Assembly: GCA_964594415.1 (NCBI GenBank)
Contig: CAZQLQ010000005.1
Location: 96 to 64,095, forward strand
Length of the DNA stretch: 64,000 nucleotides
Direction: 5' to 3'
Source of the DNA: an uncultured Candidatus Saccharibacteria bacterium
Lineage (GTDB): Bacteria > Patescibacteriota > CPR2 > UBA1875 > CAIMLA01
The translations under genes and the position numbers were made by a program. The notes beneath the pieces were generated by a model. It was not told the DNA's origin. It made no database searches and saw nothing but the letters and a program-made list of their open reading frames with translations. Positions 1-64,000 of this stretch are shown one piece after another. How positions within the stretch are numbered: position 1 is the stretch's first letter; every line of letters begins with the position of its first letter.

Positions 1-92
1 AGTTCAAGAAAAACTGAACTCCTTTTTAAAAAGATTATTCTTTTTTCGATATATTATAAGGTTTTCCTAGAAAGAATAACTTTTTAAAATAG

Positions 93-200
93 TCGGTCCT
101 CGGGACGAACAGTTTTTCGAGGGGTTTATTGTTCGAGGCGAAGTCGAGGATGACAATATTATTAAAATCACAAAAAATACTTGACAAAAAAGCTTTTTTG
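93..200. repeat. Partial copy (copy 1) of a GC-rich modular repeat family, ending in the shared promoter module
   Basis: The segments 'gttcgaggcgaagtcgaggatgacaat' and 'attattaaaatcacaaaaaatacttgaca' match parts of the elements at 1534-1800 and 3489-3710. GC is clearly higher than the flanking AT-rich DNA. Confidence 0.6.
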
Positions 201-209
201 TGATAAGAT
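181..209 (+). promoter_or_regulatory. Sigma70-like promoter: TTGACA, 17-nt spacer, TGnTAAGAT extended -10
   Basis: TTGACA at 181-186 and TAAGAT at 204-209 with TG at 201-202. The same module recurs at 1771-1799. It sits upstream of the 360..1463 CDS. Confidence 0.55.
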
Positions 210-359
210 ACACAGTCAACTAAAGAGAAGGCAATAAGCCTCAGTAGTTGACAAAGTTCATTGAAAACTGGCTAATAAAATTTTCCTTCGGGCAATCACT
301 GCTCTTTATATAGTTGCAATGCTTATATTCCAAGAAATGAAATACTTAAAGGAGTGATA

Positions 360-1463
360 ATGATGGAAGGAAGTATAGTAATAATAAATGGAAAGGCATA
401 CCGGAGAGATACCGGTGTGCAGGTAATCAACACGGAAGTTCCTAATACTCCTCCCGCCCCTGCAGCACCTGCTGCGGTAACTGCTGCGCCAACCGGAAAA
501 AAGAAAAACCCATGGAAATGGGTTGCAGGCGCGGCTTTAGCCGCGCTGCTGTTGCTGGTAGGCTGGATGATGTTCGGCCGCTACTGCGGCCCGAACTTCG
601 TAGAAAACGGGATCACCCCCCAGGGGGGGTGGACTGCTGAGTATGCAGAATATCAGCAGAGCCCCGTACTCCGGGCGGCCTTCAACCACCTTCAGGTGGT
701 TGATGAGCAGGAAATTAAAGATCTCGTGGCGCGTGAGCGCCGCGGGGAAAGTTTTGTCCAGTCCCTGCCTGCAGGGACTGTGATAAAAAACACGGAGGTA
801 ACGGAGGAGGGCTTCAGGGTATTTGATTACACCCTGAAGCAAGAAACCCAGATCCTCGTAGATATGAACGGGAATCCTGCAGTCAAGTTGGACTGTGGGA
901 ATCCCATAAAGCTGGTGCCGAAGCCAGTGGTTTCGACACCAGTAGTGAAAAAACAAGTTGTACAACAACAGACTTCCGTAGAACAGAATGTTGTTGTACA
1001 GCAAAATGTTGTTGTACAAACGGTTGTACAACAACTCCCTGATGTGATCAGAAATGTGATCATCAGGGAAGAAGATGACCATCATTCTCATCGTCGGACT
1101 TGTGACGATGACGATGAGGATGAGGATGAGGATGAAACGGAGTGCGTGGTTGATCCTGAGGATCAACACGCATCATGGAATCCTTCCACTCAGCCGGTGC
1201 AGGAGAATATTGCACCTCAGAAATCTGAGTGGATTGAGGAAAACGAAAGAGCTCAGCACGCTGAGTTTGTTCGGGAGTCCCAGCAAATACAATTTGCTGG
1301 GGAAAATGGACAGGCCACATATGGTTCTGTCCATGAAGAGGTGGGTAGAAATATAACTCCTTCGGGAGTTGTTGAGCCTACTCCTGAATCAACTGAGAAC
1401 TGGGATACTACAACTTATACAGATGTAGGTATCCCAGCAGGGTGGGTTTTAAAGCCCCAATAA
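360..1463 (+). CDS. GC-rich single-pass membrane protein of unknown function. It has a Pro/Ala-rich N-terminal region, one TM helix, a VVQQ-repeat region and a DEDEDEDE acidic tract. It is compositionally foreign.
   Basis: The ORF track gives 354..1463, which is a GTG start. An ATG at 360 with SD 'aaggag' 5 nt upstream is the more likely start. The hydrophobic helix is WKWVAGAALAALLLLVGWMMF. The coding GC (about 50-55% by eye) contrasts with about 33% elsewhere. Confidence 0.6.
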   Translation: MMEGSIVIINGKAYRRDTGVQVINTEVPNTPPAPAAPAAVTAAPTGKKKNPWKWVAGAALAALLLLVGWMMFGRYCGPNFVENGITPQGGWTAEYAEYQQSPVLRAAFNHLQVVDEQEIKDLVARERRGESFVQSLPAGTVIKNTEVTEEGFRVFDYTLKQETQILVDMNGNPAVKLDCGNPIKLVPKPVVSTPVVKKQVVQQQTSVEQNVVVQQNVVVQTVVQQLPDVIRNVIIREEDDHHSHRRTCDDDDEDEDEDETECVVDPEDQHASWNPSTQPVQENIAPQKSEWIEENERAQHAEFVRESQQIQFAGENGQATYGSVHEEVGRNITPSGVVEPTPESTENWDTTTYTDVGIPAGWVLKPQ

Positions 1464-1487
1464 TTAATTAGCCAGTTTTTTATTTAA

Positions 1488-1526
1488 GACGGTTGTGTTT
1501 CATCGCAGCCGTCTTTTTCTTTTTTG
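1488..1526 (+). terminator. Intrinsic terminator downstream of the 360..1463 CDS
   Basis: An imperfect hairpin 'agacggttgtg...cagccgtct' is followed by 'ttttctttttt'. Confidence 0.5.
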
Positions 1527-1533
1527 GTCAGTT

Positions 1534-1800
1534 ATCGTTCGAGGCAAAGCCGAGAACTACTAGGACGGGGAACTTCTCTCTTCGTTCGAAGGATATCTCT
1601 CGTGTCATCTAGTCCGCCGACTCCGATGGGTTCGTGTCGGAATCCGTCGGAGAGCGAAGTCGAAGAATCCGGATCCCCGTGTCAGGCACGAGTATGACAA
1701 TAAGGAGAGATCCTTCGAATCGCTTCGCTCCCTCAGGATGGCAATAGTATTATTAAATCACAAAAAATACTTGACAGAAATACATTATTATGATAAAGTA
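1534..1800. repeat. Copy 2 of the GC-rich modular repeat: A module (1534-1562), about 175-nt core (1571-1745), and P promoter module (1746-1800)
   Basis: The core is about 90% identical to 3489-3658. It contains long-range inverted repeats: ttcgaaggat..ctctc..gtcatcc pairs with ggatgac..gagag..atccttcgaa. The P module is shared with copy 1. Confidence 0.75.
1771..1799 (+). promoter_or_regulatory. Sigma70-like promoter (TTGACA-N17-TGaTAAAGT) for the LPXTG protein gene
   Basis: It has the same architecture as 181-209. The TSS would give a ~120-nt leader before the SD 'aaaggagg' and ATG at 1930. Confidence 0.55.
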
Positions 1801-1929
1801 ATATGTCAACAAAAAGTTGACTTTATTTTTTAGAAAAATATTGCCTATTGGTAAACTTTTTCTATCAAAAAAATAAAGAATGTAATATTATTAAAAAAGT
1901 AAGGTAAAGTCCTCGAAAGGAGGAAGAAA

Positions 1930-3405
1930 ATGGGTAAAATAACAAAAATATCAAAAAAGGTAGCTATTTATTTAGCAGCAATTATGTTCGGTATTACTAC
2001 AGCAGCATTTGCTGGCAGTACTGTGCCGATGGAAAGTAGCCTAGCGGTTGCGAACGCTACTGATGGCGATACGACTTATTCTGATTCAGTTAACGCTGAT
2101 GCAGGAGACATCGTAAAAGTTGAATTGTGGTATCACAACCAGGAGCCAGCTTCTACCGGTGATATTGCAAAAAACGTGAATATTAAAATTAATATTCCAA
2201 GTACAAGCACAAGTGATCACGCGATCACTTCGAGCGTAAAGGGTTCTAATACGACCCAAACTAACAGTTCTGCTCATGTATATACCTCAGTAAATGCAAC
2301 GCTGGAATATATACCAGGAACTGCATATAGGAGATACAACACCGGAACAAACTCAAACCCTAACTGGGTTACTGTAAAAATTTCTGATAGTGTCGTTTCT
2401 TCTAGCGGTTATACTATTTCTGAGATGAAGCCATGCTGGAATTATCAGGAAACAATTACGGTACAGGCTAGAGTTGCAAAAGCGCAAATACCTGTTCTTT
2501 CTGTTGTAAAACAGGTAAAAGTAGAAGGCGCAAGCACTTGGTCAACAGATATTAGTGCTAACCCGGGGGATACTCTTGCTTATATTATTACCGTTAAAAA
2601 TGAGGGTACCGTTAAACTTAACAATGTAATAGTTAGAGATAGTCTACCAACTAGACTTGATTATGTCGAAGGTAGTGCTAAATTGTATAATGTATTCAGC
2701 CCGAACGGCGTTTCAGTTTCTGACAGCGTTATTAAGGGTGGTATTAATATCGGTAATTTTGATCCAGGGGCAATATCATATGTTAGATTTAATGCAGTTG
2801 TTCCAACGAGTCTTGATGAGGGCGGTGCTTGGAAGTTCATAAATGTTGGTATTGGGAAATCTGATTCAACTAATGAGATCTATAACACGGCAAGGGTTAT
2901 TGTTGACTATCCAGAAACCACAAAATACACCATAAAGGCTGTAAAATTTGAAGACCTTGATGAAGATGGTACAAAAGACTCAAATGAGTCAGTTATCCAA
3001 AACTGGACGATGAAACTAACCGGCGAAGGGATCAGCGAAACATTAAAGACAGACGAAGATGGAATTGCCACTTTTACTGATTTGGACGCAGGAACTTATA
3101 CAGTTACTGAAGGGGTCTTAAGCGGTTGGAAGAATATCACTCCTCTTTCGCAGACTGTAACAATAGAAGAAGATTGCGATAATACTGAATATACGGTTTA
3201 TTTCGGTAATAAGAAACTTGTTCCAGGGGAAACCACTACTACAACTAAGACAGTAGTCACAACAGTACCTGGAAAAGGTAATTTGCCTACCTCAGGGCCA
3301 GTAGAGGCTGCTGCAGGCACGTTTGCAACAATCGGGCTTAGTGGTGCAGGTTACTATTATTGGAAGAGTAAAAAGGCCTTATTTGGGGCACTCAAGAAAT
3401 TCTAA
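1930..3405 (+). CDS. Sortase-anchored cell-surface protein: signal peptide, two DUF11-type conserved repeat domains, a CnaB/SpaA-like domain, and an LPTSG sorting signal
   Basis: N-terminus is 'KKVAIYLAAIMFGITTAAFAGS'. DUF11 signatures include 'GDTLAYIITVKNEGTVKLNNVIVRDSLPTRLDYV'. CnaB-like signature is 'DEDGIATFTDLDAGTYTVTEGVLSGWKNITP'. The C-terminus is 'LPTSG' followed by a hydrophobic stretch and 'KSKK'. Confidence 0.8.
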   Translation: MGKITKISKKVAIYLAAIMFGITTAAFAGSTVPMESSLAVANATDGDTTYSDSVNADAGDIVKVELWYHNQEPASTGDIAKNVNIKINIPSTSTSDHAITSSVKGSNTTQTNSSAHVYTSVNATLEYIPGTAYRRYNTGTNSNPNWVTVKISDSVVSSSGYTISEMKPCWNYQETITVQARVAKAQIPVLSVVKQVKVEGASTWSTDISANPGDTLAYIITVKNEGTVKLNNVIVRDSLPTRLDYVEGSAKLYNVFSPNGVSVSDSVIKGGINIGNFDPGAISYVRFNAVVPTSLDEGGAWKFINVGIGKSDSTNEIYNTARVIVDYPETTKYTIKAVKFEDLDEDGTKDSNESVIQNWTMKLTGEGISETLKTDEDGIATFTDLDAGTYTVTEGVLSGWKNITPLSQTVTIEEDCDNTEYTVYFGNKKLVPGETTTTTKTVVTTVPGKGNLPTSGPVEAAAGTFATIGLSGAGYYYWKSKKALFGALKKF

Positions 3406-3432
3406 TAATTAGTTGAGTTGATTTTAAAAAAG

Positions 3433-3455
3433 CTGGTCGAAAGACCAGTTTTTTT
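3433..3455 (+). terminator. Intrinsic terminator
   Basis: ctggtc-gaaa-gaccag hairpin followed by a T7 run. Confidence 0.7.
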
Positions 3456-3488
3456 ATTGTGTATGGCTAACAATAATAAACATTGATA

Positions 3489-3710
3489 ACTTCTCACTTC
3501 GTTCGAAGGATAACTCTCACGTCATCCCTTCCGACGACTCGATGAGTTCGTGTCGGATTCCGTCGTAGAGCGAAGTCGAGGAGTCTAGATCCCCGTGTCA
3601 AGCACGAGGATGACAATAAGGAGAGATCCTTCGAACCGCTTCGCTCCCTCAGGATGACATTTATATTGTTCGAGCGTTAGCGAGAACTACTCTATAAAAT
3701 ACTTAACGTC
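3489..3710. repeat. Copy 3 of the GC-rich modular repeat: core 3489-3658, A module 3667-3690, and a degenerate P-like module
   Basis: Near-identical core to copy 2. 'gttcgagcgttagcgagaactac' matches the A module of copy 2. The last 7 codons and stop of the HAD gene (3687..) lie inside the P-like module. Confidence 0.75.
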
Positions 3711-4373
3711 AGTTAGTATCCTGATTTTATTTATACCTGGCTCTTCTACCCTATTTTCTCTATCAATGAGCAGAGGATTGATTCCAACATTTTTTGCGCC
3801 ATGGTAATCGCTAATTAAACTATCCCCTATAAAAAGAACCTCATTAGGACTAAGTAAGGCTTTATTTAGGGCAGAGTAAAATATTTTTGGGTTTGGCTTT
3901 TCGTATCCTACCTCTTCTGAAGTCAGGACGAAGTCAAAATAGTCTTCTATGCCAAAGTGAATAAAAAATTTGTTCAAATATTCATTTTCGTTTGAGACAC
4001 AAGCCAAAGAAAGCCCCTCCTTCTTTAGCGTATGAAGAGTAGGGTTTACATCTTTGTAGAGAACAAAATTATCGGCATTCCCCCATGCTTCATGGAGCAA
4101 TCTTTCTCCCATCTCTCTACAATTTCCATTGTAACCCAATTCTTCAAGTATTTTACCGTTGAAGTTGTCCCAGGCCTGATGGCTTTTTTCGCCAAGCTCT
4201 TCAGCTGCAGCTTCTTCGTTGTTTTCTACCAGTCTATTCCACACTGCAGTCATCTTGTCTTCATCAATTTCCATTCCTGTGTGTTTTTTGATGATCCGTC
4301 TATACATTTCTATTTTGTTCGGATAGGCACAAAATAAGGTATCAATTGCGTCAAAGAATACGGCCTTAATCAT
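3687..4373 (-). CDS. HAD-superfamily hydrolase (subfamily IA-like)
   Basis: N-terminal 'FDAIDTLF' (DxD motif I) and a C-terminal 'FIGDS...D' motif. Confidence 0.65.
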   Translation of the reverse strand: MIKAVFFDAIDTLFCAYPNKIEMYRRIIKKHTGMEIDEDKMTAVWNRLVENNEEAAAEELGEKSHQAWDNFNGKILEELGYNGNCREMGERLLHEAWGNADNFVLYKDVNPTLHTLKKEGLSLACVSNENEYLNKFFIHFGIEDYFDFVLTSEEVGYEKPNPKIFYSALNKALLSPNEVLFIGDSLISDYHGAKNVGINPLLIDRENRVEEPGINKIRILTDVKYFIE

Positions 4374-4903
4374 TTTTCGGCCTTTTCTTTATATTTAATT
4401 ATCTCCTGAGGGGTCTTTGCGTTCTCGTCTATTACGGCTCTATATATATAATAGGCCATGCTGTATTTAAGTTTATTTTGCTTAAGAAAATATTCTTTGA
4501 GCAACATTATAGTTTTGCGGTTGTCCTCATTGAGCTTTGTACTGAAATCGGTGTAAAACTTGTATGCGTCTCTCAAGTAGTCGTTATTAGGCTCTGTTAA
4601 TGTGACGTCTATGGTCCACGTAGCATCTTCTACCTTGATTTCCGCTTTGATTAGATATTTATTGCTTTGAGACAATTCGTACCTATTCAAGAATGTAAGT
4701 CCTAATCCTTCGAGCTTAGTTTTGATTTTATGAGACAAATCTTCATATTCGTTTCTATTCGCATAAACTTGAATGTCTATATCGGGCTTAATGGTGGTCT
4801 TTAAGGCAACATTGCCTACAAGGTGGGTTTCTCCAAATATGGACAAGGTCTCGACTAGCTTAAGATTTTTAACAAGAGCTTCGGCTTGTTCTTGAAGATT
4901 CAT
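4370..4903 (-). CDS. Minimal nucleotidyltransferase-fold protein
   Basis: NTase signature 'GETHLVGNVALKTTIKPDIDIQV' (G-x-G..D-h-D). The start was moved to the ATG at 4903, which is 1 nt after the secA TAA stop. The listed ORF start at 4990 overlaps secA. Confidence 0.45.
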   Translation of the reverse strand: MNLQEQAEALVKNLKLVETLSIFGETHLVGNVALKTTIKPDIDIQVYANRNEYEDLSHKIKTKLEGLGLTFLNRYELSQSNKYLIKAEIKVEDATWTIDVTLTEPNNDYLRDAYKFYTDFSTKLNEDNRKTIMLLKEYFLKQNKLKYSMAYYIYRAVIDENAKTPQEIIKYKEKAEK

Positions 4904-4904
4904 T

Positions 4905-7535
4905 TTAGCTTCCACAACATTTTTTGTATTTTTTACCGCTTCCACAAGGGCAGGGATCGTTTCTGCCTGCCTTGTCCTTGCTTCGTACAACTTGTTTTTC
5001 TCTTTTCTCAGCTTCTTTTGCCTGTGGTGTGGCTTTTTTGGCAGCTTGGGTAAGCTTGGTATCTGCTTCAGCTACCTGTTTTGTTATTTCAACTCTAAAT
5101 ATAAGATTTAGCATTTCGGCATCAATTCCTGCAAGTAGCGTATGAAACATCTTGTATGATTCGTTCTTGTACTCAATAAGAGGATCTTTTTGCCCATATC
5201 CGCGAAGGCCTATGCCTTCTCTGAGGTTGTCCATAGCGTCCAGATGGTCTATCCAGAGCATATCAATTGTCCTTAGATAAAGGGCTTTTTCTAAAATCCT
5301 CATCATCTCGCTTGAAATTCTCGTTTCTTTCTCTTCATAGTTTTTGTATAACAGTTCCTTGGCGGCTTCTATAACAGTGTCAGGATATTTATTTTTGATA
5401 TTTTTGAAAAAGTTGGTTTTTTGACCTAAGGTTTTGTCTAGCTCGTTTTCAATCTTCTCAATTTCAACCTCTCCTATAATCTCGTTTGTATTTGAATTAA
5501 CTATATCTGCGATTCTTTCAGAAATGATTTCAAGAACTTCTTCTTTTAGGTTTTCAGAAGACAAAACATTCCGGCGCATCTTGTAGATGTATTCACGCTG
5601 TTTGTTCATTACGTCATCGTATTCAACTAGGTGTTTTCTGATATCAAAGTTGTGACCTTCAACTTTTCTTTGGGCCGATTCAAGTGACTTGGATATCATA
5701 GAATGCTGTATAGGTTGGTCTTCAGGCAGGCCGAGTCTTTCCATAACAGCACCTACTCTTTCGCTACCGAAAATGCGCATCAAGTCATCTTCGAGTGAAA
5801 CAAAAAATTGTGTAGATCCGGGATCTCCTTGGCGTCCGGCACGACCACGAAGCTGATTGTCAATTCTTCTGGATTCATGCCTTTCCGTACCGATAATATG
5901 CAATCCGCCAAGTTCGGCGACCCCTTTCCCAAGAACTATATCGGTTCCTCTTCCGGCCATATTTGTAGCCACAGTAACTGCTCCCTTTTGTCCAGCGTTT
6001 TTGACGATTAGAGCTTCCCTTTCGTGGTTTTTGGCGTTTAAAAGCTCGTGTTTTATCCCGCTTCTTTTTAATAAATCTCCCAGTATTTCATTTTTTTCAA
6101 TTGAAACGGTACCGACCAAAACCGGTTGGCCTTTTTCGTGCTTTTCTTTTATATCTTCAACTACGGCAAGAAATTTACCTTTTTCTGTTTTGTATATCAC
6201 GTCATTCAAATCAATTCTGATATTTTTTCTGTTTGTAGGGATTTTTATTACCTCTAATCTATAAATTTTTGAAAATTCCTCTGCTTCTGTAGACGCTGTA
6301 CCTGTCATACCGGCTAGTTTTATATAAATTCTGAAATAATTTTGAAATGAAATTGTGGCCAGAGTTAGGGACTCTCTTTTTATCTCTACCCCTTCCTTTG
6401 CTTCGATGGCTTGATGCAGCCCTTCACTGTAACGACGGCCGAACATTAGTCGTCCTGTGAACTCATCAACTATAACAATTTCCCCATCTTTGACTACATA
6501 ATCAACATCTTTTTTGAATATTGCGTTTGCCTTAAGCGCCTGTTCAATGTGATGAACATTTTCAATTCCGTATTCTTCGTAAATGTTCTCAACGCCTAGT
6601 AGTCTTTCCATATGAGCAATTCCGTCATCTGTTAAGGAAACTGCTTTCTGCTTCTCGTCAATCGTATAGTCCGTTTCTATGCTCAGTTGTTTTACTAGAC
6701 GATCAATAGAGATATACTTGTCGGTACTTTCTTCAGCTGGCGCAGAAATAATCAATGGAGTTCTTGCTTCATCAATAAGAATTGAGTCTACTTCGTCAAC
6801 AATCGCATAATGAAGCGGTCTTTGAACCATTTGCTCAAGATTTTGAACCATATTATCTCGCAGATAATCAAAGCCATATTCGTTATTTGTTCCATAAGTA
6901 ATATCTGCCTGATATGCCTCTTTTCTTGTCACGGGCCTTAAATGCTCTGTGGTCTCGTCCAGGACGTTCTCCTGAGCGTATTCCGGGTCGTAAACAAAAG
7001 CTGCGTCATGAACGATAACGCCTGTTGTAAGGCCAAGAAAGTGGTAAATTTGACTCATCCAGCCAGCATCTCTACGTGCCAGATAGTCGTTTACGGTGAC
7101 TACATGTACCCCTTTGCCAGTAAGAGCGTTAAGAGTAACCGGCAGGGTTGCCACAAGGGTCTTTCCTTCACCTGTAAGCATTTCGGCAATGTTTCCATCA
7201 TTTAGAACCATACCACCGATCAATTGGACATCGTAATGTCTTTGCCCGATTGTTCTTTTGGACGCTTCTCTCGTTAGGGCGTAAACTTCAGCAAGATAAT
7301 CAGAAAGAATGTCATTTTCTACTTTTTTCTCGGATTCCTTGTCTTCTGTTTTTTGCAAGGATTCTTCAAGTCTTTTCTTTATTTCCTCCGAAATAGCGTT
7401 GACTCGCAATTTGATTTCTTCGTCGCTTAATTTAACTATTTTTTCTTCGAAACTGTTAATTTCCTCGACCTTCTTTTTCAGCTTTTCTATCTTTTTCTGA
7501 TTGGGGTCGCTTATGAACTTTTTTAAAAATGACAT
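4905..7535 (-). CDS. secA: Preprotein translocase ATPase SecA
   Basis: DEAD-like motor motifs, 876 aa, and a C-terminal zinc finger 'CPCGSGKKYKKCCG'. Confidence 0.9.
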   Translation of the reverse strand: MSFLKKFISDPNQKKIEKLKKKVEEINSFEEKIVKLSDEEIKLRVNAISEEIKKRLEESLQKTEDKESEKKVENDILSDYLAEVYALTREASKRTIGQRHYDVQLIGGMVLNDGNIAEMLTGEGKTLVATLPVTLNALTGKGVHVVTVNDYLARRDAGWMSQIYHFLGLTTGVIVHDAAFVYDPEYAQENVLDETTEHLRPVTRKEAYQADITYGTNNEYGFDYLRDNMVQNLEQMVQRPLHYAIVDEVDSILIDEARTPLIISAPAEESTDKYISIDRLVKQLSIETDYTIDEKQKAVSLTDDGIAHMERLLGVENIYEEYGIENVHHIEQALKANAIFKKDVDYVVKDGEIVIVDEFTGRLMFGRRYSEGLHQAIEAKEGVEIKRESLTLATISFQNYFRIYIKLAGMTGTASTEAEEFSKIYRLEVIKIPTNRKNIRIDLNDVIYKTEKGKFLAVVEDIKEKHEKGQPVLVGTVSIEKNEILGDLLKRSGIKHELLNAKNHEREALIVKNAGQKGAVTVATNMAGRGTDIVLGKGVAELGGLHIIGTERHESRRIDNQLRGRAGRQGDPGSTQFFVSLEDDLMRIFGSERVGAVMERLGLPEDQPIQHSMISKSLESAQRKVEGHNFDIRKHLVEYDDVMNKQREYIYKMRRNVLSSENLKEEVLEIISERIADIVNSNTNEIIGEVEIEKIENELDKTLGQKTNFFKNIKNKYPDTVIEAAKELLYKNYEEKETRISSEMMRILEKALYLRTIDMLWIDHLDAMDNLREGIGLRGYGQKDPLIEYKNESYKMFHTLLAGIDAEMLNLIFRVEITKQVAEADTKLTQAAKKATPQAKEAEKREKQVVRSKDKAGRNDPCPCGSGKKYKKCCGS

Positions 7536-7579
7536 AATTTTCCTACGAAACTTCCTTCTTTAATGTTATTAGAATGCGT

Positions 7580-7945
7580 TTACTCTTTTTCTTGCTTAAA
7601 TACTCTTCTTAGTATCTCTTTCCCTTGTCGATAGAGCTTCACTTTTCCCGGTTCTTTTTTGCTTTTCTCTTTATCTAATTGTCGAGAAAGTTTTCTCTCG
7701 AGTTCGTCAATTGCAGCAAATATGTTTTTGGCTTCCCCGGTGGCAGAAATATCGTTTCCAGGAATTTGAACTAGTGCTTTTGCAACTGCTGCAGTACGCT
7801 CTTTTTTGTTGTGATCTTCTTCTAGGGTTAGCTCAATCGCAATTATTGACTTATTGTATTTTATTAATTTATTGGCTTTTTTCTCTGCGTATTTTTTTAT
7901 TTCTGGGGTTAAGTAGGTCTCATGCCCTTTAATTGTTGTCTTCAT
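7580..7945 (-). CDS. hpf: Ribosome hibernation promoting factor (RaiA/YfiA family)
   Basis: 'TPEIKKYAEKKANKL...IELTLEEDHNKKERTAAVAKALVQIPGNDISATGEAKNIFAAIDELERKL'. Confidence 0.75.
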   Translation of the reverse strand: MKTTIKGHETYLTPEIKKYAEKKANKLIKYNKSIIAIELTLEEDHNKKERTAAVAKALVQIPGNDISATGEAKNIFAAIDELERKLSRQLDKEKSKKEPGKVKLYRQGKEILRRVFKQEKE

Positions 7946-7957
7946 GTTGCCTCCTTT

Positions 7958-9223
7958 TTAATTACGCGATATTTTATCTTTTCCTATGTATTCTTGCAAT
8001 ACTTTGGGAATGGTTATCTCTCCGTTCTTGGTTTGGTTATTCTCCATAATCGCTATAAGCGCTCTGGTGATCGCAATCGCTGTGCCATTTAGCATACTTA
8101 CAAACTTCTTCTTTCCGTCATCGTCTTTATACTTGATATTTAAGCCCCTTGCCTGATAATCGGTGCAGTTTGAGGTAGAGGTAATTTCTGCCCAATCTCC
8201 CATCCCGTTATTCTTGTTTGGTTTTCCTGGCATCCAGGCTTCTAGGTCGTATGTTCGGATTGCTGGAGTTCCTAGATCGGCTGTACAGTGATCAATTATT
8301 CGATATGGGATTTCAAGTCCGTTGAATATCTCTTTTTCAATTTCAAGAAGCTCTTTATGTGCGCTCTCGGCATTTTCTGGTAATACGTATTGAAACATCT
8401 CAATTTTAGTAAACTGATGAACCCTGAAAATTCCCTTAGAAAATTTTGAATATGATCCTGCTTCTGTCCTAAAACAATGGGAAACAGCAACGTATTTTTT
8501 GGGAAGCTCAGTTTTTTCAAAAACCTCATTCATATGATAGCCTCCCATTGTAATCTCTGCCGTTCCGATAAGCGATAAGTCAGTATTCTCAATATTATAA
8601 ACTTGCGTTGATTCTCCTCTTGGGTTAAATCCAAGTCCTTCCAAAACCTCTCTTTTTGCTATATCTGGAGTTGAAAATGGTATAAATCCATGCCTAGTGA
8701 CTACTTTTAGAGCGTATTGGATCAAGGCAAACTCCAAAAGAGCCAACTCATTTTTCAAATAATAAAATTTTGCACCAGTCACCTTCGTAGCTCTTTCAAA
8801 GTCAACCAAATCAAGTTTTTCTGAAAGGGCTACATGATCAAGGGGTGCGAAATCAAAATCAGTCGGCTCCTTTACGATCTCCAGTATTGGATTGTCGTCT
8901 TCATTCTCGCTAATAAACACTTCGCTGTGTGTTTTGTTCGGTATTTGAAACAGAATTTCTTTGTACTCAGTCTCTATTTTTTCAAGCTCTTTTGAAAGTT
9001 CGTCCTCCCTCTCTTTATCGAAAGTGAGTTTTTTCAATTCTTCGTCTGTCGGCTTATTTTTTAACAGGTTCTTTTTGGCTCTAATTTCATCTATTTGAAG
9101 AATTAGTTCGGAACGTTTATTGTCTAGTTCGAAAAATCTATCAAGGTCTGCTTTACTGCCGCGATTTTTTATATTATTCCTAACTTCGTCTGGATTTTCT
9201 CTTATATAGTTTATATCTAACAT
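7958..9223 (-). CDS. serS: Seryl-tRNA synthetase
   Basis: N-terminal coiled-coil arm 'LDINYIRENPDEV...' plus a class II core. Confidence 0.85.
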   Translation of the reverse strand: MLDINYIRENPDEVRNNIKNRGSKADLDRFFELDNKRSELILQIDEIRAKKNLLKNKPTDEELKKLTFDKEREDELSKELEKIETEYKEILFQIPNKTHSEVFISENEDDNPILEIVKEPTDFDFAPLDHVALSEKLDLVDFERATKVTGAKFYYLKNELALLEFALIQYALKVVTRHGFIPFSTPDIAKREVLEGLGFNPRGESTQVYNIENTDLSLIGTAEITMGGYHMNEVFEKTELPKKYVAVSHCFRTEAGSYSKFSKGIFRVHQFTKIEMFQYVLPENAESAHKELLEIEKEIFNGLEIPYRIIDHCTADLGTPAIRTYDLEAWMPGKPNKNNGMGDWAEITSTSNCTDYQARGLNIKYKDDDGKKKFVSMLNGTAIAITRALIAIMENNQTKNGEITIPKVLQEYIGKDKISRN

Positions 9224-9243
9224 TTTAGCTCCTTTCTGTAGGC

Positions 9244-10824
9244 TTATTCGGTCGCTTTTTTCAATATATCTACAACCAAGGTATTATCGAGTGATGCGAG
9301 TAGCCATCCGGCCTGAGGGCCACTCTCTTTCCCTAAAAATAATTTGTAAATACCACTAAAGGCTTCTTTTGGTTCTATTTGGATCTCATTTTTAATCTCA
9401 TGAATTTTGCTATGCAGTTCATCTCCGGACCAATTTTGTTGCGAAGAGAACACCTCCAGTAATTTCCTCAAGAACTCGATTTGCCGGTCTGAAAGTTCAT
9501 TGATGTATTGTTTTAGTGAACTGTTTTCTGGACTATCAATTATCTTAAAAATAAAACTTTCAGGGGCAAATTTTTCAAGCCAGAGCTCTGCATATTTAAT
9601 ACGCTCTTCAAGTTTTTCCTTTTCATAGTCAGTTAGTTCTGATCCTTTTTCTTTTACGGCTTCTTCGTGAATATCCAGTCTAGGCATTTGTATAGTAAGA
9701 GCTACTTTGGAAAATCTCATTCTATATCCTGGATTGAAGTTTTCTTCTTGTACTATTTCATAGGCACGAGCAAGATCTGGAAAGTCGATCTTTTTTTCAT
9801 AAGCACTCATTGCTCGGTCGTAGTCATCGTATAGGTTGGGAACCGTATTTCCGTTTGGATCAAAATCAATAGTTTTCTTTGGGTTCTTTGCCATTAAGTA
9901 TCTAAGCAGCTCTTTTGGAAGAAGCTCTGCCATCTCTCTGGCGGTAACCCCTATTCCTTTGGACGAGCTCATTTTCTTCCCGCCAATATATAACCAGTCA
10001 TACCTGATATCGATAGGCGGTTCACTATTGAAAATCTGCCTAACCAAGATATCTGCCAAATCTCTTGAGCCACCTGCTGACCAGTGGTCCTTGCCTTCCC
10101 CCTCAACGGTTATTCCAAGATGCCACCAACGCGCTGGCCATTCTACTCTCCAATAGAGCTTACCGTTACCGTTGTAGGGGCTCATTTTCCCTGTATGTCC
10201 GCACCCGTCAGCCCATTCTACTTTTGATTTTTCGCAAACATATTCTACTTTTTCTCCATCCCAGTTTGAAACGGTGGTAGTGCCGATTTTCCCGCATTTT
10301 TCGCAAATTGGCTGGAAAGGATACCAGTTTTCGCCTTTTTCGGTGCCACTATATTTTTTGTACAGTTCGGCAATTTCGGTCGAATTGTCTAAAGCAATTT
10401 TTATGGCCTCGTTATATTTGCCTTCTTTATAAAGCCTTGAGTTCCATATAAATTCAGGATTGGTGCCGGCAATCCTTACTGTTTCAATAAAATTATTCCC
10501 AAAGTACTCTGCCAGTGATTTGTCCTTATCTACAGGAGAAGGGATGTTGCAGAGGGGCTTCCCCATCTCTTTATTATAGACTGTTGAGTCTAGATAAGAA
10601 GGCAACCCGTCCATAGGATCTATATCATCCATGATAAAAGTAAATCTAGACTTTAGGCCATCCTTTAGAAGAACCTTGTTTGCGATGTCATGGATAATAA
10701 TTCCCCTTAGGCTTCCGACGTGGGCAAATCCTGAAGTGCTCCAGGCATCATCAACTAGCTGTTGCTTTTTTTTATCTAATTTTTTTGCAATTTCATCTGC
10801 CCAAAACATAATATCTGTACCCAT
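9244..10824 (-). CDS. lysK: Lysyl-tRNA synthetase, class I (archaeal-type)
   Basis: 'FWADEIA..SGFAHVGSLRG' matches the HWAD / SG..HVGN.RE start of LysRS-I. The 'KMSSSKG' motif is present. Length is about 526 aa. Confidence 0.75.
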   Translation of the reverse strand: MGTDIMFWADEIAKKLDKKKQQLVDDAWSTSGFAHVGSLRGIIIHDIANKVLLKDGLKSRFTFIMDDIDPMDGLPSYLDSTVYNKEMGKPLCNIPSPVDKDKSLAEYFGNNFIETVRIAGTNPEFIWNSRLYKEGKYNEAIKIALDNSTEIAELYKKYSGTEKGENWYPFQPICEKCGKIGTTTVSNWDGEKVEYVCEKSKVEWADGCGHTGKMSPYNGNGKLYWRVEWPARWWHLGITVEGEGKDHWSAGGSRDLADILVRQIFNSEPPIDIRYDWLYIGGKKMSSSKGIGVTAREMAELLPKELLRYLMAKNPKKTIDFDPNGNTVPNLYDDYDRAMSAYEKKIDFPDLARAYEIVQEENFNPGYRMRFSKVALTIQMPRLDIHEEAVKEKGSELTDYEKEKLEERIKYAELWLEKFAPESFIFKIIDSPENSSLKQYINELSDRQIEFLRKLLEVFSSQQNWSGDELHSKIHEIKNEIQIEPKEAFSGIYKLFLGKESGPQAGWLLASLDNTLVVDILKKATE

Positions 10825-10871
10825 TATTTATCTTTGTATTTTAACCTAAAATCAATAAAAAATCTACTTAA

Positions 10872-10894
10872 AAACCCCTCGATATGAGGGGTTT
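10872..10894 (-). terminator. Intrinsic terminator after greA
   Basis: 'aaacccctc-gatatg-aggggttt' hairpin followed on the minus strand by a T-rich run. Confidence 0.6.
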
Positions 10895-10911
10895 GGTGTT
10901 TAGAAATATTA

Positions 10912-11379
10912 TTATGCTATTTTTTTGATGACATATCTCATCTTACCGGCAGGAACTTCTATCTCTATTTCTTCGCCCTTACCACGACCAAGAAGTGCTT
11001 TTCCGATTGGCGATTCATTCGAAATCCATCCTTTTTCCGGGTCTGCTTCGGCTGAACCGACAATTTTAAATTGCATTTCGCTACTCTCAAGTTCTACGTG
11101 TACTGTACAACCGATTTGTACTTTTTCGCAATTTGTATGATTTTCCTCGATGATCACGGTGTTCTTTAGAATATGTTCTAGCTCGGCTATTCGGCCTTCA
11201 GTAAATGCCTGTTGATCCTTGGCGTCTGCATATTCTGAGTTTTCGCTCAAGTCACCATATTCTTTGGCTTGCTTAATCATATTTGCTATATTTTTTCTAC
11301 CACTGGTAGTTAACTCTTCATATTCTTTTTGAAGTTTTTCATACCCTTCTTTCGTAAGATATACTGATTTTGTTTCCAT
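10912..11379 (-). CDS. greA: Transcription elongation factor GreA
   Basis: 'YLTKEGYEKLQKEYEEL' N-terminal coiled coil plus an FKBP-like C-terminal domain. Confidence 0.85.
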   Translation of the reverse strand: METKSVYLTKEGYEKLQKEYEELTTSGRKNIANMIKQAKEYGDLSENSEYADAKDQQAFTEGRIAELEHILKNTVIIEENHTNCEKVQIGCTVHVELESSEMQFKIVGSAEADPEKGWISNESPIGKALLGRGKGEEIEIEVPAGKMRYVIKKIA

Positions 11380-11486
11380 TTCTTTCTCCCTTCTTTGTAG
11401 AGTAAAAAATAATAGGAGTAAACCCCTATAAGTCTTTTTGTGTGCTATAAAATTTTATTAATTTTATAAAATTAAGTCAATATTTT

Positions 11487-12893
11487 TTATGCGAATTTTT
11501 GTTTCAAGAACGAGGAGATGTCTTCAATTTTTATCCTCTCTTGATTCATGGAATCGCGTTCTCTGATTGTTACCGTGTTATCTTCTATGGTATCAAAATC
11601 TACCGTAATGCAATAAGGGGTACCAATTTCGTCTTGTCTTCGGTATCTCTTCCCGATATTTCCATTATCGTCAAATTCGCACATAAAATCAGATTGCAAT
11701 GAATTATAAAGGTTTTTTGCTTTTTCTACAAGAGTTTCTTTGTTCTTAAGAAGCGGAAATACGGCAACCTTAACGGGAGCAAGCTTGTGTGGGAACTTAA
11801 GGACTGTTCTTACTTCTCCATCTACATTTTCTTCGGTATAAGCGTTATCAAGCACCATGAGTGTTATTCTATTTAATCCTGCCGAAGTCTCCATGATATG
11901 AGGTATGAACTTGTCATTTGTGTAAGGATCGATATAGCTAAGATCAACACCTGAAAATTTTGAGTGTTGTGACAAATCCCAGTCTCCCCTTGCATGTATT
12001 CCCTCAACTTCTCTAAACCCGCCCAACGACTTAAAGTTATATTCTATGTCGTATGCCTCGGAAGCATAATGAGCTAGTTTAGTATGCTTGTACCATCTAA
12101 TATTTTCTTCTTCGATGCCAAGATCTAGATACCATTGCCATCTAACTTGCTTCCATTCTTCATATTTTTTCTTCATCATGTCCTTGTGAAGAAAATATTG
12201 CATTTCCATTTGTTCGAATTCTCTGGTTCTAAAGATAAATTGACGTGCTACAATCTCATTTCTAAAAGCTTTCCCGACCTGAGCAATGCCAAAAGGCAAC
12301 TTGGGATGTAAGGAGTCAATTACATTTTTATATTCAAGATAAATACCTCCGCAGGTTTCTGGTCGTAAATACACTACGTTTTCTTCCGAAAGTTTCTCTG
12401 TAGGCGATCCCAGGTTTGATTTAACCATTAAAGAAAATATTTTTGCTTTAGTCAGGTCCGTTGAGCCGCAACTACTGCATTTAAGTTTTTTTTCGGTGCG
12501 GAGCCTGTCCAGCTCTTTATTAATAAATTCAATAGTGGCCTTGTCTGCATCAATGCCTAAACTTTCTAAAAGATGATCCGCTCTCATTCGGTTGTTGCAT
12601 TTTTTACAATCTACTTGAGGGTCATTGAAGCCGCTTACGTGACCGGAGGCTTCCCAAGTTTTCGGGTGCATAAAAATTGCGCTATCTAGTCCATAAACGT
12701 CGTCTCTTAGTTGGACCATGCTTTTCCACCAATTGTCTCGAATGTTATTTTTCAACAATGTACCATAGTGTCCATAGTCGTATATAGCTGCGAAACCGCC
12801 ATAAATTTCAGACGAGGCGTATATAAACCCTCTTCGTTTTGCTAAAGAGGCAATTTTTTCCATAGTTACTTGATTGTTTATATGCTTACTCAT
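11487..12893 (-). CDS. glyQS: Glycyl-tRNA synthetase (alpha2 dimeric type)
   Basis: 'EKIASLAKRRGFIYASSEIYGGFAAIYDYGHYG'; 468 aa. Confidence 0.85.
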   Translation of the reverse strand: MSKHINNQVTMEKIASLAKRRGFIYASSEIYGGFAAIYDYGHYGTLLKNNIRDNWWKSMVQLRDDVYGLDSAIFMHPKTWEASGHVSGFNDPQVDCKKCNNRMRADHLLESLGIDADKATIEFINKELDRLRTEKKLKCSSCGSTDLTKAKIFSLMVKSNLGSPTEKLSEENVVYLRPETCGGIYLEYKNVIDSLHPKLPFGIAQVGKAFRNEIVARQFIFRTREFEQMEMQYFLHKDMMKKKYEEWKQVRWQWYLDLGIEEENIRWYKHTKLAHYASEAYDIEYNFKSLGGFREVEGIHARGDWDLSQHSKFSGVDLSYIDPYTNDKFIPHIMETSAGLNRITLMVLDNAYTEENVDGEVRTVLKFPHKLAPVKVAVFPLLKNKETLVEKAKNLYNSLQSDFMCEFDDNGNIGKRYRRQDEIGTPYCITVDFDTIEDNTVTIRERDSMNQERIKIEDISSFLKQKFA

Positions 12894-12895
12894 AA

Positions 12896-13231
12896 TTAAC
12901 TCCTAAATCGTTTTTTATCTAAGAGGCTCATGCCTTCGTCTTCGTCAATTTTGCCGAGCTCAATTAAGTAGTGAATATCGATTACGTATTCATCATAAAG
13001 CTTGTTAAACAAGCTTTCGTTTTCTTGTGACAGGATAAAAAAAGTTTTTTCGGTATCTTCGATCCAAGAAGATATCTCGTCTGTGCTCATTAACTCACCT
13101 TCTGTATGGAGATCGTCTTCGATCAGACAATCAGGGATCTCCTCATTCTTGATGAGATAATCTGCTTTTGTCCACGCTAGCATTGAAAGCTGTTTTTCAG
13201 TTTTTGATATTTCTTCTGTCATACAATGCAC
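12896..13231 (-). CDS. Hypothetical acidic protein
   Basis: ORF only. It is D/E-rich and likely co-transcribed, since it overlaps the glyQS start. Confidence 0.4.
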   Translation of the reverse strand: MHCMTEEISKTEKQLSMLAWTKADYLIKNEEIPDCLIEDDLHTEGELMSTDEISSWIEDTEKTFFILSQENESLFNKLYDEYVIDIHYLIELGKIDEDEGMSLLDKKRFRS

Positions 13232-13267
13232 ATATGATATATTTTTTTGCTTTAAAGGTCAATAAAA

Positions 13268-14002
13268 TTAAGCCTCATTTAGCTTTAAGGATTTGAGTTT
13301 TAGGTCTGAAACTGCAAAGAAATAATCATTTGCAATCTCAGCCGCTTCCTCGAGAATTTCGGTTGGGATTCTAATACGGAAAAGCTTCTCTATCGATTCT
13401 TCGGAGATAAACTTCCAAAACTTCAAGAAATCCTTGTTTACGGGCCTCTTATCGTAAAAATAATCACCGCATTGTAGGTCTAGTGCGCCACATGCAAGGT
13501 TGCTGAAGAAGTTCACATTGTCTAATTCCGCATTACATTTTACACATCTTCTTATATGTGGAAATTGTCCTGAAATTCTCAAATATTGGCTGACAAAGTA
13601 GAGCTTTATAAGTTCATCCTCTCCTCTTATTTTGTAGTTTGACAAACAAGTCTCATAAAGATCGTACAGCTCCGGAGCAGGGTGGTTTTCGGGTAGGGTT
13701 TTCTCTATGACTTCTGTCATGAAGTAAAGATTTTTTAAATTTCCCAAATTTGTACTGTGTCCAAGATAATTTTCTATTAGGCTTACTTCTGTGGCTATCT
13801 TGAAAGTTTTCCCTCTATGCAGGATAAACTGTGACTTGTTCATCATTTCGATATGGCCGCAAAACTTGCTTTTCATTTTTCTTGCGCCTTTGGCGATAAC
13901 TTTTATTTTTCCTTCGTTTTTTGTAAATAAAGTAATAATCTTGTCGGATTCGCCAAAATTTACTCTTTTTAATATTATTCCACTTACCTTTTTACTATTC
14001 AT
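13268..14002 (-). CDS. recO: DNA repair protein RecO
   Basis: N-terminal OB fold 'GIILKRVNFGESDKIITLFT' and a Cys-x2-Cys zinc motif. Confidence 0.65.
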   Translation of the reverse strand: MNSKKVSGIILKRVNFGESDKIITLFTKNEGKIKVIAKGARKMKSKFCGHIEMMNKSQFILHRGKTFKIATEVSLIENYLGHSTNLGNLKNLYFMTEVIEKTLPENHPAPELYDLYETCLSNYKIRGEDELIKLYFVSQYLRISGQFPHIRRCVKCNAELDNVNFFSNLACGALDLQCGDYFYDKRPVNKDFLKFWKFISEESIEKLFRIRIPTEILEEAAEIANDYFFAVSDLKLKSLKLNEA

Positions 14003-14005
14003 AAG

Positions 14006-16069
14006 CTAAAACTGTTTCAGATAATTCAAGTCAATCTTGGCTGTCGGGACAGTTCCTTTCTTAAAATATTCTAATATATTTGGCTTTGATTTATAAGCAG
14101 AAAGAGTGCCGGTATACGGGCTAACCCAAGCTTCTTCAACATCGGATGGTTTCGCAAAGACTTCGTTTTCTGTATTCTTGAGACATTCTGTAATAACACC
14201 ATGCCAGATATATGCTGCTCCTTCGACTCCGCTAACTCTTTTCATGGGCGTATGGTCGTTGTTCCCCATCCAAACACCAACAACTAGACTTGGTGAATAA
14301 CCAATAGTCCAAGAGTCGGCATAATTGTCTGTAGTCCCGGTTTTTACCGCTGTAGTTTTCTCGGTTTTGAGCGGACTATTTAAGCCAAAAGTGGTAGAGC
14401 GAGCGTTATTGTCAGAAAGAATACTCGAGAGGATATATGCAGTTTCTGCAGATATGATCTGCTGTTTTTTGCGCTTCGGAGTGCTTATTTCGGCTCCCTC
14501 CTTATCTAACAGTTTCGTAATACTGGTTTGTGGCATCCTTTTGCCGGAATCCGCGAAGGTTGAATAGGCCTCAACCATGTCGACTAGCCTTACTTCTGCT
14601 GACCCTAATGCTATTGACAGGCCATATTCTTCAGCTTCATTATTTATACTCGTAATTCCTAAATTATGTGCGTAGTCTATTATCTTATCGGTCCCGACTA
14701 GTTTAGCCATCTCAACTGCAGGAATATTGAGTGATCTCGCAAGGGCGTTTCTAACGGTTACATACCCGCTATAGCCCCCACTATAGTTTTGTGGCGCATA
14801 GGCTGGAATTCCCCCGAAATTTACGTATTTGTCAATAAGTACGGTTGCAGCTGTGTATCCATTGTCTATTGCTGTTGCATAAACTATTGGCTTAAAAGAT
14901 GAGCCTGGCTGTCTTTCTGAGGTGGCAACATTTACTTTGCTTTCTTCCCAGTCTGCTCCCCCAACCATAGCAATTATTTCATTTGTTTCTGGATTAGCGA
15001 TTACTACGGCGCTGTTTGAAGCCCCTCTATACGAAAGTTTTTGCAACCAGAATTTTACTTGATCTTCCGCTATTTGTTGTTTTTCAGGGTCAAGTGAAGT
15101 GTAAACCTTTATCCCCGAGTCATTAAGATCTTTTACGGAAAGTTTTCTAGATAACTCGTCTTTCACGTATTGGTTGAAAAAAGGATACTTGTTAAGCACA
15201 AGATTTTGACTGTGGTTAAGGTATAATGTTGCGTTTGCGGATTCTTTCGCTTTGTTAAGAGAAATAAAGCCGTTTGAATACATTCTCTGAAGGACGTATT
15301 CTTGGCGTTTTTTTGAATTAACATAGGTTTCGCCAAAAGGCGAATAATATGTTGGGGATGCAGGAATACCCGCTAGCATACTAGCTTCTGCTAGAGTTAA
15401 CTCGCTTGTTTTTTTATTAAAGTAAATATTTGCTGCATTTTCTATTCCTAACGCTTGTTCCCCATAATATATTTCATTTAAGTAAAGCTCGAGAATCTCG
15501 TCTTTTGAATATTTAGACTCGATCTTATAGGAAAAGATAACCTCCTTAAGCTTTCTCTTGAAGGTTTTCTCGTCAGTAAGATAGATATTTTTTACCAGCT
15601 GTTGAGTAATAGTGCTTCCGCCTTGGATATAGGATTCTTCAGATAACAATCTCTTTATCTTCGATTTTGTATCACTATCGTCGCTACCCCAGTTGACATA
15701 TAGTGCTCTTGCAAGACTTTTAAAGTCTACCGCTCCATGGTTGTAAAAATCAGTATCTTCCGCAGCTAGAGTTGCCTGAATAACGGTTTGTGGAACATTA
15801 GTAAGTTCAATTCTCTTAGGTTCAGCGGCTCCATATCCTCTAAATATTTCGGCACCATCTTTATCATAGAAAACCAGTTGGGTCGAGTTGCTTCTAGGCT
15901 TAACTGACTCGAACTCTCTTGAATAGTTCAAATATATACCTGCCAAGCAAAAAACCGCAGTTAATATAATACCTGTTATAAACAAAAATAAACCACCGAA
16001 GATTATTCTTAAGCTCTTTTTTGCCCCCGATATAAATTTTTTGTATTTAAAATTCTCTTCTTTTTGCAT
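14006..16069 (-). CDS. Class A penicillin-binding protein (PBP1A-type transglycosylase/transpeptidase)
   Basis: GT51 'GGSTITQQLVKN'; transpeptidase 'SGSSFKP' (SxxK) and 'KTGTT'. Confidence 0.85.
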   Translation of the reverse strand: MQKEENFKYKKFISGAKKSLRIIFGGLFLFITGIILTAVFCLAGIYLNYSREFESVKPRSNSTQLVFYDKDGAEIFRGYGAAEPKRIELTNVPQTVIQATLAAEDTDFYNHGAVDFKSLARALYVNWGSDDSDTKSKIKRLLSEESYIQGGSTITQQLVKNIYLTDEKTFKRKLKEVIFSYKIESKYSKDEILELYLNEIYYGEQALGIENAANIYFNKKTSELTLAEASMLAGIPASPTYYSPFGETYVNSKKRQEYVLQRMYSNGFISLNKAKESANATLYLNHSQNLVLNKYPFFNQYVKDELSRKLSVKDLNDSGIKVYTSLDPEKQQIAEDQVKFWLQKLSYRGASNSAVVIANPETNEIIAMVGGADWEESKVNVATSERQPGSSFKPIVYATAIDNGYTAATVLIDKYVNFGGIPAYAPQNYSGGYSGYVTVRNALARSLNIPAVEMAKLVGTDKIIDYAHNLGITSINNEAEEYGLSIALGSAEVRLVDMVEAYSTFADSGKRMPQTSITKLLDKEGAEISTPKRKKQQIISAETAYILSSILSDNNARSTTFGLNSPLKTEKTTAVKTGTTDNYADSWTIGYSPSLVVGVWMGNNDHTPMKRVSGVEGAAYIWHGVITECLKNTENEVFAKPSDVEEAWVSPYTGTLSAYKSKPNILEYFKKGTVPTAKIDLNYLKQF

Positions 16070-16127
16070 TACAAGTAAATATTGTTAACTTATTAACAAC
16101 CTTAATAGCATAAGCTATCCATTTTAA

Positions 16128-17861
16128 TTAAATCTTTTTTCTAATATTTAATTTATTCAGGTAGAACAGGTACGTACTTGCAGAGAAGGCCTGAATGCCA
16201 CAACCCCACGAATCTAGCTTATTAGCCAAGCTTACTTCACCAGGCCTGCCAATGAAATTATGCCAAAGAATTTCTTCTGTTGAGGCGAAAATAAGCTCAT
16301 CGATAAAATATTTGTATTTTTTGGAATCGATATCGTTTAGCACTATAGCGGTAATATTATTTATAAAGAACCAGCTATCGCCGTTATGGTACGCATCGTT
16401 TGATAGCGACTTTTTAAATTCCGGACTTTTGATACTTATTGTTGAAAGTCCTCCCCACTTAAGCCATAAAAATGGCAGATGGCTATCTATCGTAATTTCC
16501 CATTCGCTTTTAGTTTGTAGCTCTGGTGCGAAAAAAGCCGCAAGCAAAATATTTGGTCTAGCCTCATTTTCGCCAAGCCGATCTACTTTTAAATTTCTCG
16601 AAAGCAGGTAGTGTTCTCTTATGTTCCTAATAAGATCTTCCCTTTTTGTTTTATATTTTTTGTCAAGAGTAAGCTTGTATGCTAGTTGCAAAATATTTGT
16701 ATAGTGCGCTTGAGTTTCAACCAAAAAACCTTCTCTTGCAATACTGTCCATCCATGATTCGTTCGGCGCGGAATAAATAAAGCCTAGTTCATTCTCAGTC
16801 TTTTCTAGCTCTGAAATAGCCGCTAATAACTTATTTTTTAGTTTTTCATTTTCATCTTTTGAGAGCTTTATACTTGTAATCAAAATTGCCCAGCACAATA
16901 TTCCTAGTGAGTCAGAAGTTAATTCTTTGTGACCTATCACTACAGGTATCTTTCCTGCTGGCCAATCTGCCTCTATATATTTTTTGATAATTTTTCTTAT
17001 AACAGGTTTTTCCAATACTGGTATTGATAAAAGTTCATCTCTACTCCAATGATCCGTAAACCAAGGAAGACCTGCCAAAACTCCGTTCTCCGTCGTAAGG
17101 TCTTGCATAGATTTTCTGCAAGCTACTCCGCCTGCCTTGTAAAGAGTTTCCAAGTCTGGATTGTTGTTCACCTTTGTTTTTTTATTAAAAATAAAAATTC
17201 TAGGTTTAACAATGTTCTCAAGGTTTTTCAAGGCTTCTTTTTCTGTTTCGCCGTAAGCAAATAAAATATTTTTTGCATTTACGTCGCCAAGATTGAATTC
17301 GTATAAAGTAGAGGGAGTCTGTCCTCTTTTTTCGTCTCTAGGATAATAGCATTGTTCCCATGTTTGTTTCTTTACTAATTTACCGCTAGTATGTATAGCA
17401 ACGAAAATTCCTGAGGTAATCTCGTTGTCAGTGTATTTTATTACAAGACCGTTATTGATTTCTGCTATAATTTCGTAGTTTCTTCCAAATTCGGGTGAAG
17501 AAAAAATCTTTCTGATATCAAGAAATATGCTTACGTTTTGTTTGGATGAGAGCTCGTAAGAAAAAGAAGGTTTATTTTCCGAGAGAGTAAACTTTTCTGA
17601 AAAATCACCGTATACTCTTACCACCTCTGAATTAACAGAGTCTATAATTTGTTCTTCTGGCTCGGGGTTATTAATTTTTATCTTAGCTAAAATCTTAATA
17701 TAACCCTGAGATGTTTTTACGAAAAAACCGTCATAACGACTTTGCGGCTTTTCGTAAAATATCATAAAATCTTTTCGTTTGTTTATCAGGCAGAATGCTT
17801 TGTCGTCCTTTTTTGAAACTTTTGCGATTGCCGGTGAAACGTGTTTATGAATTATTTTCAT
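16128..17861 (-). CDS. Putative alpha-glucan glycoside hydrolase, glucoamylase or debranching-enzyme-like
   Basis: Assigned by context in the glycogen cluster. Only weak motif recognition. Confidence 0.3.
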   Translation of the reverse strand: MKIIHKHVSPAIAKVSKKDDKAFCLINKRKDFMIFYEKPQSRYDGFFVKTSQGYIKILAKIKINNPEPEEQIIDSVNSEVVRVYGDFSEKFTLSENKPSFSYELSSKQNVSIFLDIRKIFSSPEFGRNYEIIAEINNGLVIKYTDNEITSGIFVAIHTSGKLVKKQTWEQCYYPRDEKRGQTPSTLYEFNLGDVNAKNILFAYGETEKEALKNLENIVKPRIFIFNKKTKVNNNPDLETLYKAGGVACRKSMQDLTTENGVLAGLPWFTDHWSRDELLSIPVLEKPVIRKIIKKYIEADWPAGKIPVVIGHKELTSDSLGILCWAILITSIKLSKDENEKLKNKLLAAISELEKTENELGFIYSAPNESWMDSIAREGFLVETQAHYTNILQLAYKLTLDKKYKTKREDLIRNIREHYLLSRNLKVDRLGENEARPNILLAAFFAPELQTKSEWEITIDSHLPFLWLKWGGLSTISIKSPEFKKSLSNDAYHNGDSWFFINNITAIVLNDIDSKKYKYFIDELIFASTEEILWHNFIGRPGEVSLANKLDSWGCGIQAFSASTYLFYLNKLNIRKKI

Positions 17862-19654
17862 TTTTTCCTCCCTGAAATATTAAGGGCTAACCTATGTGCA
17901 TCAAAATAATTTTTAGAAAGCAACTTCCAACTGTAATTTTTCGCAACTTGACTTGCATGTATTCGAGAAAGCATCCGCTCGTCCCTATTAAGTGAAGCAT
18001 ATTTATAAAGGATGCTAGTCAGGTCTTTTAGCTCTTTGTTATAGTCATAGCCGGTTCTCTTAAGTATGTAGGTTCCGGGAAGCTTCCCAGGTTTTCCAAG
18101 CTTGTTAACGGCGAATCCGTAACCGGAAAGATCAGAGGCAACTGAGGGAACACCTAAAGCATTCGCTTCTAGTGGGGTATAACCCCACGGCTCGTAAAAA
18201 GAAGGAAAAATTCCAAGGTGAGCGCCTGTCATGAAATCGTACAGATTGGTATCCAAGAGTCCGTCAGAGCCATTTAGGTAAACCGGGATAGATACTACTT
18301 TTACTTTATCGGTAGAAGAGTTGTTAAGACCTTTTTCTTTTAGTCTTTTTGTTATTGCGTCCGAGTCAGCATTTCTTAGATTATGAGTACAAAGAAGCGG
18401 CTCCCCGGATTTTGAAAATTGCTTCATTTTCGCATAGATTTTATTTCTTAGCTCTTTTTCAAGGATAAGATCGTTGGTGATCTTGAATTCCCCGGCGCAA
18501 GCTCTGATTAATTTATGATAGATACTTTCCATTTCTGACTCAAGCAATTGATTTATATTTTCAAAGATAGCTTTGCTCTGGACTAATTCTGGTCTGATTT
18601 CGTTTACTGCCGTTGGTACCGATAAAAATGCAACAACTGTTTTTTCACTATTTTCTGATTTTAACTTTTTATTTAATTCCCCTAGAGAGTCGATAAACAA
18701 ATCTATGCCTTTTGCGTGCATTTCATATCGGGCAACCAAAAAATAAATAAGAGTTTTGTCCAAATTGAATCTATAATAAGGGAAAAAATAATACATTAAA
18801 AAGTCTTTAATTATCCGCTTAAATTCAGTGTGTCTAAAAGTTATTTCCTCGGTATCAGGGAATGATTTTAAGTTAAGCCCGTTGTTTAAAATTACCTCGG
18901 GCCTTCTTCCATAAAAATGTTCAGCCTCTATGGCAGTTATATCTGAAACAGTAGTGAGGACGTCACAGTTAGCAGCTACACTTTTTTCAAGCAAATGTTT
19001 TGGGGTGATGCCTAATTCTGCTGCTTTTTGATCCGGATTTATATTCCCAATGTCTTTATAAAAATTAATTTCAGCAGATGAAAGTACTCTTCCTAAAAAT
19101 GTAGCATGGGTAGTAAAAACCGTAGCTATGTTTACTCCAACTTTTTTGAGATAAAGAATAGCAGTTCCTGCCAGCCATTCATGGGAATGCAGGATTACTT
19201 CTTCGCTTTTAAGGCAATTGTTTTTAATAATTTCAAGAATTTTAGCTACCGCCCAAGACCAAGCAACTGGTTCGTCATAATCAAAGCATGCGCTTATAGA
19301 ATCAATCTGGTACCATTCCCAAAGAGCCTTCTTTATATTGTTTACTTCAGGTAAAAAGTTTTTAAAATCAACTAAAATTACTTGCGGGGCGGATCCTATC
19401 AGCCATCTTCCATAATGAATTTCAATACCGTTTTTATCTAATTCGTCCGCTATATTTTTTAAAAAATCAGGTAATTCTTCCTGCTCAAATTGAGAAAATG
19501 AAGTTTCTCCTAAAAAAGGGCCAATTAAAAAGTAATTGTCCTCGTACTCAGTTTGCATACAATCAGATTTTGATTCTAGAACTGTATAAATTCCGCCGAT
19601 TTTGTTGCATACTTCCCAAGATGCTTCAAACAAAAAAGGTTTTTTTGTTTTCAT
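17858..19654 (-). CDS. Glycogen synthase, eukaryotic-type (GT3 family)
   Basis: N-terminal 'FEASWEVCNKIGGIYTVL' closely matches the GT3 glycogen synthase signature 'FEVAWEVANKVGGIYTV'. Confidence 0.6.
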   Translation of the reverse strand: MKTKKPFLFEASWEVCNKIGGIYTVLESKSDCMQTEYEDNYFLIGPFLGETSFSQFEQEELPDFLKNIADELDKNGIEIHYGRWLIGSAPQVILVDFKNFLPEVNNIKKALWEWYQIDSISACFDYDEPVAWSWAVAKILEIIKNNCLKSEEVILHSHEWLAGTAILYLKKVGVNIATVFTTHATFLGRVLSSAEINFYKDIGNINPDQKAAELGITPKHLLEKSVAANCDVLTTVSDITAIEAEHFYGRRPEVILNNGLNLKSFPDTEEITFRHTEFKRIIKDFLMYYFFPYYRFNLDKTLIYFLVARYEMHAKGIDLFIDSLGELNKKLKSENSEKTVVAFLSVPTAVNEIRPELVQSKAIFENINQLLESEMESIYHKLIRACAGEFKITNDLILEKELRNKIYAKMKQFSKSGEPLLCTHNLRNADSDAITKRLKEKGLNNSSTDKVKVVSIPVYLNGSDGLLDTNLYDFMTGAHLGIFPSFYEPWGYTPLEANALGVPSVASDLSGYGFAVNKLGKPGKLPGTYILKRTGYDYNKELKDLTSILYKYASLNRDERMLSRIHASQVAKNYSWKLLSKNYFDAHRLALNISGRKK

Positions 19655-19672
19655 TTACCCTCCATCCCTAAA

Positions 19673-20926
19673 TTATACCACCTGTGGTGTTGCTACACTC
19701 AAGGTTTTTATCTCGTTTTCAACGAGATTATTTTCAATCTCTGCTAGTTTTTCCTCCACTCTGAAAATAAAGTCAGTAATCACGTTTGCAAAAAAGATGT
19801 ATCCATCATGCGGTCTTTCATAAGCACTAAAATATTTGTGTACGTCACCATCGTTAAAATATTTGGTGCACATATAATAAAAGTTATCTGAAGTTTGTAA
19901 TTTACGCCATTCATTTAGTAAAGTTTCGTCACAGCATTTTTTTACTTTTTCTTCTATTTGGTATAAAAGATCGAGCGAGGTTCTTTGCATATGGTTCCCT
20001 ATCCAGGCTGAAAGGTCCCGTTCAGTATCTGCCCAAGAAACAGGCTCTACCATCGATATTTTATCCATAGCGGGGTATCTTTTTGCCTCTTCGCTTACTG
20101 TAATGAAGTCCATATCCGAATGTTTAAAAATTTCCTCAGGCATATGTCGCATAAAATCAAAAATTCCGGTATCTGCCCACTGGTGTTCACCAAACGTCTC
20201 GTAGTCCATAAATAGATTAATTACCTGTCCATTACCGTTAACTGCGGTTACCCATGAGGCAAATTTTTCAGCGCTCAGCGGCCATTCTTGCCAGGCTCTA
20301 TTTGAGAAACGAAATGCGATATCGTCAGAAAGCTTATAATTCTTCAGTAGTAATCTAACTGGCGCATCTACGGCCTCATATACGAAATTTGGGCTTTTCC
20401 AGTGAAGAACCTTATCCCAGCCTTCCGCTAGAACTGCCTTAAATCCGAGCGTAGAAACCATTTTCGATAAATAATCAAAATATACCAGCTCTGTATTTCT
20501 GAATACTTTTGGTTTTTTACCAAAAAGTTTTTCAATAGTTTCCATATGCTTTTTAACTTGTTCAAGAAATTCTTTTTCCGAGTAGATAGAAGCTAGGGAA
20601 TGATAATATGTTTCAGCTAAGAACTCCACGTGTCCTGTGGCTGCAAGTTCTTGAAAGCTTTGAATGAGGTCTGGGCGCCATTTTTGAGCTTGATCTAGGA
20701 AAGTTCCGGAAATACTATAGCTTATCTTGAATTTACCGTCGTATTTTTTTATCAACTCAAGAAGTAATTTATTTGTTGGTACGTAACATTTTGTTGCAAC
20801 TTTGTTTAGAATCGCTTTATTTTTTTTATCATCAAAATAATTTTCATTTTTTCCAATATCAATGACACGAAAATCCTTGATTCTTTCCGGCTGGTGAACG
20901 TGAAAATACATGCAAACGCTAGGCAT
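19673..20926 (-). CDS. Glycoside hydrolase family 57 protein (alpha-glucan branching or 4-alpha-glucanotransferase-like)
   Basis: N-terminal 'YFHVHQP' (GH57 HQP motif), 'ISGTFLDQ', and 'HVEFLAETYYH'. Confidence 0.55.
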   Translation of the reverse strand: MPSVCMYFHVHQPERIKDFRVIDIGKNENYFDDKKNKAILNKVATKCYVPTNKLLLELIKKYDGKFKISYSISGTFLDQAQKWRPDLIQSFQELAATGHVEFLAETYYHSLASIYSEKEFLEQVKKHMETIEKLFGKKPKVFRNTELVYFDYLSKMVSTLGFKAVLAEGWDKVLHWKSPNFVYEAVDAPVRLLLKNYKLSDDIAFRFSNRAWQEWPLSAEKFASWVTAVNGNGQVINLFMDYETFGEHQWADTGIFDFMRHMPEEIFKHSDMDFITVSEEAKRYPAMDKISMVEPVSWADTERDLSAWIGNHMQRTSLDLLYQIEEKVKKCCDETLLNEWRKLQTSDNFYYMCTKYFNDGDVHKYFSAYERPHDGYIFFANVITDFIFRVEEKLAEIENNLVENEIKTLSVATPQVV

Positions 20927-22187
20927 TTTTCACTCCTTTTAAGGTTCTTTTATATACTTCATTCATTTCTTTTGCAGCTTTTTCCCAGGTTAATAATTTT
21001 GCTTCTGCCTTTGCGTTTTTTACTAGCTCTTTAGCGTATTCTTCGTCTTCGAGTATTTTAATAATCTCCTCAGAGGTTTTTTCGATGTCCCAGAAGTCAA
21101 CTTTTACGGATGACTTTAGAACTTCTGAAATTCCAGAATTTTTGGAAATAACTACTGGTGTCCCATTTTGGGTTGCCTCTAAAGGTACAAGACCAAATGG
21201 TTCAGAAACGGATGGCATTACAAATACGTCAGCCATCTGGTAGGCCATATCTTGATCGGCATTTGCTAACCAGCTTGTATAAAGCAATTTTCCAGTTAAG
21301 CCTTCCCTGGCTCCCTCTTCAATTAATTTATTCTGCATATCACCAGGACCTACCATCATAAATTTTACATTAGGATGCAAATCAGTTACTCTTTTCGCTA
21401 CTTTTAAAAAGTAATCTGGCCCTTTTTGATACGTAATTCTTCCCAGGTATAAAACTATTTTAAAATGCTTCTTTATCGGGTTCTCTGGATATTTAATGAC
21501 TTCCCGGGGGGTAATACCATTATGGACGACATCGATTTTGTTAGGATTAACCCCATAATTATCACAAATAACTTTCTTTGTATAGTTGCTTACCGCGACA
21601 ATTCTATTTGCAGCTTTAAGCCCTTTCTTTTCTGTCTCATAAATATATTTTCCGTCATGTCTGTCAATTTCTGTGGCATGAACTTGAGTAAGCAAAGGCA
21701 CGTTTCTTCCTTTTTTCTTGGCTACGTTTCTTGCGGCTATTCCAGCCTGATAAGTCATCCAGTCGTGTGCGTGAATTATGTCATAATCTAGGTTTTCGCA
21801 AAGAGCTTTAACTCCCTTGATGTATAAATTGACATTTGGCAAAACTGATTTCTCTTGATCAAATAAACATGCTGTACACATCAGAGATTCATCGATTTTT
21901 ACGCTAAAACCTTGGTATCCATTTACTAAGGAGCATTTATTCTTTTTAGCCATCTTAAGGCAATATTCATCATGCTCATCCCCAAATATTTGTTTTGATG
22001 CGTCTAGAACGTTCATCCATGAGTAATCACCGCCATAAATCTTTGGCAATATAAAATCAATCTCCACTCCAAGGCCGGCAAGGCCTTTTGTGAGTCCCTC
22101 ACAAGCATTACCTAACCCACCGGAGTGAAAGGGCGGCAATTCCCAACCAAGCATCAAGACTTTTATGGCCCCCTCCTGTGTATTCAT
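20919..22187 (-). CDS. glgA: Glycogen/starch synthase-like glycosyltransferase (GlgA-like, GT5/GT4)
   Basis: 'GWELPPFHSGGLGNA', 'IIHAHDWMTYQAG', and 'MPSVSEPFGLVPLEA' parallel GlgA motifs. Confidence 0.6.
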   Translation of the reverse strand: MNTQEGAIKVLMLGWELPPFHSGGLGNACEGLTKGLAGLGVEIDFILPKIYGGDYSWMNVLDASKQIFGDEHDEYCLKMAKKNKCSLVNGYQGFSVKIDESLMCTACLFDQEKSVLPNVNLYIKGVKALCENLDYDIIHAHDWMTYQAGIAARNVAKKKGRNVPLLTQVHATEIDRHDGKYIYETEKKGLKAANRIVAVSNYTKKVICDNYGVNPNKIDVVHNGITPREVIKYPENPIKKHFKIVLYLGRITYQKGPDYFLKVAKRVTDLHPNVKFMMVGPGDMQNKLIEEGAREGLTGKLLYTSWLANADQDMAYQMADVFVMPSVSEPFGLVPLEATQNGTPVVISKNSGISEVLKSSVKVDFWDIEKTSEEIIKILEDEEYAKELVKNAKAEAKLLTWEKAAKEMNEVYKRTLKGVKNA

Positions 22188-22244
22188 ACTTTTTATATTT
22201 TATAACTTTTATAATTAAACAACAAGAATATATTTAATGAAAAA

Positions 22245-22264
22245 AGCCGACGTTATTGTCGGCT
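22245..22264 (-). terminator. Intrinsic terminator overlapping the stop of the 22263..22601 gene
   Basis: agccgacg-ttat-tgtcggct hairpin flanked by A/T runs. Confidence 0.6.
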
Positions 22265-22601
22265 AAAAATGTGTTGGATGGGGCGATCTGGGAGTTAGAC
22301 GTTTTTTTTCTATTGAAATATTTTGTTCAACTATGTTTTCGATTCTTAAATTGTAAATATCTTTGTAATCATACCAATCTTTTGTTTGAATTATCTCTTT
22401 TCGAATTTTCCAGATAAGAACTTCGATCAAATAGTCTTCATAATAACTTCTGTCAAATTTTCTTTTATATGCGTTTAGAGTAATATCATCCGTTTCGATA
22501 TCTAAAAAAATAACATGAAATCCTTTTAGAAAAACCTTAACTTGTACAGAAATTTGTGCATCGTTTTGTTTCTTAAAAGATATTTGTTGCAACTGCTTCA
22601 C
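22263..22601 (-). CDS. Hypothetical protein
   Basis: ORF only. Confidence 0.35.
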   Translation of the reverse strand: MKQLQQISFKKQNDAQISVQVKVFLKGFHVIFLDIETDDITLNAYKRKFDRSYYEDYLIEVLIWKIRKEIIQTKDWYDYKDIYNLRIENIVEQNISIEKKRLTPRSPHPTHF

Positions 22602-22625
22602 CGCCTTTAACTCAAGTTCTACAAA

Positions 22626-22946
22626 CTACGATGTCAATACCATGTAATGCACATAAAAGATGTTGTTCAGATGAATATTCTTTATTTTTATTTTTAGTCG
22701 TTGGACGATACCTGTTTTTCTTGCTTCCAACCTGATCAAATGCAACAATCTCTCATTCATTAGCATATCTAGCGGGCATTCTGGATCATTATAGATGAAA
22801 GCAGTTATTAACCATTGATAGATAGTGAGTTTGAGCTCTACTTGTTCTGGCCCTAGTTTGATAACAAACTTTGCTTTGACCGGCTTATCTTTTTTGACGG
22901 AGATCACTTGTATTCCCTCCTTTTCTATTTGATTATTAATGTTCAT
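22626..22946 (-). CDS. Hypothetical protein
   Basis: ORF only. Confidence 0.35.
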   Translation of the reverse strand: MNINNQIEKEGIQVISVKKDKPVKAKFVIKLGPEQVELKLTIYQWLITAFIYNDPECPLDMLMNERLLHLIRLEARKTGIVQRLKIKIKNIHLNNIFYVHYMVLTS

Positions 22947-22996
22947 TTCGATTGTTGTCTTTTATTGAAGATATTTTATTTGAACCATTTAAAAAA

Positions 22997-23027
22997 GCAA
23001 TAGGTACAATGTGTTCAATCTATTGCT
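22997..23027 (-). terminator. Intrinsic terminator, bidirectional-looking, downstream of mscL
   Basis: agcaatag...ctattgct hairpin flanked by A6 and T6 runs. Confidence 0.6.
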
Positions 23028-23035
23028 TTTTTAGA

Positions 23036-23341
23036 TTATTTTTCTGCTTTTTTGTCTAGTTTATCTACGCCAAGCTTCTTGACCCCGAAATATACCACAA
23101 AAGCAATTACTAGAAAATCGATTAATATACTTGCAAAGTTACCCCAAGATATTGTTGCTTCCCCTACTTCATAAGTAGCCTTTTGAAGCCCTTCAGTGGA
23201 GCCGAGAACTAGCCCAAGCAGAGGGTTAATAATATCTGTTACTAATGAGGATACTACTTTGGCGATCGCGCCTCCTAGAATAAATCCTACCGCAAGACCG
23301 ACAACGCCCTGCTCTCTAATAAAATTAATAAATCCTTTCAT
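23036..23341 (-). CDS. mscL: Large-conductance mechanosensitive channel
   Basis: 'FIREQGVVGLAVGFILGGAIAKVVSSLVTDIINPLLG'. Confidence 0.85.
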   Translation of the reverse strand: MKGFINFIREQGVVGLAVGFILGGAIAKVVSSLVTDIINPLLGLVLGSTEGLQKATYEVGEATISWGNFASILIDFLVIAFVVYFGVKKLGVDKLDKKAEK

Positions 23342-23455
23342 ACTAGCTCCTTCACGTTATTTATGTTTTCATTCTAGCATAATTTTTGCTACTAAAAAGC
23401 TTTTTTTTGACTCTAGTTTATGGTATATTAATTTGTTATTTAAATCGGTGGATGG

Positions 23456-26400
23456 ATGGAAACTGGATTTCAAATATTTTTTGATATTACTGGAAGGAGG
23501 CGTAAGATTACGGACTTCTTTCTTTCGATTTTTCTAATCTTTTCAAGTTGCTTACTGCTTTTTATAGGAGCCAAAATCATTGGCGTGGAGGGTATAAAGA
23601 AAATAGGGAAAAAGATAAATAATCAAGAATATAGTCATGAAACAAAAGTTGCTATGTTATATACAGAAAATCATGAAAGCTCCTTAAAAATTTTTAGCGA
23701 GCAAGTGAGCAATCTTGATACATTGATCGTCCCAAGGTATCTCATTGCAGACAAAGTAATTAATATACCAGAAGACTATGAATTGCTAGTAAAAAACATG
23801 GAGTATATTGAAACAAATAGCCCGACACATTACAAAAAATTTTTTTTATTGAGCGAAGTTAATTATTCTATACCTCCAACTGAGCGCCAAAACAGAAGAG
23901 TAAATAATGACTTTATCTACCTGGGAGAGAAAAACTTAGATCAGATAGTCAATGATTTGGTAAAAAATGATATCGACGGCTTGTTATTGGAGGTTGACTT
24001 TAGCGATCTAGAAGCCGAAACTTTATTGCCTCAATATTTGAATCAGATAAATACAATAAAGAGACTTTTTGAAATTAACAATCTCAAATTGGGACTTAAG
24101 TTTAGAATTAACGACTTCAGCGAAAAAAAATTAGATTTTTTCTCCAGGGCTGATCTTTTATATATTGATTACGATTACTCATCAGGATTTAATTTAGCCT
24201 TGAATAGTTTTTCTGAAAAAAAAGACTTACTCGGAGGTAAAAAAATTATTTTTGAATTACCCACTATATCACAAAAAACAAGCCTTGATTTGTCAAATGA
24301 TTATATTAATAGTATTGATTATGCCGAAATAGAGAAATTGATTCTTGAAACAAAAATTAGTAACAGGGATTTTGAGGACCCAGCTTTTACCAGAGATAAT
24401 TTTAAATATATATTAAGAGACGCAGTCAGCTCATATAATTACATGACCAAAATAGAGTCTAATACTTTGTCTGGCAGTAACGAGATTATGGAATATTCTG
24501 TCTGCGATCCTGGATTTGAAGAGTTTACGGTATGGAATATTATTACTGATAATTTTAGTTCTGAAAAAATTAGTTTGTTATCTAATAATATAAAATCTAC
24601 CGTCAAAGTAAACTTATTGGGTGAAGGAAAAATATTTGGTGTTTATGACTCATCAGAATTTGGTATAAGAGAGTTGGAAACGGATGGCAACAACACAATA
24701 ATCACTAGCACAGTAAAAAAGAGTTATAAGCCAGGAACAGTTATAAAATCGGGGAAAAAGGAAAATAAGATTGCACTAACCTTTGACGACGGTCCTCACC
24801 CTGTCTATACGAAAAAGATTTTAGATATTTTAGACAAATATAATGTAAAGGCAACATTTTATATGGTTGGTGAAAATATAGCCTCTTATCCTTCATTGGC
24901 AAAAGAGATTGCTGATAAAGGGCATGAGATAGAAAACCATAGTTATAGCCACCCGCATTTCAACTTTTTGGACGCCGAGTCATTAGTCAATCAGATTGCT
25001 TCTGATAATAAATTAATAGAAGAGATTACTGGTAAAAAGCCAAAATATTTTCGTCTCCCCTATGGAGAGGATAACGAGCTTGATACATCATCTGATTTTG
25101 AGTATTTATTGATGCTTAAAAATGAAGGCCTTAAAGCAAGTGAGTACGATATTGACTCAAAGGATTGGACTTCTTCCAGTGGTAAGCAGATAGAAGATAA
25201 GGTAATAAATGATATTGAGAAGTCAAATGGTAATTACAGTCAAATACTGTTTCATGATTCTAGTGTCAATTCCATAAAGACCATAGAAGCTCTTCCTCAA
25301 ATCATTGAGTATTTAATGAAAAAAAATATAGAGATCGTTCTTGTAAGCGAATTATCACAAGAAGAAAAGCAGCAAAACTCAAATGTAACAAATATTAGTA
25401 CTGCAATTGATTTAATGAACAAGATTATGAAATTTTTTTCATATCTAATGATTTTCTTTTTTGGCTTTTCAGTCTTTAAATACACCTGGGTCATTGTTGG
25501 GATGGTTATCTACAATATAAAGAGAGTCCTTAAAAACAACAAAACAAAGGAAGTAACCGAATATAACAAGAAGATATCTATAATAATTGCTTGTTATAAT
25601 GAGGAAAAGGTTATCGGAAAGACGATTGAGTCTTTACAACTAAATGGTTATCACAATATAGAAATTATTATTTCTAACGATGGTTCAGTTGATAAGACAG
25701 CGGAAATAGTAAGAGAATATGCATCTTCTGACGATAGAATCGTTTTATTGGATCTTGAACACGGCGGGAAAGCGAAGGCAATTGATGCAGGTATTTATGC
25801 GAGTACTGGCGAATGGCTTGTTTTTTGCGACGCTGATACGATTTTTAAAAAAGATTCAATAAAAAAATTCTCTAATTTGATTGCGCAAAACGGAAAATTG
25901 GCAGCTGTTGCAGGAAGAATTCTTGTTGGTAATAATCTTAACTTATTAACATATTCTCAGTTTATTGAATATGCTATTGCACATCGTTTCTTGAAGCCCA
26001 CACAAGATGTATTCAATTCAATTACTGTGGTTCCTGGCGCTATTGGGCTTTGGAATAAATCAAAGCTTTTAAAAGCAGGTGGTTTTGCTCCGAATACTCT
26101 CGCAGAAGACGCAGACACGACGATAAAAGTAGTAAGTCTTGGCAATAGAGTGAGATTTGACGACGACGTTGTGGCGAAAACTGAAGTTCCGGAAACCTTG
26201 AGAATGTTGTTTAAGCAAAGAACGAGGTGGCAACTTGGAAATATGCAAGCGTTAAGGAAACATTACAAGGGCTTTATGAACTACAGATATGGCCCAATAG
26301 GATTTATCGGGCTGCCCATGCTTTTTATTGAGATCACAAATGCTGTTTTGTTTCCTATGTTTATCCTTTTTATTGCTTGGCTTTTTATCGCTGATTATAA

Positions 26401-26704
26401 CAATATGAGTTATGTTTTTTCAGCTATGCAGGTCGAATATATTTATTCGGAAACTTTTAGGCAAATGTCAATGGCCTTACTTTTATTTGAAATATTCTTA
26501 TGTGTAGGGTCAATTACGGTTGAAGAGGCTTATCCAAGAACTAAGCTAACTGCTTTTGCTACCCTACCCTTCTATTTTACTTTTTATAAGTTTTTTTTAA
26601 GTTATTGTGCGATAGTTTCATTCCTCCGGGCATTAAGAGGAACAAGTCAGGGCTGGGGCCATATGACAAGGACCTCGCATGTCAAGTTGAAGGATGTTGT
26701 ATAA
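23456..26704 (+). CDS. Multidomain membrane protein: N-terminal TM and ~380-aa domain of unknown fold, then a NodB polysaccharide deacetylase, then a processive family-2 glycosyltransferase (NodC/PgaC/chitin-synthase-like) with C-terminal TM helices
   Basis: NodB domain 'ALTFDDGPHPVYTKKILDILDKYNVKATFYMVGENI...HSYSHP'. GT2 domain 'ISIIIACYNEEK', 'CDADT', and 'QRTRWQLG' (QxxRW motif). Confidence 0.7.
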   Translation: METGFQIFFDITGRRRKITDFFLSIFLIFSSCLLLFIGAKIIGVEGIKKIGKKINNQEYSHETKVAMLYTENHESSLKIFSEQVSNLDTLIVPRYLIADKVINIPEDYELLVKNMEYIETNSPTHYKKFFLLSEVNYSIPPTERQNRRVNNDFIYLGEKNLDQIVNDLVKNDIDGLLLEVDFSDLEAETLLPQYLNQINTIKRLFEINNLKLGLKFRINDFSEKKLDFFSRADLLYIDYDYSSGFNLALNSFSEKKDLLGGKKIIFELPTISQKTSLDLSNDYINSIDYAEIEKLILETKISNRDFEDPAFTRDNFKYILRDAVSSYNYMTKIESNTLSGSNEIMEYSVCDPGFEEFTVWNIITDNFSSEKISLLSNNIKSTVKVNLLGEGKIFGVYDSSEFGIRELETDGNNTIITSTVKKSYKPGTVIKSGKKENKIALTFDDGPHPVYTKKILDILDKYNVKATFYMVGENIASYPSLAKEIADKGHEIENHSYSHPHFNFLDAESLVNQIASDNKLIEEITGKKPKYFRLPYGEDNELDTSSDFEYLLMLKNEGLKASEYDIDSKDWTSSSGKQIEDKVINDIEKSNGNYSQILFHDSSVNSIKTIEALPQIIEYLMKKNIEIVLVSELSQEEKQQNSNVTNISTAIDLMNKIMKFFSYLMIFFFGFSVFKYTWVIVGMVIYNIKRVLKNNKTKEVTEYNKKISIIIACYNEEKVIGKTIESLQLNGYHNIEIIISNDGSVDKTAEIVREYASSDDRIVLLDLEHGGKAKAIDAGIYASTGEWLVFCDADTIFKKDSIKKFSNLIAQNGKLAAVAGRILVGNNLNLLTYSQFIEYAIAHRFLKPTQDVFNSITVVPGAIGLWNKSKLLKAGGFAPNTLAEDADTTIKVVSLGNRVRFDDDVVAKTEVPETLRMLFKQRTRWQLGNMQALRKHYKGFMNYRYGPIGFIGLPMLFIEITNAVLFPMFILFIAWLFIADYNNMSYVFSAMQVEYIYSETFRQMSMALLLFEIFLCVGSITVEEAYPRTKLTAFATLPFYFTFYKFFLSYCAIVSFLRALRGTSQGWGHMTRTSHVKLKDVV

Positions 26705-27581
26705 TATATACATGATAAAAAAACAAATTTTAATTTTTGTTCTTGTTTTTAGTGTTTTTATAAGACCTAGCTCTGTTCTTGCGTTAAGCGATAGGGCAAA
26801 TATTGTTGGTGCTACTTATTATGGCGGCTACTTTGACGAAGAACAAGACAGCTGGTTTATTGATAACGTAAATCAGTGCACAAGAATTGAGAATGGCGAG
26901 TTTACGGCAGAATCACTTGGAGCAAAGATTAGTGAGGAATGTAGTGACGATAATGGTCTTGGATATGTTGATAATGAGCCGTTACACAATAGAGTCAGTT
27001 TCGCAGAGCTCAGTAATAATTACCTGGATCCTGATTTTGCGGCACTTGGAGATTTGCCATACGGTTCCAAATTAGAGATCAATTATAACGGAAAGTGCCT
27101 TATAGCAGAAAAACTAGACATAGGGCTTGGCGGGACTGATGTGAAGGATTATCATCGGTCAATCGATTTATGGTGGCAGACCGCCAAAACTCTTGGCTTT
27201 GAGAGTGGTTTTGATGTGGTATCGGTCAGGTTAGTGGATGCCAACACGCCTCTCACTCCCTTAGGCAAACTAATAAAATGTAGCGACACATCCACTACTG
27301 CAACAGCAGTTTCTAGCACGCAAAGTCAAAGTCAGACTTATCCTACAACAACTATTTCAACAAAAAGCTTGGGTGGTGATCAAGTCGCCTCGAAAAGCAA
27401 ATTAAAAACACAGGAAAACGAAGAAGAGAGCAGGTTTTTGTTTAATAACCTTTGCATTTTATTAGGAATAATCATTGGTTTTATATCAATTGGATTATCG
27501 TGGTATTTCTTGTTTTATAAAAAAAAGCAAATAAAAAAAGCTCGCTTTGGTAAGCGAGCTCGTAAGGGCAAAATTACTTAG
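26694..27581 (+). CDS. Secreted 3D-domain / RlpA-like double-psi beta-barrel protein with C-terminal TM anchor
   Basis: Signal peptide 'ILIFVLVFSVFIRPSSVLA'. 'PYGSKLEINYNGKCLIAEKLDIGLGGTDVKDYHRSIDLWWQTAKTLGF' resembles the 3D/YuiC/RlpA DPBB. An S/T-rich linker precedes a TM helix and a basic tail. Confidence 0.5.
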   Translation: MLYNIYMIKKQILIFVLVFSVFIRPSSVLALSDRANIVGATYYGGYFDEEQDSWFIDNVNQCTRIENGEFTAESLGAKISEECSDDNGLGYVDNEPLHNRVSFAELSNNYLDPDFAALGDLPYGSKLEINYNGKCLIAEKLDIGLGGTDVKDYHRSIDLWWQTAKTLGFESGFDVVSVRLVDANTPLTPLGKLIKCSDTSTTATAVSSTQSQSQTYPTTTISTKSLGGDQVASKSKLKTQENEEESRFLFNNLCILLGIIIGFISIGLSWYFLFYKKKQIKKARFGKRARKGKIT

Positions 27582-27683
27582 ACAATCTCTTTATTTTTTT
27601 AGGAGTTTGGCCGACCCAGATTCTGGTTTTGCCTCCAAGAATACTTTCGACTTCCTTTTTAGGCCTATATTCAATAAAAATAA

Positions 27684-27705
27684 AACCCACGCAATCGCGT
27701 GGGTT
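27684..27705 (-). terminator. Intrinsic terminator ending the three-gene small-ORF operon
   Basis: aacccacgc-aatc-gcgtgggtt hairpin, then 'ttattttta' on the minus strand, about 30 nt after the stop at 27734. Confidence 0.65.
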
Positions 27706-27733
27706 AAATAATAGCTGTTCTTGTTCTTTTGTT

Positions 27734-27913
27734 CTAAGGGTTTATTTTTAACTTCCCTTGTAGGATTTCAGATAGAAAGTTTTCTATTTCTGTGAGGTGC
27801 TGTTTAAGCTTGCTAATTTTTATTAGCAATTCAATTAATTCTGATGAGCTAACTTGGTCTCTTGAGCCAAGTTTTTGTGCCCATAATCCTAGGGACACTA
27901 CTCTATACTTCAT
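27734..27913 (-). CDS. Small hypothetical protein (59 aa), third gene of a translationally coupled triplet. Not in the ORF track because it is under 60 aa.
   Basis: ATG at 27913 overlaps the TGA stop of the upstream gene (ATGA). Translated by hand: MKYRVVSLGLWAQKLGSRDQVSSSELIELLIKISKLKQHLTEIENFLSEILQGKLKINP. Confidence 0.45.
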   Translation of the reverse strand: MKYRVVSLGLWAQKLGSRDQVSSSELIELLIKISKLKQHLTEIENFLSEILQGKLKINP

Positions 27914-28179
27914 TTTAATCTCCCAATCTTATCTTCTTTGTCGCTGATTTCTGGTGGATCGTATTCATGAAAATGTTCACGTATCAACACCAGCATTTCG
28001 GGTATCTGTTCTTGTAGGAATTTTGTCATAGCAATGGTCTCAGAGATTATTTTGTCTGAAAACTCTTTTTTTGCAGTTTCTGAAAAATTCTCGAAGGCTA
28101 GGACCTTCTCTAAATGATTTTTCATAAGGAGAACGGCCTGTTTATATTCTTTTAAGGGCGTAAAGAACATTATAGTCAC
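27910..28179 (-). CDS. Small hypothetical acidic helical protein (89 aa)
   Basis: ORF with a 4-nt overlap with the upstream gene. Confidence 0.45.
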   Translation of the reverse strand: MTIMFFTPLKEYKQAVLLMKNHLEKVLAFENFSETAKKEFSDKIISETIAMTKFLQEQIPEMLVLIREHFHEYDPPEISDKEDKIGRLK

Positions 28180-28427
28180 CTCCCCCTGCTTGCCTGCGGT
28201 TCCTGCTTAAATGTGTTTGGATTATCTAGCGCTTTTTTGACAATACTTACTGCGATGTGGTTGCTACTTTCCCTTGCTTGAGATAATAGTCTCCCTAGTG
28301 CCTTTTTCTTCTCGTTTAGAGTCATTTTTGAGTTATTCCTAATTGTATTGATTTGATCCTCTAAAGCTTTCCTCGCCTGCTTTTTCAAAGAATCACCCCC
28401 TTTACGAATTATTAATGTGCAAGGCAA
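28176..28427 (-). CDS. Small basic hypothetical protein. The listed start is TTG. The likelier start is TTG at 28388, preceded by SD 'GGGGGTGA'.
   Basis: ORF. The SD and TTG architecture is conserved in the degenerate paralogous copy at 29640-29870. Confidence 0.45.
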   Translation of the reverse strand: MPCTLIIRKGGDSLKKQARKALEDQINTIRNNSKMTLNEKKKALGRLLSQARESSNHIAVSIVKKALDNPNTFKQEPQASRGR

Positions 28428-28500
28428 TATGTATTGAATTATTATAAATGCAATTTGTTTTAAGTAAAGGTGTTTTTTGTGAATTTTATTTGTTAAAATT
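28371..28500. repeat. Copy A of a ~130-bp duplicated segment comprising the gene 5' end, SD and promoter
   Basis: Aligns with 29821-29950: 'gcttgctttttcaaa..cacc.cc.ttacgaattattaatg.gcaa..atatgtatt.aattattataa...'. Confidence 0.7.
28441..28468 (-). promoter_or_regulatory. Putative promoter (TTTACT-N16-TATAAT) of the small-gene operon
   Basis: On the minus strand, -35 is RC of 28463-68 and -10 is RC of 28441-46. The block is duplicated at 29900-29927. Confidence 0.4.
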
Positions 28501-28536
28501 GATTAAACGAGAAATAATAATATCTGTGAGGCGCCT

Positions 28537-29565
28537 ATGGACAAAGTTGAAATCAACAAGTTGCTTGAGAGGTTTTATGAACAGAATCCGGACTTTCTTG
28601 ATTGTAAGGTAGAATTGATAAAAAGTGGTAACAATAGATCGACATATTTACTCGAATCAAAAAGCGGTAAAAAGCTAATACTCAAAAAGTCTCATGCTAA
28701 AAACGATCTTCCCTTTTCGAGTTTAAATGATGTCCGGGTTCAGACTTTTATCAAGTCTTTAGGTTATGATTTTGTGCCCGAAATAATATTCTGTGACAAA
28801 GGAAATGAATATTTCATAGAAGCCTACGTTGGTGAAGAAAATATTAAAGTCAATGATATGAGTGACGAGTTACTCGAGGTTTTTGCCAAACAGTTAGCCG
28901 AGGTTCATAAGCAGACCTTTAGTCAATATCAAGAGTTTTGTAAAAAAAATGATTTTGAGGTTCCTAAGGCTATATTACCGGAAGAAAGTCTGAAGATTTT
29001 TGGTTTTAACAGATTTGAAATTGTTGAAAAACTATGTGAAGACAAGGAGGTCGTTAACTGTCTTAAAGGTCAACTAAATGCAAATCTTGAATTATTAAGA
29101 AAAAATAAGACTTCTGTTGATTCTGCTCACTTATTGTGGGGCATAATCGGTAATGAAATGCGTTTTAGTGGAGATAAAATTTATTTTGTGGGTTGGGAGT
29201 TTTCGAGAGTTGGAAATGGTTCAGAACTTTCTTTCATGAAAATCCATTCCGGTATAAATGAAAACGTTCTCAAAAAAATAATTGCTTTATATTCAAAATA
29301 TAGCGGGAAAACAGAAGAAGAGTTATATGAAGAAATTAAAATTGAAGAGAAAATTACAAGAGTAAATGATGCTATCTGGGCTACGATGAAATGGTGTGAA
29401 TCGGAAACAGAAGAAGACAAGGAGAAATATAAAGAACTGACTTTTGAACGTTTAAATCTTACTAAATTCGTATTATTTTCATTACCATTTTGGTTTTCAT
29501 TTTTAAACCTCCAATCAGGTTCTGATTTACTTTCGGTAATCGCTTTATTGTTTGCAACTTTGTGA
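28537..29565 (+). CDS. APH/choline-kinase-fold phosphotransferase-like protein with substituted catalytic residues (putative pseudokinase) and a C-terminal membrane anchor
   Basis: Gly-rich region 'KSGNNRSTYLL', 'LILKK', hinge 'FIEAYVGEE'. The catalytic-loop-like 'LLWGIIGNEMRF' has no His or Asp. The Mg-site-like 'VGWEFSRVGNG' replaces the 'IDWE' Asp with Gly. The hydrophobic C-terminus is 'FVLFSLPFWFSFLNL...VIALLFATL'. Confidence 0.45.
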   Translation: MDKVEINKLLERFYEQNPDFLDCKVELIKSGNNRSTYLLESKSGKKLILKKSHAKNDLPFSSLNDVRVQTFIKSLGYDFVPEIIFCDKGNEYFIEAYVGEENIKVNDMSDELLEVFAKQLAEVHKQTFSQYQEFCKKNDFEVPKAILPEESLKIFGFNRFEIVEKLCEDKEVVNCLKGQLNANLELLRKNKTSVDSAHLLWGIIGNEMRFSGDKIYFVGWEFSRVGNGSELSFMKIHSGINENVLKKIIALYSKYSGKTEEELYEEIKIEEKITRVNDAIWATMKWCESETEEDKEKYKELTFERLNLTKFVLFSLPFWFSFLNLQSGSDLLSVIALLFATL

Positions 29566-29639
29566 ATTAAGGATTGTTTCAAGGTCGATTCCGATTTGTT
29601 TGATTTCTAAATAAAATTCTGTTGATATGTTTGACATTA

Positions 29640-29870
29640 ATCCCCCTATTCTTTATGCCTGTGCTCTAAATGCATTGGGATTATTGATAGCATTTTGAAT
29701 TAATCCAATTGCGATATGGTCACCATCCCTTTTTGCCTCGACCAACAACTTTTTTTAGTCTCTTCTTCCTTTAATTAAAGGTAATGTTCGTATCGTCCCC
29801 AATCTTCTTTATTTTACTTATTAAGGCTTCACGGGCTTGCTTTTTCAAAAAAACCACCTCCCTTACGAAT
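29640..29870 (-). pseudogene. Frameshifted, truncated paralogue of the 28176..28427 small gene
   Basis: The reverse complement encodes 'MKKQAREALISKIKKIGDDTNITFN*' and then, out of frame, '..LLVEAKRDGDHIAIGLIQNAINNPNAFRAQA*'. This parallels 'KKQARKALEDQIN...LLSQARESSNHIAVSIVKKALDNPNTFKQ'. Confidence 0.6.
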
Positions 29871-29950
29871 TATTAATGAGCAACAATATGTATTAAATTA
29901 TTATAATTTCTATTTCTTTCATGTAAGGGTATTTATTAAAATTTTTCTTG
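29821..29950. repeat. Copy B of the ~130-bp duplicated promoter/5' segment, a direct repeat of 28371-28500
   Basis: See copy A. It retains the SD 'gggaggtgg', the TTG, and the -10 TATAAT. Confidence 0.7.
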
Positions 29951-30004
29951 TTTTAATTTTCTACTGTTTTATAATTTAACAAATGTAATAACGAGAAGGA
30001 TAAA

Positions 30005-30196
30005 ATGGAATTTTTTACGGACAATACTCAAATAATTGTTACAGTTGTATTATTATTTGCAATTATATTTTCAGGGGTTTTAAATCAATTTTTAGTTAAA
30101 CATACAAGTAAGGCAATCTACAGCTTTTTAAGATTAGCCACAATTATTGTTACAGTTATTTGTATTTTATATAACATCTTTTTCTTATTTTCTTGA
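30005..30196 (+). CDS. Small two-TM membrane protein (63 aa)
   Basis: ORF with two hydrophobic helices. A terminator follows immediately. Confidence 0.4.
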   Translation: MEFFTDNTQIIVTVVLLFAIIFSGVLNQFLVKHTSKAIYSFLRLATIIVTVICILYNIFFLFS

Positions 30197-30240
30197 TTCA
30201 ATATTCTTAAGCGCTAATAATTTGTTTTAAAACAAAAAAT

Positions 30241-30271
30241 AAGTCACCTAATAAATAAGTGACTTATTTTT
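30241..30271 (+). terminator. Intrinsic terminator
   Basis: aagtcac-ctaataaataa-gtgactt hairpin followed by 'attttt'. Confidence 0.6.
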
Positions 30272-30291
30272 GGCTGGGGAGGAGGGATTCG
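30271..30291 (-). repeat. 21-nt direct repeat of the tRNA-Gln 3' end; att-site-like scar
   Basis: 'tggctggggaggagggattcg' is identical to 30455-30475. Even the preceding T-run is similar. Confidence 0.7.
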
Positions 30292-30454
30292 CAGCAGAGC
30301 TGCTTCTCACCGCTATCATGACTACTATCTTGTTATTGTTTAATAAGATTTTCGACAAATTGTGCTTCTAGCTATAAACAAAGTTTTGTTCATGTCGGTG
30401 GTCTCACCTGCCTCACAACAGAAAAAAGCCTCCCACGAATGAGAAGCTTTTTTC

Positions 30455-30529
30455 TGGCTGGGGAGGAGGGATTCGAACCCCCGAATGCCGGGACCAAAAC
30501 CCGGTGCCTTACCACTTGGCGACTCCCCA
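30455..30529 (-). tRNA. tRNA-Gln (anticodon UUG)
   Basis: RC reads TGGGGAG-TC-GCCA-AGTGGTAA-GGCA-C-CGGGT-TTTTGGT-CCCGG-CATTC-GGGGG-TTCGAAT-CCCTC-CTCCCCA-G-CCA. It has U1:A72, a 7-bp acceptor stem, anticodon loop UUUUGGU, a TPsiC loop TTCGAAT, and an encoded CCA. Confidence 0.85.
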
Positions 30530-30570
30530 ATATTTTGTTTGCAACGAATAATATTTTATCTTAAATCGGC

Positions 30571-31518
30571 TTATTTTTCAATAGATTCGAGCTGTTTAAG
30601 GATATTCTGGATATCTTCATATGTATTTACTAAAACAGCTTGTTTACGTAATTCATGTGCACCGGGGAATCCTTTTATATACCATCCGAGGTGTTTACGC
30701 ATCTCTCTAATCCCCTTTTCCTCTCCTACAAATTCCATATTTCTTTTTGTTTGAAGCTCAATTATGCTAATTAAATCTTCTAAACTTCTTGAGTACTTTT
30801 TTTGTTCATTAATCTCTTTAAACAACCATGGATTTCCTAAACATCCCCTAGCTATCATTACTCCCGATACACTCTTGTTCATTCTTTTTTCTGCTTCTTG
30901 TAGGGAAAATATATCACCGTTTCCTATTACTGGAATTGTTAAGCTATTTGCAATCTCATAAATTGGATCCCAATTTGCTTCTCCTGAGTAGGCTTGTTTT
31001 GCAGTTCTGCCGTGAATAGATATCGAGTCAATTCCGATTTCTTCAAGCTTTTTTGTGAATTCAAAAATATTATATTCGCTCCAGCCAAGACGTAATTTAA
31101 CTGATAATTGGCCATTGAACTCTTTTCTTACAACTTTTAGCAATTCTAGCGCTTTGTCTAGGTCTTTAAGTAAAGCCGATCCGCATTCGTTACCAGTAAT
31201 TTTAGGTGCAGGGCAACCTAAGTTAATATCAATTCCGGCAGGCTTAATTCTATCATTTACAATATTCGCAGCCCTGGCTATAAGTTCTCCGCTATAACCA
31301 AAAATCTGGACAATTACCGGTTGTTCTTCAGGCAAGAACTTAACTATTTCTAAAGTTTCTTCAGGGTTATAAATTACCGCGTTTGAGGAAATCATTGGCG
31401 TAAAGACAATGTCTGCACCCATTTCTTTGCAAATAGAACGAAATGGCAAGGTGGTTATATTTGCCATCGGGGCCAAAATTATGGCTGGTTTTTTTATTTT
31501 AGACCATTTGAAGCTCAT
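30571..31518 (-). CDS. dus: tRNA-dihydrouridine synthase
   Basis: 'IILAPMANITTLPFRSICKEMGADIVFTPMISSNAV' and the FMN-binding TIM-barrel Dus family. Confidence 0.8.
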   Translation of the reverse strand: MSFKWSKIKKPAIILAPMANITTLPFRSICKEMGADIVFTPMISSNAVIYNPEETLEIVKFLPEEQPVIVQIFGYSGELIARAANIVNDRIKPAGIDINLGCPAPKITGNECGSALLKDLDKALELLKVVRKEFNGQLSVKLRLGWSEYNIFEFTKKLEEIGIDSISIHGRTAKQAYSGEANWDPIYEIANSLTIPVIGNGDIFSLQEAEKRMNKSVSGVMIARGCLGNPWLFKEINEQKKYSRSLEDLISIIELQTKRNMEFVGEEKGIREMRKHLGWYIKGFPGAHELRKQAVLVNTYEDIQNILKQLESIEK

Positions 31519-31519
31519 T

Positions 31520-32911
31520 TTATTTCTTGCGTAATCTTGAAGATCCTTCGTAATCTTCCGCGATCCAGCCTAACTGAGAAATTTCTGCCCTCAATTTATC
31601 AGACGTTTCGTAGACTTTGTTTTTCTTGGCATCGATATATTTATCAAATAATTTATTTACTTCTTCGCTTGGCTTAATTTCTAGGCTTAGGTCTAGCCCT
31701 AAAACCTTGTCTAGGCCAAAGAGGAGATCTAAAATCTGTTCTGAATCATTTCTTGAGATCCCCTGAGCTAATAGCTTGTTCACTTCGCTTCTAAGATTAA
31801 ATATAGTAGAAAGCGCTTTTGGCATACCCAAGTCGTCATTTAAAGCTTCTTCAAACCCTTTTTTTGCGTCTTCAACCAATTTATTTATTTCAATATTATT
31901 TTGTATTTTTTCGTTTGCACCTTCTCTTAATTTAGCTACGAAATCTCTTAGGCCGTTAAGGGTATTTTGAGCTTGTTCTATCGAGTCCTTCGTAAAGTTT
32001 AGCCTTTCCCTATAATGTGACATAAGACAAAGCATTCTAAATGCGAGTGGCTCTATGTTAAATTTGTCTTTTAAATCTACAATAGTGTAAAAATTTCCAA
32101 GCGATTTTGACATTTTATCGCCTTCAACTAGAAGATGTTCACCATGGAACCAATAATTCACAAAATTTTTACCAGTATAAGCTTCGGATTGAGCAATTTC
32201 GTTTTCATGGTGCGGAAACAAGAGATCAATTCCACCAGCATGAATGTCTAAAGTTTCTCCGAGGTATTTCATGCTCATAGCTGAACATTCTATATGCCAA
32301 CCAGGACGACCTTTTCCGAAAGGGGTGTCCCACGAGGGCTCCCCAGGTTTTGAAGCCTTCCAAAGTGCAAAATCTTGCGCATTTTCTTTATCATATTCGT
32401 CTTGCGCAATTCTGCTTTCCGTATTTTCGCTTGAAACTATTGCGTCTGATAATTTTCCATAGTTTTTAAATTTTGCTACTGAAAAATAGATCGAGCCGTC
32501 TTCGGATTTATAAGCTATCTCTTTTTCTAGTAGTTTCTCAATTATCCTTATCATCCAGTCAATTTCCTCGGTCGCTCTTGGCATAATTTCCGGAGTTTCT
32601 ATGTTTAGTAGCTCTATATGTTCAAGAAAGATTTTCTCATATTTTTCGGTAATTTCATGGTAATCGACATCTCGTGCTATAGAATCACGAATAATCTTGT
32701 CATCAATGTCGGTTATATTCATTACCATATTCATTTCATAACCGAGGTATTTAAGCCAACGCCTAAGGAAATCAACGTTTAAATAAGTCCTAAGATTACC
32801 AATATGTGCATAATTGTAAACCGTGGGGCCGCAAGAATATAATTTTACCTTGCCTTCTTCAATTGTTTCAAATTCTTCTTTTTGTTTTGTAAGAGAGTTG
32901 TAAATCTTCAT
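31520..32911 (-). CDS. cysS: Cysteinyl-tRNA synthetase
   Basis: 'YSCGPTVYNYAHIGNLRTY' (HIGH) and 'KMSKSLGN'. Confidence 0.9.
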   Translation of the reverse strand: MKIYNSLTKQKEEFETIEEGKVKLYSCGPTVYNYAHIGNLRTYLNVDFLRRWLKYLGYEMNMVMNITDIDDKIIRDSIARDVDYHEITEKYEKIFLEHIELLNIETPEIMPRATEEIDWMIRIIEKLLEKEIAYKSEDGSIYFSVAKFKNYGKLSDAIVSSENTESRIAQDEYDKENAQDFALWKASKPGEPSWDTPFGKGRPGWHIECSAMSMKYLGETLDIHAGGIDLLFPHHENEIAQSEAYTGKNFVNYWFHGEHLLVEGDKMSKSLGNFYTIVDLKDKFNIEPLAFRMLCLMSHYRERLNFTKDSIEQAQNTLNGLRDFVAKLREGANEKIQNNIEINKLVEDAKKGFEEALNDDLGMPKALSTIFNLRSEVNKLLAQGISRNDSEQILDLLFGLDKVLGLDLSLEIKPSEEVNKLFDKYIDAKKNKVYETSDKLRAEISQLGWIAEDYEGSSRLRKK

Positions 32912-34656
32912 TTCAAATATTCTCCTGATTGTATTTTGAATAATTTAGAGTAAATTCCCTGCTTTTTGATTAACTCTTTATGACTTCCCATTTCGGCTAT
33001 TTTACCTTTATCCAGCACAACTATCAAGTCTGCTCGCATAACTGTAGAAAGTCGGTGTGCAATTATAATTGTAGTTCTGCCTTTTATGAGTTTCCATAAT
33101 GCGTCCTGAATTAGCTTTTCGCTTTCCGAGTCAAGACTTGAAGTTGCCTCGTCAAGTACTAATACAGGTGGGTTTTTGAGTATAGCTCTTGCAATATTGA
33201 TTCTTTGTCTTTCCCCTCCCGAAAGCTTTACTCCTCTTTCTCCAATAATTGTATTATATCCTTTAGGTAATCTTGATATAAACTGATCGGCATTTGCTAT
33301 TTTTGCCGCCTCTAGGACTTCTTTATTTGTTGCATTTGGCTTTCCAAAGCGTATGTTCATATTAACCGTATCATTAAACAATTGCGATTCTTGTATAACG
33401 ACTGCGATATTATTTCTTAATGATTCTTGGGTAATGTTTTTGATATTTACATTATCAAGAAGTATTTCACCCTTCTGGGGATCGTAAAACCTGAGTAGTA
33501 ATTTTGCGATAGTCGATTTGCCCGTACCACTTTTACCGATAATAGCTACCGTCTGCCCATTTTTTATCCTTAGATTAAAATTATGAATAACTTTTTCATC
33601 TTTGTAGGCAAAGCTAATATTTCTAAATTCAATTCCACCACTAGCAACTTTTATTTTTTTTGCATTTTCTACATCGGTAATCTCTGGTTTCTGATTAAGG
33701 AAATCTGATAAAAGTTCTATGCTTATAATGTCTCTTTGTGCGTTGTCATATATATCAGCAATATAGTTTATTGGGCTAAATGCTCTCCAAGAAAATGAAT
33801 TAGCCATTATCAGGGTGCCTAATGACATTTTTCCAGTAATTGTCCAGTAAGCTCCTATTGCCATAATTGAAGTAGTAGCGATGTCAAATAAATTGCCTTG
33901 TAAAAATCTCATTTTTACTCTTATTTTGGTGCGCTCCATAGTCTTTATAAGAATATTATCAAGAATCCTTGTAAACTTATTCAGCTGTCTTTCTTCGGCA
34001 CTAAATGACTTGATTGTTTGAACGCCAACAATTGATTCTATTATTTTGCCTCCGGCCCTTTCTTCTAATTTCCTGATTATTTTCTGCTTAGCATTTAAAG
34101 ATTTTCTGTATCTAGATACAGCGACAATGTAGAGGGCCACGCAAGTGATAGTGATTAATCCGAAAACAATGTGAATCCTAAATAAAAAATAGACAGCGAC
34201 TAAAACAAACAAGATTTGCGGTACAACTTCAACTACAAGATTATTAATAACATTTAGAGTGTCATTTACTCCCTTATCAACCCTTTCTTTGATTTTGCCA
34301 GTAGAATTTGACTCAAAGAAGCTTAGGGAGAGTTCGTTTAGATGGCCGAATGACTGAACTGACATTTTATTTCGAGAAGATGTCCACCATTTTTGTGATA
34401 TATACCTTTTGATTAAGTTGAATATTGTTTCAAAAAAAATGATAATTGAGTAAAAGATAACTAACCGTATGAAATTGGTATCTTTTATAGTATAGTTGTT
34501 TGTTCTGACTTGATTCTCTACAATATCAAAAATCTGTTTTTGTATTAGGGGCAAGGTTGTTGATAGTCCTACTCCAATTAGTGAAATGACTAGAATCAAT
34601 GCCAGAAGTTTTCTGTCAATTTTTGCAAAGCTAATTGATTTTAAAAAGCTTAACAT
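32908..34656 (-). CDS. ABC exporter, fused permease and ATPase (MsbA-like)
   Basis: Six-TM N-terminal domain; Walker A 'GKSGTGKST', 'LSGGERQR' signature, and Walker B 'VLVLDEATS'. Confidence 0.85.
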   Translation of the reverse strand: MLSFLKSISFAKIDRKLLALILVISLIGVGLSTTLPLIQKQIFDIVENQVRTNNYTIKDTNFIRLVIFYSIIIFFETIFNLIKRYISQKWWTSSRNKMSVQSFGHLNELSLSFFESNSTGKIKERVDKGVNDTLNVINNLVVEVVPQILFVLVAVYFLFRIHIVFGLITITCVALYIVAVSRYRKSLNAKQKIIRKLEERAGGKIIESIVGVQTIKSFSAEERQLNKFTRILDNILIKTMERTKIRVKMRFLQGNLFDIATTSIMAIGAYWTITGKMSLGTLIMANSFSWRAFSPINYIADIYDNAQRDIISIELLSDFLNQKPEITDVENAKKIKVASGGIEFRNISFAYKDEKVIHNFNLRIKNGQTVAIIGKSGTGKSTIAKLLLRFYDPQKGEILLDNVNIKNITQESLRNNIAVVIQESQLFNDTVNMNIRFGKPNATNKEVLEAAKIANADQFISRLPKGYNTIIGERGVKLSGGERQRINIARAILKNPPVLVLDEATSSLDSESEKLIQDALWKLIKGRTTIIIAHRLSTVMRADLIVVLDKGKIAEMGSHKELIKKQGIYSKLFKIQSGEYLK

Positions 34657-34658
34657 CT

Positions 34659-35258
34659 CTAGTATTCCCTTCTGCCTTCAAGCGCTCTTGTTAGAGTTAT
34701 TTCATCGGCGTATTCAAGGTCGCCGCCGACGGGTAATCCTCGGGCGATTCTGGTAATCTTAATATCTAAATCTTTAAGTTGATTTTGGATATATAGCGCA
34801 GTGGTTTCGCCTTCTAGATTTGGATTTGTTGCGAGAATTATTTCTTTTACTTCGCCACTATTGGCTCTGATAATCAATTCTTTAATAAATAAATCATCTG
34901 GTCCTATGCCTTCAACTGGTGATATTGCGCCTCCGAGCACATGGTAAAGCCCTTTAAATTGTCCTGTTTTTTCTATTGCCACGGCATCTAGTGGTTCTGC
35001 CACAACACAGATTAGTGAGCTGTCCCTATACCCGTCAGAACAAATAGGACAAACTTCTCCTTCGGAAAAATTACAACAGATTGAGCAAATACTGATATCT
35101 TTTTTTAAATCAATTGCCGCATTTCCTAGCGAAATAGAGGCTTGTTCTGGTCTTCTCAGCAAATAAAAAGTCAACCTCTGGGCTGTTTTCGGTCCTATTC
35201 CTGGAAGCTTTGAGAACTCTTCTATTAAATTTTGAATATTTTTTGGGATGATGTTCAT
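34659..35258 (-). CDS. recR: Recombination protein RecR
   Basis: 'LIEEFSKLPGIGPKTAQRLTFYLL' HhH, a C4 zinc finger, and a Toprim domain. Confidence 0.85.
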   Translation of the reverse strand: MNIIPKNIQNLIEEFSKLPGIGPKTAQRLTFYLLRRPEQASISLGNAAIDLKKDISICSICCNFSEGEVCPICSDGYRDSSLICVVAEPLDAVAIEKTGQFKGLYHVLGGAISPVEGIGPDDLFIKELIIRANSGEVKEIILATNPNLEGETTALYIQNQLKDLDIKITRIARGLPVGGDLEYADEITLTRALEGRREY

Positions 35259-35273
35259 GGTTTTCCCAATAAA

Positions 35274-35303
35274 ATCAACCTTTAAGTCACCCCAAAGGTT
35301 GAT
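35274..35303 (-). terminator. Terminator-like hairpin between ybaB and recR
   Basis: atcaaccttt-aagtcacccc-aaaggttgat hairpin followed by a T-rich stretch on the minus strand. Confidence 0.45.
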
Positions 35304-35321
35304 TTTTGTTATTCAGCAAAA

Positions 35322-35621
35322 TTACATTCCCGGAAAGCCGTCAAATCCGCCGACTTCTTTCATCAAGTTTGCAGCATAATCTTGAGACTTCTTAATACCG
35401 CTTTCTAGGGCAGTTTTGATATCTTTTTCGAGTACTTCAAGCTTTCCGGGATCAAAGTCATCCTTGTTTATTGATACTTTTTGTATTTTTTGTTCGCCGT
35501 TTATAACAATTGTTACAGCACCAGATTCGACTGTAATTATCTCGTCTTTTAGTTTTTTCTGAATTTCTCGCGCTTTCTTGACGAGCTCAAATTGTTCTTT
35601 CGCTTTTCCAAACATTGCCAT
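35322..35621 (-). CDS. ybaB: Nucleoid-associated protein YbaB/EbfC
   Basis: 'MFGKAKEQFELVKKAREIQKKL...' typical of the family; 99 aa. Confidence 0.8.
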   Translation of the reverse strand: MAMFGKAKEQFELVKKAREIQKKLKDEIITVESGAVTIVINGEQKIQKVSINKDDFDPGKLEVLEKDIKTALESGIKKSQDYAANLMKEVGGFDGFPGM

Positions 35622-35647
35622 GATTTGCCTTTCAAAATTATTTTTAC

Positions 35648-37402
35648 TTAGAGCTTATAGATTAATATAGAACCACCGATGTTGTCAACAGGTTCGATAC
35701 TATCAAGGAATGAATAATCCACACCTCCGTTTGCACCTTTTTTTAGCTTTGAGTTCTGATAAAAAGTAGCACTAACGGCAAAATAACCGTTCGGACGGCC
35801 ATTTTGAACATGCCATTCAATAGCCTTATCTCCCATATAATAAAGAATTTCTGGGTCGTAACTACCAGGAAAAACATCCACGTATATTTGGTCTACATTA
35901 TTATCAATCGTCCATTGGTTTAGGCGTTTTATGTCTTGGCCCCAATCAATGTTAGAATCTGTAAGATATTTATAGCCATTTTTATAACCGCCAATAAACT
36001 CGTTGAAATAAGACAAGTAGTGAGGGTAGGTAAATAACCCAGAAAGCATATACCAGCCCATCATAAGAACAATAAACCAAGCGATGCTAAATTCTCTGAG
36101 GTTTTTACTCGTCTTCTTAAGATTATCAAGAGTAATCAGGTTTGCTAATGGCGAAACAAATACAAATATATATGCATAAATTGGCAACATGTAGCGAATT
36201 CCAAGGCATAATTTGCCCTGCATTCCCATTGCCAAAAGAACCGCAGGAAGGACCCAAAAATAAGTTTCTGTAAACCAGTCCTTTTTGTCTAGTTTTTTCC
36301 ATAAAACGAAAGTCAGAATAAGCAGTATGAAAATAGGAATCTGAGTTTTTAGAGCAATAACGACTGGGTAATAATACCACCAGCCTTGATTTGAAGTCAT
36401 GCCCAAAAGATATGCATCGTGTCCTCCCTCTACATGAGCAGTAACCATCGCAAAACCCAAAAGCCATTGTGCAAGGGGTTTTGTGAGAGCATTGTCGGAC
36501 ATTATTTGAAGCGGTGCGGTAAATGGACCTACTTGTGACTCTGTGATCAAATCCTTTTGTACTTGAGAAGGCATATTAATTGTGTGAGGTATATAGTAAA
36601 GCCACATTGTTAAAATGCCGATAAAAACTATTATTGCGAAGCCTAAGAAGCTACTAAGTGCACGCTTCGTCCATTTCTTATCGTTTACTTGTTCAAGTAT
36701 GTTTTTATTGCTTTCATTACCCTTCTTGAATATCAACAGTAACCAGATTAATAAATAGGTTGGCGCCAATACTGCTGCTGAAAATTTCGTCACCAACACA
36801 AGGCCGAAAGCAAGTCCTGCGATAATTATGTTCTTTAAATTTGGTTTTTTGATGAATTTGTAAACCGTGTACGTACTAACAAAAAATGCAAACGAAATTC
36901 CCAAGTCCGTAGTAACAAACCTTGAATGTGCAATTATGTTTACGTTGAATACAAACAAAATTAATGCAAATAAGCCAGCTTTCTCTCCGAAAAGTTCCTT
37001 TGCCCATTTATAAACAAAAAAACCGAATAAAACAGACAAAAGCATTATTGGGATTTCGGCCACTAGCTTTATAAAATCAGGGTTGTTGCCCATCTTGAAT
37101 AGAAAGCTCCATCCCATTTCCCATTGGTTATTGACCACTGGGTTGTTGGACTCCCAAAGGCTGAAAGGAAATTCAAGATTAAACAATGTCAAAGGTAACG
37201 CTGCAAGATCTTTAATCAGTGGTGGATGTTCAGGGTTAAGCCTATAATCTCCAGTAGTAATATATGAGTATCCAGAAGGAATGTGGGCTATCTCATCTAC
37301 GATAACCGAATCGCCTTTTGCAGAAAAAAACATTAATAAAAACATTGTAATTAGTAGAGATGAGATCGATATAGGATAAAACCATTTTTTTAGAAAATTC
37401 AT
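35648..37402 (-). CDS. GT-C fold membrane glycosyltransferase (GT39/GT83, PMT/ArnT-like), polyprenyl-phosphate-sugar dependent
   Basis: First-loop 'VIVDEIAHIPSGYSYITTGDYRLNPEHPPLIKDLAALP' (DE motif), more than 10 TM helices, and a ~200-aa C-terminal extracytoplasmic domain. Confidence 0.5.
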   Translation of the reverse strand: MNFLKKWFYPISISSLLITMFLLMFFSAKGDSVIVDEIAHIPSGYSYITTGDYRLNPEHPPLIKDLAALPLTLFNLEFPFSLWESNNPVVNNQWEMGWSFLFKMGNNPDFIKLVAEIPIMLLSVLFGFFVYKWAKELFGEKAGLFALILFVFNVNIIAHSRFVTTDLGISFAFFVSTYTVYKFIKKPNLKNIIIAGLAFGLVLVTKFSAAVLAPTYLLIWLLLIFKKGNESNKNILEQVNDKKWTKRALSSFLGFAIIVFIGILTMWLYYIPHTINMPSQVQKDLITESQVGPFTAPLQIMSDNALTKPLAQWLLGFAMVTAHVEGGHDAYLLGMTSNQGWWYYYPVVIALKTQIPIFILLILTFVLWKKLDKKDWFTETYFWVLPAVLLAMGMQGKLCLGIRYMLPIYAYIFVFVSPLANLITLDNLKKTSKNLREFSIAWFIVLMMGWYMLSGLFTYPHYLSYFNEFIGGYKNGYKYLTDSNIDWGQDIKRLNQWTIDNNVDQIYVDVFPGSYDPEILYYMGDKAIEWHVQNGRPNGYFAVSATFYQNSKLKKGANGGVDYSFLDSIEPVDNIGGSILIYKL

Positions 37403-37429
37403 AATGCCCCCAATATTTATGTTAAGTTA

Positions 37430-37570
37430 TTAAAATGGTAAAAAATTAAAAAAGATTACGTATAAGAAAAAAAACCACTCTTTCTTTAAAAGATATAATG
37501 CCAAAACCGCTAAAGCTATTAGTATAAAGACCAATATTTCACTAAGTTCTTTTTTGCTTGTAGATCTCAA
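37430..37570 (-). CDS. Possible 46-aa hydrophobic micropeptide (TTG start) directly after the GT2 gene
   Basis: SD 'GGAGGG' 6 nt upstream of a TTG that lies 2 nt after the GT2 TAG stop. The product is (M)RSTSKKELSEILVFILIALAVLALYLLKKEWFFFLYVIFFNFLPF. It is not in the ORF track. Confidence 0.2.
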   Translation of the reverse strand: MRSTSKKELSEILVFILIALAVLALYLLKKEWFFFLYVIFFNFLPF

Positions 37571-37571
37571 A

Positions 37572-38465
37572 CTAATCCCTCCAGTTAAGGATAATTTCCT
37601 CTATGTTTTTTCCAAGTTTGTGCTTAATGTGTTTTTTGGAATATTTTCCCAAGATTAGATTTTTTTGTACTCTGAAGATATCTTTGAAAGAGTTTAAAGT
37701 ATCTTTTACAGGATCTACTGTTGTAGTCGCTGCAGAATCGTACCATTCTACAGGAACTTCTATTATTTTAAATTTATATTTTTGGGCGATCGCAAGATAT
37801 TCAGTGTCATAGCCAAATCCATGAACTTGCTGTAGTCCTGCTAGTAGTTTTGCAATCTCTGTTCTGTATAATTTAAATCCACATCTTTGATCGATATAGC
37901 TTTGATTTAAAAGAACAGTAAAAGCAAGGTTTCCACCCCTTGAAATAAATTGTCTTAGTCTCCCCTGTTTTCCTTTTGCAGCATAATCTTTTGAATGACC
38001 ATAGACTAGCACCTCGATAACGCTTTTGATGCCTCTGTATATCGACTTAAAATAGTTTGGTTCATAAGGTCTAGGGTTCTTAATATATCTAGATCCCATA
38101 ATTATATCGTATTCGTTTACATAAGGAAGCAGTTTGTCAAGTTCAAATATCGGAGTTGAACTGTCCGCGTCCATGAACATAACATATTTTCCTTTTGCGG
38201 CTAAAAATCCGTCTTGGACGCCTTGACCCTTCCCTTTTCTTCTATCTTTTGGCTCAGTGAACTCAATGTGTTCAACTTTTTTTGCATATTCCTTTGCCAT
38301 ATTAAGAGACCCGTCGTTACTATGAGTATCTGAAAGAACAACCTGAGTCTTGAAATCAACTTTATTTGTATATTTTATTATATCCTTAATGGTATTTTCT
38401 AATTGCTCTCTTTGATTTTTAAACGGAACAACTATGGTTAGATAAATTTCTTCTTCTTTTTTCAT
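37572..38465 (-). CDS. Family-2 glycosyltransferase, polyprenyl-phosphate sugar synthase type (DPM1/GtrB/ArnC-like)
   Basis: 'LTIVVPFKNQREQLENT' and 'FMDADSS' (DxD); about 300 aa. Confidence 0.7.
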   Translation of the reverse strand: MKKEEEIYLTIVVPFKNQREQLENTIKDIIKYTNKVDFKTQVVLSDTHSNDGSLNMAKEYAKKVEHIEFTEPKDRRKGKGQGVQDGFLAAKGKYVMFMDADSSTPIFELDKLLPYVNEYDIIMGSRYIKNPRPYEPNYFKSIYRGIKSVIEVLVYGHSKDYAAKGKQGRLRQFISRGGNLAFTVLLNQSYIDQRCGFKLYRTEIAKLLAGLQQVHGFGYDTEYLAIAQKYKFKIIEVPVEWYDSAATTTVDPVKDTLNSFKDIFRVQKNLILGKYSKKHIKHKLGKNIEEIILNWRD

Positions 38466-38485
38466 TAAAACCTCATATTAATTTT

Positions 38486-39739
38486 TTATTTGATGAATAT
38501 GTATTCTTGGTTAAACTGATTTTTTATCGTCTCGTCCTTTTTCCAGGCTAGAAATTGATATTTGTAATTATACAGAAAGGACATAAATAAGAATACTGAG
38601 AATATCAATGCCATCGATATTCTAGCTTGGCGATTGAAGGGAAAGGTGCGCGACCAGTTAGTAAGAATATAGTCAAAGATGATTGAGGCAAGCACTATTA
38701 CTGCTGGGAAAATTATAAAAAAATTTAATAGTTCTGTTGAATCTAGCAGTCCAAGCGTAATAAACCCGAGAAACAACCAAGCTATAAGAAAGACGTGCTT
38801 CCTCTTGTTCAAATGGAAAGCCGCAAAAATTATTCCACATAAGAAACTTATTGCAAGAAATGGGTCAACTAGCGGCTCGTTTCCGAGATTGAATATAGTA
38901 GTGGTAGGAGATCTATATAGGAGGGCAGGAACCGTTTCTCCAATATTGAGGTAAAAGTCCCCGATTGAGCCAGGGTTAAACTTGCTGATAGTGCCTTGAA
39001 TGAATTCGGGCAAATTTAATAAATACGGGGTTGCTGTGACAAAAAATGAAATTACAAAAATAATGATTTCGTAAAGATAAACTGTAAGGACCTTCAAATT
39101 CTTTTTTATCATTAGAAGAAATAGTACCAGCGAAAGAGCATAGATAAACAAGAAAACCTCGTCAGTATATAGTCCAAGACCGATGATTATTCCAGATATT
39201 GCGAACAACAGCTTGTTTTTCCTTCGAAAAGCAATTGATATTGTAAAAAAAGACAAAAAAGCGAATAACAGAATAAGGACCTTTGAATTGATGAGTTGAG
39301 AGTTAACCACCAAAAACGAATTTATTGAAAAAAATAAACCGGCAAAAATAGCTGTTTGTCTGTTGTACCAATTTTTTACAAAGTAATAGAAAAGGATCAA
39401 GACTAAGGAGCTGAGGATTACCTGGAAAATTCTTAGAGCTAGTATATTGAAGTTTGTTACATACCCAATAGCCGCTAAAAAATATAAGTAAAGTGAGTTA
39501 GGGATTAACGTTTGTTTTATTTCCCATCCGTTTCTAATTATATCTCCTGCATTTTGCACAAGCGAAAATTCACTTTCAGAAAGATTATTAAAAAGATTTA
39601 TATTATTAAATCTAAGCAAAATACCTGTAAGAAGGATAATAAAAGCTATCAACTCAAATTGTTTTAAAGTTAAAAAGCTCTTTATGTTTTGTTTCAAGCT
39701 TTTTTTCTTCCCTGTTTCGGTTTCAATGATATTTTCCAT
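38486..39739 (-). CDS. Polytopic membrane protein, putative second GT-C-type glycosyltransferase (GtrC-like role)
   Basis: More than 10 predicted TM helices and a 'YTDEVF' acidic loop motif. Assigned by context. Confidence 0.35.
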   Translation of the reverse strand: MENIIETETGKKKSLKQNIKSFLTLKQFELIAFIILLTGILLRFNNINLFNNLSESEFSLVQNAGDIIRNGWEIKQTLIPNSLYLYFLAAIGYVTNFNILALRIFQVILSSLVLILFYYFVKNWYNRQTAIFAGLFFSINSFLVVNSQLINSKVLILLFAFLSFFTISIAFRRKNKLLFAISGIIIGLGLYTDEVFLFIYALSLVLFLLMIKKNLKVLTVYLYEIIIFVISFFVTATPYLLNLPEFIQGTISKFNPGSIGDFYLNIGETVPALLYRSPTTTIFNLGNEPLVDPFLAISFLCGIIFAAFHLNKRKHVFLIAWLFLGFITLGLLDSTELLNFFIIFPAVIVLASIIFDYILTNWSRTFPFNRQARISMALIFSVFLFMSFLYNYKYQFLAWKKDETIKNQFNQEYIFIK

Positions 39740-39757
39740 TTATGTAATCTTAACACG

Positions 39758-40618
39758 TTAAAAGGTAATTATAAATACTCCAATGAGCATAATTAGACAA
39801 GAAATAAGCCGAAAGTTCGTCTTTTTTTCTTGAAAGATAAATCCGCCCAGAATAACAGTAAATAATGTCCATAGTCTTAGCACGGGAACCACTAAAGAAA
39901 CGTCTCCCTTGCTAGTTGCCATAAACCAAAAATAGTAGTCTGCAACACTTGTTATTCCTATTATCAGTATTAGCCATCCAGATGCGGCGAATCCTTGTCT
40001 GATGTCCTTAACGCCGTTATGCCTTATAAATATATACGATGAAATAATGATAGTTCTGAAAAAAAGTTCAAAAAACAAATAAGTTATAGGATCGATAATG
40101 TTTAAAATATATTTAATGAATATCGCCAAAACAGAATAACCAACAATAGAAATAACTAGGTGATGGTAATCATTTGATCTAAGTAGCTCTTTGAACGGAT
40201 AGAGCAGGTCTTTACCTTTGAAATTTATTAGATAGGCCCCAAAGACAAGGAACAAAGAACCTGAGAATTGCACTAAAGTAATTTGTTCCTGAAATATAAT
40301 TATAGCGAAGAATATTGTGATTAGGGTCCCGACGTTAAAAAGTGGCGAAACCACTGACACATCCATGTGTCTATAAGCCTTAACGCTGTAGATGTATGAG
40401 ATTGAGGCAATAAGAGATGAGAGCAGTATCAATAAGATAGTTTTAGGCTCAAGGCTAAAATCTACATAGGGAATAAATACAAGGCCTATCAAGAGGCTTG
40501 TAATTGATGCGGCTCCTGCAACCTGAAGCGAATGTGCTTTTTTTAAAACAACTTTAGTTAGTAAGTTGCCTATAGTTACCGCAAAGGCACTAAATAACGC
40601 GAAGAAGAACCAGTTCAT
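39758..40618 (-). CDS. EamA/DMT-family transporter
   Basis: Ten-TM duplicated EamA architecture. Confidence 0.6.
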   Translation of the reverse strand: MNWFFFALFSAFAVTIGNLLTKVVLKKAHSLQVAGAASITSLLIGLVFIPYVDFSLEPKTILLILLSSLIASISYIYSVKAYRHMDVSVVSPLFNVGTLITIFFAIIIFQEQITLVQFSGSLFLVFGAYLINFKGKDLLYPFKELLRSNDYHHLVISIVGYSVLAIFIKYILNIIDPITYLFFELFFRTIIISSYIFIRHNGVKDIRQGFAASGWLILIIGITSVADYYFWFMATSKGDVSLVVPVLRLWTLFTVILGGFIFQEKKTNFRLISCLIMLIGVFIITF

Positions 40619-40623
40619 CTAAT

Positions 40624-41070
40624 TTAAAAAACCCAAAATTTATAAAATAGAAAGTTCCAAACCAGAGAAGTAAAGACCGCAAAAATTTTTGCACTGTTGT
40701 CTTTGATAAAAGATTCCGAAAATCTGTTAACCAAAGGAAGTTTTTTTGCTATTTTTGCAAAAAAAATACCAGGAGCCAATATTTTTGTAGTAAATATCCA
40801 AACAATACCATTATGAACAACGTAAATACTGACAATTGTAGTACCAAAAAACTTAATTATTTCTGAGGCAGAACCATTCCCTTGAAAAGTCCAAGAACTA
40901 TTTAAGAGGTAGCTTTGTACCATTGCTATTGTACTGGATATATAACTCGCAACAACAGGCTTGATATTCTTAAAACGGCGAAAAATATTAAAAAATATCA
41001 AATCAACCAATGTATTTAAAACTCCGACCGATGCAAACCTAGCTAATTGTTGTCCTAATAAACCGCTCAT
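40624..41070 (-). CDS. gtrA: GtrA-family protein (polyprenyl-phosphate-sugar flippase-associated)
   Basis: 'ARFASVGVLNTLVDLIFFNIF' and four TM helices, typical of GtrA. Confidence 0.65.
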   Translation of the reverse strand: MSGLLGQQLARFASVGVLNTLVDLIFFNIFRRFKNIKPVVASYISSTIAMVQSYLLNSSWTFQGNGSASEIIKFFGTTIVSIYVVHNGIVWIFTTKILAPGIFFAKIAKKLPLVNRFSESFIKDNSAKIFAVFTSLVWNFLFYKFWVF

Positions 41071-41132
41071 TTCTTCCTTTCATTTTTTTAACACTATAAA
41101 AAGAATACAATAATTCTGTTTTATGTTAAAGT

Positions 41133-42479
41133 CTAAATTGTAGGAAGGTCTCTTTTCTTCTCAAGGTTTGTAAAAAGCATTTGTTCTTGTTTGAAGAAAA
41201 GATCTATCTGGCCAATCGGACCGTTACGATGTTTTCTTACTAAGATACTTGCAATATTTTTATTTTCAGTATCGCTTTCATAATAGTCCTCTCTGTAGAT
41301 AAACATAACAACATCTGCGTCCTGTTCTATTGACCCAGATTCCCGTAAATCTGACAATTGAGGAATCTTTGAGGGTCGATTCTCAACTGCTCTTGAAAGC
41401 TGCGAAAGAGCAATAACAGGAACATTTAATTCCCTTGCAAGACCTTTTAGCGATCTGGAGATATCAGAAACCTCTTCTACTCTGCTATTTTTTGAATTAC
41501 CTTGTATTAACTGCATATAATCAATAACAATCAGCCCCAAGCCGTGTTCTGCCTGTAATCTTCTTGCTTTTGTTCTCATCTCAAGGACATTTATTCCTGC
41601 TGAATCGTCAAAATAAAGAGGCGCTTCAGAGATCTTTGCCATTGTCTCGCCGATTTTAGCAAAATCGTGATCACTTAGACTTGCATTTCTAAGTTTCCAA
41701 AAATCTATATTTGCTTCTGAACATAGTACACGGTCAACTAGCTGTTCTTTGCTCATTTCTAAAGAAAAAACAGCAGCTGGGATGCCTTCCCTGATTGCAG
41801 CATGCTGAGCAATATTTAAGGCGAAACTTGATTTACCCATCGAAGGTCTTCCGGCGACTATTACAAGATCAGAAGGCTGTAAACCTGCAAGCAACGAATC
41901 GAGATCTTTAAATCCTGAAGGAACGCCTCTTACGCTATCTTTGTTTTTGCTTAGCTCGTCTAGTCTTTCAAAGCTTCCGATTAAAACTTCCTTGATCTGG
42001 ACAAAGTTACCCTTTAAATGTTTTTGAGAAACTTGAAAGATTGCTTGTTCTGCCTTATCAAGAACCACCGGTATTTCTTCTTCTTCGTTGAGGGCAATGG
42101 TATTGATTTCGTTCGAGGCCTGAATAAGACGTCTTAGAATAGCTTTTTCTGATACTATTTTTGCGTAATGAACAATGTTTGCAGCGGAAGGTACTGAGCT
42201 AGCGAGCGTTGCTATATAGCTACCACCTCCAATTTTATCTAATAATTTAAGTTCCTCGAGTTTGTTTGTAAGCGTTATTACGTCAATTGGCTCTCGATGC
42301 TCAAAAAGATTTATTGATGCTCTATAAATCAAACCATGAGCGTCTTTATAAAAGTCTTCCGGGGTTAGAATATCGGATATTTTAATTATTGCGTCCTTAT
42401 CCAAAAGAAGTGCACCTAAGACGGATATCTCCGCATCAATATTTTGTGGCGGTAATGTTAATTTTTCTTTATTTTCCAT
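41133..42479 (-). CDS. dnaB: Replicative DNA helicase DnaB
   Basis: Walker A 'GRPSMGKSSFALN', 'LIVIDYMQLI', and an N-terminal DnaB domain. Confidence 0.9.
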   Translation of the reverse strand: MENKEKLTLPPQNIDAEISVLGALLLDKDAIIKISDILTPEDFYKDAHGLIYRASINLFEHREPIDVITLTNKLEELKLLDKIGGGSYIATLASSVPSAANIVHYAKIVSEKAILRRLIQASNEINTIALNEEEEIPVVLDKAEQAIFQVSQKHLKGNFVQIKEVLIGSFERLDELSKNKDSVRGVPSGFKDLDSLLAGLQPSDLVIVAGRPSMGKSSFALNIAQHAAIREGIPAAVFSLEMSKEQLVDRVLCSEANIDFWKLRNASLSDHDFAKIGETMAKISEAPLYFDDSAGINVLEMRTKARRLQAEHGLGLIVIDYMQLIQGNSKNSRVEEVSDISRSLKGLARELNVPVIALSQLSRAVENRPSKIPQLSDLRESGSIEQDADVVMFIYREDYYESDTENKNIASILVRKHRNGPIGQIDLFFKQEQMLFTNLEKKRDLPTI

Positions 42480-42485
42480 TTTCCC

Positions 42486-43997
42486 CTATTCTATTATTTC
42501 CCCACCAAATATTTCCAAAGCATCATCAAGCAAGTCATCCTTTCTCGGTTTTTGTTGCTCCATAGAGTTATTCAAGTGCGGTTTAAATAAGCATTTAACG
42601 ATAAATTTCCTTTTATAAACCTTCTCAGCTGCTCTTACTAAGATTTCTAAATTTTTTTGTTCCTCTACCCTTTCTTTATGAAACTTAAAAGGAAAGGTTA
42701 GAATTATTTCATCTTCTGTTATTTCGTTTGTACATACTTTTAAGAATGCGTAGACCGAATTGTTTTTACTTTTTATCTCAGCTAAAAATTCTTGCCATTT
42801 AGCTGCCTCAAAACCAGTCTTTGGGATCGTTTCTTCTTTTGGTTGCGAAGTCTTTAATGATTCCTGTTGAGTGTTGTTTTTGTTTTGTATTTCTTTTTTC
42901 TGAGAGTCACCTAATTGCCCAAAGCATATTTTAATTGTAGCCATCTCAAGTCCAAGTTGTGGCAAGGTGGAATTCTTATATTTGGACTCAGAAGCAATTA
43001 GAATGTCAATAAACTCTAGAATATCGGAAGTATTAACAAGCTTCAACAATTCTTTTGTCCTCTTTAATGCATTCTCTGACAGATCAACTTCTTCTATGTT
43101 GGAAACGCTTGCAAAAAGCATTTTTCTTAAAAGCTCTAAAATATTTCTCAAGAACTGTGATGGTTCGTAGCCGTCATCAACGGCTCTGCTGATAAGCTGT
43201 ATTGCTTCATTTGCTTTTTTATTTGAGATAGCGTAAATATAGTCTTCGACTATTTTAGTATCGGTTATGCCAATAATGTTCTCAATGTTGTCCTTAGTTA
43301 TCTGATTATTAAATGAGGACGCCGCTTGGTCCAAGAGCGAAATTGCATCTCTAAAGCCTCCCTCGCTAGTTTCTGCGATTATTTCCAGAACCTCTTCGCT
43401 TACTTCAATTTTTTCTTTCTCAGAGATTTCTCTTAGTCTTTTAACTATATCGGCAATTCTAATTCTCCTGAAGTCGTATCTTTGACAGCGCGAAAGAATG
43501 GTTGGCGGTATCTTATTTATTTCAGTAGTTGCAAATATAAAAATTGCGTGGCTAGGCGGTTCTTCGAGAGTTTTAAGGAGTGCATTAAAAGATGACTTGG
43601 AAAGCATATGGGCTTCATCTATTATATAGACCTTGTAATTTAGATTTGTAGGCGCAAAGTTCGCTCTATCAACGATTATCTCTCTTATATTATCTACCTG
43701 GGTATGCGAAGCCGCATCTATCTCAATAATATCAGTGGTTTGTGATTTATTGATGAGATCGCAATTGTTACACTTATTGTCAGGGTTGCCATTCATGTTT
43801 TTTAGACAGTTAATCGCCTTTGCTAATATTCTAGCAGCTGAAGTCTTTCCAGTTCCTCTGGGGCCAAAAAAAAGATAAGCATGAGAAAAATTACCAGATT
43901 TAACGGAATTCTTAAGAGTTTTAGATATGTGTTCTTGACCAAAAAGCTCGTCAAAGTCTGTTGGTCTATATTTTCGATACAAAGCTAAAGAAGCCAT
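42486..43997 (-). CDS. dnaX: DNA polymerase III subunit gamma/tau
   Basis: 'YRKYRPTDFDELFGQEHI', 'GPRGTGKTSAARILAKAINC', and a C4 Zn module. Confidence 0.9.
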   Translation of the reverse strand: MASLALYRKYRPTDFDELFGQEHISKTLKNSVKSGNFSHAYLFFGPRGTGKTSAARILAKAINCLKNMNGNPDNKCNNCDLINKSQTTDIIEIDAASHTQVDNIREIIVDRANFAPTNLNYKVYIIDEAHMLSKSSFNALLKTLEEPPSHAIFIFATTEINKIPPTILSRCQRYDFRRIRIADIVKRLREISEKEKIEVSEEVLEIIAETSEGGFRDAISLLDQAASSFNNQITKDNIENIIGITDTKIVEDYIYAISNKKANEAIQLISRAVDDGYEPSQFLRNILELLRKMLFASVSNIEEVDLSENALKRTKELLKLVNTSDILEFIDILIASESKYKNSTLPQLGLEMATIKICFGQLGDSQKKEIQNKNNTQQESLKTSQPKEETIPKTGFEAAKWQEFLAEIKSKNNSVYAFLKVCTNEITEDEIILTFPFKFHKERVEEQKNLEILVRAAEKVYKRKFIVKCLFKPHLNNSMEQQKPRKDDLLDDALEIFGGEIIE

Positions 43998-44102
43998 AAG
44001 ATGCCCTTACTATTTATCTACTTAGTTTGACTATTATACGTCAAAATTAATTTTTTTTTAAGTCTAAAGTAATATTTTTAGTGGATAATCTGGGTATATT
44101 TA

Positions 44103-45065
44103 CTATATTTCCAATTCCTTAATGCTATCGCTGCTATCAGTTGTAGGGTATATTGGTTGTTCTTCAATAGGCTTAATAAATTCATCCAAAAGCCCTGATT
44201 CGTCCTTTTCATCAGAAATAGGGGTTCTGGTATCAGAATCGTCCTTTTTTACTTCCTTGTCGTGAATCTCATTTTTCATATCGGTTGTTATGTTCTTTAA
44301 AATATCCTCGTCTGAGATTCCAAGATTGTTCCCTGGAAACTCTATTTGGGGCTCTGGAGAAGCTTTGCCTCCGGAGCCTATCTCTGAAGAGTTCGGAACA
44401 GGGATAACCTTTTCTTCTGTTAACATATAGTCATTATCTCTGTTATCATTGTCGGTCTCTACAAGGGATTCTCTTTCTTGGACGATTGGTTCGGCTTGTT
44501 TGTCTGCTAGCTCTTTGTTTGGCTCCTCTTTGGCAGAATTGTCTTTCTTTATAATCCCATCTAAAGCTGCCCAAACCGAGTCATGCCCCTTGGGTAATAC
44601 TATTGTGGCTTGATCCCCGGGTTGCCCCTTGTAGAAAGTCACACTTGCCGGAAGGACTTTGAAGCTTTTTCCTTCGGCAAAAACGCTAAATGCATTATTC
44701 CCGCTTAAAACGAGGGATCCTACGGTCTTTTTTCTTTCAGCAGGTGCGATTTGTTTATAAACATAACTACCGTTATCGGATATCGTAAGTTTTAGCGTAT
44801 CGCCTTCTATTAACTTTGACTTTGAGGCATAGTTTGCGGGAACGGCGTAGGCCTTGCCGTCCTTTCCAATCATGCATTCACCGTTGAAGATACCTTCAAT
44901 TATTTTTTGATTTGGATTCGGATTTAGTTCTTTTAATTTGTTATTTATGTCTAATGTTTGACTGTTGTCGTTTTTTAATATACTTCTTAGAAGATTTCTC
45001 GCAGAATGAAGATCTCCTTCCGCCATATCAAGCAATTTTTGAATTTGCTTTAATCTTTCTTCCAT
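44103..45065 (-). CDS. Hypothetical protein with acidic, disordered C-terminal half
   Basis: ORF only. It has an N-terminal helical segment, a central beta-rich region, and a D/E/S-rich tail. Confidence 0.35.
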   Translation of the reverse strand: MEERLKQIQKLLDMAEGDLHSARNLLRSILKNDNSQTLDINNKLKELNPNPNQKIIEGIFNGECMIGKDGKAYAVPANYASKSKLIEGDTLKLTISDNGSYVYKQIAPAERKKTVGSLVLSGNNAFSVFAEGKSFKVLPASVTFYKGQPGDQATIVLPKGHDSVWAALDGIIKKDNSAKEEPNKELADKQAEPIVQERESLVETDNDNRDNDYMLTEEKVIPVPNSSEIGSGGKASPEPQIEFPGNNLGISDEDILKNITTDMKNEIHDKEVKKDDSDTRTPISDEKDESGLLDEFIKPIEEQPIYPTTDSSDSIKELEI

Positions 45066-45137
45066 TTTATCTCCTTTTGTTTTTGTTTTGGTTTGCTTTT
45101 ATATTATAAATTAGATTTTTGGCTATGTATAGTTGTT

Positions 45138-46289
45138 TTAAGATTTATATTTTAACATAAAATCTTCTTTAAAATTATTAAATCTATTTTCTTTGATTGC
45201 AGCTCTTGCTTGTTCAATTAACTTATGTAAAAAACGTAGGTTGTGTATAGTTGTCAGCCTAAGTCCGAATACCTCTTTTTCTCTAATTAGGTGTGCTACG
45301 TAACTCGTTGAGTAGTTTTTACAAGTATAGCAATCACAACTTTCATCTAGTGGGGAAAAAACGTTTTTACAGCCAGAATTGTTCAGATTTATCTTGCCAG
45401 AAGATGTCCAAACCGTTCCGTTTCTGGCAATTCTGGTAGCAAGAACGCAGTCAAACATATCAACACCTCTCTCAATTGATTCAAGCAGGTCATCTGGGGC
45501 ACCAACACCCATTAAGTAGCGCGGCTTGTTTTTGGGAAGATATCCTTCTATTATCTCTAATATGTGGTACATTTCTTTTTTGGTTTCACCAACAGAAAGG
45601 CCGCCAATTGCTACGCCATCAAAATCTAAAGAGCTAATATATTTTGCCGATTCTATTCTGAGATCGTCGAAAACCACTCCTTGAGTAATGCCAAAAAGAG
45701 CCTGATAATCGCCGTAAATTGACAGGCTGTTATGTTTTTTATGTTCTAGAAGACATTTTTCTGCCCAGTTGTGTGTACGAATCATGGCTTCCTCGGCATA
45801 TTTGTGGCTTGAGTTGTGAGGGGCGCATTCATCAAACGCCATAATTATATCAGCGCCAATTTTCTCTTGCATATTAATAGCTGATTCTGGTGAAAAAAAA
45901 TGTTTAGAACCGTCGAGATGTGAGCTGAATTCAACACCAGCTTCTGTAATCTTAACGAGCTTTTTGGAGTCTTTTTTCCCAGTGCCTAAAGAAAAAACTT
46001 GAAATCCTCCCGAGTCTGTTAGTATCGGCCCATTCCAATTCATAAACTTATGAATTCCGCCAGCGTTTTCTATGATATCTAGTCCCGGGCGAAGGTATAA
46101 GTGATATGCGTTTGATAAGATAATCTGCGAGCCTACATTCTTTACTTCTTCGGGAGAAACTGTTTTTACTGTTGCATGAGTCCCTACCGGCATAAAAACA
46201 GGTGTTTCAATTTTTCCGTGTGGTGTTGTTATGACTCCGGCTCTTGCCTTGCCATCATTTTTTATTAATTTATATTCAAATTTACTCAT
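45138..46289 (-). CDS. tgt: Queuine tRNA-ribosyltransferase
   Basis: 'GKIETPVFMPVGT', catalytic Asp region, and zinc site 'CDCYTCKNYS..H'. Confidence 0.85.
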   Translation of the reverse strand: MSKFEYKLIKNDGKARAGVITTPHGKIETPVFMPVGTHATVKTVSPEEVKNVGSQIILSNAYHLYLRPGLDIIENAGGIHKFMNWNGPILTDSGGFQVFSLGTGKKDSKKLVKITEAGVEFSSHLDGSKHFFSPESAINMQEKIGADIIMAFDECAPHNSSHKYAEEAMIRTHNWAEKCLLEHKKHNSLSIYGDYQALFGITQGVVFDDLRIESAKYISSLDFDGVAIGGLSVGETKKEMYHILEIIEGYLPKNKPRYLMGVGAPDDLLESIERGVDMFDCVLATRIARNGTVWTSSGKINLNNSGCKNVFSPLDESCDCYTCKNYSTSYVAHLIREKEVFGLRLTTIHNLRFLHKLIEQARAAIKENRFNNFKEDFMLKYKS

Positions 46290-46349
46290 AGATTAACATT
46301 TTAACTTAAAATACTCTTTTTTAAAAGGCGAAAGAGTATTACACTCTAC

Positions 46350-46976
46350 TTGATGAGTAGGGTCAATTTTCAATCATTGTCTGACAATGTTATAGAGAAG
46401 CTTTTTCTTTGGGCAATACCTAAATGGCTTAGGCCAAACCCAATATCTATTAGCAGGATTATTATGGCTCCGTTTGTGCTGATTTTACTGTCCAGAAGAA
46501 GCTATTTTTTAGGAATATTGCTCTTTATTTTTGCAGTATGTACTGATTTTATTGACGGCGCACTTGCCAGAAAAAGAGATCAGGTAACAGATTTGGGTAA
46601 AATACTTGATCCAATCGCAGATAAGGTTCTTATTCTCTCAATATTTTTATTCATAGGATTTGATTATTTAATCGTTTATGTTTTTACAATATTTGTAATT
46701 CTTGAGGTTATTGCAGTTATTTCAGGCGCGGCTTTTTCTGAGTTTGTTGGAAGACCTATCGGAGCAAATCTTTACGGAAAGATAAAAATGATACTCCAGA
46801 GTAGCAGTCTTTTTCTTTTTTTGGCGGGGATTGCTCTGGGGAAGGAACAGCTTATCAGTATATCAGAGGGGGTATTGGTCGTTGCTCTTCTATTTGCCCT
46901 AATCTCTGCAATCGAACAAATTTACAACAAGATAAGGTTCCTTAAAACTGATAAAAATTTTAAAAAAATGCCATAA
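46350..46976 (+). CDS. CDP-alcohol phosphatidyltransferase (PgsA-like)
   Basis: 'DFIDGALARKRDQVTDLGKILDPIADKV' is the canonical D-G-x2-A-R...G-x3-D-x3-D motif. Confidence 0.75.
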   Translation: MMSRVNFQSLSDNVIEKLFLWAIPKWLRPNPISISRIIMAPFVLILLSRRSYFLGILLFIFAVCTDFIDGALARKRDQVTDLGKILDPIADKVLILSIFLFIGFDYLIVYVFTIFVILEVIAVISGAAFSEFVGRPIGANLYGKIKMILQSSSLFLFLAGIALGKEQLISISEGVLVVALLFALISAIEQIYNKIRFLKTDKNFKKMP

Positions 46977-46979
46977 AAA

Positions 46980-47007
46980 AGAGCCCCGGCATGGGGCTCT
47001 TTTTTTC
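46980..47007. terminator. Bidirectional intrinsic terminator between the convergent pgsA-like and rplL genes
   Basis: agagccccg-gcat-ggggctct hairpin flanked by A6 and T7. Confidence 0.75.
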
Positions 47008-47028
47008 GATTTAGAGGAATGTTAATTA

Positions 47029-47559
47029 TTATTGAAGTTCTACTGTTGCGCCAGCTTCAGTAAGCTTTGTTTTAGCGTTTTCAGCGTCTTCTTTCTTCAT
47101 ATTTTCTTTTACTGTTGCAGGCGCACCGTCTACTAGATCCTTAGCTTCTTTTAGGCCAAGTTCTGGTAGAATCTCTCTAACAGCCTTGATTACGGCAATT
47201 TTGTTTGACCCTGCGCTAGTAATAACTACATTGTAAGCGCTTTTTTCCTCTTCTTGAGGAGCAGCAGAACCAGCAGCAGCGGGCATAGCCCCCATCATAA
47301 CTGGTGCGGCGGCAGATACACCGAATCTGTCTTCAAGAACTTTTACAAGTTCAGACAGCTCGAGTACGCTCATATTCTCAATAGTTTTTACAAGGTCAGC
47401 AAATTTTCCAGTTACTTCAGTCTTTGCTGGTGTAGCTTCCGCTGCTACAACTTCTTTTACTTCTTCTACAGCCTCTTTTGCTTCCTCAACAGCGTCTTTA
47501 GCTTCTTCTACAGACTCCTCGGCAGCTTCAATAGCTTCTTTTACTTCTTCATTTGCCAT
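47029..47559 (-). CDS. rplL: 50S ribosomal protein L7/L12 with a ~50-aa acidic N-terminal extension
   Basis: Residues 51-176 ('[33 protein letters not shown]...[26 protein letters not shown]...') are canonical L7/L12. Residues 1-50 are an Ala/Glu/Val/Lys low-complexity extra segment. Confidence 0.8.
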
Positions 47560-47569
47560 GATAATTATT

Positions 47570-47743
47570 TTACTCCTCTTCTCCGTCTTCGTCAGACTCT
47601 TCCTCTATTTCGTCATCTTCTTCGTCAGACTCATCTTCTTCATCTAACTCTTCTTCATCTTCATCGATCTCTTCTACGTCTACGTCTTGTTCTACTTCTT
47701 CAGTTTCCATGTCCTCTTGTTTTTCTAATTCTTCGTCTGGCAT
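47570..47743 (-). CDS. Possible 57-aa hyper-acidic micro-protein
   Basis: ATG at 47743 with SD 'aGGAG' 4-5 nt upstream. Product: [57 protein letters not shown]. Not in the ORF track because it is under 60 aa. Confidence 0.3.
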
Positions 47744-47797
47744 AATACTCCTTTCTGCTTGTTAGCATTGCCTTTTGGCATTAATTAATATACTTTC

Positions 47798-47881
47798 TTA
47801 TTCTTTTTCGGCAAACTCGTCTTTGGTTTGCTCCTCGGTTGACTCTTCGTCATCGTTATCTATTTTTTCTTCTTCTGCCAA
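47798..47881 (-). CDS. Possible 27-aa acidic micro-ORF
   Basis: TTG at 47881 with SD 'aaGGAGG' 5 nt upstream. Product: (M)AEEEKIDNDDEESTEEQTKDEFAEKE. Confidence 0.2.
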   Translation of the reverse strand: MAEEEKIDNDDEESTEEQTKDEFAEKE

Positions 47882-47932
47882 GCTTGCCTCCTTTCTTTTT
47901 ATTATTAAATAAAAAACTGAAAATTCTCTTAA

Positions 47933-48454
47933 TTATTTTTGATTCTTGATCGCGTTTAATACATTTAATAGATTTCTGGTATTGCCTGATAAAACATTGA
48001 CAAGCCCAGACAGCGGTGATGCGATTGAGCCGACAATCTTTGCATAAAGATCTTCTTTAGAAGGAAGCTTGGCTAAAGACTTGACCATAATATCGCTAAT
48101 TTCTTTGCCTTCTAACACGCCACCGATAATTTCTAATTTATCGTTCTTTTTTGCAAATTCGTATGAAATTTTTGCAGGCGCAACTTCATCAGCAGTTCCG
48201 AAGGCAACAGCTACGGGGTGCCCCTTCACTGCCGTTTCGTTAATTTCAATACCAGCTTCTTTTGCAGCTATTTTAAAGAGCGTGTTTTTTATTACTTTAA
48301 ACTCGATTCCTTCTTTTCTGAGATTATTTCTAAGTTCATCTAGTTCCTCAACGCTAAGACCCCTATAGTCGGTAAATACCGCTGACTTGGAAGTCCTAAG
48401 CTTTTCTACAAGCTCTGCTACTAATTCTTCTTTTTTAACTTTTGTGATTGCCAT
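47933..48454 (-). CDS. rplJ: 50S ribosomal protein L10
   Basis: 'AITKVKKEELVAELVEKLRTSKSAVFTDYRGLSVEELDELR'. Confidence 0.9.
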   Translation of the reverse strand: MAITKVKKEELVAELVEKLRTSKSAVFTDYRGLSVEELDELRNNLRKEGIEFKVIKNTLFKIAAKEAGIEINETAVKGHPVAVAFGTADEVAPAKISYEFAKKNDKLEIIGGVLEGKEISDIMVKSLAKLPSKEDLYAKIVGSIASPLSGLVNVLSGNTRNLLNVLNAIKNQK

Positions 48455-48483
48455 GACTGTACTCCTACGTTTTATTAAAAAAA

Positions 48484-48503
48484 TCTTCGCGTAACCGAAG
48501 ATT
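48484..48503 (-). promoter_or_regulatory. Hairpin plus U-tract in the rplJ leader, about 30 nt upstream of the start (putative attenuator or L10-leader element, or glyA terminator)
   Basis: atcttcg-cgtaac-cgaagat stem followed on the minus strand by T8, then the SD 'aggag' and ATG. Confidence 0.45.
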
Positions 48504-48659
48504 AAAATAACTAAATTACTTTATCCTCGGTAGCAAATTAAGTCTAGTTGTGCTGACAGCTACTGTCTACGGAATATTTTATTTACAGAAATTCTCTATT
48601 TCTTGACTACAACAATTTATCAAAAATTTAATCTAAAGTCAATACTTTTAATCCTGTTA

Positions 48660-49880
48660 TTATTTAATTCCCGGAACTGGGTATTTTTCGCAAATCTTAA
48701 AAACATCTTCTCTGATTTCGCTATAAACTTCTTCACTCCCGATATTTTTAAGAGTTTTTACAATTAGTTTGGCAATTTTTGTAACATCCTCCTCCTTGAA
48801 ACCGCGAGAAGTAATAGCAGCAGTCCCAATTCTTATACCGCTGGTAACAAATGGGCTTTCTGGGTCATTTGGGATAGCATTTTTATTGACCGTAATTCCT
48901 ACCTTGTCGAGTTCTTCTTCGGCAACTTTTCCGGTTGTTTTTAGTTTTCTAAGATCTAATAAAATCAAATGATTATCACTACCACCAGAAACCATATCAA
49001 TATTTTCGTCATTAAAAACCTTTTCCATTGCCTTTATGTTTATAAGTATGTTTTTGGCATAAGTTTTGAATTCGGGTCTGAGAGCTTCGCCAAAGGCAAC
49101 AGCTTTAGCTGCAATAACATGTTCAAGGGGCCCGCCCTGGATGCCTGGGAATACCGCTTTATCTATCTGTTTTGCGTATTCGTCTTTACAAAAAATTACT
49201 CCTCCCCTAGGTCCCCTCAGAGTCTTATGTGTCGTTGTGGTAACTATATCAGCATAAGGAATCGGTGATTCATGCAAACCAGTGGCGACCAACCCTGCTA
49301 TGTGAGCCATATCAACCATTAATTTTGCGCCTACCAAATCAGCGATTTGCTTAAACCTCTTAAAATCAATTACTCTTGGATAAGCGCTTGCTCCTGCCAC
49401 AATCAGCTTTGGTCTGTGCTCTTTTGCAAGTTTTTCCAAATTAGTATAGTCAATCCTTCCATCGTTTCCAAGGCCATACGAAACAAAGTTATATAACTTT
49501 CCCGAAAAGTTAACAGCGCTTCCATGAGTAAGATGGCCACCTTGATCTAAAGATTGGCCCAAAACAGTATCCCCTGGCTCAAGAAGGGCGAAATAAACTG
49601 CCATATTTGCTTGAGCTCCGCTATGTGGCTGAACATTAACATGATCCGCTCCGAAAAGCTTCTTAGCCCTTTCAATAGCAATTGTTTCAATTGCATCTAC
49701 ATTTGTGCAACCGCCGTAATAACGATGATAAGGAGTTCCTTCCGCATATTTATTTGTAAGGATTGAACCGGTAGCTAAAAGTACTTCCTCTGAAACATAG
49801 TTTTCGCTCGCAATGAGTTCAATTCCATTTTTTTGTCTTTGCTTCTCTTTTTCTATTAGATTAAAAACTTCCTTATCCAT
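48660..49880 (-). CDS. glyA: Serine hydroxymethyltransferase
   Basis: '[27 protein letters not shown]' and PLP-lysine '[14 protein letters not shown]'. Confidence 0.9.
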
Positions 49881-50788
49881 TATTCACCTCTTAAATTTGT
49901 TAATTTATAAGCCTTTAGAACATTTGATAGTAGCATAGCAACGGTCATTGGTCCTACTCCGCCTGGATTTGGCGTGATGAATGAGGCATTTTTGGCAACG
50001 TTTTCAAAATCAACGTCTCCAGCTACCCTGCCATCAATAAATGATGTGCCGACATCTATTACAACAGCGTTTTTGCTCACCATCCCCTTCTTTATTAGTT
50101 TTGCCTGACCGGTAGCAGAGATGATAATCTCAGCGTTTTGGGCTAATTCTTTGAGATTTCTTGTCTTTGAATTTGCTATCGTAACCGTAGCTTTTTCTCT
50201 AAGTAAAAGTAGGGCCAATGGCTTTCCTACCAGATTACTTTGACCGACTACGAGCACTCTTTTTGACACAAGAGGCACCTGGTAGTACCTCAAAAGGTTT
50301 ATTATTCCTTCGGGCGTAGCAGGGCAAAGCCCATCGAGTCCTTTTGCTAGTTTACCGAGATTTGTCGAACTCAAACCGTCAACATCTTTGTTAGGGGAAA
50401 TGCTTTCGAGTATATTATTTGTATCAATTTCCTGAGGAAGAGGTAACTGCATAATTATACCGGTTATTTTCGGATCTTGATTCAGTCTTGCTATTACATC
50501 AATAATTTTCTTTTCAGATACACTTTCTTTAAATTTTATAACCTTAAAGCCGATGCCAACTTTTTTGCACGCTTGTTTTTTGATATTGATGTACTTCAAG
50601 CTAGAATCATCATTGCCAACAACAACTACAGCAAGTGTTAGCTTAAGCTTTTCTTGCTTAATCTCCTTGCCTAGTTCTTCCTTGATAATTAAAGCTAGTT
50701 CTCTGCCTGACATCAGTACCATTTTATTTCTCCAAAGTAACATATTTGTAAGCGTAATTATTTGTTTTTTGTAATTTCGATTCCTCAA
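49880..50788 (-). CDS. folD: Bifunctional methylenetetrahydrofolate dehydrogenase/cyclohydrolase
   Basis: '[28 protein letters not shown]' and '[16 protein letters not shown]'. Confidence 0.85.
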
Positions 50789-51212
50789 TAACCTTATTAA
50801 ATTCTTTAAAATCTGGGAAAAAAGTGTCAGCCTCGTATTTTCCTTCTACGAGAGTTAAATATAATCTATTTGCTAACTTTATTGACTCTCTATAAACCAT
50901 GCCCCCGCCAATAATGAATATCTCTTCTTGATCAATTTTACCTGCATATTCAATTGCTTCTTCTAGCGAATTAACAACTGTGCAGCCTTCGATCTCAATA
51001 TTTTCTTGTGATAGGACAACGTTCATTCTGTCTGGCAAGGGTCTTCCAATAGAATTATAAGTGTTTAGGCCCATGATTATCGGGTGTCCGCTCGTGATTT
51101 TTTTAAAACGTTTCAGATCCTCTGGTATATTCCAAAGCAGTTTATTGTCTTTGCCAATCGCATTATTATCTTTTGCTACAGCACAAATTATGCTAATTCT
51201 TGGTTTTTCCAT
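50724..51212 (-). CDS. folA: Dihydrofolate reductase
   Basis: '[51 protein letters not shown]'. The start was set to the internal Met 'MEKPRISII' at 51212. The listed 51263 start overlaps thyA by 70 nt. Confidence 0.8.
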
Positions 51213-52248
51213 AGTCGGCACACTTGGGAAGCTTTTTCTCTGTAAAACCACCAATATTTGCAATCTCTGCTTTTATTGCAGGATGCGGATCGTAGCCTTC
51301 TAGAGTAAAGTCTTCGAATTTAAAGTCATCAATATTTTTTACACTTGGGTTAATTTTCATAACTGGCATAGGTCTTGGTTCGCGAGCAAGCTGTTCGTTT
51401 ACGGCATCAAAGTGATTACTATAAATATGAACATCACCAAAAAAATGGACAAATTCACCTGCTTTGAGACCTGTTACCTGAGCCACCATTAGTAATAAAA
51501 GCGCGTAGCTTGTAATATTGAATGGTACTCCCAGGAATGAGTCTGCGCTTCGTTGATATAGACCAAGATTCAACTTATTGCCTTCAGTGACTGCAAATTG
51601 AAATGTGGTATGACAAAAAGGCGGAACTTCATTTTTATTTTTCTCAGAAGCCATTGCGTAGATGAAATCAGGGTTCCAAGCAGAAACTACATACGATTTC
51701 CTGAAAGGGTCAGTCTTCAGTCCCTCAATAACCCATCCTAACTGATCGATTTCCCTGCCGTCGGAGGCTGGCCACCTGCGCCACATTCTTCCATAAATAG
51801 TTATGAGATCTCCCCACTTTTTTACAAACTCATCATCTTCCGGTAATTCTGCAATTTTTGCAATAAATTCATCCTGTGTCAGATCTTTTTCGGGTTCGTT
51901 TTTGACGCAATACTTGTGATACATTTTCCAAGCCCATTCATCCCAGATATGCACTCCGTTGTCAACCAGATATTTGATATTTGAATCGCCTTTTAAAAAC
52001 CAAAGAAGTTCGTAAATAATACCTTTAGTAAAAACTTTTTTTGTAGTAAGGATGGGGAAACCCTCGGACAAATCAAACCGCATCTCTCTACCGAAAACTG
52101 AACGAATAGATGGAGGCTCCTCCCCTCTGTCTTTATATTGTTGTTTTATTTCAGGTGTAAAAAAAACTTCTTTGTCCGATCCATTTTCCAGGATATCCTT
52201 GATTAAATTCAGGTATTGGACATCTACATGTTTTTTACTGACCGCCAT
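51193..52248 (-). CDS. thyA: Thymidylate synthase (ThyA type, long form)
   Basis: '[27 protein letters not shown]', '[14 protein letters not shown]', and catalytic Cys region '[10 protein letters not shown]'. Confidence 0.85.
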
Positions 52249-52265
52249 ATTTACCTCCTAAAAAA

Positions 52266-52805
52266 TTAAATTTGTGTCTCTTTTCCTTCAGTAGTTACCC
52301 TACCGCCTTGCCATTGTCCTCTATATAGATTCGTTTCACCATTAACTTCATGAAAGACCACATGGCAGACCCTAGCGCCTAATTCAAGTTTTACCTCACA
52401 TGGACCTACGTTTGCAATAGCAAACGTTAACTCTCCGCTATATCCCGACCCACCAAAAGAAGATCTGAAAAAAATTCCCATCCGTTGAAGGGTTGTTCTG
52501 GGTTTAAACTCCGCGATTAAATTATCGGGGATGTTAACCTTTTCGATGGTTTTAAATAAATAAAAATCCCCGGGCTTAATAATGTGAGTAGTTATTTTGC
52601 CTTCTTCGTATTTTGCAACACTATTTATATCGCAAGTTTTTCTCTCTTTCTCGCCCAGGTAGCCTTCGCCAGAAAGCGTAAAGATTTCACCTACTCTAAG
52701 ATCAAAACCTGTTCCTTCCGGATTTGTCAGTTCTCTTTCACATAGATTTTCTACTAAATTGTTTTTCTCAACTAATTCGTGTAATTTATCAACGCCTAAA
52801 ATCAT
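52266..52805 (-). CDS. dcd: dCTP deaminase (dUTPase superfamily)
   Basis: dUTPase-fold motif 'SSFGGSGYSGELTFAIANVG', a Dcd-like N-terminus, and 179 aa. Confidence 0.55.
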   Translation of the reverse strand: MILGVDKLHELVEKNNLVENLCERELTNPEGTGFDLRVGEIFTLSGEGYLGEKERKTCDINSVAKYEEGKITTHIIKPGDFYLFKTIEKVNIPDNLIAEFKPRTTLQRMGIFFRSSFGGSGYSGELTFAIANVGPCEVKLELGARVCHVVFHEVNGETNLYRGQWQGGRVTTEGKETQI

Positions 52806-52807
52806 TC

Positions 52808-53476
52808 TTACCTCTTAATTATTTTTTCCATATTAATATTTTCAACCCTTCCCGTAGGCTCTCCGTTTGGTTTTAATTCTCTTCTCCATGAAGTAATTCC
52901 CAGTAAAGAGAATAAGGTTTTGTTTATTGCGACGTCGCTTAATTCAACTTTTTCAATTTCTATACCAGCTTCGCTTAAAGCTTCTTCCCAGTGTTTATCT
53001 CGCGCAGCGTCAACTGAGGTATATTCATATTCGTAATAAACTTTTTTATTGACTGCCTGTACTAACAGTTTTGTGCATACATAACAAGGATAAAGAGTTA
53101 CATAAATCTCCGCGCCGTCAACACTAATTCCCATTTTTGCCGCTTGCGCAATTGCATTTGCTTCGGCGTGTGCCGATCTGCAGTTATCATATTTCCCGGC
53201 GTCAGAAGCCCCTATTCTCCTTCTATAGCAGGAACCTTCGTCGCTACAATGCGCCAACCCAGACATGGAACCGCAATAACCAGTCGAAAGAACTTGCTTG
53301 TCGCGAACTATTACTGCACCGGTTGGCCTAGTAAGACAAGTTGCTCTTGTAGCTGCAATTTTGGCTAGAATCATAAAATATTCCTTCCAGCTCGGCCGAT
53401 CAATAACCGCAGTCTTAAAATCTTCCGGAGTTTTTACTAAAGCCTCTAGTATCTCCTTTTTGTTGATATTTTTCAC
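52808..53476 (-). CDS. dCMP deaminase (CMP/dCMP deaminase zinc-binding family)
   Basis: 'HAEANAI' and 'PCYVCTKLL' (H-x-E...PCxxC zinc site). Confidence 0.65.
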   Translation of the reverse strand: MKNINKKEILEALVKTPEDFKTAVIDRPSWKEYFMILAKIAATRATCLTRPTGAVIVRDKQVLSTGYCGSMSGLAHCSDEGSCYRRRIGASDAGKYDNCRSAHAEANAIAQAAKMGISVDGAEIYVTLYPCYVCTKLLVQAVNKKVYYEYEYTSVDAARDKHWEEALSEAGIEIEKVELSDVAINKTLFSLLGITSWRRELKPNGEPTGRVENINMEKIIKR

Positions 53477-53544
53477 AATACACCTCTAAATTACTACTTG
53501 CTTTGGTAATTTTACTCTTTTTCGTATAATAAAAAAAGATTGAA

Positions 53545-55476
53545 TTATTTTGAAAAATAGTATTGATATATTTCGTTTGCAACGGGAACAGCATACACAT
53601 CGCCACCGCCAGCACCTTCAAGAATTATCGCCATTGCGATCGTAGGATTATCGTAGGGCGCAAAAGTAATAAACCAAGCATGGGATTTCGAGTTATTCGG
53701 CCCATATTGTGCAGTCCCTGTTTTTCCAGCCACGGCTATGGGCAACGCGTTAAGGGTTCTTGCGCTTCCGCTAGTAACGGTTTGCCTCATCCCCCGCTTA
53801 ACAATATCAATTGTTTTTGAAGAAATAAAATTAGCTGCCTCAATTACCGGAGAAAAAATCTCCTTAACCTTGTTATTTCCGTCAAGAATACTATTAACTA
53901 AGTGTGGCCTGTATAAAGTCCCGCCATTTGCAATAGCTGCTACGGCATTTGCCATCTGAAGCGGCGTTACTAGAATATCTCCCTGACCGATTGCCATATG
54001 ATAAGTATCTCCCAGATACCAATCTTCTCCAAAATTCTCAAGCTTCCAAGCAGGATCTGGGATTGAGCCTTCTAGTTCACCATTTATATCAACATCTGTA
54101 TAATCGCCAAAACCAAATTTCTCCAAGTAGTTCTTCATTTTTTCAGGACCCAAACCCTTGATATTTTCATAACCGCCACCTATTGCATAAAAAAAAGTAT
54201 TGACTGATTCAGCAATTGCTTTAAGTACATTAGTAACTCCGTGCCCGCCGCTTTTCCAATCAGGGAAATTAAACTCTCCTACCTTTATACCGCCTGTAGA
54301 GTTAACAGTAGTGCTTTCTGTTATATTTCCTTCCTCCAGGGCTGCAGCTGCAATAAAGGGCTTTATTGTTGAGCCTGATGGATACAGTCCGGCAATTGCC
54401 CGAAAAGACAGCGGATCGTTTTCGTCATTTAACAACTTTTGGTATTCGGCATCCGAGATACCTTTTGCGAAAAGATTGTTATCATAACTAGGATAGCTTA
54501 CAATAGCCAAAATTTCACCATTTTGGGGATTTATAGCAACAACGCTTCCTTTGTTTACATTTGCCTTGTCCATATACTTCTTAAGACTAGTTGCCACAAC
54601 TTTCTCCAAATCAAGATCAATCGTAAGCTTCAGGTTGTCTCCCGGAATAGGCGTAGTAGTTTTCAAAACCTTTTCTGTTTGACCAATAGCATTTACCTCA
54701 ATATCTTCACTGCCTGTTACCCCCCTAAGTTGTCTTTCATAGTAGCTCTCAAGACCAGTTTTGCCGATATAATCAGTTAGTGAATAATCATTGTTCTTAG
54801 CAAGCTCTTCCTCGGATATTCTTCCTACGTAGCCAAAAACGTGGGCCAGTAATCCACCGTCAAGGTATTCCCTGATGGGATTGACTTCGATTTGGACGCC
54901 TTCTAACTTTTTGATCTCTGATTCAATAATTAACGATTTCTCCTGGTCAATATTACTAGCTACAACGACTGGTAGTGTGGAGTGTTCACCTTTTTCCCTT
55001 ATTTTTCTGTCTATCTCATCGGTGCTAATACTCAAAATACTAGATATTTCCTGAATAATGACCTTCTTTTCAACCGGATCCAGGGGTAATTCGCTAGGTA
55101 TTATAACAACATCATAATTTGGAACGTTTTTTACTAAGGCAGTGTTGTTAGAATCAATCACAATCCCTCTAGGTGCTCTAACAATATTTTTCTTTACACG
55201 ATTTCCTTCAGCTAGGCTAAGATTAGCATCACCATTTATTATTTGTAGATTGTATAACCTACCGACAAGAATAATTAGAAAAAGAGTACATAGAGCAAAA
55301 ATAATGGTAAACATTTTGGGATTTCTATCAGCCTCAATATTTGGCACCTCGGCATCAGCCGGTAGTAGGCTGTTAAGCCATTTCTCGCTTTGAAGGGTTG
55401 GACTAGTAGGAACATGCCACCTCTTGTCGTCACCCTCCAGATAAAGTAATTTTTTAAAAATATTTTTATTTTTCAC
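53545..55476 (-). CDS. mrdA: Penicillin-binding protein 2 (elongasome transpeptidase)
   Basis: 'LVGRLYNLQIINGD', 'SGSTIKPF', 'KTGTAQ'. The start overlaps the mreD stop by 1 nt. Confidence 0.85.
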   Translation of the reverse strand: MKNKNIFKKLLYLEGDDKRWHVPTSPTLQSEKWLNSLLPADAEVPNIEADRNPKMFTIIFALCTLFLIILVGRLYNLQIINGDANLSLAEGNRVKKNIVRAPRGIVIDSNNTALVKNVPNYDVVIIPSELPLDPVEKKVIIQEISSILSISTDEIDRKIREKGEHSTLPVVVASNIDQEKSLIIESEIKKLEGVQIEVNPIREYLDGGLLAHVFGYVGRISEEELAKNNDYSLTDYIGKTGLESYYERQLRGVTGSEDIEVNAIGQTEKVLKTTTPIPGDNLKLTIDLDLEKVVATSLKKYMDKANVNKGSVVAINPQNGEILAIVSYPSYDNNLFAKGISDAEYQKLLNDENDPLSFRAIAGLYPSGSTIKPFIAAAALEEGNITESTTVNSTGGIKVGEFNFPDWKSGGHGVTNVLKAIAESVNTFFYAIGGGYENIKGLGPEKMKNYLEKFGFGDYTDVDINGELEGSIPDPAWKLENFGEDWYLGDTYHMAIGQGDILVTPLQMANAVAAIANGGTLYRPHLVNSILDGNNKVKEIFSPVIEAANFISSKTIDIVKRGMRQTVTSGSARTLNALPIAVAGKTGTAQYGPNNSKSHAWFITFAPYDNPTIAMAIILEGAGGGDVYAVPVANEIYQYYFSK

Positions 55477-55979
55477 TATCTATATCTTTCTTCTATGCTC
55501 TTGTTAAGCCAATCCATATACCTATCTAATATTTTGAACAAAATAAACCCGATCAATAAAGTGAATAGTGTTTTTGATGCAAGTGATAAGAAAAAACCAC
55601 TCCATTCGCTGAATCCATCTCTTTGTAGCATGTAGATCTGAAAAATAAAAGTCAGTACGGTTCCAAAAACTATTAGCCATGTATAAGATGCAATCGACAG
55701 GTAGTTTGTTTTTCTAAAAAATAACGCTCTTGAAATCATTGATATAAATACAAAGGTTGCTACGAATAAGCCTAAATTACTGCCAGTTGAATAGTCAAAG
55801 ATAAGACCGCCCAAAAAAGCAATCCAGTAAGTGAAAAACCATCGAACTCTTATCGATAATAGGATAATAAAGGCCAAAAAAACGTATGGAGTGGCTCCAA
55901 ATACCTTAAAATATGGAAGAAAGCTTATTTCAAAAAAAATTAGAAATATTGAGAGTAGCGAAACTGACACGTAATTCAT
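55476..55979 (-). CDS. mreD: Rod shape-determining protein MreD
   Basis: Polytopic ~165-aa membrane protein in the mreBCD position. Confidence 0.65.
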   Translation of the reverse strand: MNYVSVSLLSIFLIFFEISFLPYFKVFGATPYVFLAFIILLSIRVRWFFTYWIAFLGGLIFDYSTGSNLGLFVATFVFISMISRALFFRKTNYLSIASYTWLIVFGTVLTFIFQIYMLQRDGFSEWSGFFLSLASKTLFTLLIGFILFKILDRYMDWLNKSIEERYR

Positions 55980-55983
55980 CTTG

Positions 55984-56775
55984 CTAATCCGTTATTATCA
56001 TTACCCGCTCAAGTCGATCAAAATTTAGAGAAGACCGTACTTTGAGTAATTGAAAAATCGATCCAGACGCTTTTTCAATACCCTCAACCTTGCCGATTAA
56101 CAAGCTTTTGGGATAAGACCCCCCAAGTCCTGAAGTTGCAACATAGTCGCCGATGTTCACTGTTTCGCTTTGTGGGATTTTTTCCAAGATCAGACCGTTA
56201 CCAATCTCGCCATAAACTATTCCTTGAAGGTCTTTAGCAACTAAAGTTGCGGGGATAGCATTTCCGGGGTCTGTGATTAACTGAACTTTAGAAGTATTTT
56301 CAGTAACCGAATAAAGCTTACCAACCAGAAAACCCTCAGAAACAACAACATCTTCGTCTCTTAGCCCATCTCCATAACCTCTATCAATCAAAATTGTATT
56401 ACGTAAATTGTTTGGATCGAAGGATATTATATTTGCAGCTACCAAATTATATTCAGTCGCATTTTTAAAGCCCAAGTCTTTTTTTAGCGATTCGTTCTCT
56501 AGCTTTTGAGCATTAAGTTTAGCATTTTCGCTTAGAGCGATATTAAGTTTTTGTCCTAGTTCATTATTTTCATTTTGCAAGTTTGAAATATTTTTAATAC
56601 TGGAAAAAGAGTTACTTACTTTATACCCCATATTTGACAAGACTATCCCCACAGGAGAAAGAAAACCAGTGATTTTTTTTGAAAGATAATTTGAAGTAGA
56701 TCTATCTATCAAGTAAAGGCCTGAGATAGCGAGTAGAATCAAAAAAATTACATATATATTTTTCTTTTTTTTCAT
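55984..56775 (-). CDS. mreC: Rod shape-determining protein MreC
   Basis: N-terminal TM, coiled coil, and beta-rich periplasmic domain, between mreB and mreD. Confidence 0.75.
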   Translation of the reverse strand: MKKKKNIYVIFLILLAISGLYLIDRSTSNYLSKKITGFLSPVGIVLSNMGYKVSNSFSSIKNISNLQNENNELGQKLNIALSENAKLNAQKLENESLKKDLGFKNATEYNLVAANIISFDPNNLRNTILIDRGYGDGLRDEDVVVSEGFLVGKLYSVTENTSKVQLITDPGNAIPATLVAKDLQGIVYGEIGNGLILEKIPQSETVNIGDYVATSGLGGSYPKSLLIGKVEGIEKASGSIFQLLKVRSSLNFDRLERVMIITD

Positions 56776-56780
56776 AAAAC

Positions 56781-57836
56781 TTATACTTTTGGAGATTTTT
56801 CGTACTGGGTGGTCATCAAAACTTCCTTGAGAAAGTCTATATCCTCAAGTACTAACCCAGTTCCCCTAACCACGCTCGTTAAAGGATCATCAGCGATATG
56901 AACCGGCATTTTGGTATTTAGACTTATTAGTCTATCCAGTCCTCTAAGCAAAGCACCCCCGCCTGCCAAATAAATACCCTTGTCCATAATATCAGCAACA
57001 AGCTCAGGAGGTGTTTCTTCTACAGTCATTTTAATGGCATCTATAATAGATAGGACTGATTTTGAAAGCGCCTGTCGTATCTGGTCACTATCGATAGTAA
57101 TTGCCTTCGGAAGCCCAGTAACCAAATCTCTACCTCGCATAACGGCTTCTAGCCTCTCTTCCATCGGATAAGCAGAGCCAATTGCAATCTTTATATCTTC
57201 GGCGGTTCTTTCGCCAAGTAAAAGATTGTATTCATCCCTTGCGAATTGGATAATATCTTCATTCAGTTCGTCCCCGGCTATTCTAAGAGATCTGGATGCC
57301 ACTATTCCTCCTAATGAAATAACCGCAACTTCAGTAGTACCGCCACCAATATCTACGATCATAGATCCCGCAGCTTCTTGAATCGCCAATCTAGCCCCTA
57401 TAGCTGCAGCCATAGGCTCCTCTATTAAAAAGGCTTGCCTTGCGCCTGCATTTATAGTTGCGTCCTCTACTGCTCTTTTTTCGACCTCAGTCACTCCCGA
57501 AGGTACGCCAACAACTACTCTCGGTCTCGGCATGAGAGAAAAAGACTCTTTATGCACCTTTTCAATAAAATACTTAAGCATTTGTTCGGTTATCTCAAAA
57601 TCGCTAACCACTCCGTCTACAAGCGGTCTTCTAGCCACTATGTTTGCAGGAGTTCTCCCAACCATGCTTTTTGCCGCCTCTCCAATTGCTAGAATTTGCT
57701 TTGTCTTAACATTCAAAGCAACCACAGAGGGCTCGTTTATAACAATCCCCTTGCCTTTTACATAAACTAGGGTGTTTGCTGTTCCCAGGTCTATGCCTAT
57801 ATCGTGGCTAAAATAACCAAACAGTCTGTTTAACAT
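56781..57836 (-). CDS. mreB: Rod shape-determining protein MreB
   Basis: 'GIDLGTANTLVYVKGKGIVINEPSVVA' and 'VDIGGGTTEVAVISLGGIV'. Confidence 0.9.
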   Translation of the reverse strand: MLNRLFGYFSHDIGIDLGTANTLVYVKGKGIVINEPSVVALNVKTKQILAIGEAAKSMVGRTPANIVARRPLVDGVVSDFEITEQMLKYFIEKVHKESFSLMPRPRVVVGVPSGVTEVEKRAVEDATINAGARQAFLIEEPMAAAIGARLAIQEAAGSMIVDIGGGTTEVAVISLGGIVASRSLRIAGDELNEDIIQFARDEYNLLLGERTAEDIKIAIGSAYPMEERLEAVMRGRDLVTGLPKAITIDSDQIRQALSKSVLSIIDAIKMTVEETPPELVADIMDKGIYLAGGGALLRGLDRLISLNTKMPVHIADDPLTSVVRGTGLVLEDIDFLKEVLMTTQYEKSPKV

Positions 57837-57874
57837 TTAAACTCCGTAAAAACAATTTTAACAAATTATCAACT

Positions 57875-59122
57875 TTAACTCAAAAGCCCTGAGATATATT
57901 CAACTATTTGATCTTTTTTGACCAGGGTTTCTTCTTCAGACACTCTCAGTTTCACGCCATAGCTATTTGAGGCTTCCGTTTTTTTGCTGACTATTATTCT
58001 TATTGGCAACCCAATTAAATCGCAATCCGCGAATTTTGTTCCAGCCGATTCGTCCCTATCGTCATACAAAACAGAAACCCCAGCGTTCTTTATTTCCTCA
58101 TAAAGCTTCTGCGTTTCTTTTAATAGATCTTCCTCATTACCGAGGCAAGAAAGATATATCTTATAAGGAGCTACTTCTTTTGGCCAAATAATGCCATTTT
58201 TATCATTGCATGATTCAACAATTACCCCCATAACCCTTGCTGGACCGATTCCATAACAACCCATAATTGGAAATTGCTGTTTACCAGATTCATCAGTAAA
58301 CTTAAGGTCAAACGCCGTAGAAAACCTATTGCCTAATTTGAAAATGTTGCCAACCTCAACTGCTTTTTCGGCTTTGAGCCTCTCATTGCCGCATTCAGGG
58401 CACTTATCAACATCGCTAATGATTTCCTTGTTTATTGCAATCTTACATTTCTCACATATAAAAATGGTATCTTCGCCTGCAGAGCTAACTGTCTGAAACT
58501 CATGTGAGTATTTACTAAAATCACCACCAGAAGCATAAGTCTTATATGTTATTCCGCCAATTCCGCATTTATCAAAAATATTTTTATAAGCCTCAGCCGC
58601 TTTGTCATAAAAAGAGTTCATACAATCTTCACTTGCGTGAAATGAATATAAGTCCTTCATTATAAACTCCCTTGTCCGCAGTAAGCCAGATTTTGCTCTA
58701 AGTTCATCCCGAAATTTGTCTTGAAACTGATAGAGAGCCAATGGGAGATCTCTGTAAGAGTTAATGTATCTGAGTGCAAGGGGAGTAATTATTTCTTCGT
58801 GAGTCCAACCAAAAACATACTCCTGACCAGTCTTAGACTTGGTCTTAAATGCCACATCTGCGTCATATCTGCCAGTTTTCTTCCAAAAGTCAGATAAATG
58901 GAGCGCTGGTAATAATAGCTCAACAGCTCCCAAGCTATCCATCTCTTTACGAATAATGTCTATAATGTTGTTAAGCACGGTTAGCCCTAAAGGCAAAAAG
59001 GAATAAACTCCTGTTGCTGTTTGATCGATAAAGCCAGCCCTTATAAGCAAATCCGCATTAACGCTTTCAACTTCTTTCGGCCGCTCTTTTCTGGTTTTTA
59101 ATTTCAAAGTCGAAAATCTCAT
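57875..59122 (-). CDS. proS: Prolyl-tRNA synthetase, compact form lacking the INS editing domain
   Basis: 'LLIRAGFIDQTATGVYSFLPLGLTVL', motif 2 'FRDELRAKSGLLRTREFIMKDLYSF', and motif 3 'GCYGIGPARV'. Only 415 aa, with a Cys4 insertion 'CEKC...CPEC'. Confidence 0.8.
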   Translation of the reverse strand: MRFSTLKLKTRKERPKEVESVNADLLIRAGFIDQTATGVYSFLPLGLTVLNNIIDIIRKEMDSLGAVELLLPALHLSDFWKKTGRYDADVAFKTKSKTGQEYVFGWTHEEIITPLALRYINSYRDLPLALYQFQDKFRDELRAKSGLLRTREFIMKDLYSFHASEDCMNSFYDKAAEAYKNIFDKCGIGGITYKTYASGGDFSKYSHEFQTVSSAGEDTIFICEKCKIAINKEIISDVDKCPECGNERLKAEKAVEVGNIFKLGNRFSTAFDLKFTDESGKQQFPIMGCYGIGPARVMGVIVESCNDKNGIIWPKEVAPYKIYLSCLGNEEDLLKETQKLYEEIKNAGVSVLYDDRDESAGTKFADCDLIGLPIRIIVSKKTEASNSYGVKLRVSEEETLVKKDQIVEYISGLLS

Positions 59123-59123
59123 A

Positions 59124-60284
59124 TTACCCCCTTATTTTTTCTATTATTGAATCCCAGATATCAAAACTTACAAAATCCTTAACCGTTACCGTAATCATTA
59201 GTAAAATAAGCAATGAAAAACCTGTTATCTGAATTAAATTTTTAGTTTTAAGTGAAAATTTTCGTTTCGTGATAAATTCCAGTACCGTAAACATCAGATG
59301 TCCGCCATCAAGTGCTGGAATTGGTAGTATATTAAATACTGCTAGGCTTAGACTTAAGATAGCCGTAAACTGTAATAATGAAACAAATCCAAGATGTGCA
59401 AAATAGCTTGTTGCTACCACGATCCCAATTGGCCCCGTAACATCTTGACTTATATTGAATTTAACAATTACTTGCTTAAATAAATCAACTATCGCAAAAA
59501 AAGTTAATTTAGATATTCTTCCAGTTTCCGAAATAGCTGCTAGAAAAGAATAATAAGGGTTGGCTTTCATAACTCCTTTTGTTTCTAGAACAACCCCAAC
59601 CCTGCTAACTTCAATTTCCTTATTACCAGAAGTTATTTTAGACTTATAAGTAGAAAGCGTTTTTTCTAAAATCTCACCATTTCTATCGATAGTTATTCTA
59701 GCGGTTGCCCCTTCATCGGTTTTCTTATTGTAAATTATGCTCAATACCTCATCGCTTAGAAAAATTTCTTCTCCGTCAACTTTCTTAATAATATCCCCGC
59801 TAAGGATGCCCATTTTTTCAGCAGGGCTGTCTTTTTCAACTTCCTTAATTACCACTTTTTGATTATTAACCACCCCTTTATGTTCCCACATTCCTTTGTA
59901 TATTGCCTGCGTACCAACCATAAAACAAATCCAAAACAAAATTACTGCTAGGAAAAAATTCATTAAAACGCCAGCTATATAGATAAATAAAAGCTCAAGA
60001 GGAGACTTTGAAAGCATACTGCGTTTATTTTTTTCTTCCCTTTCGAGGTCTTCTTTCTCAAGTTCGGCCTCATTTTCGCCGCGTAAGCTAACATATCCGC
60101 CAAGTGGTAAGGCGTTAATGGCATATCTTGTTTCTCCAATTTTTTTACTCCATATCTTTGGTGGAAATCCAAAAGCGAATGTTTTAACTTCAACTCCAAC
60201 TTTTTTTGCAGCCAAAAAATGACCAAGCTCATGTACGAATACTACTAGTGAAAATATGAATATAAAAGCTAATATGGTTGTCAT
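59124..60284 (-). CDS. rseP: Site-2 (RIP) zinc metalloprotease RseP
   Basis: 'FVHELGHFLAAK' (HExxH), a PDZ domain, and C-terminal 'NILPIPALDGG'. Confidence 0.85.
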   Translation of the reverse strand: MTTILAFIFIFSLVVFVHELGHFLAAKKVGVEVKTFAFGFPPKIWSKKIGETRYAINALPLGGYVSLRGENEAELEKEDLEREEKNKRSMLSKSPLELLFIYIAGVLMNFFLAVILFWICFMVGTQAIYKGMWEHKGVVNNQKVVIKEVEKDSPAEKMGILSGDIIKKVDGEEIFLSDEVLSIIYNKKTDEGATARITIDRNGEILEKTLSTYKSKITSGNKEIEVSRVGVVLETKGVMKANPYYSFLAAISETGRISKLTFFAIVDLFKQVIVKFNISQDVTGPIGIVVATSYFAHLGFVSLLQFTAILSLSLAVFNILPIPALDGGHLMFTVLEFITKRKFSLKTKNLIQITGFSLLILLMITVTVKDFVSFDIWDSIIEKIRG

Positions 60285-61324
60285 TATCTCTCCTTAACTT
60301 TTGGTAAAAACGACGAACAAATCGCAAGAATTTTTTCCTTACGTTCTTGATCTAAGCTCATCTTATCGATCGCCTCAGTATATAATTTAACATAATACTC
60401 CAATTTTACCCATACATCATTGAAGACATCCTTTTCATCTATGAGTTTTTTTATTTCTTTTGCTTCAACTAATGAAATCTGTTTTTCCTTGGAATAAAAT
60501 TTATTTATATAATCTTTTTCCAAATCATTACACTTCTCATAAAAATAAATAATAGGAAGTGTTTTTTTCTTTTCTAAAATATCATTAAGTTCCTCTTTCC
60601 CCGTCGCCTCTTTTGAGCTCCATAAAGAAGCCAGATCATCAAGAATTTGATATGCTATACCGAAGTTTAGACCAAATTTCCACAAATTATCTACTTCCGA
60701 ATCGTCTAAATCTAACACCATACCACTTGCTTTTACAGACGCTCCAATAAGTACCGCGCTCTTTTTTGTAATCATTTCAAAATATTTTTCAGTACTAATC
60801 TTTTTGTCATTAATATTATTCTCTGCTAGTTCGAAGTCAAGAAATTGCCCCTCAGCAACCTGAAGATAGCATTCAAACAAAAATTTTTGAACTTCTTGAA
60901 TATTTTTGCAATCTAGTTTTAGCAACTCTATATTAGCAAGGAGCAATTGAGCATCCCCAGTATTAATTCCATGGTTTATCCCCCATACCTTCCAAACTGT
61001 TGGCCGATTTCTGCGAAGCTCGTCCCTATCCTCAATATCATCATGAATCAATGTAAAATTATGAAATATTTCTATAGCGGCCGCAACCGGAATGCACTGC
61101 TCTTTCTTTCCGTATAAGTCTGCAAAAAATAAGCACAGTGCGGACCTCATTCTTTTGCCCGCATAAATATTTGCCGGCCTGAAATTTTCGTCAGCGTATC
61201 CGAAAAAGTATCTCATCATGTCGTACAGCTGATAATCTTTTCTTGTATCTAAAAGGCTTTTTATCTCGATATCAATACAATCTATATAGTCTTCTAAATC
61301 TTTTAGTTCTTCGTGTTTTTTCAT
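60284..61324 (-). CDS. Polyprenyl diphosphate synthase (trans-isoprenyl diphosphate synthase family)
   Basis: First aspartate-rich motif 'LIHDDIEDRDELRRNRPT' and second motif 'QILDDLASL'. Confidence 0.75.
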   Translation of the reverse strand: MKKHEELKDLEDYIDCIDIEIKSLLDTRKDYQLYDMMRYFFGYADENFRPANIYAGKRMRSALCLFFADLYGKKEQCIPVAAAIEIFHNFTLIHDDIEDRDELRRNRPTVWKVWGINHGINTGDAQLLLANIELLKLDCKNIQEVQKFLFECYLQVAEGQFLDFELAENNINDKKISTEKYFEMITKKSAVLIGASVKASGMVLDLDDSEVDNLWKFGLNFGIAYQILDDLASLWSSKEATGKEELNDILEKKKTLPIIYFYEKCNDLEKDYINKFYSKEKQISLVEAKEIKKLIDEKDVFNDVWVKLEYYVKLYTEAIDKMSLDQERKEKILAICSSFLPKVKER

Positions 61325-61326
61325 TC

Positions 61327-62049
61327 TTATTTCCCAAAATTACGCTTTGTCGCTGCATAAAAATCTAGAGCAGCTTTTACATCTGACTCTTTAATATCGG
61401 GCCAGAGAATATCCGTAAAATAAAGTTCCGAATAAGTAGATTGCCATGTAAGAAAGTTCGATAAGCGAAACTGCCCGCCCGTTCTAATTATCAAATCTGG
61501 ATCTTCTTGCCCCTTAGTATATAGACTTTCCTCGATATCCGACTCTGTAATTCTCTTTTTTCCAGAGCTAATTAAGCTGTTTACAGCATCGACTATCTCG
61601 GCTCTTCCTCCATACGAGAAAGCTACATTAATCTTCCCTCTATCATTTTCTTTTGTTTTTTGTTCAAGGATATCTATTGCTTTTAATATATCTGGTGGTA
61701 GGTCTTCTTTTCTCCCAATATGTCTAAAACAAAGTTTCTCCTTAATTATTTTTCTTCCGCTTACCTTAAAGGCATATCGTAAAAGCTCTAGAATATCATC
61801 GACTTCGGATTTTTCTCTTTGCCAGTTTTCAGAAGAAAAGGCATATACAGTGATCGTGTTTACCCCTTGTGTAAATAAAAATTCCATAACTTTTAGAAAG
61901 ACTTCGTATCCCTCTTTATGTCCAGCGGCTGACGATATTCCTCTTTGCTTAGCCCAGCGTCTGTTACCGTCCATTATTATTGCAACATGGCCTGGAATGG
62001 TTATGGCGTCCTTATTACTTTCATTTATGTTAGGATTTTTAGACTTCAA
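61327..62049 (-). CDS. uppS: Undecaprenyl diphosphate synthase
   Basis: 'PGHVAIIMDGNRRWAKQRG' and 'RTGGQFRLSNFLTWQ'. Confidence 0.9.
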   Translation of the reverse strand: MKSKNPNINESNKDAITIPGHVAIIMDGNRRWAKQRGISSAAGHKEGYEVFLKVMEFLFTQGVNTITVYAFSSENWQREKSEVDDILELLRYAFKVSGRKIIKEKLCFRHIGRKEDLPPDILKAIDILEQKTKENDRGKINVAFSYGGRAEIVDAVNSLISSGKKRITESDIEESLYTKGQEDPDLIIRTGGQFRLSNFLTWQSTYSELYFTDILWPDIKESDVKAALDFYAATKRNFGK

Positions 62050-62596
62050 GTAGCTCTTTCTCTTTTGCTGAAAAAATCTCTTCTATCTTTTTGTTATAAC
62101 TATCCACCAGCTTCTGAACTTCTTCTTCACCTCTATACATATCATCTTCACCTATCTCTCCATCTGTTTTTGCTTTTTTTATAGAACTCCAGACTTCGGC
62201 TCTTGCATTCCTAACAGCAACTCTGGCCTCTTCAGTTTTTTCTTTGCAGACTTTTACATATTCTCTCCTGCGCTCTTCGGTTAATTCAGGGATATTTATT
62301 CTAATAACATCGCCCGCATTTACCGGATTAAATCCCAGACTAGACTCCCTGATAGCTACTTCTATTTGTACCGTAACAGATCTGTCCCAAGGCTGTATCA
62401 ATATCTGCCTTGCTTCAGGTATCGTAATATTAGCAATTTGCCTGATTGTCTGTTTAGTGCCATAAACATCAACAAGAATAGAGTCAACCATGGAAACCGA
62501 GGCTCTGCCTGTATGGATATTGTTTAGTTCTGCTTTTAGGAATTCAATGGATTTGTCTAGTTTAGGTGTTAGTTCTTTTAAATAGTTGTTTAACAT
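62039..62596 (-). CDS. frr: Ribosome recycling factor
   Basis: 185 aa with 'IPELTEERRREYVKVCKEKTEEARVAVRNAR'. Confidence 0.9.
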   Translation of the reverse strand: MLNNYLKELTPKLDKSIEFLKAELNNIHTGRASVSMVDSILVDVYGTKQTIRQIANITIPEARQILIQPWDRSVTVQIEVAIRESSLGFNPVNAGDVIRINIPELTEERRREYVKVCKEKTEEARVAVRNARAEVWSSIKKAKTDGEIGEDDMYRGEEEVQKLVDSYNKKIEEIFSAKEKELLEV

Positions 62597-62622
62597 AGGC
62601 TAATCCTTTCCTTTGTTTATAT

Positions 62623-63213
62623 TTATTTTCCCAGTTCGTATCTCACAAATCGCCTTACAGCAATCTTCTCTCCTATTGCAGCTGTCTTCTCGTTTATCAA
62701 GTCTCCAACCGTTATGTCAGGATTTTTAATAAAGGGCTGTTTGATCAAACAAACCCCAGAAAAATACTTTTCCAGTTTTCCTGAAATAATTTTCTCCAAA
62801 ACTTCTTTCGGCTTATCAGATCCCTCTAGTCTTGCTAATTCAATTTCCTTTTCTTTTTCGATTATTTCAGCCGGAATCTCCTCCGGACTAACATATTCAG
62901 GAGCAGCCGCCGCAACATGCATTACAAGATCGTTTGCTAAATTAATAAAATCTTGATTTCTTGCAACAAAATCAGTTTCAGAGTTTAGCTCAAGAAGTGC
63001 GCCTATCCTGCCATTATGTATATATGAGACCACTATCCCTTCTTTTGCTTCTCTTTCAGCTCTCTTGGCCGCAGTAGCGGCACCTTTTTTCCTCAAGATT
63101 TCAATTGCTTTTACAAAATCACCAGCTGCCTCTTCGAGAGCCTTCTTACAATCCATCATCCCTGCGCCAGTCTGTTCCCTGAGCTTTGCTATATCTTGTG
63201 TACTAATTGCCAT
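62623..63213 (-). CDS. tsf: Elongation factor Ts (short form)
   Basis: 'LREQTGAGMMDCKKALEEAAGDFVKAIEILRKKG' UBA-like N-terminus; 196 aa. Confidence 0.9.
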   Translation of the reverse strand: MAISTQDIAKLREQTGAGMMDCKKALEEAAGDFVKAIEILRKKGAATAAKRAEREAKEGIVVSYIHNGRIGALLELNSETDFVARNQDFINLANDLVMHVAAAAPEYVSPEEIPAEIIEKEKEIELARLEGSDKPKEVLEKIISGKLEKYFSGVCLIKQPFIKNPDITVGDLINEKTAAIGEKIAVRRFVRYELGK

Positions 63214-63221
63214 AATCTCTC

Positions 63222-63920
63222 CTACGCCGCAACTGCTTCTTTATTAGAAACCGGCTTATTTTCATTAATTACTCTTGCGATCTCATTGGAGAAAAGCATA
63301 ATAGATTTCACGGCGTCGTCATTACCAGGAATAACATAATCAACTTCGTCTGGGTTTGCGTTCGTATCAACAACAGCGATAACAGGTATCCCAAGTTTTT
63401 TTGCTTCTCTAACAGCGTTTATTTCTTTCATGACATCAACCACAAATAGAGCATCGGGCAATTTTATCATTTTCTCAATTCCGCCCAAGTTCAGCTTAAG
63501 CTTTTTAGCTTGTTTGGTAGCAACAACTAACTGCTTCTTTGTATTAAAGTCATTTTTTTCAATTTTTTCATTTAGCTTTCTTAGGGTTTCGAGTTGGGAC
63601 AAAATTGTTTCAAAATTGGTTAACATCCCACCTAACCATCTCTCTGTTACGAAAGGCATATCTGAATTTGTTGCTGCCTCTTTAATAATTGCCTGAGCTT
63701 GCTTCTTGGTTCCTACGAAGAGTATTGTACCATTATTTGAAGCGATATTTCTAACGAGAACAAGAGCTTTTTCAAGACTTTCTTCCGTTTTCGCAAGATC
63801 AAATATATGAACCCCACCTCTTTCAGTAAAAATAAAAGGAGCCATTTTGGGATTCCATCGCGAACTTTGGTGTCCAAAGTGTACTCCTGCTTCAAGCATG
63901 TCTTTCATTGTTACATTCAT
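63222..63920 (-). CDS. rpsB: 30S ribosomal protein S2
   Basis: 'MKDMLEAGVHFGHQSSRWNPKMAPFIF'. Confidence 0.9.
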   Translation of the reverse strand: MNVTMKDMLEAGVHFGHQSSRWNPKMAPFIFTERGGVHIFDLAKTEESLEKALVLVRNIASNNGTILFVGTKKQAQAIIKEAATNSDMPFVTERWLGGMLTNFETILSQLETLRKLNEKIEKNDFNTKKQLVVATKQAKKLKLNLGGIEKMIKLPDALFVVDVMKEINAVREAKKLGIPVIAVVDTNANPDEVDYVIPGNDDAVKSIMLFSNEIARVINENKPVSNKEAVAA

Positions 63921-64000
63921 TTTTTCTCCTTTTCTGCTCTTTTAAAGAGCCCTCCACCTTTTCGGCCACCCATCATTATGGGAGGAGTTAAGATAAAAGG

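Follow-up and report, generated by a model that had tools for sequence, protein, structure and literature searches.

Two apparently old copies of a small gene with a conserved promoter and leader, one of them probably inactivated recently

Throughout the 64-kb stretch of DNA that we analyzed (the window), one block of about 130 bp occurs exactly twice, on either side of a kinase-like gene. We find it probable that this direct repeat marks two old paralogues with a conserved promoter, one of which was recently inactivated, and that the locus reflects ordinary gene-family turnover, not recent rearrangement. By this account, a lineage-specific small gene (about 65 to 70 aa, with a predicted three-helix bundle as its product) would be present in two old copies in the same orientation, 1.46 kb apart, and each copy would have a sigma-70-type promoter of its own as well as a leader of about 45 nt. 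An intact three-gene operon would begin with copy A. Copy B would have remained a functional paralogue during most of the period after the duplication, until a nonsense substitution and an additional A in a homopolymer inactivated it recently. The part held constant, namely, the promoter, the leader, the SD, and the first nine codons, would be what stands out as the 130-bp repeat, and it is most likely a shared cis-regulatory block, consisting of a promoter with an operator or leader control site and possibly serving divergent transcription too. We refer to the intact gene as sA and to the disrupted gene as sB. The features on which the argument turns are as follows.

28362 to 28500: repeat copy A at the DNA level, containing sA codons 1 to 9, the SD, the leader of about 45 nt, the -10 and -35 boxes, and about 30 nt upstream of these
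29822 to 29958: repeat copy B at the DNA level, in register with copy A
28176 to 28388, minus strand: sA, an intact ORF with an SD and a TTG start; 70 aa, predicted three-helix bundle, orphan
29653 to 29848, minus strand: sB, pseudogene paralogue of sA, 64 codons long once two lesions are undone
28537 to 29565, plus strand: the bracketed gene, for a degenerate APH-family kinase-like protein of 342 aa

The preliminary description of this locus reported a direct repeat, and the repeat is real. In a gapped local alignment, copies A and B share 109 of 140 columns (78%), with a score of 120 versus 26.3 ± 2.8 (maximum, 37) in 200 shuffles and a blastn E value of 1e-24. Two ungapped blocks make up most of the similarity, both in the same orientation: 28381-28422/29842-29883, at 83% identity, and 28425-28500/29884-29959, at 75%. 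The longest perfectly identical stretch is no more than 17 nt. The coordinates first given for copy B (29821-29950) were about 10 nt out of register with those given for copy A, and the offset between the copies is 1459 to 1461, not 1450. We confirmed that the SD, the TTG start (28388 and 29848), and the minus-strand TATAAT are in register in both copies and that the copies bracket the gene at 28537 to 29565. The fetched relatives and viral contigs contained no copies of the block. No inverted repeats bound it, as they would for an IS, MITE, or transposon, and there is no transposase or integrase ORF in 27582-30454.

Could the second copy be a collapsed or chimeric repeat introduced by assembly? 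The source is probably a metagenome-assembled contig, and nothing else speaks for this explanation. Repeats created by an assembler come out identical or near-identical, whereas here the best block is 22% different and synonymous sites are saturated. An assembly artefact, which had been named as what would refute the duplication, is therefore excluded by the divergence between the copies, and we give it virtually no chance of being correct.

We then asked how far the homology extends. On the minus strand behind copy B, residues 1 to 40 of sA are matched in one frame (z = 11) and residues 12 to 63 in another (z = 14); for both frames, 0 of 300 shuffles scored as high. The remnant reads MKKQAREALISKIKKIGDDTNITFN up to a stop in the first frame and ends in LLVEAKRDGDHIAIGLIQNAINNPNAFRAQA and a stop in the other. 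A tblastn search of the window with sA gave a second match at 29751-29659 (E = 3e-6). The frameshifted, out-of-frame remnant that had been described is present, and its disruption can be assigned to exactly two lesions.

29773 to 29771, minus strand: sB lesion 1, a TAA in frame at codon 26 (GAG in sA)
29756 to 29750, minus strand: sB lesion 2, an A7 homopolymer with one extra A (+1 frameshift); the frame is open to the stop once one A is deleted

With one A removed and the TAA read through, sB aligns with sA without gaps over 64 codons, and 26 of the 64 amino acids are identical. sB therefore shows both marks of a duplicated (nonprocessed) pseudogene, homology to an intact gene of the same genome and disabling lesions, and calling copy B a disrupted paralogue of the small gene was correct. 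The proposal that only a promoter and a 5' gene segment had been duplicated does not hold, since the protein-level homology reaches the small gene's stop codon. In all, about 315 bp was duplicated, comprising the small gene plus its upstream region (about 28186-28500 / 29641-29958).

Some features of copy B would suit a gene that still makes protein, either through a sequencing error or slippage combined with stop bypass or as a pair of short peptides of 25 aa and 31 aa. The frameshift is located in an A7 run and could be a sequencing error; the promoter-like site, SD, and start codon are intact; and the distal part of sB has its own TTG-initiated ORF of 31 codons. However, the TAA at codon 26 arose by substitution and cannot be put down to a homopolymer error; it would still disrupt the gene. 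TAA is also the commonest stop here: the 50 long ORFs use TAA 33 times, TAG 13 times, and TGA 4 times, and code 11 is therefore appropriate. Expression of the full protein would need two independent recoding events within 30 nt. We consider it very unlikely that copy B is still productive.

The codon positions of the two genes bear on the age of the duplication. In two in-frame blocks, sA and sB are identical at 46 of 56 second positions and at 19 of 56 third positions, against an expectation of 26% from composition for the latter. Over the repaired gene, the first, second, and third positions agree at 33, 50, and 23 of 63 codons, respectively. Synonymous sites are thus at about chance level and second positions are 79 to 82% identical; pooled pS reaches saturation, at 0.97, against a pN of 0.31, for a pN/pS of about 0.3. 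Because third positions are randomized and second positions are conserved, the duplication appears to be old, and both copies appear to have been kept under selection at the protein level. The disabling of sB would then be recent. Neutral decay since the duplication would not be expected to leave this codon-position pattern.

These observations conflict with the idea of recent flux at this locus, namely, that a recent segmental event copied a promoter and 5' segment, that the kinase-like gene was inserted or captured, and that copy B has been decaying ever since. That a direct repeat brackets a gene and that copy B is disrupted are both in keeping with such a history. Homologues of the kinase-like gene occur in unrelated neighborhoods, so that the gene is not tied to the small gene, and 300 bp away there is a tRNA-Gln gene that has an att-like 21-nt repeat. 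However, a recent duplication should have left near-identity that includes silent sites, as should an assembly repeat, and we found a best block of 78% with third positions at about chance. Saturated synonymous sites next to conserved second positions do not fit decay since the duplication, the homology spans the whole gene and not its 5' part alone, and sB carries two lesions only. Nor is there a second kinase remnant or any mobile-element feature. We regard a recent duplication as quite unlikely and favor the reading of two old paralogues, one of them recently lost.

The bracketed gene is itself a degenerate family member. Its 342-aa product has five homologues of 309 to 313 aa that are 30 to 51% identical to it, and two of these (P0005 and P0006) pass the Pfam APH model (PF01636), with 42.7 and 48.2 bits versus a cutoff of 23.2. 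The 342-aa protein itself has no Pfam match; its NCBIfam match to GntI kinase (E = 4.5e-8) is below that model's cutoff. Where the five homologues all carry WGD and D[WF]E, the window protein carries WGI and GWE, so that both conserved Asp residues, which we take to be the catalytic-loop and metal-binding residues, are replaced (by Ile and Gly). The stop codon of the homologues is aligned to TTT in the window gene, and because this stop has been lost, the ORF runs on for 29 hydrophobic codons (314-342, 29476-29562) that have no counterpart in the homologues. With both Asp residues and the stop codon gone, the label "pseudokinase" used in the preliminary description appears fair. The homologous genes adjoin ABC transporters or a PAP2 gene and have no sA-like gene nearby.

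Two alternatives would account for the position of the kinase-like gene between the two copies: its insertion between neighboring paralogues, or the duplication of a larger unit followed by remodeling. A tandem unit of 1.46 kb, composed of the small gene, its promoter, and the kinase, with later loss of the second kinase, is unsupported; to the right of copy B there is no remnant of a second kinase (best tblastn E = 0.14). Related genomes had been proposed as a source for the ancestral arrangement, and no relative with the same locus was found. Exact-protein lookups gave no match, and a Dus-based search of species-representative genomes gave no close relative. In two metagenome loci whose Dus is 60% identical, the CysRS-Dus pair and a nearby tRNA-Gln are kept and the island genes are absent.

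If the coding parts are so divergent, why is the repeat so conspicuous? We compared the noncoding DNA upstream of the two start codons, in which the following sites occur.

28441 to 28468, minus strand: promoter-like site of the sA operon, TTTACT-16 nt-TATAAT (10/12)
29900 to 29927, minus strand: promoter-like site of sB, CTTACA-16 nt-TATAAT (10/12), in the same register
28446 to 28441 (copy A) and 29905 to 29900 (copy B), minus strand: -10 TATAAT boxes
28392 to 28446, minus strand: most conserved core of copy A, from the -10 box through the leader to the SD
29853 to 29905, minus strand: most conserved core of copy B, 48/55 identical to the core of copy A

The copies are identical at 87 of 112 positions of the noncoding block 5' of the start codon, versus 19 of 56 third codon positions (Fisher p = 6.6e-8). 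The boundaries of the block were set by the alignment, which inflates this identity somewhat, but the whole intergenic stretch is still about 68% identical. Identity is highest from the -10 box to the SD (48 of 55 positions, 87%) and lower 5' of the -10 box (38 of 54). Codons 4, 5, 6, and 8 of sA and sB encode the same residues and already differ synonymously, so the conserved DNA ends at the start codon. Because noncoding identity is far above that of synonymous sites and stops at the start codon, the pattern points to a constrained regulatory region and not to a young repeat or a conversion tract, the case for selection being drawn from one pairwise comparison of two sequences. The 130-bp repeat would then be conspicuous because its noncoding promoter and leader are conserved above synonymous sites and not because it is young.

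A short gene conversion tract that homogenized the promoter and leader of two old paralogues, with no special constraint, would also yield a contiguous block more identical than the adjoining coding DNA. Conversion is also favored by the short distance between the copies and by their direct orientation. However, the four synonymous differences in codons 4 to 8 would require the tract to stop precisely at the start codon. Identity peaks over the -10 box, leader, and SD and drops 5' of the -10 box, as it would under constraint, and perfect identity nowhere extends beyond the 17 nt given above. Purifying selection on the promoter, leader, and operator is the simpler reading, and we judge gene conversion unlikely.

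Within the core, copy A contains the palindrome CAATA-TG-TATTG and two AATAATT(C) repeats. The palindrome is perfect only in copy A and imperfect in copy B, and the AATAATT repeats are spaced by 29 nt in copy A and 27 nt in copy B, so the copies do not obviously share a phased two-site operator. The 23-mer and 21-mer cores occur in the window at these two sites only, where 0 are expected by chance, and the 23-mer is absent from the viral contigs. Matches to the 21-mer in two genomes, of Ignavibacteriaceae and KSB1, do not extend past 21 nt and are attributed to chance. The leader RNA folds no better than shuffled sequences (z = +0.9 and +1.2), the repeat block has no Rfam match at the gathering threshold or at E ≤ 1, and we saw no convincing promoter/terminator pair on the opposite strand within the block. 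The regulatory nature of the conserved block, and any protein binding to CAATA-TG-TATTG or AATAATT, is put forward as a candidate interpretation. A more specific version is a tentative idea that we consider unlikely: the 55 nt that run from the -10 box to the SD would be the operator or leader of a lineage-specific circuit such as autoregulation by sA, and promoter B would be retained, and not debris, because it still has some function.

Two further observations concern the edges of this region. There is no terminator between promoter B and the kinase-like gene, and transcripts from this promoter would run antisense through the 3' end of that gene. At the right edge of the block, an in-register TTGTT(A/T) is a candidate -35 element and could serve divergent plus-strand genes.

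Copy A heads an operon in the order promoter, sA, 89-aa gene, 59-aa gene, and terminator, and the surroundings of copy B differ from it.

27910 to 28179, minus strand: operon A gene 2, 89 aa from GTG, or 86 aa from the ATG at 28170 (NCBI record)
27734 to 27913, minus strand: operon A gene 3, 59 aa, its start overlapping the stop of the preceding gene (ATGA)
27684 to 27705, minus strand: terminator-like hairpin at the end of operon A
29545 to 29637, minus strand: 30-codon ORF behind sB with an SD-like AGGGGGA, overlapping the extended 3' end of the kinase-like gene
30005 to 30196, plus strand: 63-aa hydrophobic ORF, divergent from copy B, an orphan without family matches

The 89-aa gene is preceded closely by the SD GGGGGAGG, and the structure prediction for its product is a helical hairpin (pLDDT 72.6). 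A homologue search with this gene matched only the gene itself, which makes it an orphan, and nothing behind sB resembles it (z ≤ 0). We considered the 30-codon ORF as a truncated 89-aa gene and rejected this, as no frame shows any similarity (z ≤ 0); the two have at most AGGGGGA and TAATG in common. The 63-aa ORF has the same position relative to copy B as the kinase-like gene has relative to copy A. Together with the 70-, 89-, and 59-aa proteins, it gave nothing above threshold in Pfam, NCBIfam, PADLOC, or PHROGs.

The sA protein is hydrophilic and charged. AlphaFold2 run without an alignment models it as a three-helix bundle (pLDDT 81.9) with helices at residues 3 to 17, 24 to 40, and 44 to 55, and we accordingly describe it as a predicted soluble three-helix bundle. 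No homologues were found in a word-indexed search of 5.8 billion proteins or in an exhaustive phmmer search of 1.84 billion representative proteins. A fold search for structural neighbors was uninformative (best E = 3.6). A match to Pfam DUF1542 was subthreshold (22.1 bits versus a cutoff of 24.3) and was not taken as membership.

The main value of this analysis is a correction: what looked like fresh flux is better described as an old paralogue pair whose regulatory DNA is conserved above silent coding sites. Identity by codon position can date such repeats from one sequence. The analysis also marks a small orphan operon with an apparently strongly constrained promoter and leader in a poorly sampled lineage, in which the nearest Dus is 60% identical. 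Duplication followed by loss of one copy is an ordinary event and opens no major question; the only mildly notable feature is that the promoter and leader are conserved well above silent sites.

Several known systems resemble parts of this locus. In Escherichia coli, the Ldr/Rdl and Ibs/Sib type I toxin-antitoxin loci form direct repeats of a few hundred base pairs, each with a small ORF, in which the promoter and 5' UTR are best conserved. The units described here are likewise direct, with a small ORF and a conserved 5' region, a likeness of layout. Unlike the short hydrophobic toxins of the Ldr and Ibs repeats, however, sA is a charged protein predicted to form three helices, and the folding comparison and Rfam search detected no structured leader or antisense RNA. 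Type II toxin-antitoxin operons are similar in having small overlapping or coupled genes behind one promoter. The interval from the -10 box to the SD, a frequent position for an autorepressor operator, here contains the palindrome CAATA-TG-TATTG, and the locus is near a tRNA gene, with copies duplicated and decaying, as is also seen for such operons. However, the 70-, 89-, and 59-aa proteins matched no toxin or antitoxin family significantly in Pfam, NCBIfam, PADLOC, or PHROGs, nothing identifies a toxin, and defense and phage libraries gave no matches. The bracketed protein resembles APH/choline-kinase-like phosphotransferases (PF01636) through its five homologues but differs from them in having Ile and Gly for Asp, in its lost stop, and in the 29 unrelated residues it has gained. 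A duplicated pseudogene pair is a further parallel: two same-strand copies with their own promoters lie within 1.5 kb, one intact and one disabled. This pair differs from an ordinary one in that the sA family is otherwise without homologues among the 1.84 billion representatives, in that sB appears to have spent a long time under purifying selection, and in that the promoter and leader of sB are still 78 to 87% identical to those of the live copy.

The kinase-like gene (28537-29565, plus strand) lies between copy A and copy B, the two copies of a repeat that carries a promoter, a leader and first codons. We found that both conserved Asp residues are gone from this gene, WGD having become WGI and DWE having become GWE. 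A change of TAA to TTT at 29476-29478 has also removed its stop codon, so that the protein gains 29 hydrophobic residues, and the extended tail overlaps a 30-codon minus-strand ORF behind sB, the pseudogene paralogue of the intact 70-aa gene sA. The following features belong to the repeat and its surroundings.

27734-28388, minus strand: operon of three genes (70, 89 and 59 aa), including sA
28490-28518, plus strand: TTGTT(A/T) and downstream hexamer at copy A
29181-29582, minus strand: 133-codon ORF, antisense, inside the kinase-like gene
29948-29975, plus strand: TTGTT(A/T) and downstream hexamer at copy B
30005-30196, plus strand: 63-aa hydrophobic ORF

The 63-aa ORF is divergent from copy B, as the kinase-like gene is from copy A. 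It apparently encodes two membrane helices and contains a 16-nt direct repeat (30031-30046 and 30142-30157), so that "IIVTV" occurs twice; it gave no family hits. At the right edge of the repeat, TTGTT(A/T) stands in register in both copies, and in each the second hexamer is outside the repeat: AATAAT after a 17-nt spacer at copy A and TATAAT after a 16-nt spacer at copy B. The copy A site came from the promoter scan, while the copy B site was read by eye and is below the scan criteria. These sites could be the plus-strand promoters of the two divergent genes.

On the minus strand, the starts and stops of the three-gene operon are coupled, and the operon has its own terminator. Helical structure is predicted or apparent for all three products. 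Full database searches found no homologues of the 70- and 89-aa genes, and a scan of the 59-aa gene against family libraries only detected none. No minus-strand terminator was predicted between 29650 and 28540. Therefore, any transcript from promoter B, the promoter-like site of sB, would cross the 133-codon antisense ORF, which is itself probably spurious.

A second repeat adjoins the region of the sA/sB repeat.

30455-30529, minus strand: tRNA-Gln(UUG)
30271-30291 and 30455-30475: exact 21-nt repeat

The repeated 21 nt are the 3' end of the tRNA, from the T-loop to the encoded CCA. The second, exact copy lies 184 bp downstream of the tRNA without a tRNA body, and a separate terminator hairpin follows each of the two copies. 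This looks like either a partial tRNA duplication or an att scar left by an integrated element that has lost its interior. Elsewhere in the window, an ordinary feature lies upstream of ribosomal protein genes.

48468-48590, minus strand: L10 ribosomal-protein leader (Rfam, 64 bits)

Finally, we considered the neighborhood of P0004, a homologue of the kinase-like gene, on two contigs outside the window.

L001, 6035-12652: P0004 neighborhood
L002, 5067-11684: P0004 neighborhood

Alongside P0004, the contigs carry an aminotransferase gene and two radical-SAM genes, one of which has a SPASM domain. Two ABC transporters and several small ORFs (43-47 aa) are also present, an arrangement that resembles a gene cluster for peptide modification.

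Follow-up and report, generated by a model that had tools for sequence, protein, structure and literature searches.

An old N-terminal heptad extension of bL12 and a younger insert with a putative hyperacidic small gene in the rplJ-rplL operon of uncultured bacteria

The L10-L12 stalk recruits all translational GTPases, and few gene junctions in bacteria are as conserved as that of rplJ and rplL. In the window analysed here (the whole stretch of DNA, 64 kb in length), the two genes are separated by a long spacer that holds two small ORFs, here called ORF27 and ORF57, and bL12 carries about 50 extra residues at its N-terminus. This raises the question whether these mostly acidic sequences belong to one unusual stalk architecture, are low-complexity DNA, or have separate histories and roles. 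The reading that we hold with moderate confidence is that two independent novelties are layered in this operon: an old heptad extension of bL12, and a younger insert in which ORF57 would be translated and coupled to rplL.

Anatomy of the operon and distribution of the insert

All genes of the operon lie on the minus strand, in the order L10 leader, rplJ, spacer, rplL and terminator. The L10 leader (RF00557, 48468..48590) was matched by cmscan over the full length of the model, with 64.1 bits against a gathering score of 44, and terminator prediction placed a hairpin followed by a U-run inside it (48482-48503). Both elements are also found in other rplJL operons with this leader, which upstream of rplJ is likely the autoregulatory attenuator for the whole operon; in the Bacillus subtilis-type L10 leader, transcription is attenuated by L10(L12)4 (PMC4538822). 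As in an ordinary rplJL operon, rplJ and then rplL lie on one transcript and a terminator follows rplL. The rplJ gene (47933-48454, SD AGGAG) encodes a uL10 of 173 aa (PF00466 Ribosomal_L10, 2.5e-25); its product has this length in all close relatives, which indicates that the insert left rplJ unaltered. The rplL gene (47029-47559) encodes a bL12 of 176 aa, extension included. On its 3' side, a GC-rich hairpin between an A-run and a T-run, read from the sequence (46980..47000), is a bidirectional terminator that serves both rplL and a convergent CDP-alcohol phosphatidyltransferase gene on the plus strand (46350-46976, assigned by Pfam families via syntenic loci). Unlike the ordinary rplJL operon, this one sits after folD-glyA and not after rplKA. 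The operon belongs to an uncultured, Patescibacteria-like bacterium, and the only relatives with a name are a 'Patescibacteria group bacterium', Berkelbacteria, with an L12 that is 72% identical, and a 'candidate division WS5 bacterium', with an L10 that is 59% identical.

The spacer extends over 373 nt between the rplJ stop and the rplL ATG (47560-47932), and its expansion, pointed out in the preliminary description, was borne out by comparison with other bacteria. Among 79 rplJ-rplL pairs the gap had a median of 45 nt and a maximum of 277 nt, with gaps of 250-280 nt occurring in Acidobacteria. These pairs are distant loci only, taken from a scan of genome contigs with L12 that was dominated by the universal KEAKDLVD pattern. 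The 373-nt spacer is at or beyond the extreme of this distribution.

The insert is carried by three lineages from six different samples: the window, four nearly identical contigs with a spacer of 380 nt (L081, L082, L083 and L123, the L081 lineage in what follows), and L120, where it is partial. The carriers are each other's closest relatives. The ordinary tight junction is present in sister lineages, with a gap of 10-11 nt and no insert in L084, L085/86, L087, L121 and L124 (L087 being the one close locus found by a scan of metagenome contigs with L10), and L122 has a gap of 103 nt containing no ORF. On this distribution, the insert appears confined to the window's immediate narrow clade. Synonymous sites are nevertheless saturated between the insert-bearing lineages (pS 0.68-0.76 in the flanking genes). 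The insert would thus be young with respect to the extension of bL12, yet old enough for such saturation, and it probably arose when some 360 nt were inserted once at the rplJ-rplL boundary, replacing the usual junction of the form TAA-AGGAG-6 nt-ATG.

No terminator was predicted inside the spacer. A weak promoter-like site (47814 to 47787, 9/12 matches) could supply an independent rplL transcript; we do not rely on it because its counterpart in L081 has a 14-nt spacing.

The N-terminal extension of bL12

The canonical part of bL12 (47029..47406) contains the dimerisation domain, an Ala/Pro/Met hinge and the C-terminal factor-binding domain. In Pfam, Ribosomal_L12_N (PF16320) covers residues 54-98 (E=6e-18; 64.7 bits, cut-off 25) and Ribosomal_L12 (PF00542) residues 109-176 (E=3.7e-28). 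In the AlphaFold2 model the C-terminal domain has a pLDDT above 90 and the hinge (80-108) is disordered. The protein is therefore a member of the family, and its 176 aa, as compared to a canonical length of about 120-130 aa, make it a length variant.

The additional length lies in residues 1-51 (47407..47559; about 49-51 residues). Residues 3-41 form five heptads, with I10, V17, V24, V31 and V38 at the a positions and V6, A13, A20, A27 and V34 at the d positions; AlphaFold2 places one helix at these residues, at low pLDDT, and residues 42-51 are an A/T/P/K linker. Tandem repeat analysis (TRF) detected a 21-nt period in five copies in the extension. The protein would thus begin with about 40 acidic heptad residues folded as one long helix, followed by a Pro/Ala/Lys-rich linker and then by the dimerisation domain.

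Since none of the codons between 1 and 63 of rplL is ATG, GTG or TTG, and M63 lies inside the domain, the extension must be translated. The internal Met that the preliminary description had matched to the canonical start does not qualify as one, because helix 1 of the dimerisation domain has already run for about 11 residues at that point. Furthermore, in the relatives that lack the insert AGGAG stands 5-7 nt before the ATG of the long form, directly after the rplJ stop. About 100 of the best 120 bL12 homologues are 145-226 aa long and have an alignable extension, which is in frame throughout an alignment of 39 homologues. The extra N-terminal residues noted at first sight are therefore real, and the idea that homologues might start at the canonical position does not hold for most of the best 120. 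The extension is old and clade-wide, common to a much wider group than the insert, and this difference in distribution speaks against the proposal that the extension and the spacer ORFs make up a single stalk architecture.

Enlarged bL12 has been reported among the larger ribosomal proteins of the candidate phyla radiation by Tsurumaki et al. (2022, PMC9297842), who give no detail on bL12 and consider that N-terminal additions of such proteins could be start-codon artefacts. Here too extra N-terminal sequence lengthens bL12, but it has no alternative start, an SD precedes the long form in relatives, and it is homologous clade-wide and built of heptad repeats. Unrelated low-complexity N-terminal extensions of L12 occur elsewhere, in an Ignavibacteria locus (L062) and a Campbellbacteria locus (L009).

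The acidic sequences had also been likened to the acidic tails of eukaryotic and archaeal P proteins. In P1/P2, the dimerisation domain is N-terminal and the acidic tail forms the C-terminus, which closes with a hydrophobic factor-binding motif. As in P1/P2 (aP1), highly acidic, flexible segments are encoded here in the operon for the GTPase-recruiting stalk. However, the extension of L12 is N-terminal and predicted to be helical, and ORF57 is free-standing: no anchoring domain of the Ribosomal_60s type was found by Pfam in ORF57 or ORF27 at E<=1, a 57-aa product with 70% D/E has no room for a folded domain, and the terminal hydrophobic motif is absent from the C-termini of ORF57 in the window (...SDEDGEEE), in L081 (...IIKEEEE) and in L120 (...SEEDGEEE). 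Taken together, these features rule out the P-protein analogy.

The small ORFs and the start of rplL

ORF57 (47570-47743, minus strand) starts with ATG and has 57 codons. Its SD, AAAGGAG (47748..47754), lies 4 nt before the ATG and is kept as CAGAAAGGAG in L081. Aspartate and glutamate make up 40 of the 57 residues (about 70%), and a single K/R leaves a net charge of about -39; the densest acidic part is C-terminal, at residues 24-57. No other stretch, in whatever frame of the 64-kb window, comes close to this acidity, which is therefore not a genome-wide habit. An orthologous ORF of 63 aa is present in the L081 lineage and a truncated one in L120, so that the acidic ORF, as an alignment across relatives showed, is kept in frame in the relatives that carry the insert.

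Several observations suggest that ORF57 is coding. The acidic frame is the sole open frame in both full-length lineages, with probabilities of 0.022 and 0.012 of an open frame after shuffling. Differences from L120 are distributed over the three codon positions as 6/4/17 in ORF57 and 8/5/50 in rplL, and the two changes that separate L081 from L082 are both synonymous. The first codon position is fixed as G and the second as A, while the third position is occupied by all four bases (A31, G10, C9, T8), a pattern that points to selection on Asp/Glu and not on purine-rich RNA. Given the saturation of the flanking synonymous sites, neutral DNA should be randomised; still, the SD, the ATG, the open acidic frame, its length, the third-position excess and the terminal GAAGAGGAGTA are kept across the carriers, and for this reason ORF57 most likely codes for a protein. 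The dN/dS of about 0.2 is a soft value, because the low complexity makes the alignment of ORF57 with the 63-aa ORF ambiguous and their similarity does not exceed that of composition-preserving shuffles. We infer from these data that ORF57 is translated and that the property under selection is the acidity of its product, not the exact sequence.

Database searches returned no relative of ORF57. Pfam gave no match at E<=1, and a phmmer search against 5.8 billion proteins found no homologue and also missed the ORF of L081; exact-sequence look-ups found no record, but they likewise missed the window's own L12, so that this negative carries no weight. The suspicion that the region might be simple GAA-repeat DNA was not confirmed: TRF detected in ORF57 only periods of 6, 9, 18 and 33 nt with 60-84% match, and this, together with the base use at third positions, rules out a simple trinucleotide repeat. 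An ORF on the plus strand (47254-47745) had been dismissed as a shadow of the same sequence, rightly in our view, as it runs antisense to rplL and ORF57 and its translation is of low complexity, rich in S, F and L.

ORF27 (47798-47881, minus strand) starts with TTG and has 27 codons. Alignments and the SD survey described below identified its SD, AAAGGAGG (47887..47894), 5 nt before the TTG and within a 17-nt block, GAAAGGAGGCAAGCTTG, which the L081 lineage shares unchanged despite saturated synonymous sites. In the window 13 of the 27 residues are D/E; the homologue in L081 (29 codons, z=6 against shuffles) is basic. The dN/dS is about 0.64, shuffled sequence has an open frame with a probability of 0.27, and Pfam gave no match at E<=1. 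A candidate RNA hairpin lies in the 3' part of ORF27 (47811..47831, minus strand; GCAAAC, 9-nt loop, GUUUGC), and the counterpart in L081 reads GCAAGU, 9 nt, ACUUGC, so that between the two distinct sequences compared 6/6 pairs are kept and two are changed on both sides. In the predicted folds, the 3' arm has an alternative pairing with the spacer and start codon of ORF27. The change of charge between lineages and the possible hairpin inside make the coding status of ORF27 doubtful, and a role as a regulatory RNA or RBS element is more likely than one as a functional peptide. The original picture of two hyperacidic ORFs, each led by an SD, thus stands for both SDs, which occupy the position usual in this genome, and for the acidity of ORF57, and not for that of ORF27, which is acidic in the window only.

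The start of rplL differs from that of an ordinary rplJL operon, in that 373 nt and two SD-led ORFs precede it and the gene lacks a well-placed SD of its own. In a survey of 57 genes of the window, SD-type motifs started at -12 to -8. Those of ORF27 (-10) and ORF57 (-8) are within this norm, whereas the sole SD-like motif upstream of rplL is GAGGAG (47573..47578), which starts at -19 to -17 and consists of the last two codons of ORF57. The ORF ends with GAA GAG GAG, GAAGAGGAGTA being invariant in all three carrier lineages. From GAGGAG to the rplL ATG there are 13 nt in the window, 11 nt in L120 and 15 nt in L081, and from the stop of the acidic ORF to the same ATG 10, 8 and 12 nt, respectively. 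With its sole SD-like motif inside the end of ORF57 and a stop codon 8-12 nt away, rplL is probably translated in a manner coupled to ORF57. Most ribosomes that make L12 would then arrive via translation of ORF57, either by termination-reinitiation or by initiation helped by the upstream ribosome.

This arrangement resembles that of translationally coupled pairs (PMC6728339, PMC10666635): the genes are on the same strand, the downstream SD lies inside the upstream 3' end, and the distance from stop to start is short. Typical pairs, however, overlap by 1 or 4 nt, while the distance here is 8-12 nt with no overlap, and the upstream partner is an orphan mini-ORF and not a subunit of a known complex. 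The efficiency of termination-reinitiation drops sharply as the distance grows, and little of it is left at about 20 nt in E. coli and Haloferax (PMC10666635), so that coupling at 8-12 nt may be only partial. In E. coli, moreover, nascent chains with a D/E-rich N-terminus cause ribosomes to pause or abort (bioRxiv 10.1101/2021.02.02.429294; PMC11282234), so that ribosomes need not pass through ORF57 efficiently.

A frameshift or read-through that would fuse the acidic ORF to L10 or L12, a check proposed at the outset, was also considered, and no conserved fusion was found. With respect to rplL, no two of the three lineages have their acidic ORF in the same frame (different in the window, the same in L081 with one TAG between, and another in L120), the N-terminus of L12 is orthologous to that of relatives without the insert, and L10 has 173 aa everywhere. 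For these reasons the fusion was rejected.

Possible roles of ORF57 and significance

If ORF57 is a genuine translated small gene of 57-63 aa, selected for the acidity of its product, its most likely role is to supply a disordered polyanion alongside L10 and L12; alternatively, it could act on rplL expression through its nascent chain or as a leader. The latter can be put in a stricter form, which we regard as possible but clearly less probable than the main reading: ORF57 would be a cis-acting leader ORF whose acidic nascent chain stalls or drops ribosomes, the fraction that reaches the stop would report Mg2+ or translation-factor status in an MgtL-like manner, and the free peptide would have no function. 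Like MgtL, the targets of intrinsic ribosome destabilisation and the EttA-dependent genes (PMC11282234), ORF57 is a short upstream Asp/Glu-rich ORF with Pro near its N-terminus, ahead of a gene that may be regulated, and its D/E residues with Pro occur among the first 30, the stretch in which such sequences act most strongly in E. coli (bioRxiv 10.1101/2021.02.02.429294; PMC11282234). The stop 8-12 nt from an rplL ATG that lacks a well-placed SD, and selection on acidity but not on sequence, also speak for it. But known acidic leader peptides are short, and the carriers keep 57-63 codons; ORF57 exceeds MgtL in length by a factor of three to four, is acidic over its whole length, and has no evident RNA switch downstream. 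Its densest acidic part comes when the tunnel is already filled, a position that is 'cryptic' in E. coli (bioRxiv 10.1101/2021.02.02.429294). It would also be risky to hang the most abundant ribosomal protein on an ORF that is hard to translate, and the clade-wide acidic start of L12 itself indicates that these ribosomes evidently cope with such sequences.

Coding may also be incidental. The insert could be tolerated junk, either a piece of the rplL 5' end (SD, start and acidic extension) that was duplicated and then decayed, or a GAN tract expanded by slippage, with ORFs translated by chance or not at all and only the rplL-proximal GAGGAG being of importance. In favour of this are the similar beginnings of ORF27 (MAEEEK), ORF57 (MPDEEL) and L12 (MANEEV; MSDEEV in relatives), each after AAAGGAG, the borderline similarity of ORF57 to the L12 N-termini of relatives (z=1.7-1.9, p=0.05-0.06, composition-preserving shuffles), the weak 18- and 33-nt tandem repeats in ORF57 and the unkept charge of the ORF27 peptide. 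We nonetheless judge it unlikely, since the likeness to the rplL 5' end did not rise above compositional expectation either in peptide shuffles or in start-anchored DNA identity, the latter compared with in-frame interior windows, and since a neutral insert should by now have lost its frame, its SDs and its 3-periodicity. Moreover, 370 nt are retained in every carrier lineage, which argues for function in compact Patescibacteria-type genomes whose sisters have a 10-nt junction. Least probable of all is that the spacer acts mainly as RNA, with a structured or processing element (such as the hairpin at 47811-47831 and an alternative pairing that would hide the ORF27 start) and, after it, a purine-rich landing pad free of structure; the stability or translation of the rplL mRNA would be uncoupled from rplJ to give the 4-6-fold excess of L12, the ORFs being by-products. 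The two double-sided changes in the hairpin, the 17-nt identical block, which is longer than an RBS needs, and a spacer in the window that folds better than shuffles (z=-3.6) are consistent with this. On the other hand, the covariation comes from two sequences, the L081 spacer gives z=-1.3, the Rfam search of the spacer returned no family (a single 19-bit chance snoRNA match), and the strict G-A-N periodicity and third-position bias of ORF57 are unexpected under constraint at the RNA level.

In a bolder proposal, the free hyperacidic protein, its production keeping pace with that of bL12, would be a new ribosome-associated polyanion, and the bL12 heptad helices would bundle L12 dimers into a stalk architecture that no solved ribosome shows. 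As a polyanion, ORF57 might act as a chaperone or RNA mimic for uL10 and basic ribosomal proteins, or as a competitor of the L10 leader that tunes autoregulation. We think this improbable, about as much as the tolerated insertion, and prefer the layered history of an old extension and a younger, rplL-coupled ORF57.

A whole clade of uncultured bacteria has a bL12 with a predicted long, acidic, coiled-coil-like N-terminal helix, which bears on the number and arrangement of L12 dimers on L10 and corrects truncated start-codon annotations in public records. Should ORF57 be merely a tolerated insertion, it would be a curiosity of one genus-level clade. Otherwise, one lineage would maintain by selection an orphan hyperacidic mini-gene exactly where translation of L12 is set, a natural test case both for how bacteria reach the 4-6:1 ratio of L12 to L10 and for how acidic nascent chains, destabilising in E. 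coli, may be tolerated or exploited elsewhere.

Organisation of the stalk operon and distribution of the insert

The genes of the stalk operon all lie on the minus strand of the window, as do the elements between them. An L10 leader (RF00557; 48468-48590, a full-length match scoring 64 bits, with a gathering threshold of 44), which includes a terminator-like hairpin and a U-run, precedes rplJ (47933-48454, 173 aa, PF00466), a spacer of 373 nt (47560-47932) and rplL (47029-47559, 176 aa, with PF16320 at residues 54-98 and PF00542 at residues 109-176). A GC hairpin between A- and T-runs (46980-47000) is the putative terminator of both rplL and the convergent phosphatidyltransferase gene, and no terminator was predicted inside the spacer. 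The spacer holds two small ORFs. ORF27 (47798-47881) has a TTG start preceded by AAAGGAGG-CAAGC and contains Asp or Glu at 13 of its 27 residues. In ORF57 (47570-47743) an ATG start is preceded by AAAGGAG-TATT, and Asp or Glu make up 40 of the 57 residues against a single Lys or Arg; no other stretch in the six frames of the window comes near it in acidity. Re-reading of the sequence showed that the ORFs and the spacer had been correctly placed and described in the preliminary description. Elsewhere in the window, strong acidity is confined to an internal ...CDDDDEDEDEDETE... run of a 369-aa protein (354-1463, plus strand). Upstream of the operon we observed folD-glyA (48660-50788, minus strand; also in comparison loci L081 and L084) instead of the usual rplK-rplA, and tgt follows the operon. 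Close relatives share this synteny; the place of folD-glyA is taken by a DEAD-box helicase region in L085/86 and L122.

In other bacteria the rplJ-rplL gap is 45 nt at the median and at most 277 nt (79 pairs), so that the gap of the window exceeds all those sampled. Some Acidobacteria have gaps of 250-280 nt; in three such MAGs (L022, L039 and L063) L12 is of the canonical short form. We retrieved comparison loci by exact-protein look-ups with the nearest homologues of L12 and L10. The arrangement of the window recurs in L081, L082, L083 and L123, which represent one lineage from four samples and have a 380-nt spacer with a 29-codon TTG ORF and a 63-codon acidic ORF, and in L120, whose contig begins within the acidic ORF and retains only its last 30 codons. 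Since the arrangement is seen again in independent assemblies, an assembly artefact is excluded. The next relatives (L084, L085/86, L087, L121 and L124) do not have the insert and show a gap of 10-11 nt, while L122 has a gap of 103 nt with no ORF. According to the identity matrices the carriers are mutually closest (L10 78-81%, L12 core 91%, as compared to 68-76% and 83-86% with the insert-less group). The insert is restricted to a narrow clade, and a single insertion in the common ancestor of the carriers would be the simplest history.

Within the insert-less sister group L10 identity is 86-91%, compared to 78-81% within the carriers, whose L12 cores are still 91% identical. A faster evolution of L10 in the carriers is possible. 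Between L081 and L082, rplJ (2099-2620) differs by 7.5%, and the spacer and rplL by no more than 1%, a pattern that looks like a recombination mosaic inside the operon.

Coding potential of ORF57 and ORF27

When the window is compared with L081, synonymous differences reach a proportion of 0.76 in rplJ and 0.68 in rplL, which means that synonymous sites are saturated and that equally old neutral DNA should be unrecognisable. Despite this, CAGAAAGGAG and the ATG of the acidic ORF are retained, and the acidic frame is open all the way to an invariant 3'-terminal GAAGAGGAGTA, with similar length (57 codons in the window, 63 in L081) and an Asp/Glu content of 59-70%. Stops abound in the two remaining forward frames, and after mononucleotide shuffling the acidic frame stayed open in 2.2% and 1.2% of trials. 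When the last 30 codons of ORF57 in the window and L120 were anchored at the stop, 6, 4 and 17 differences were counted at codon positions 1, 2 and 3, respectively (8, 5 and 50 in rplL); the acidic ORFs of L081 and L082 differ at two sites, both synonymous.

The possibility that the region is merely GAA-repeat low-complexity DNA, raised in the preliminary description, was not borne out. In fact, TRF found only weak 18- and 33-nt repeats in ORF57, and codon positions 1 and 2 are nearly invariant (G and A), in contrast to position 3, which takes all four bases. This pattern points to selection for Asp/Glu rather than for a slippage repeat or an RNA rich in purines. The full-length peptides (57 and 63 aa) are no more alike than composition-preserving shuffles, dN/dS is about 0.2 on an ambiguous alignment, and HMMER searches of Pfam and of protein sequences gave no homologue. 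On this sequence evidence ORF57 is most likely a translated gene whose acidity is the selected property. It is an orphan hyperacidic small gene on a lineage-specific insertion.

ORF27 is homologous to the 29-codon ORF of L081 (z=6), and a 17-nt block spanning its Shine-Dalgarno (SD) motif, spacer and TTG is identical in the two lineages. Its peptide changes from acidic in the window to basic in L081, its dN/dS is about 0.64, and its open-frame probability after shuffling (0.27) is unremarkable for such a length, all of which counts against a coding role. Of the two SD-led acidic ORFs first described, only ORF57 keeps its acidity in the carriers. A candidate hairpin of 6 bp with a 9-nt loop lies within the 3' part of ORF27 (47811-47831, minus strand; 2726-2746 in L081). 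Its arms are GCAAAC...GUUUGC in the window and GCAAGU...ACUUGC in L081, with all pairs retained and two changed on both sides. In the window, the 3' arm can alternatively pair with GGCAAGCUUG, which comprises the ORF27 spacer and start codon, occluding the start. Given two distinct sequences, this candidate is a lead and not a finding.

The N-terminal extension of bL12

The acidic extension reported at the N-terminus of L7/L12 proved to be real. With the window L12 as query, thousands of matches were obtained, and about 100 of the best 120 are 145-226 aa long. Their N-termini align in frame with that of the window (M-[AST]-[DE]-EEVK-TEEVTEAVEAAEEAVEEAK..., a PAKEEK-type linker, then GKF...), and in relatives with an ordinary junction the long-form ATG lies 10-11 nt past the rplJ stop, with AGGAG in between. 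In the window, no in-frame ATG, GTG or TTG occurs between rplL codon 1 and M63, so the extension must be translated. The internal Met that had been taken to match the canonical start, M63, was misread: it is located within helix 1 of the dimerisation domain, about 11 residues in. The DNA of the extension consists of a 21-nt unit repeated five times, and the protein of five heptads (a = I10, V17, V24, V31, V38; d = V6, A13, A20, A27, V34). AlphaFold2 (39 homologues) predicted residues 3-41 as one helix at low confidence, as expected of an isolated helix, then a linker (42-51) and the canonical L12 domains at high confidence.

bL12 has been listed, without detail, among the ribosomal proteins that are larger in CPR bacteria, with the caution that N-terminal additions may be start-codon artefacts (Tsurumaki et al. 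2022; PMC9297842). For the clade of the window this caveat can be set aside. The L12 start is annotated inconsistently across public records of the clade. One 90%-identity cluster holds a 190-aa form (P0124) and a 136-aa form (P0045) of the same gene, which means that some public records truncate the extension; in P0045, a close homologue annotated by NCBI, the start is placed at an internal Met and the acidic extension is dropped, whereas other gene callers retain it. The extension is real, old and separate from the insert, and is a clade-wide, uncharacterised heptad-helix feature. An Ignavibacteria MAG (L062, 2836-2983) has an unrelated bL12 N-terminal extension of 49 K/E-rich residues with a good SD, and unrelated low-complexity ones occur in L009 (417-540, Campbellbacteria), L044 and L064; N-terminal growth of bL12 is therefore recurrent and not unique to this clade. 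Two L10 homologues, P0213 (257 aa) and P0135 (224 aa), have extra length, one of them with metallophosphoesterase domains (PF12850/PF00149); these may be fused genes or artefacts of gene calling on short contigs.

Initiation of rplL and possible roles of the acidic product

The GGAG-type motifs of 57 genes of the window begin between -12 and -8, a norm to which the SD motifs of ORF27 (-10) and ORF57 (-8) conform. The sole GGAG-type motif of rplL is at -19 to -17 and is made by the last two codons of ORF57, whose stop is 10 nt from the rplL ATG in the window, 12 nt in L081 and 8 nt in L120. L12 is required in 4-6 copies per ribosome, which makes it notable that the carriers have lost the well-placed AGGAG kept in sister lineages. 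The simplest interpretation is that ribosomes translating ORF57 would feed rplL initiation; the insertion carrying ORF57 appears to have taken over the rplL ribosome-binding region. Termination-reinitiation becomes rapidly less efficient as the distance grows, with little left at about 20 nt (PMC10666635); at 8-12 nt coupling could be partial.

A role of ORF57 purely in ribosome delivery is disfavoured, because any ORF could deliver ribosomes whereas acidity is the probable selected property. In E. coli, stretches rich in Asp, Glu and Pro within the first ~30 residues cause pausing or abortion, an effect that varies with Mg2+ and the ABC-F protein EttA and of which the MgtL leader makes use (bioRxiv 10.1101/2021.02.02.429294; PMC11282234). 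By the same nascent-chain effect, a hyperacidic ORF directly upstream of rplL could gate L12 synthesis. We favour the reading that the ORF57 product would be a free disordered polyanion made along with L10 and L12, considering that 57-63 codons are maintained and that the densest acidic part is C-terminal. The analogy with archaeal and eukaryotic P proteins did not hold, as ORF57 lacks both an anchoring domain and a hydrophobic end motif and matches nothing in Pfam; moreover, P proteins have an acidic C-terminal tail, whereas the L12 extension is N-terminal and helical. Frameshift or read-through fusion of the pieces into L10 or L12 was likewise rejected, no case being conserved. ORF27, ORF57 and L12 all begin with M-x-[DEN]-E-E after AAAGGAG. 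These shared starts make it attractive to derive the insert from a duplication of the rplL 5' end, an idea that could not be told apart from compositional similarity.

The observation in the preliminary description is thus confirmed and its interpretation is right in part: the acidic ORF57 and the L12 extension of the proposed unusual stalk are real, but they are two separate features with no likeness to P proteins. The locus combines a clade-wide heptad-helix extension of bL12 with a lineage-specific insertion carrying ORF57.
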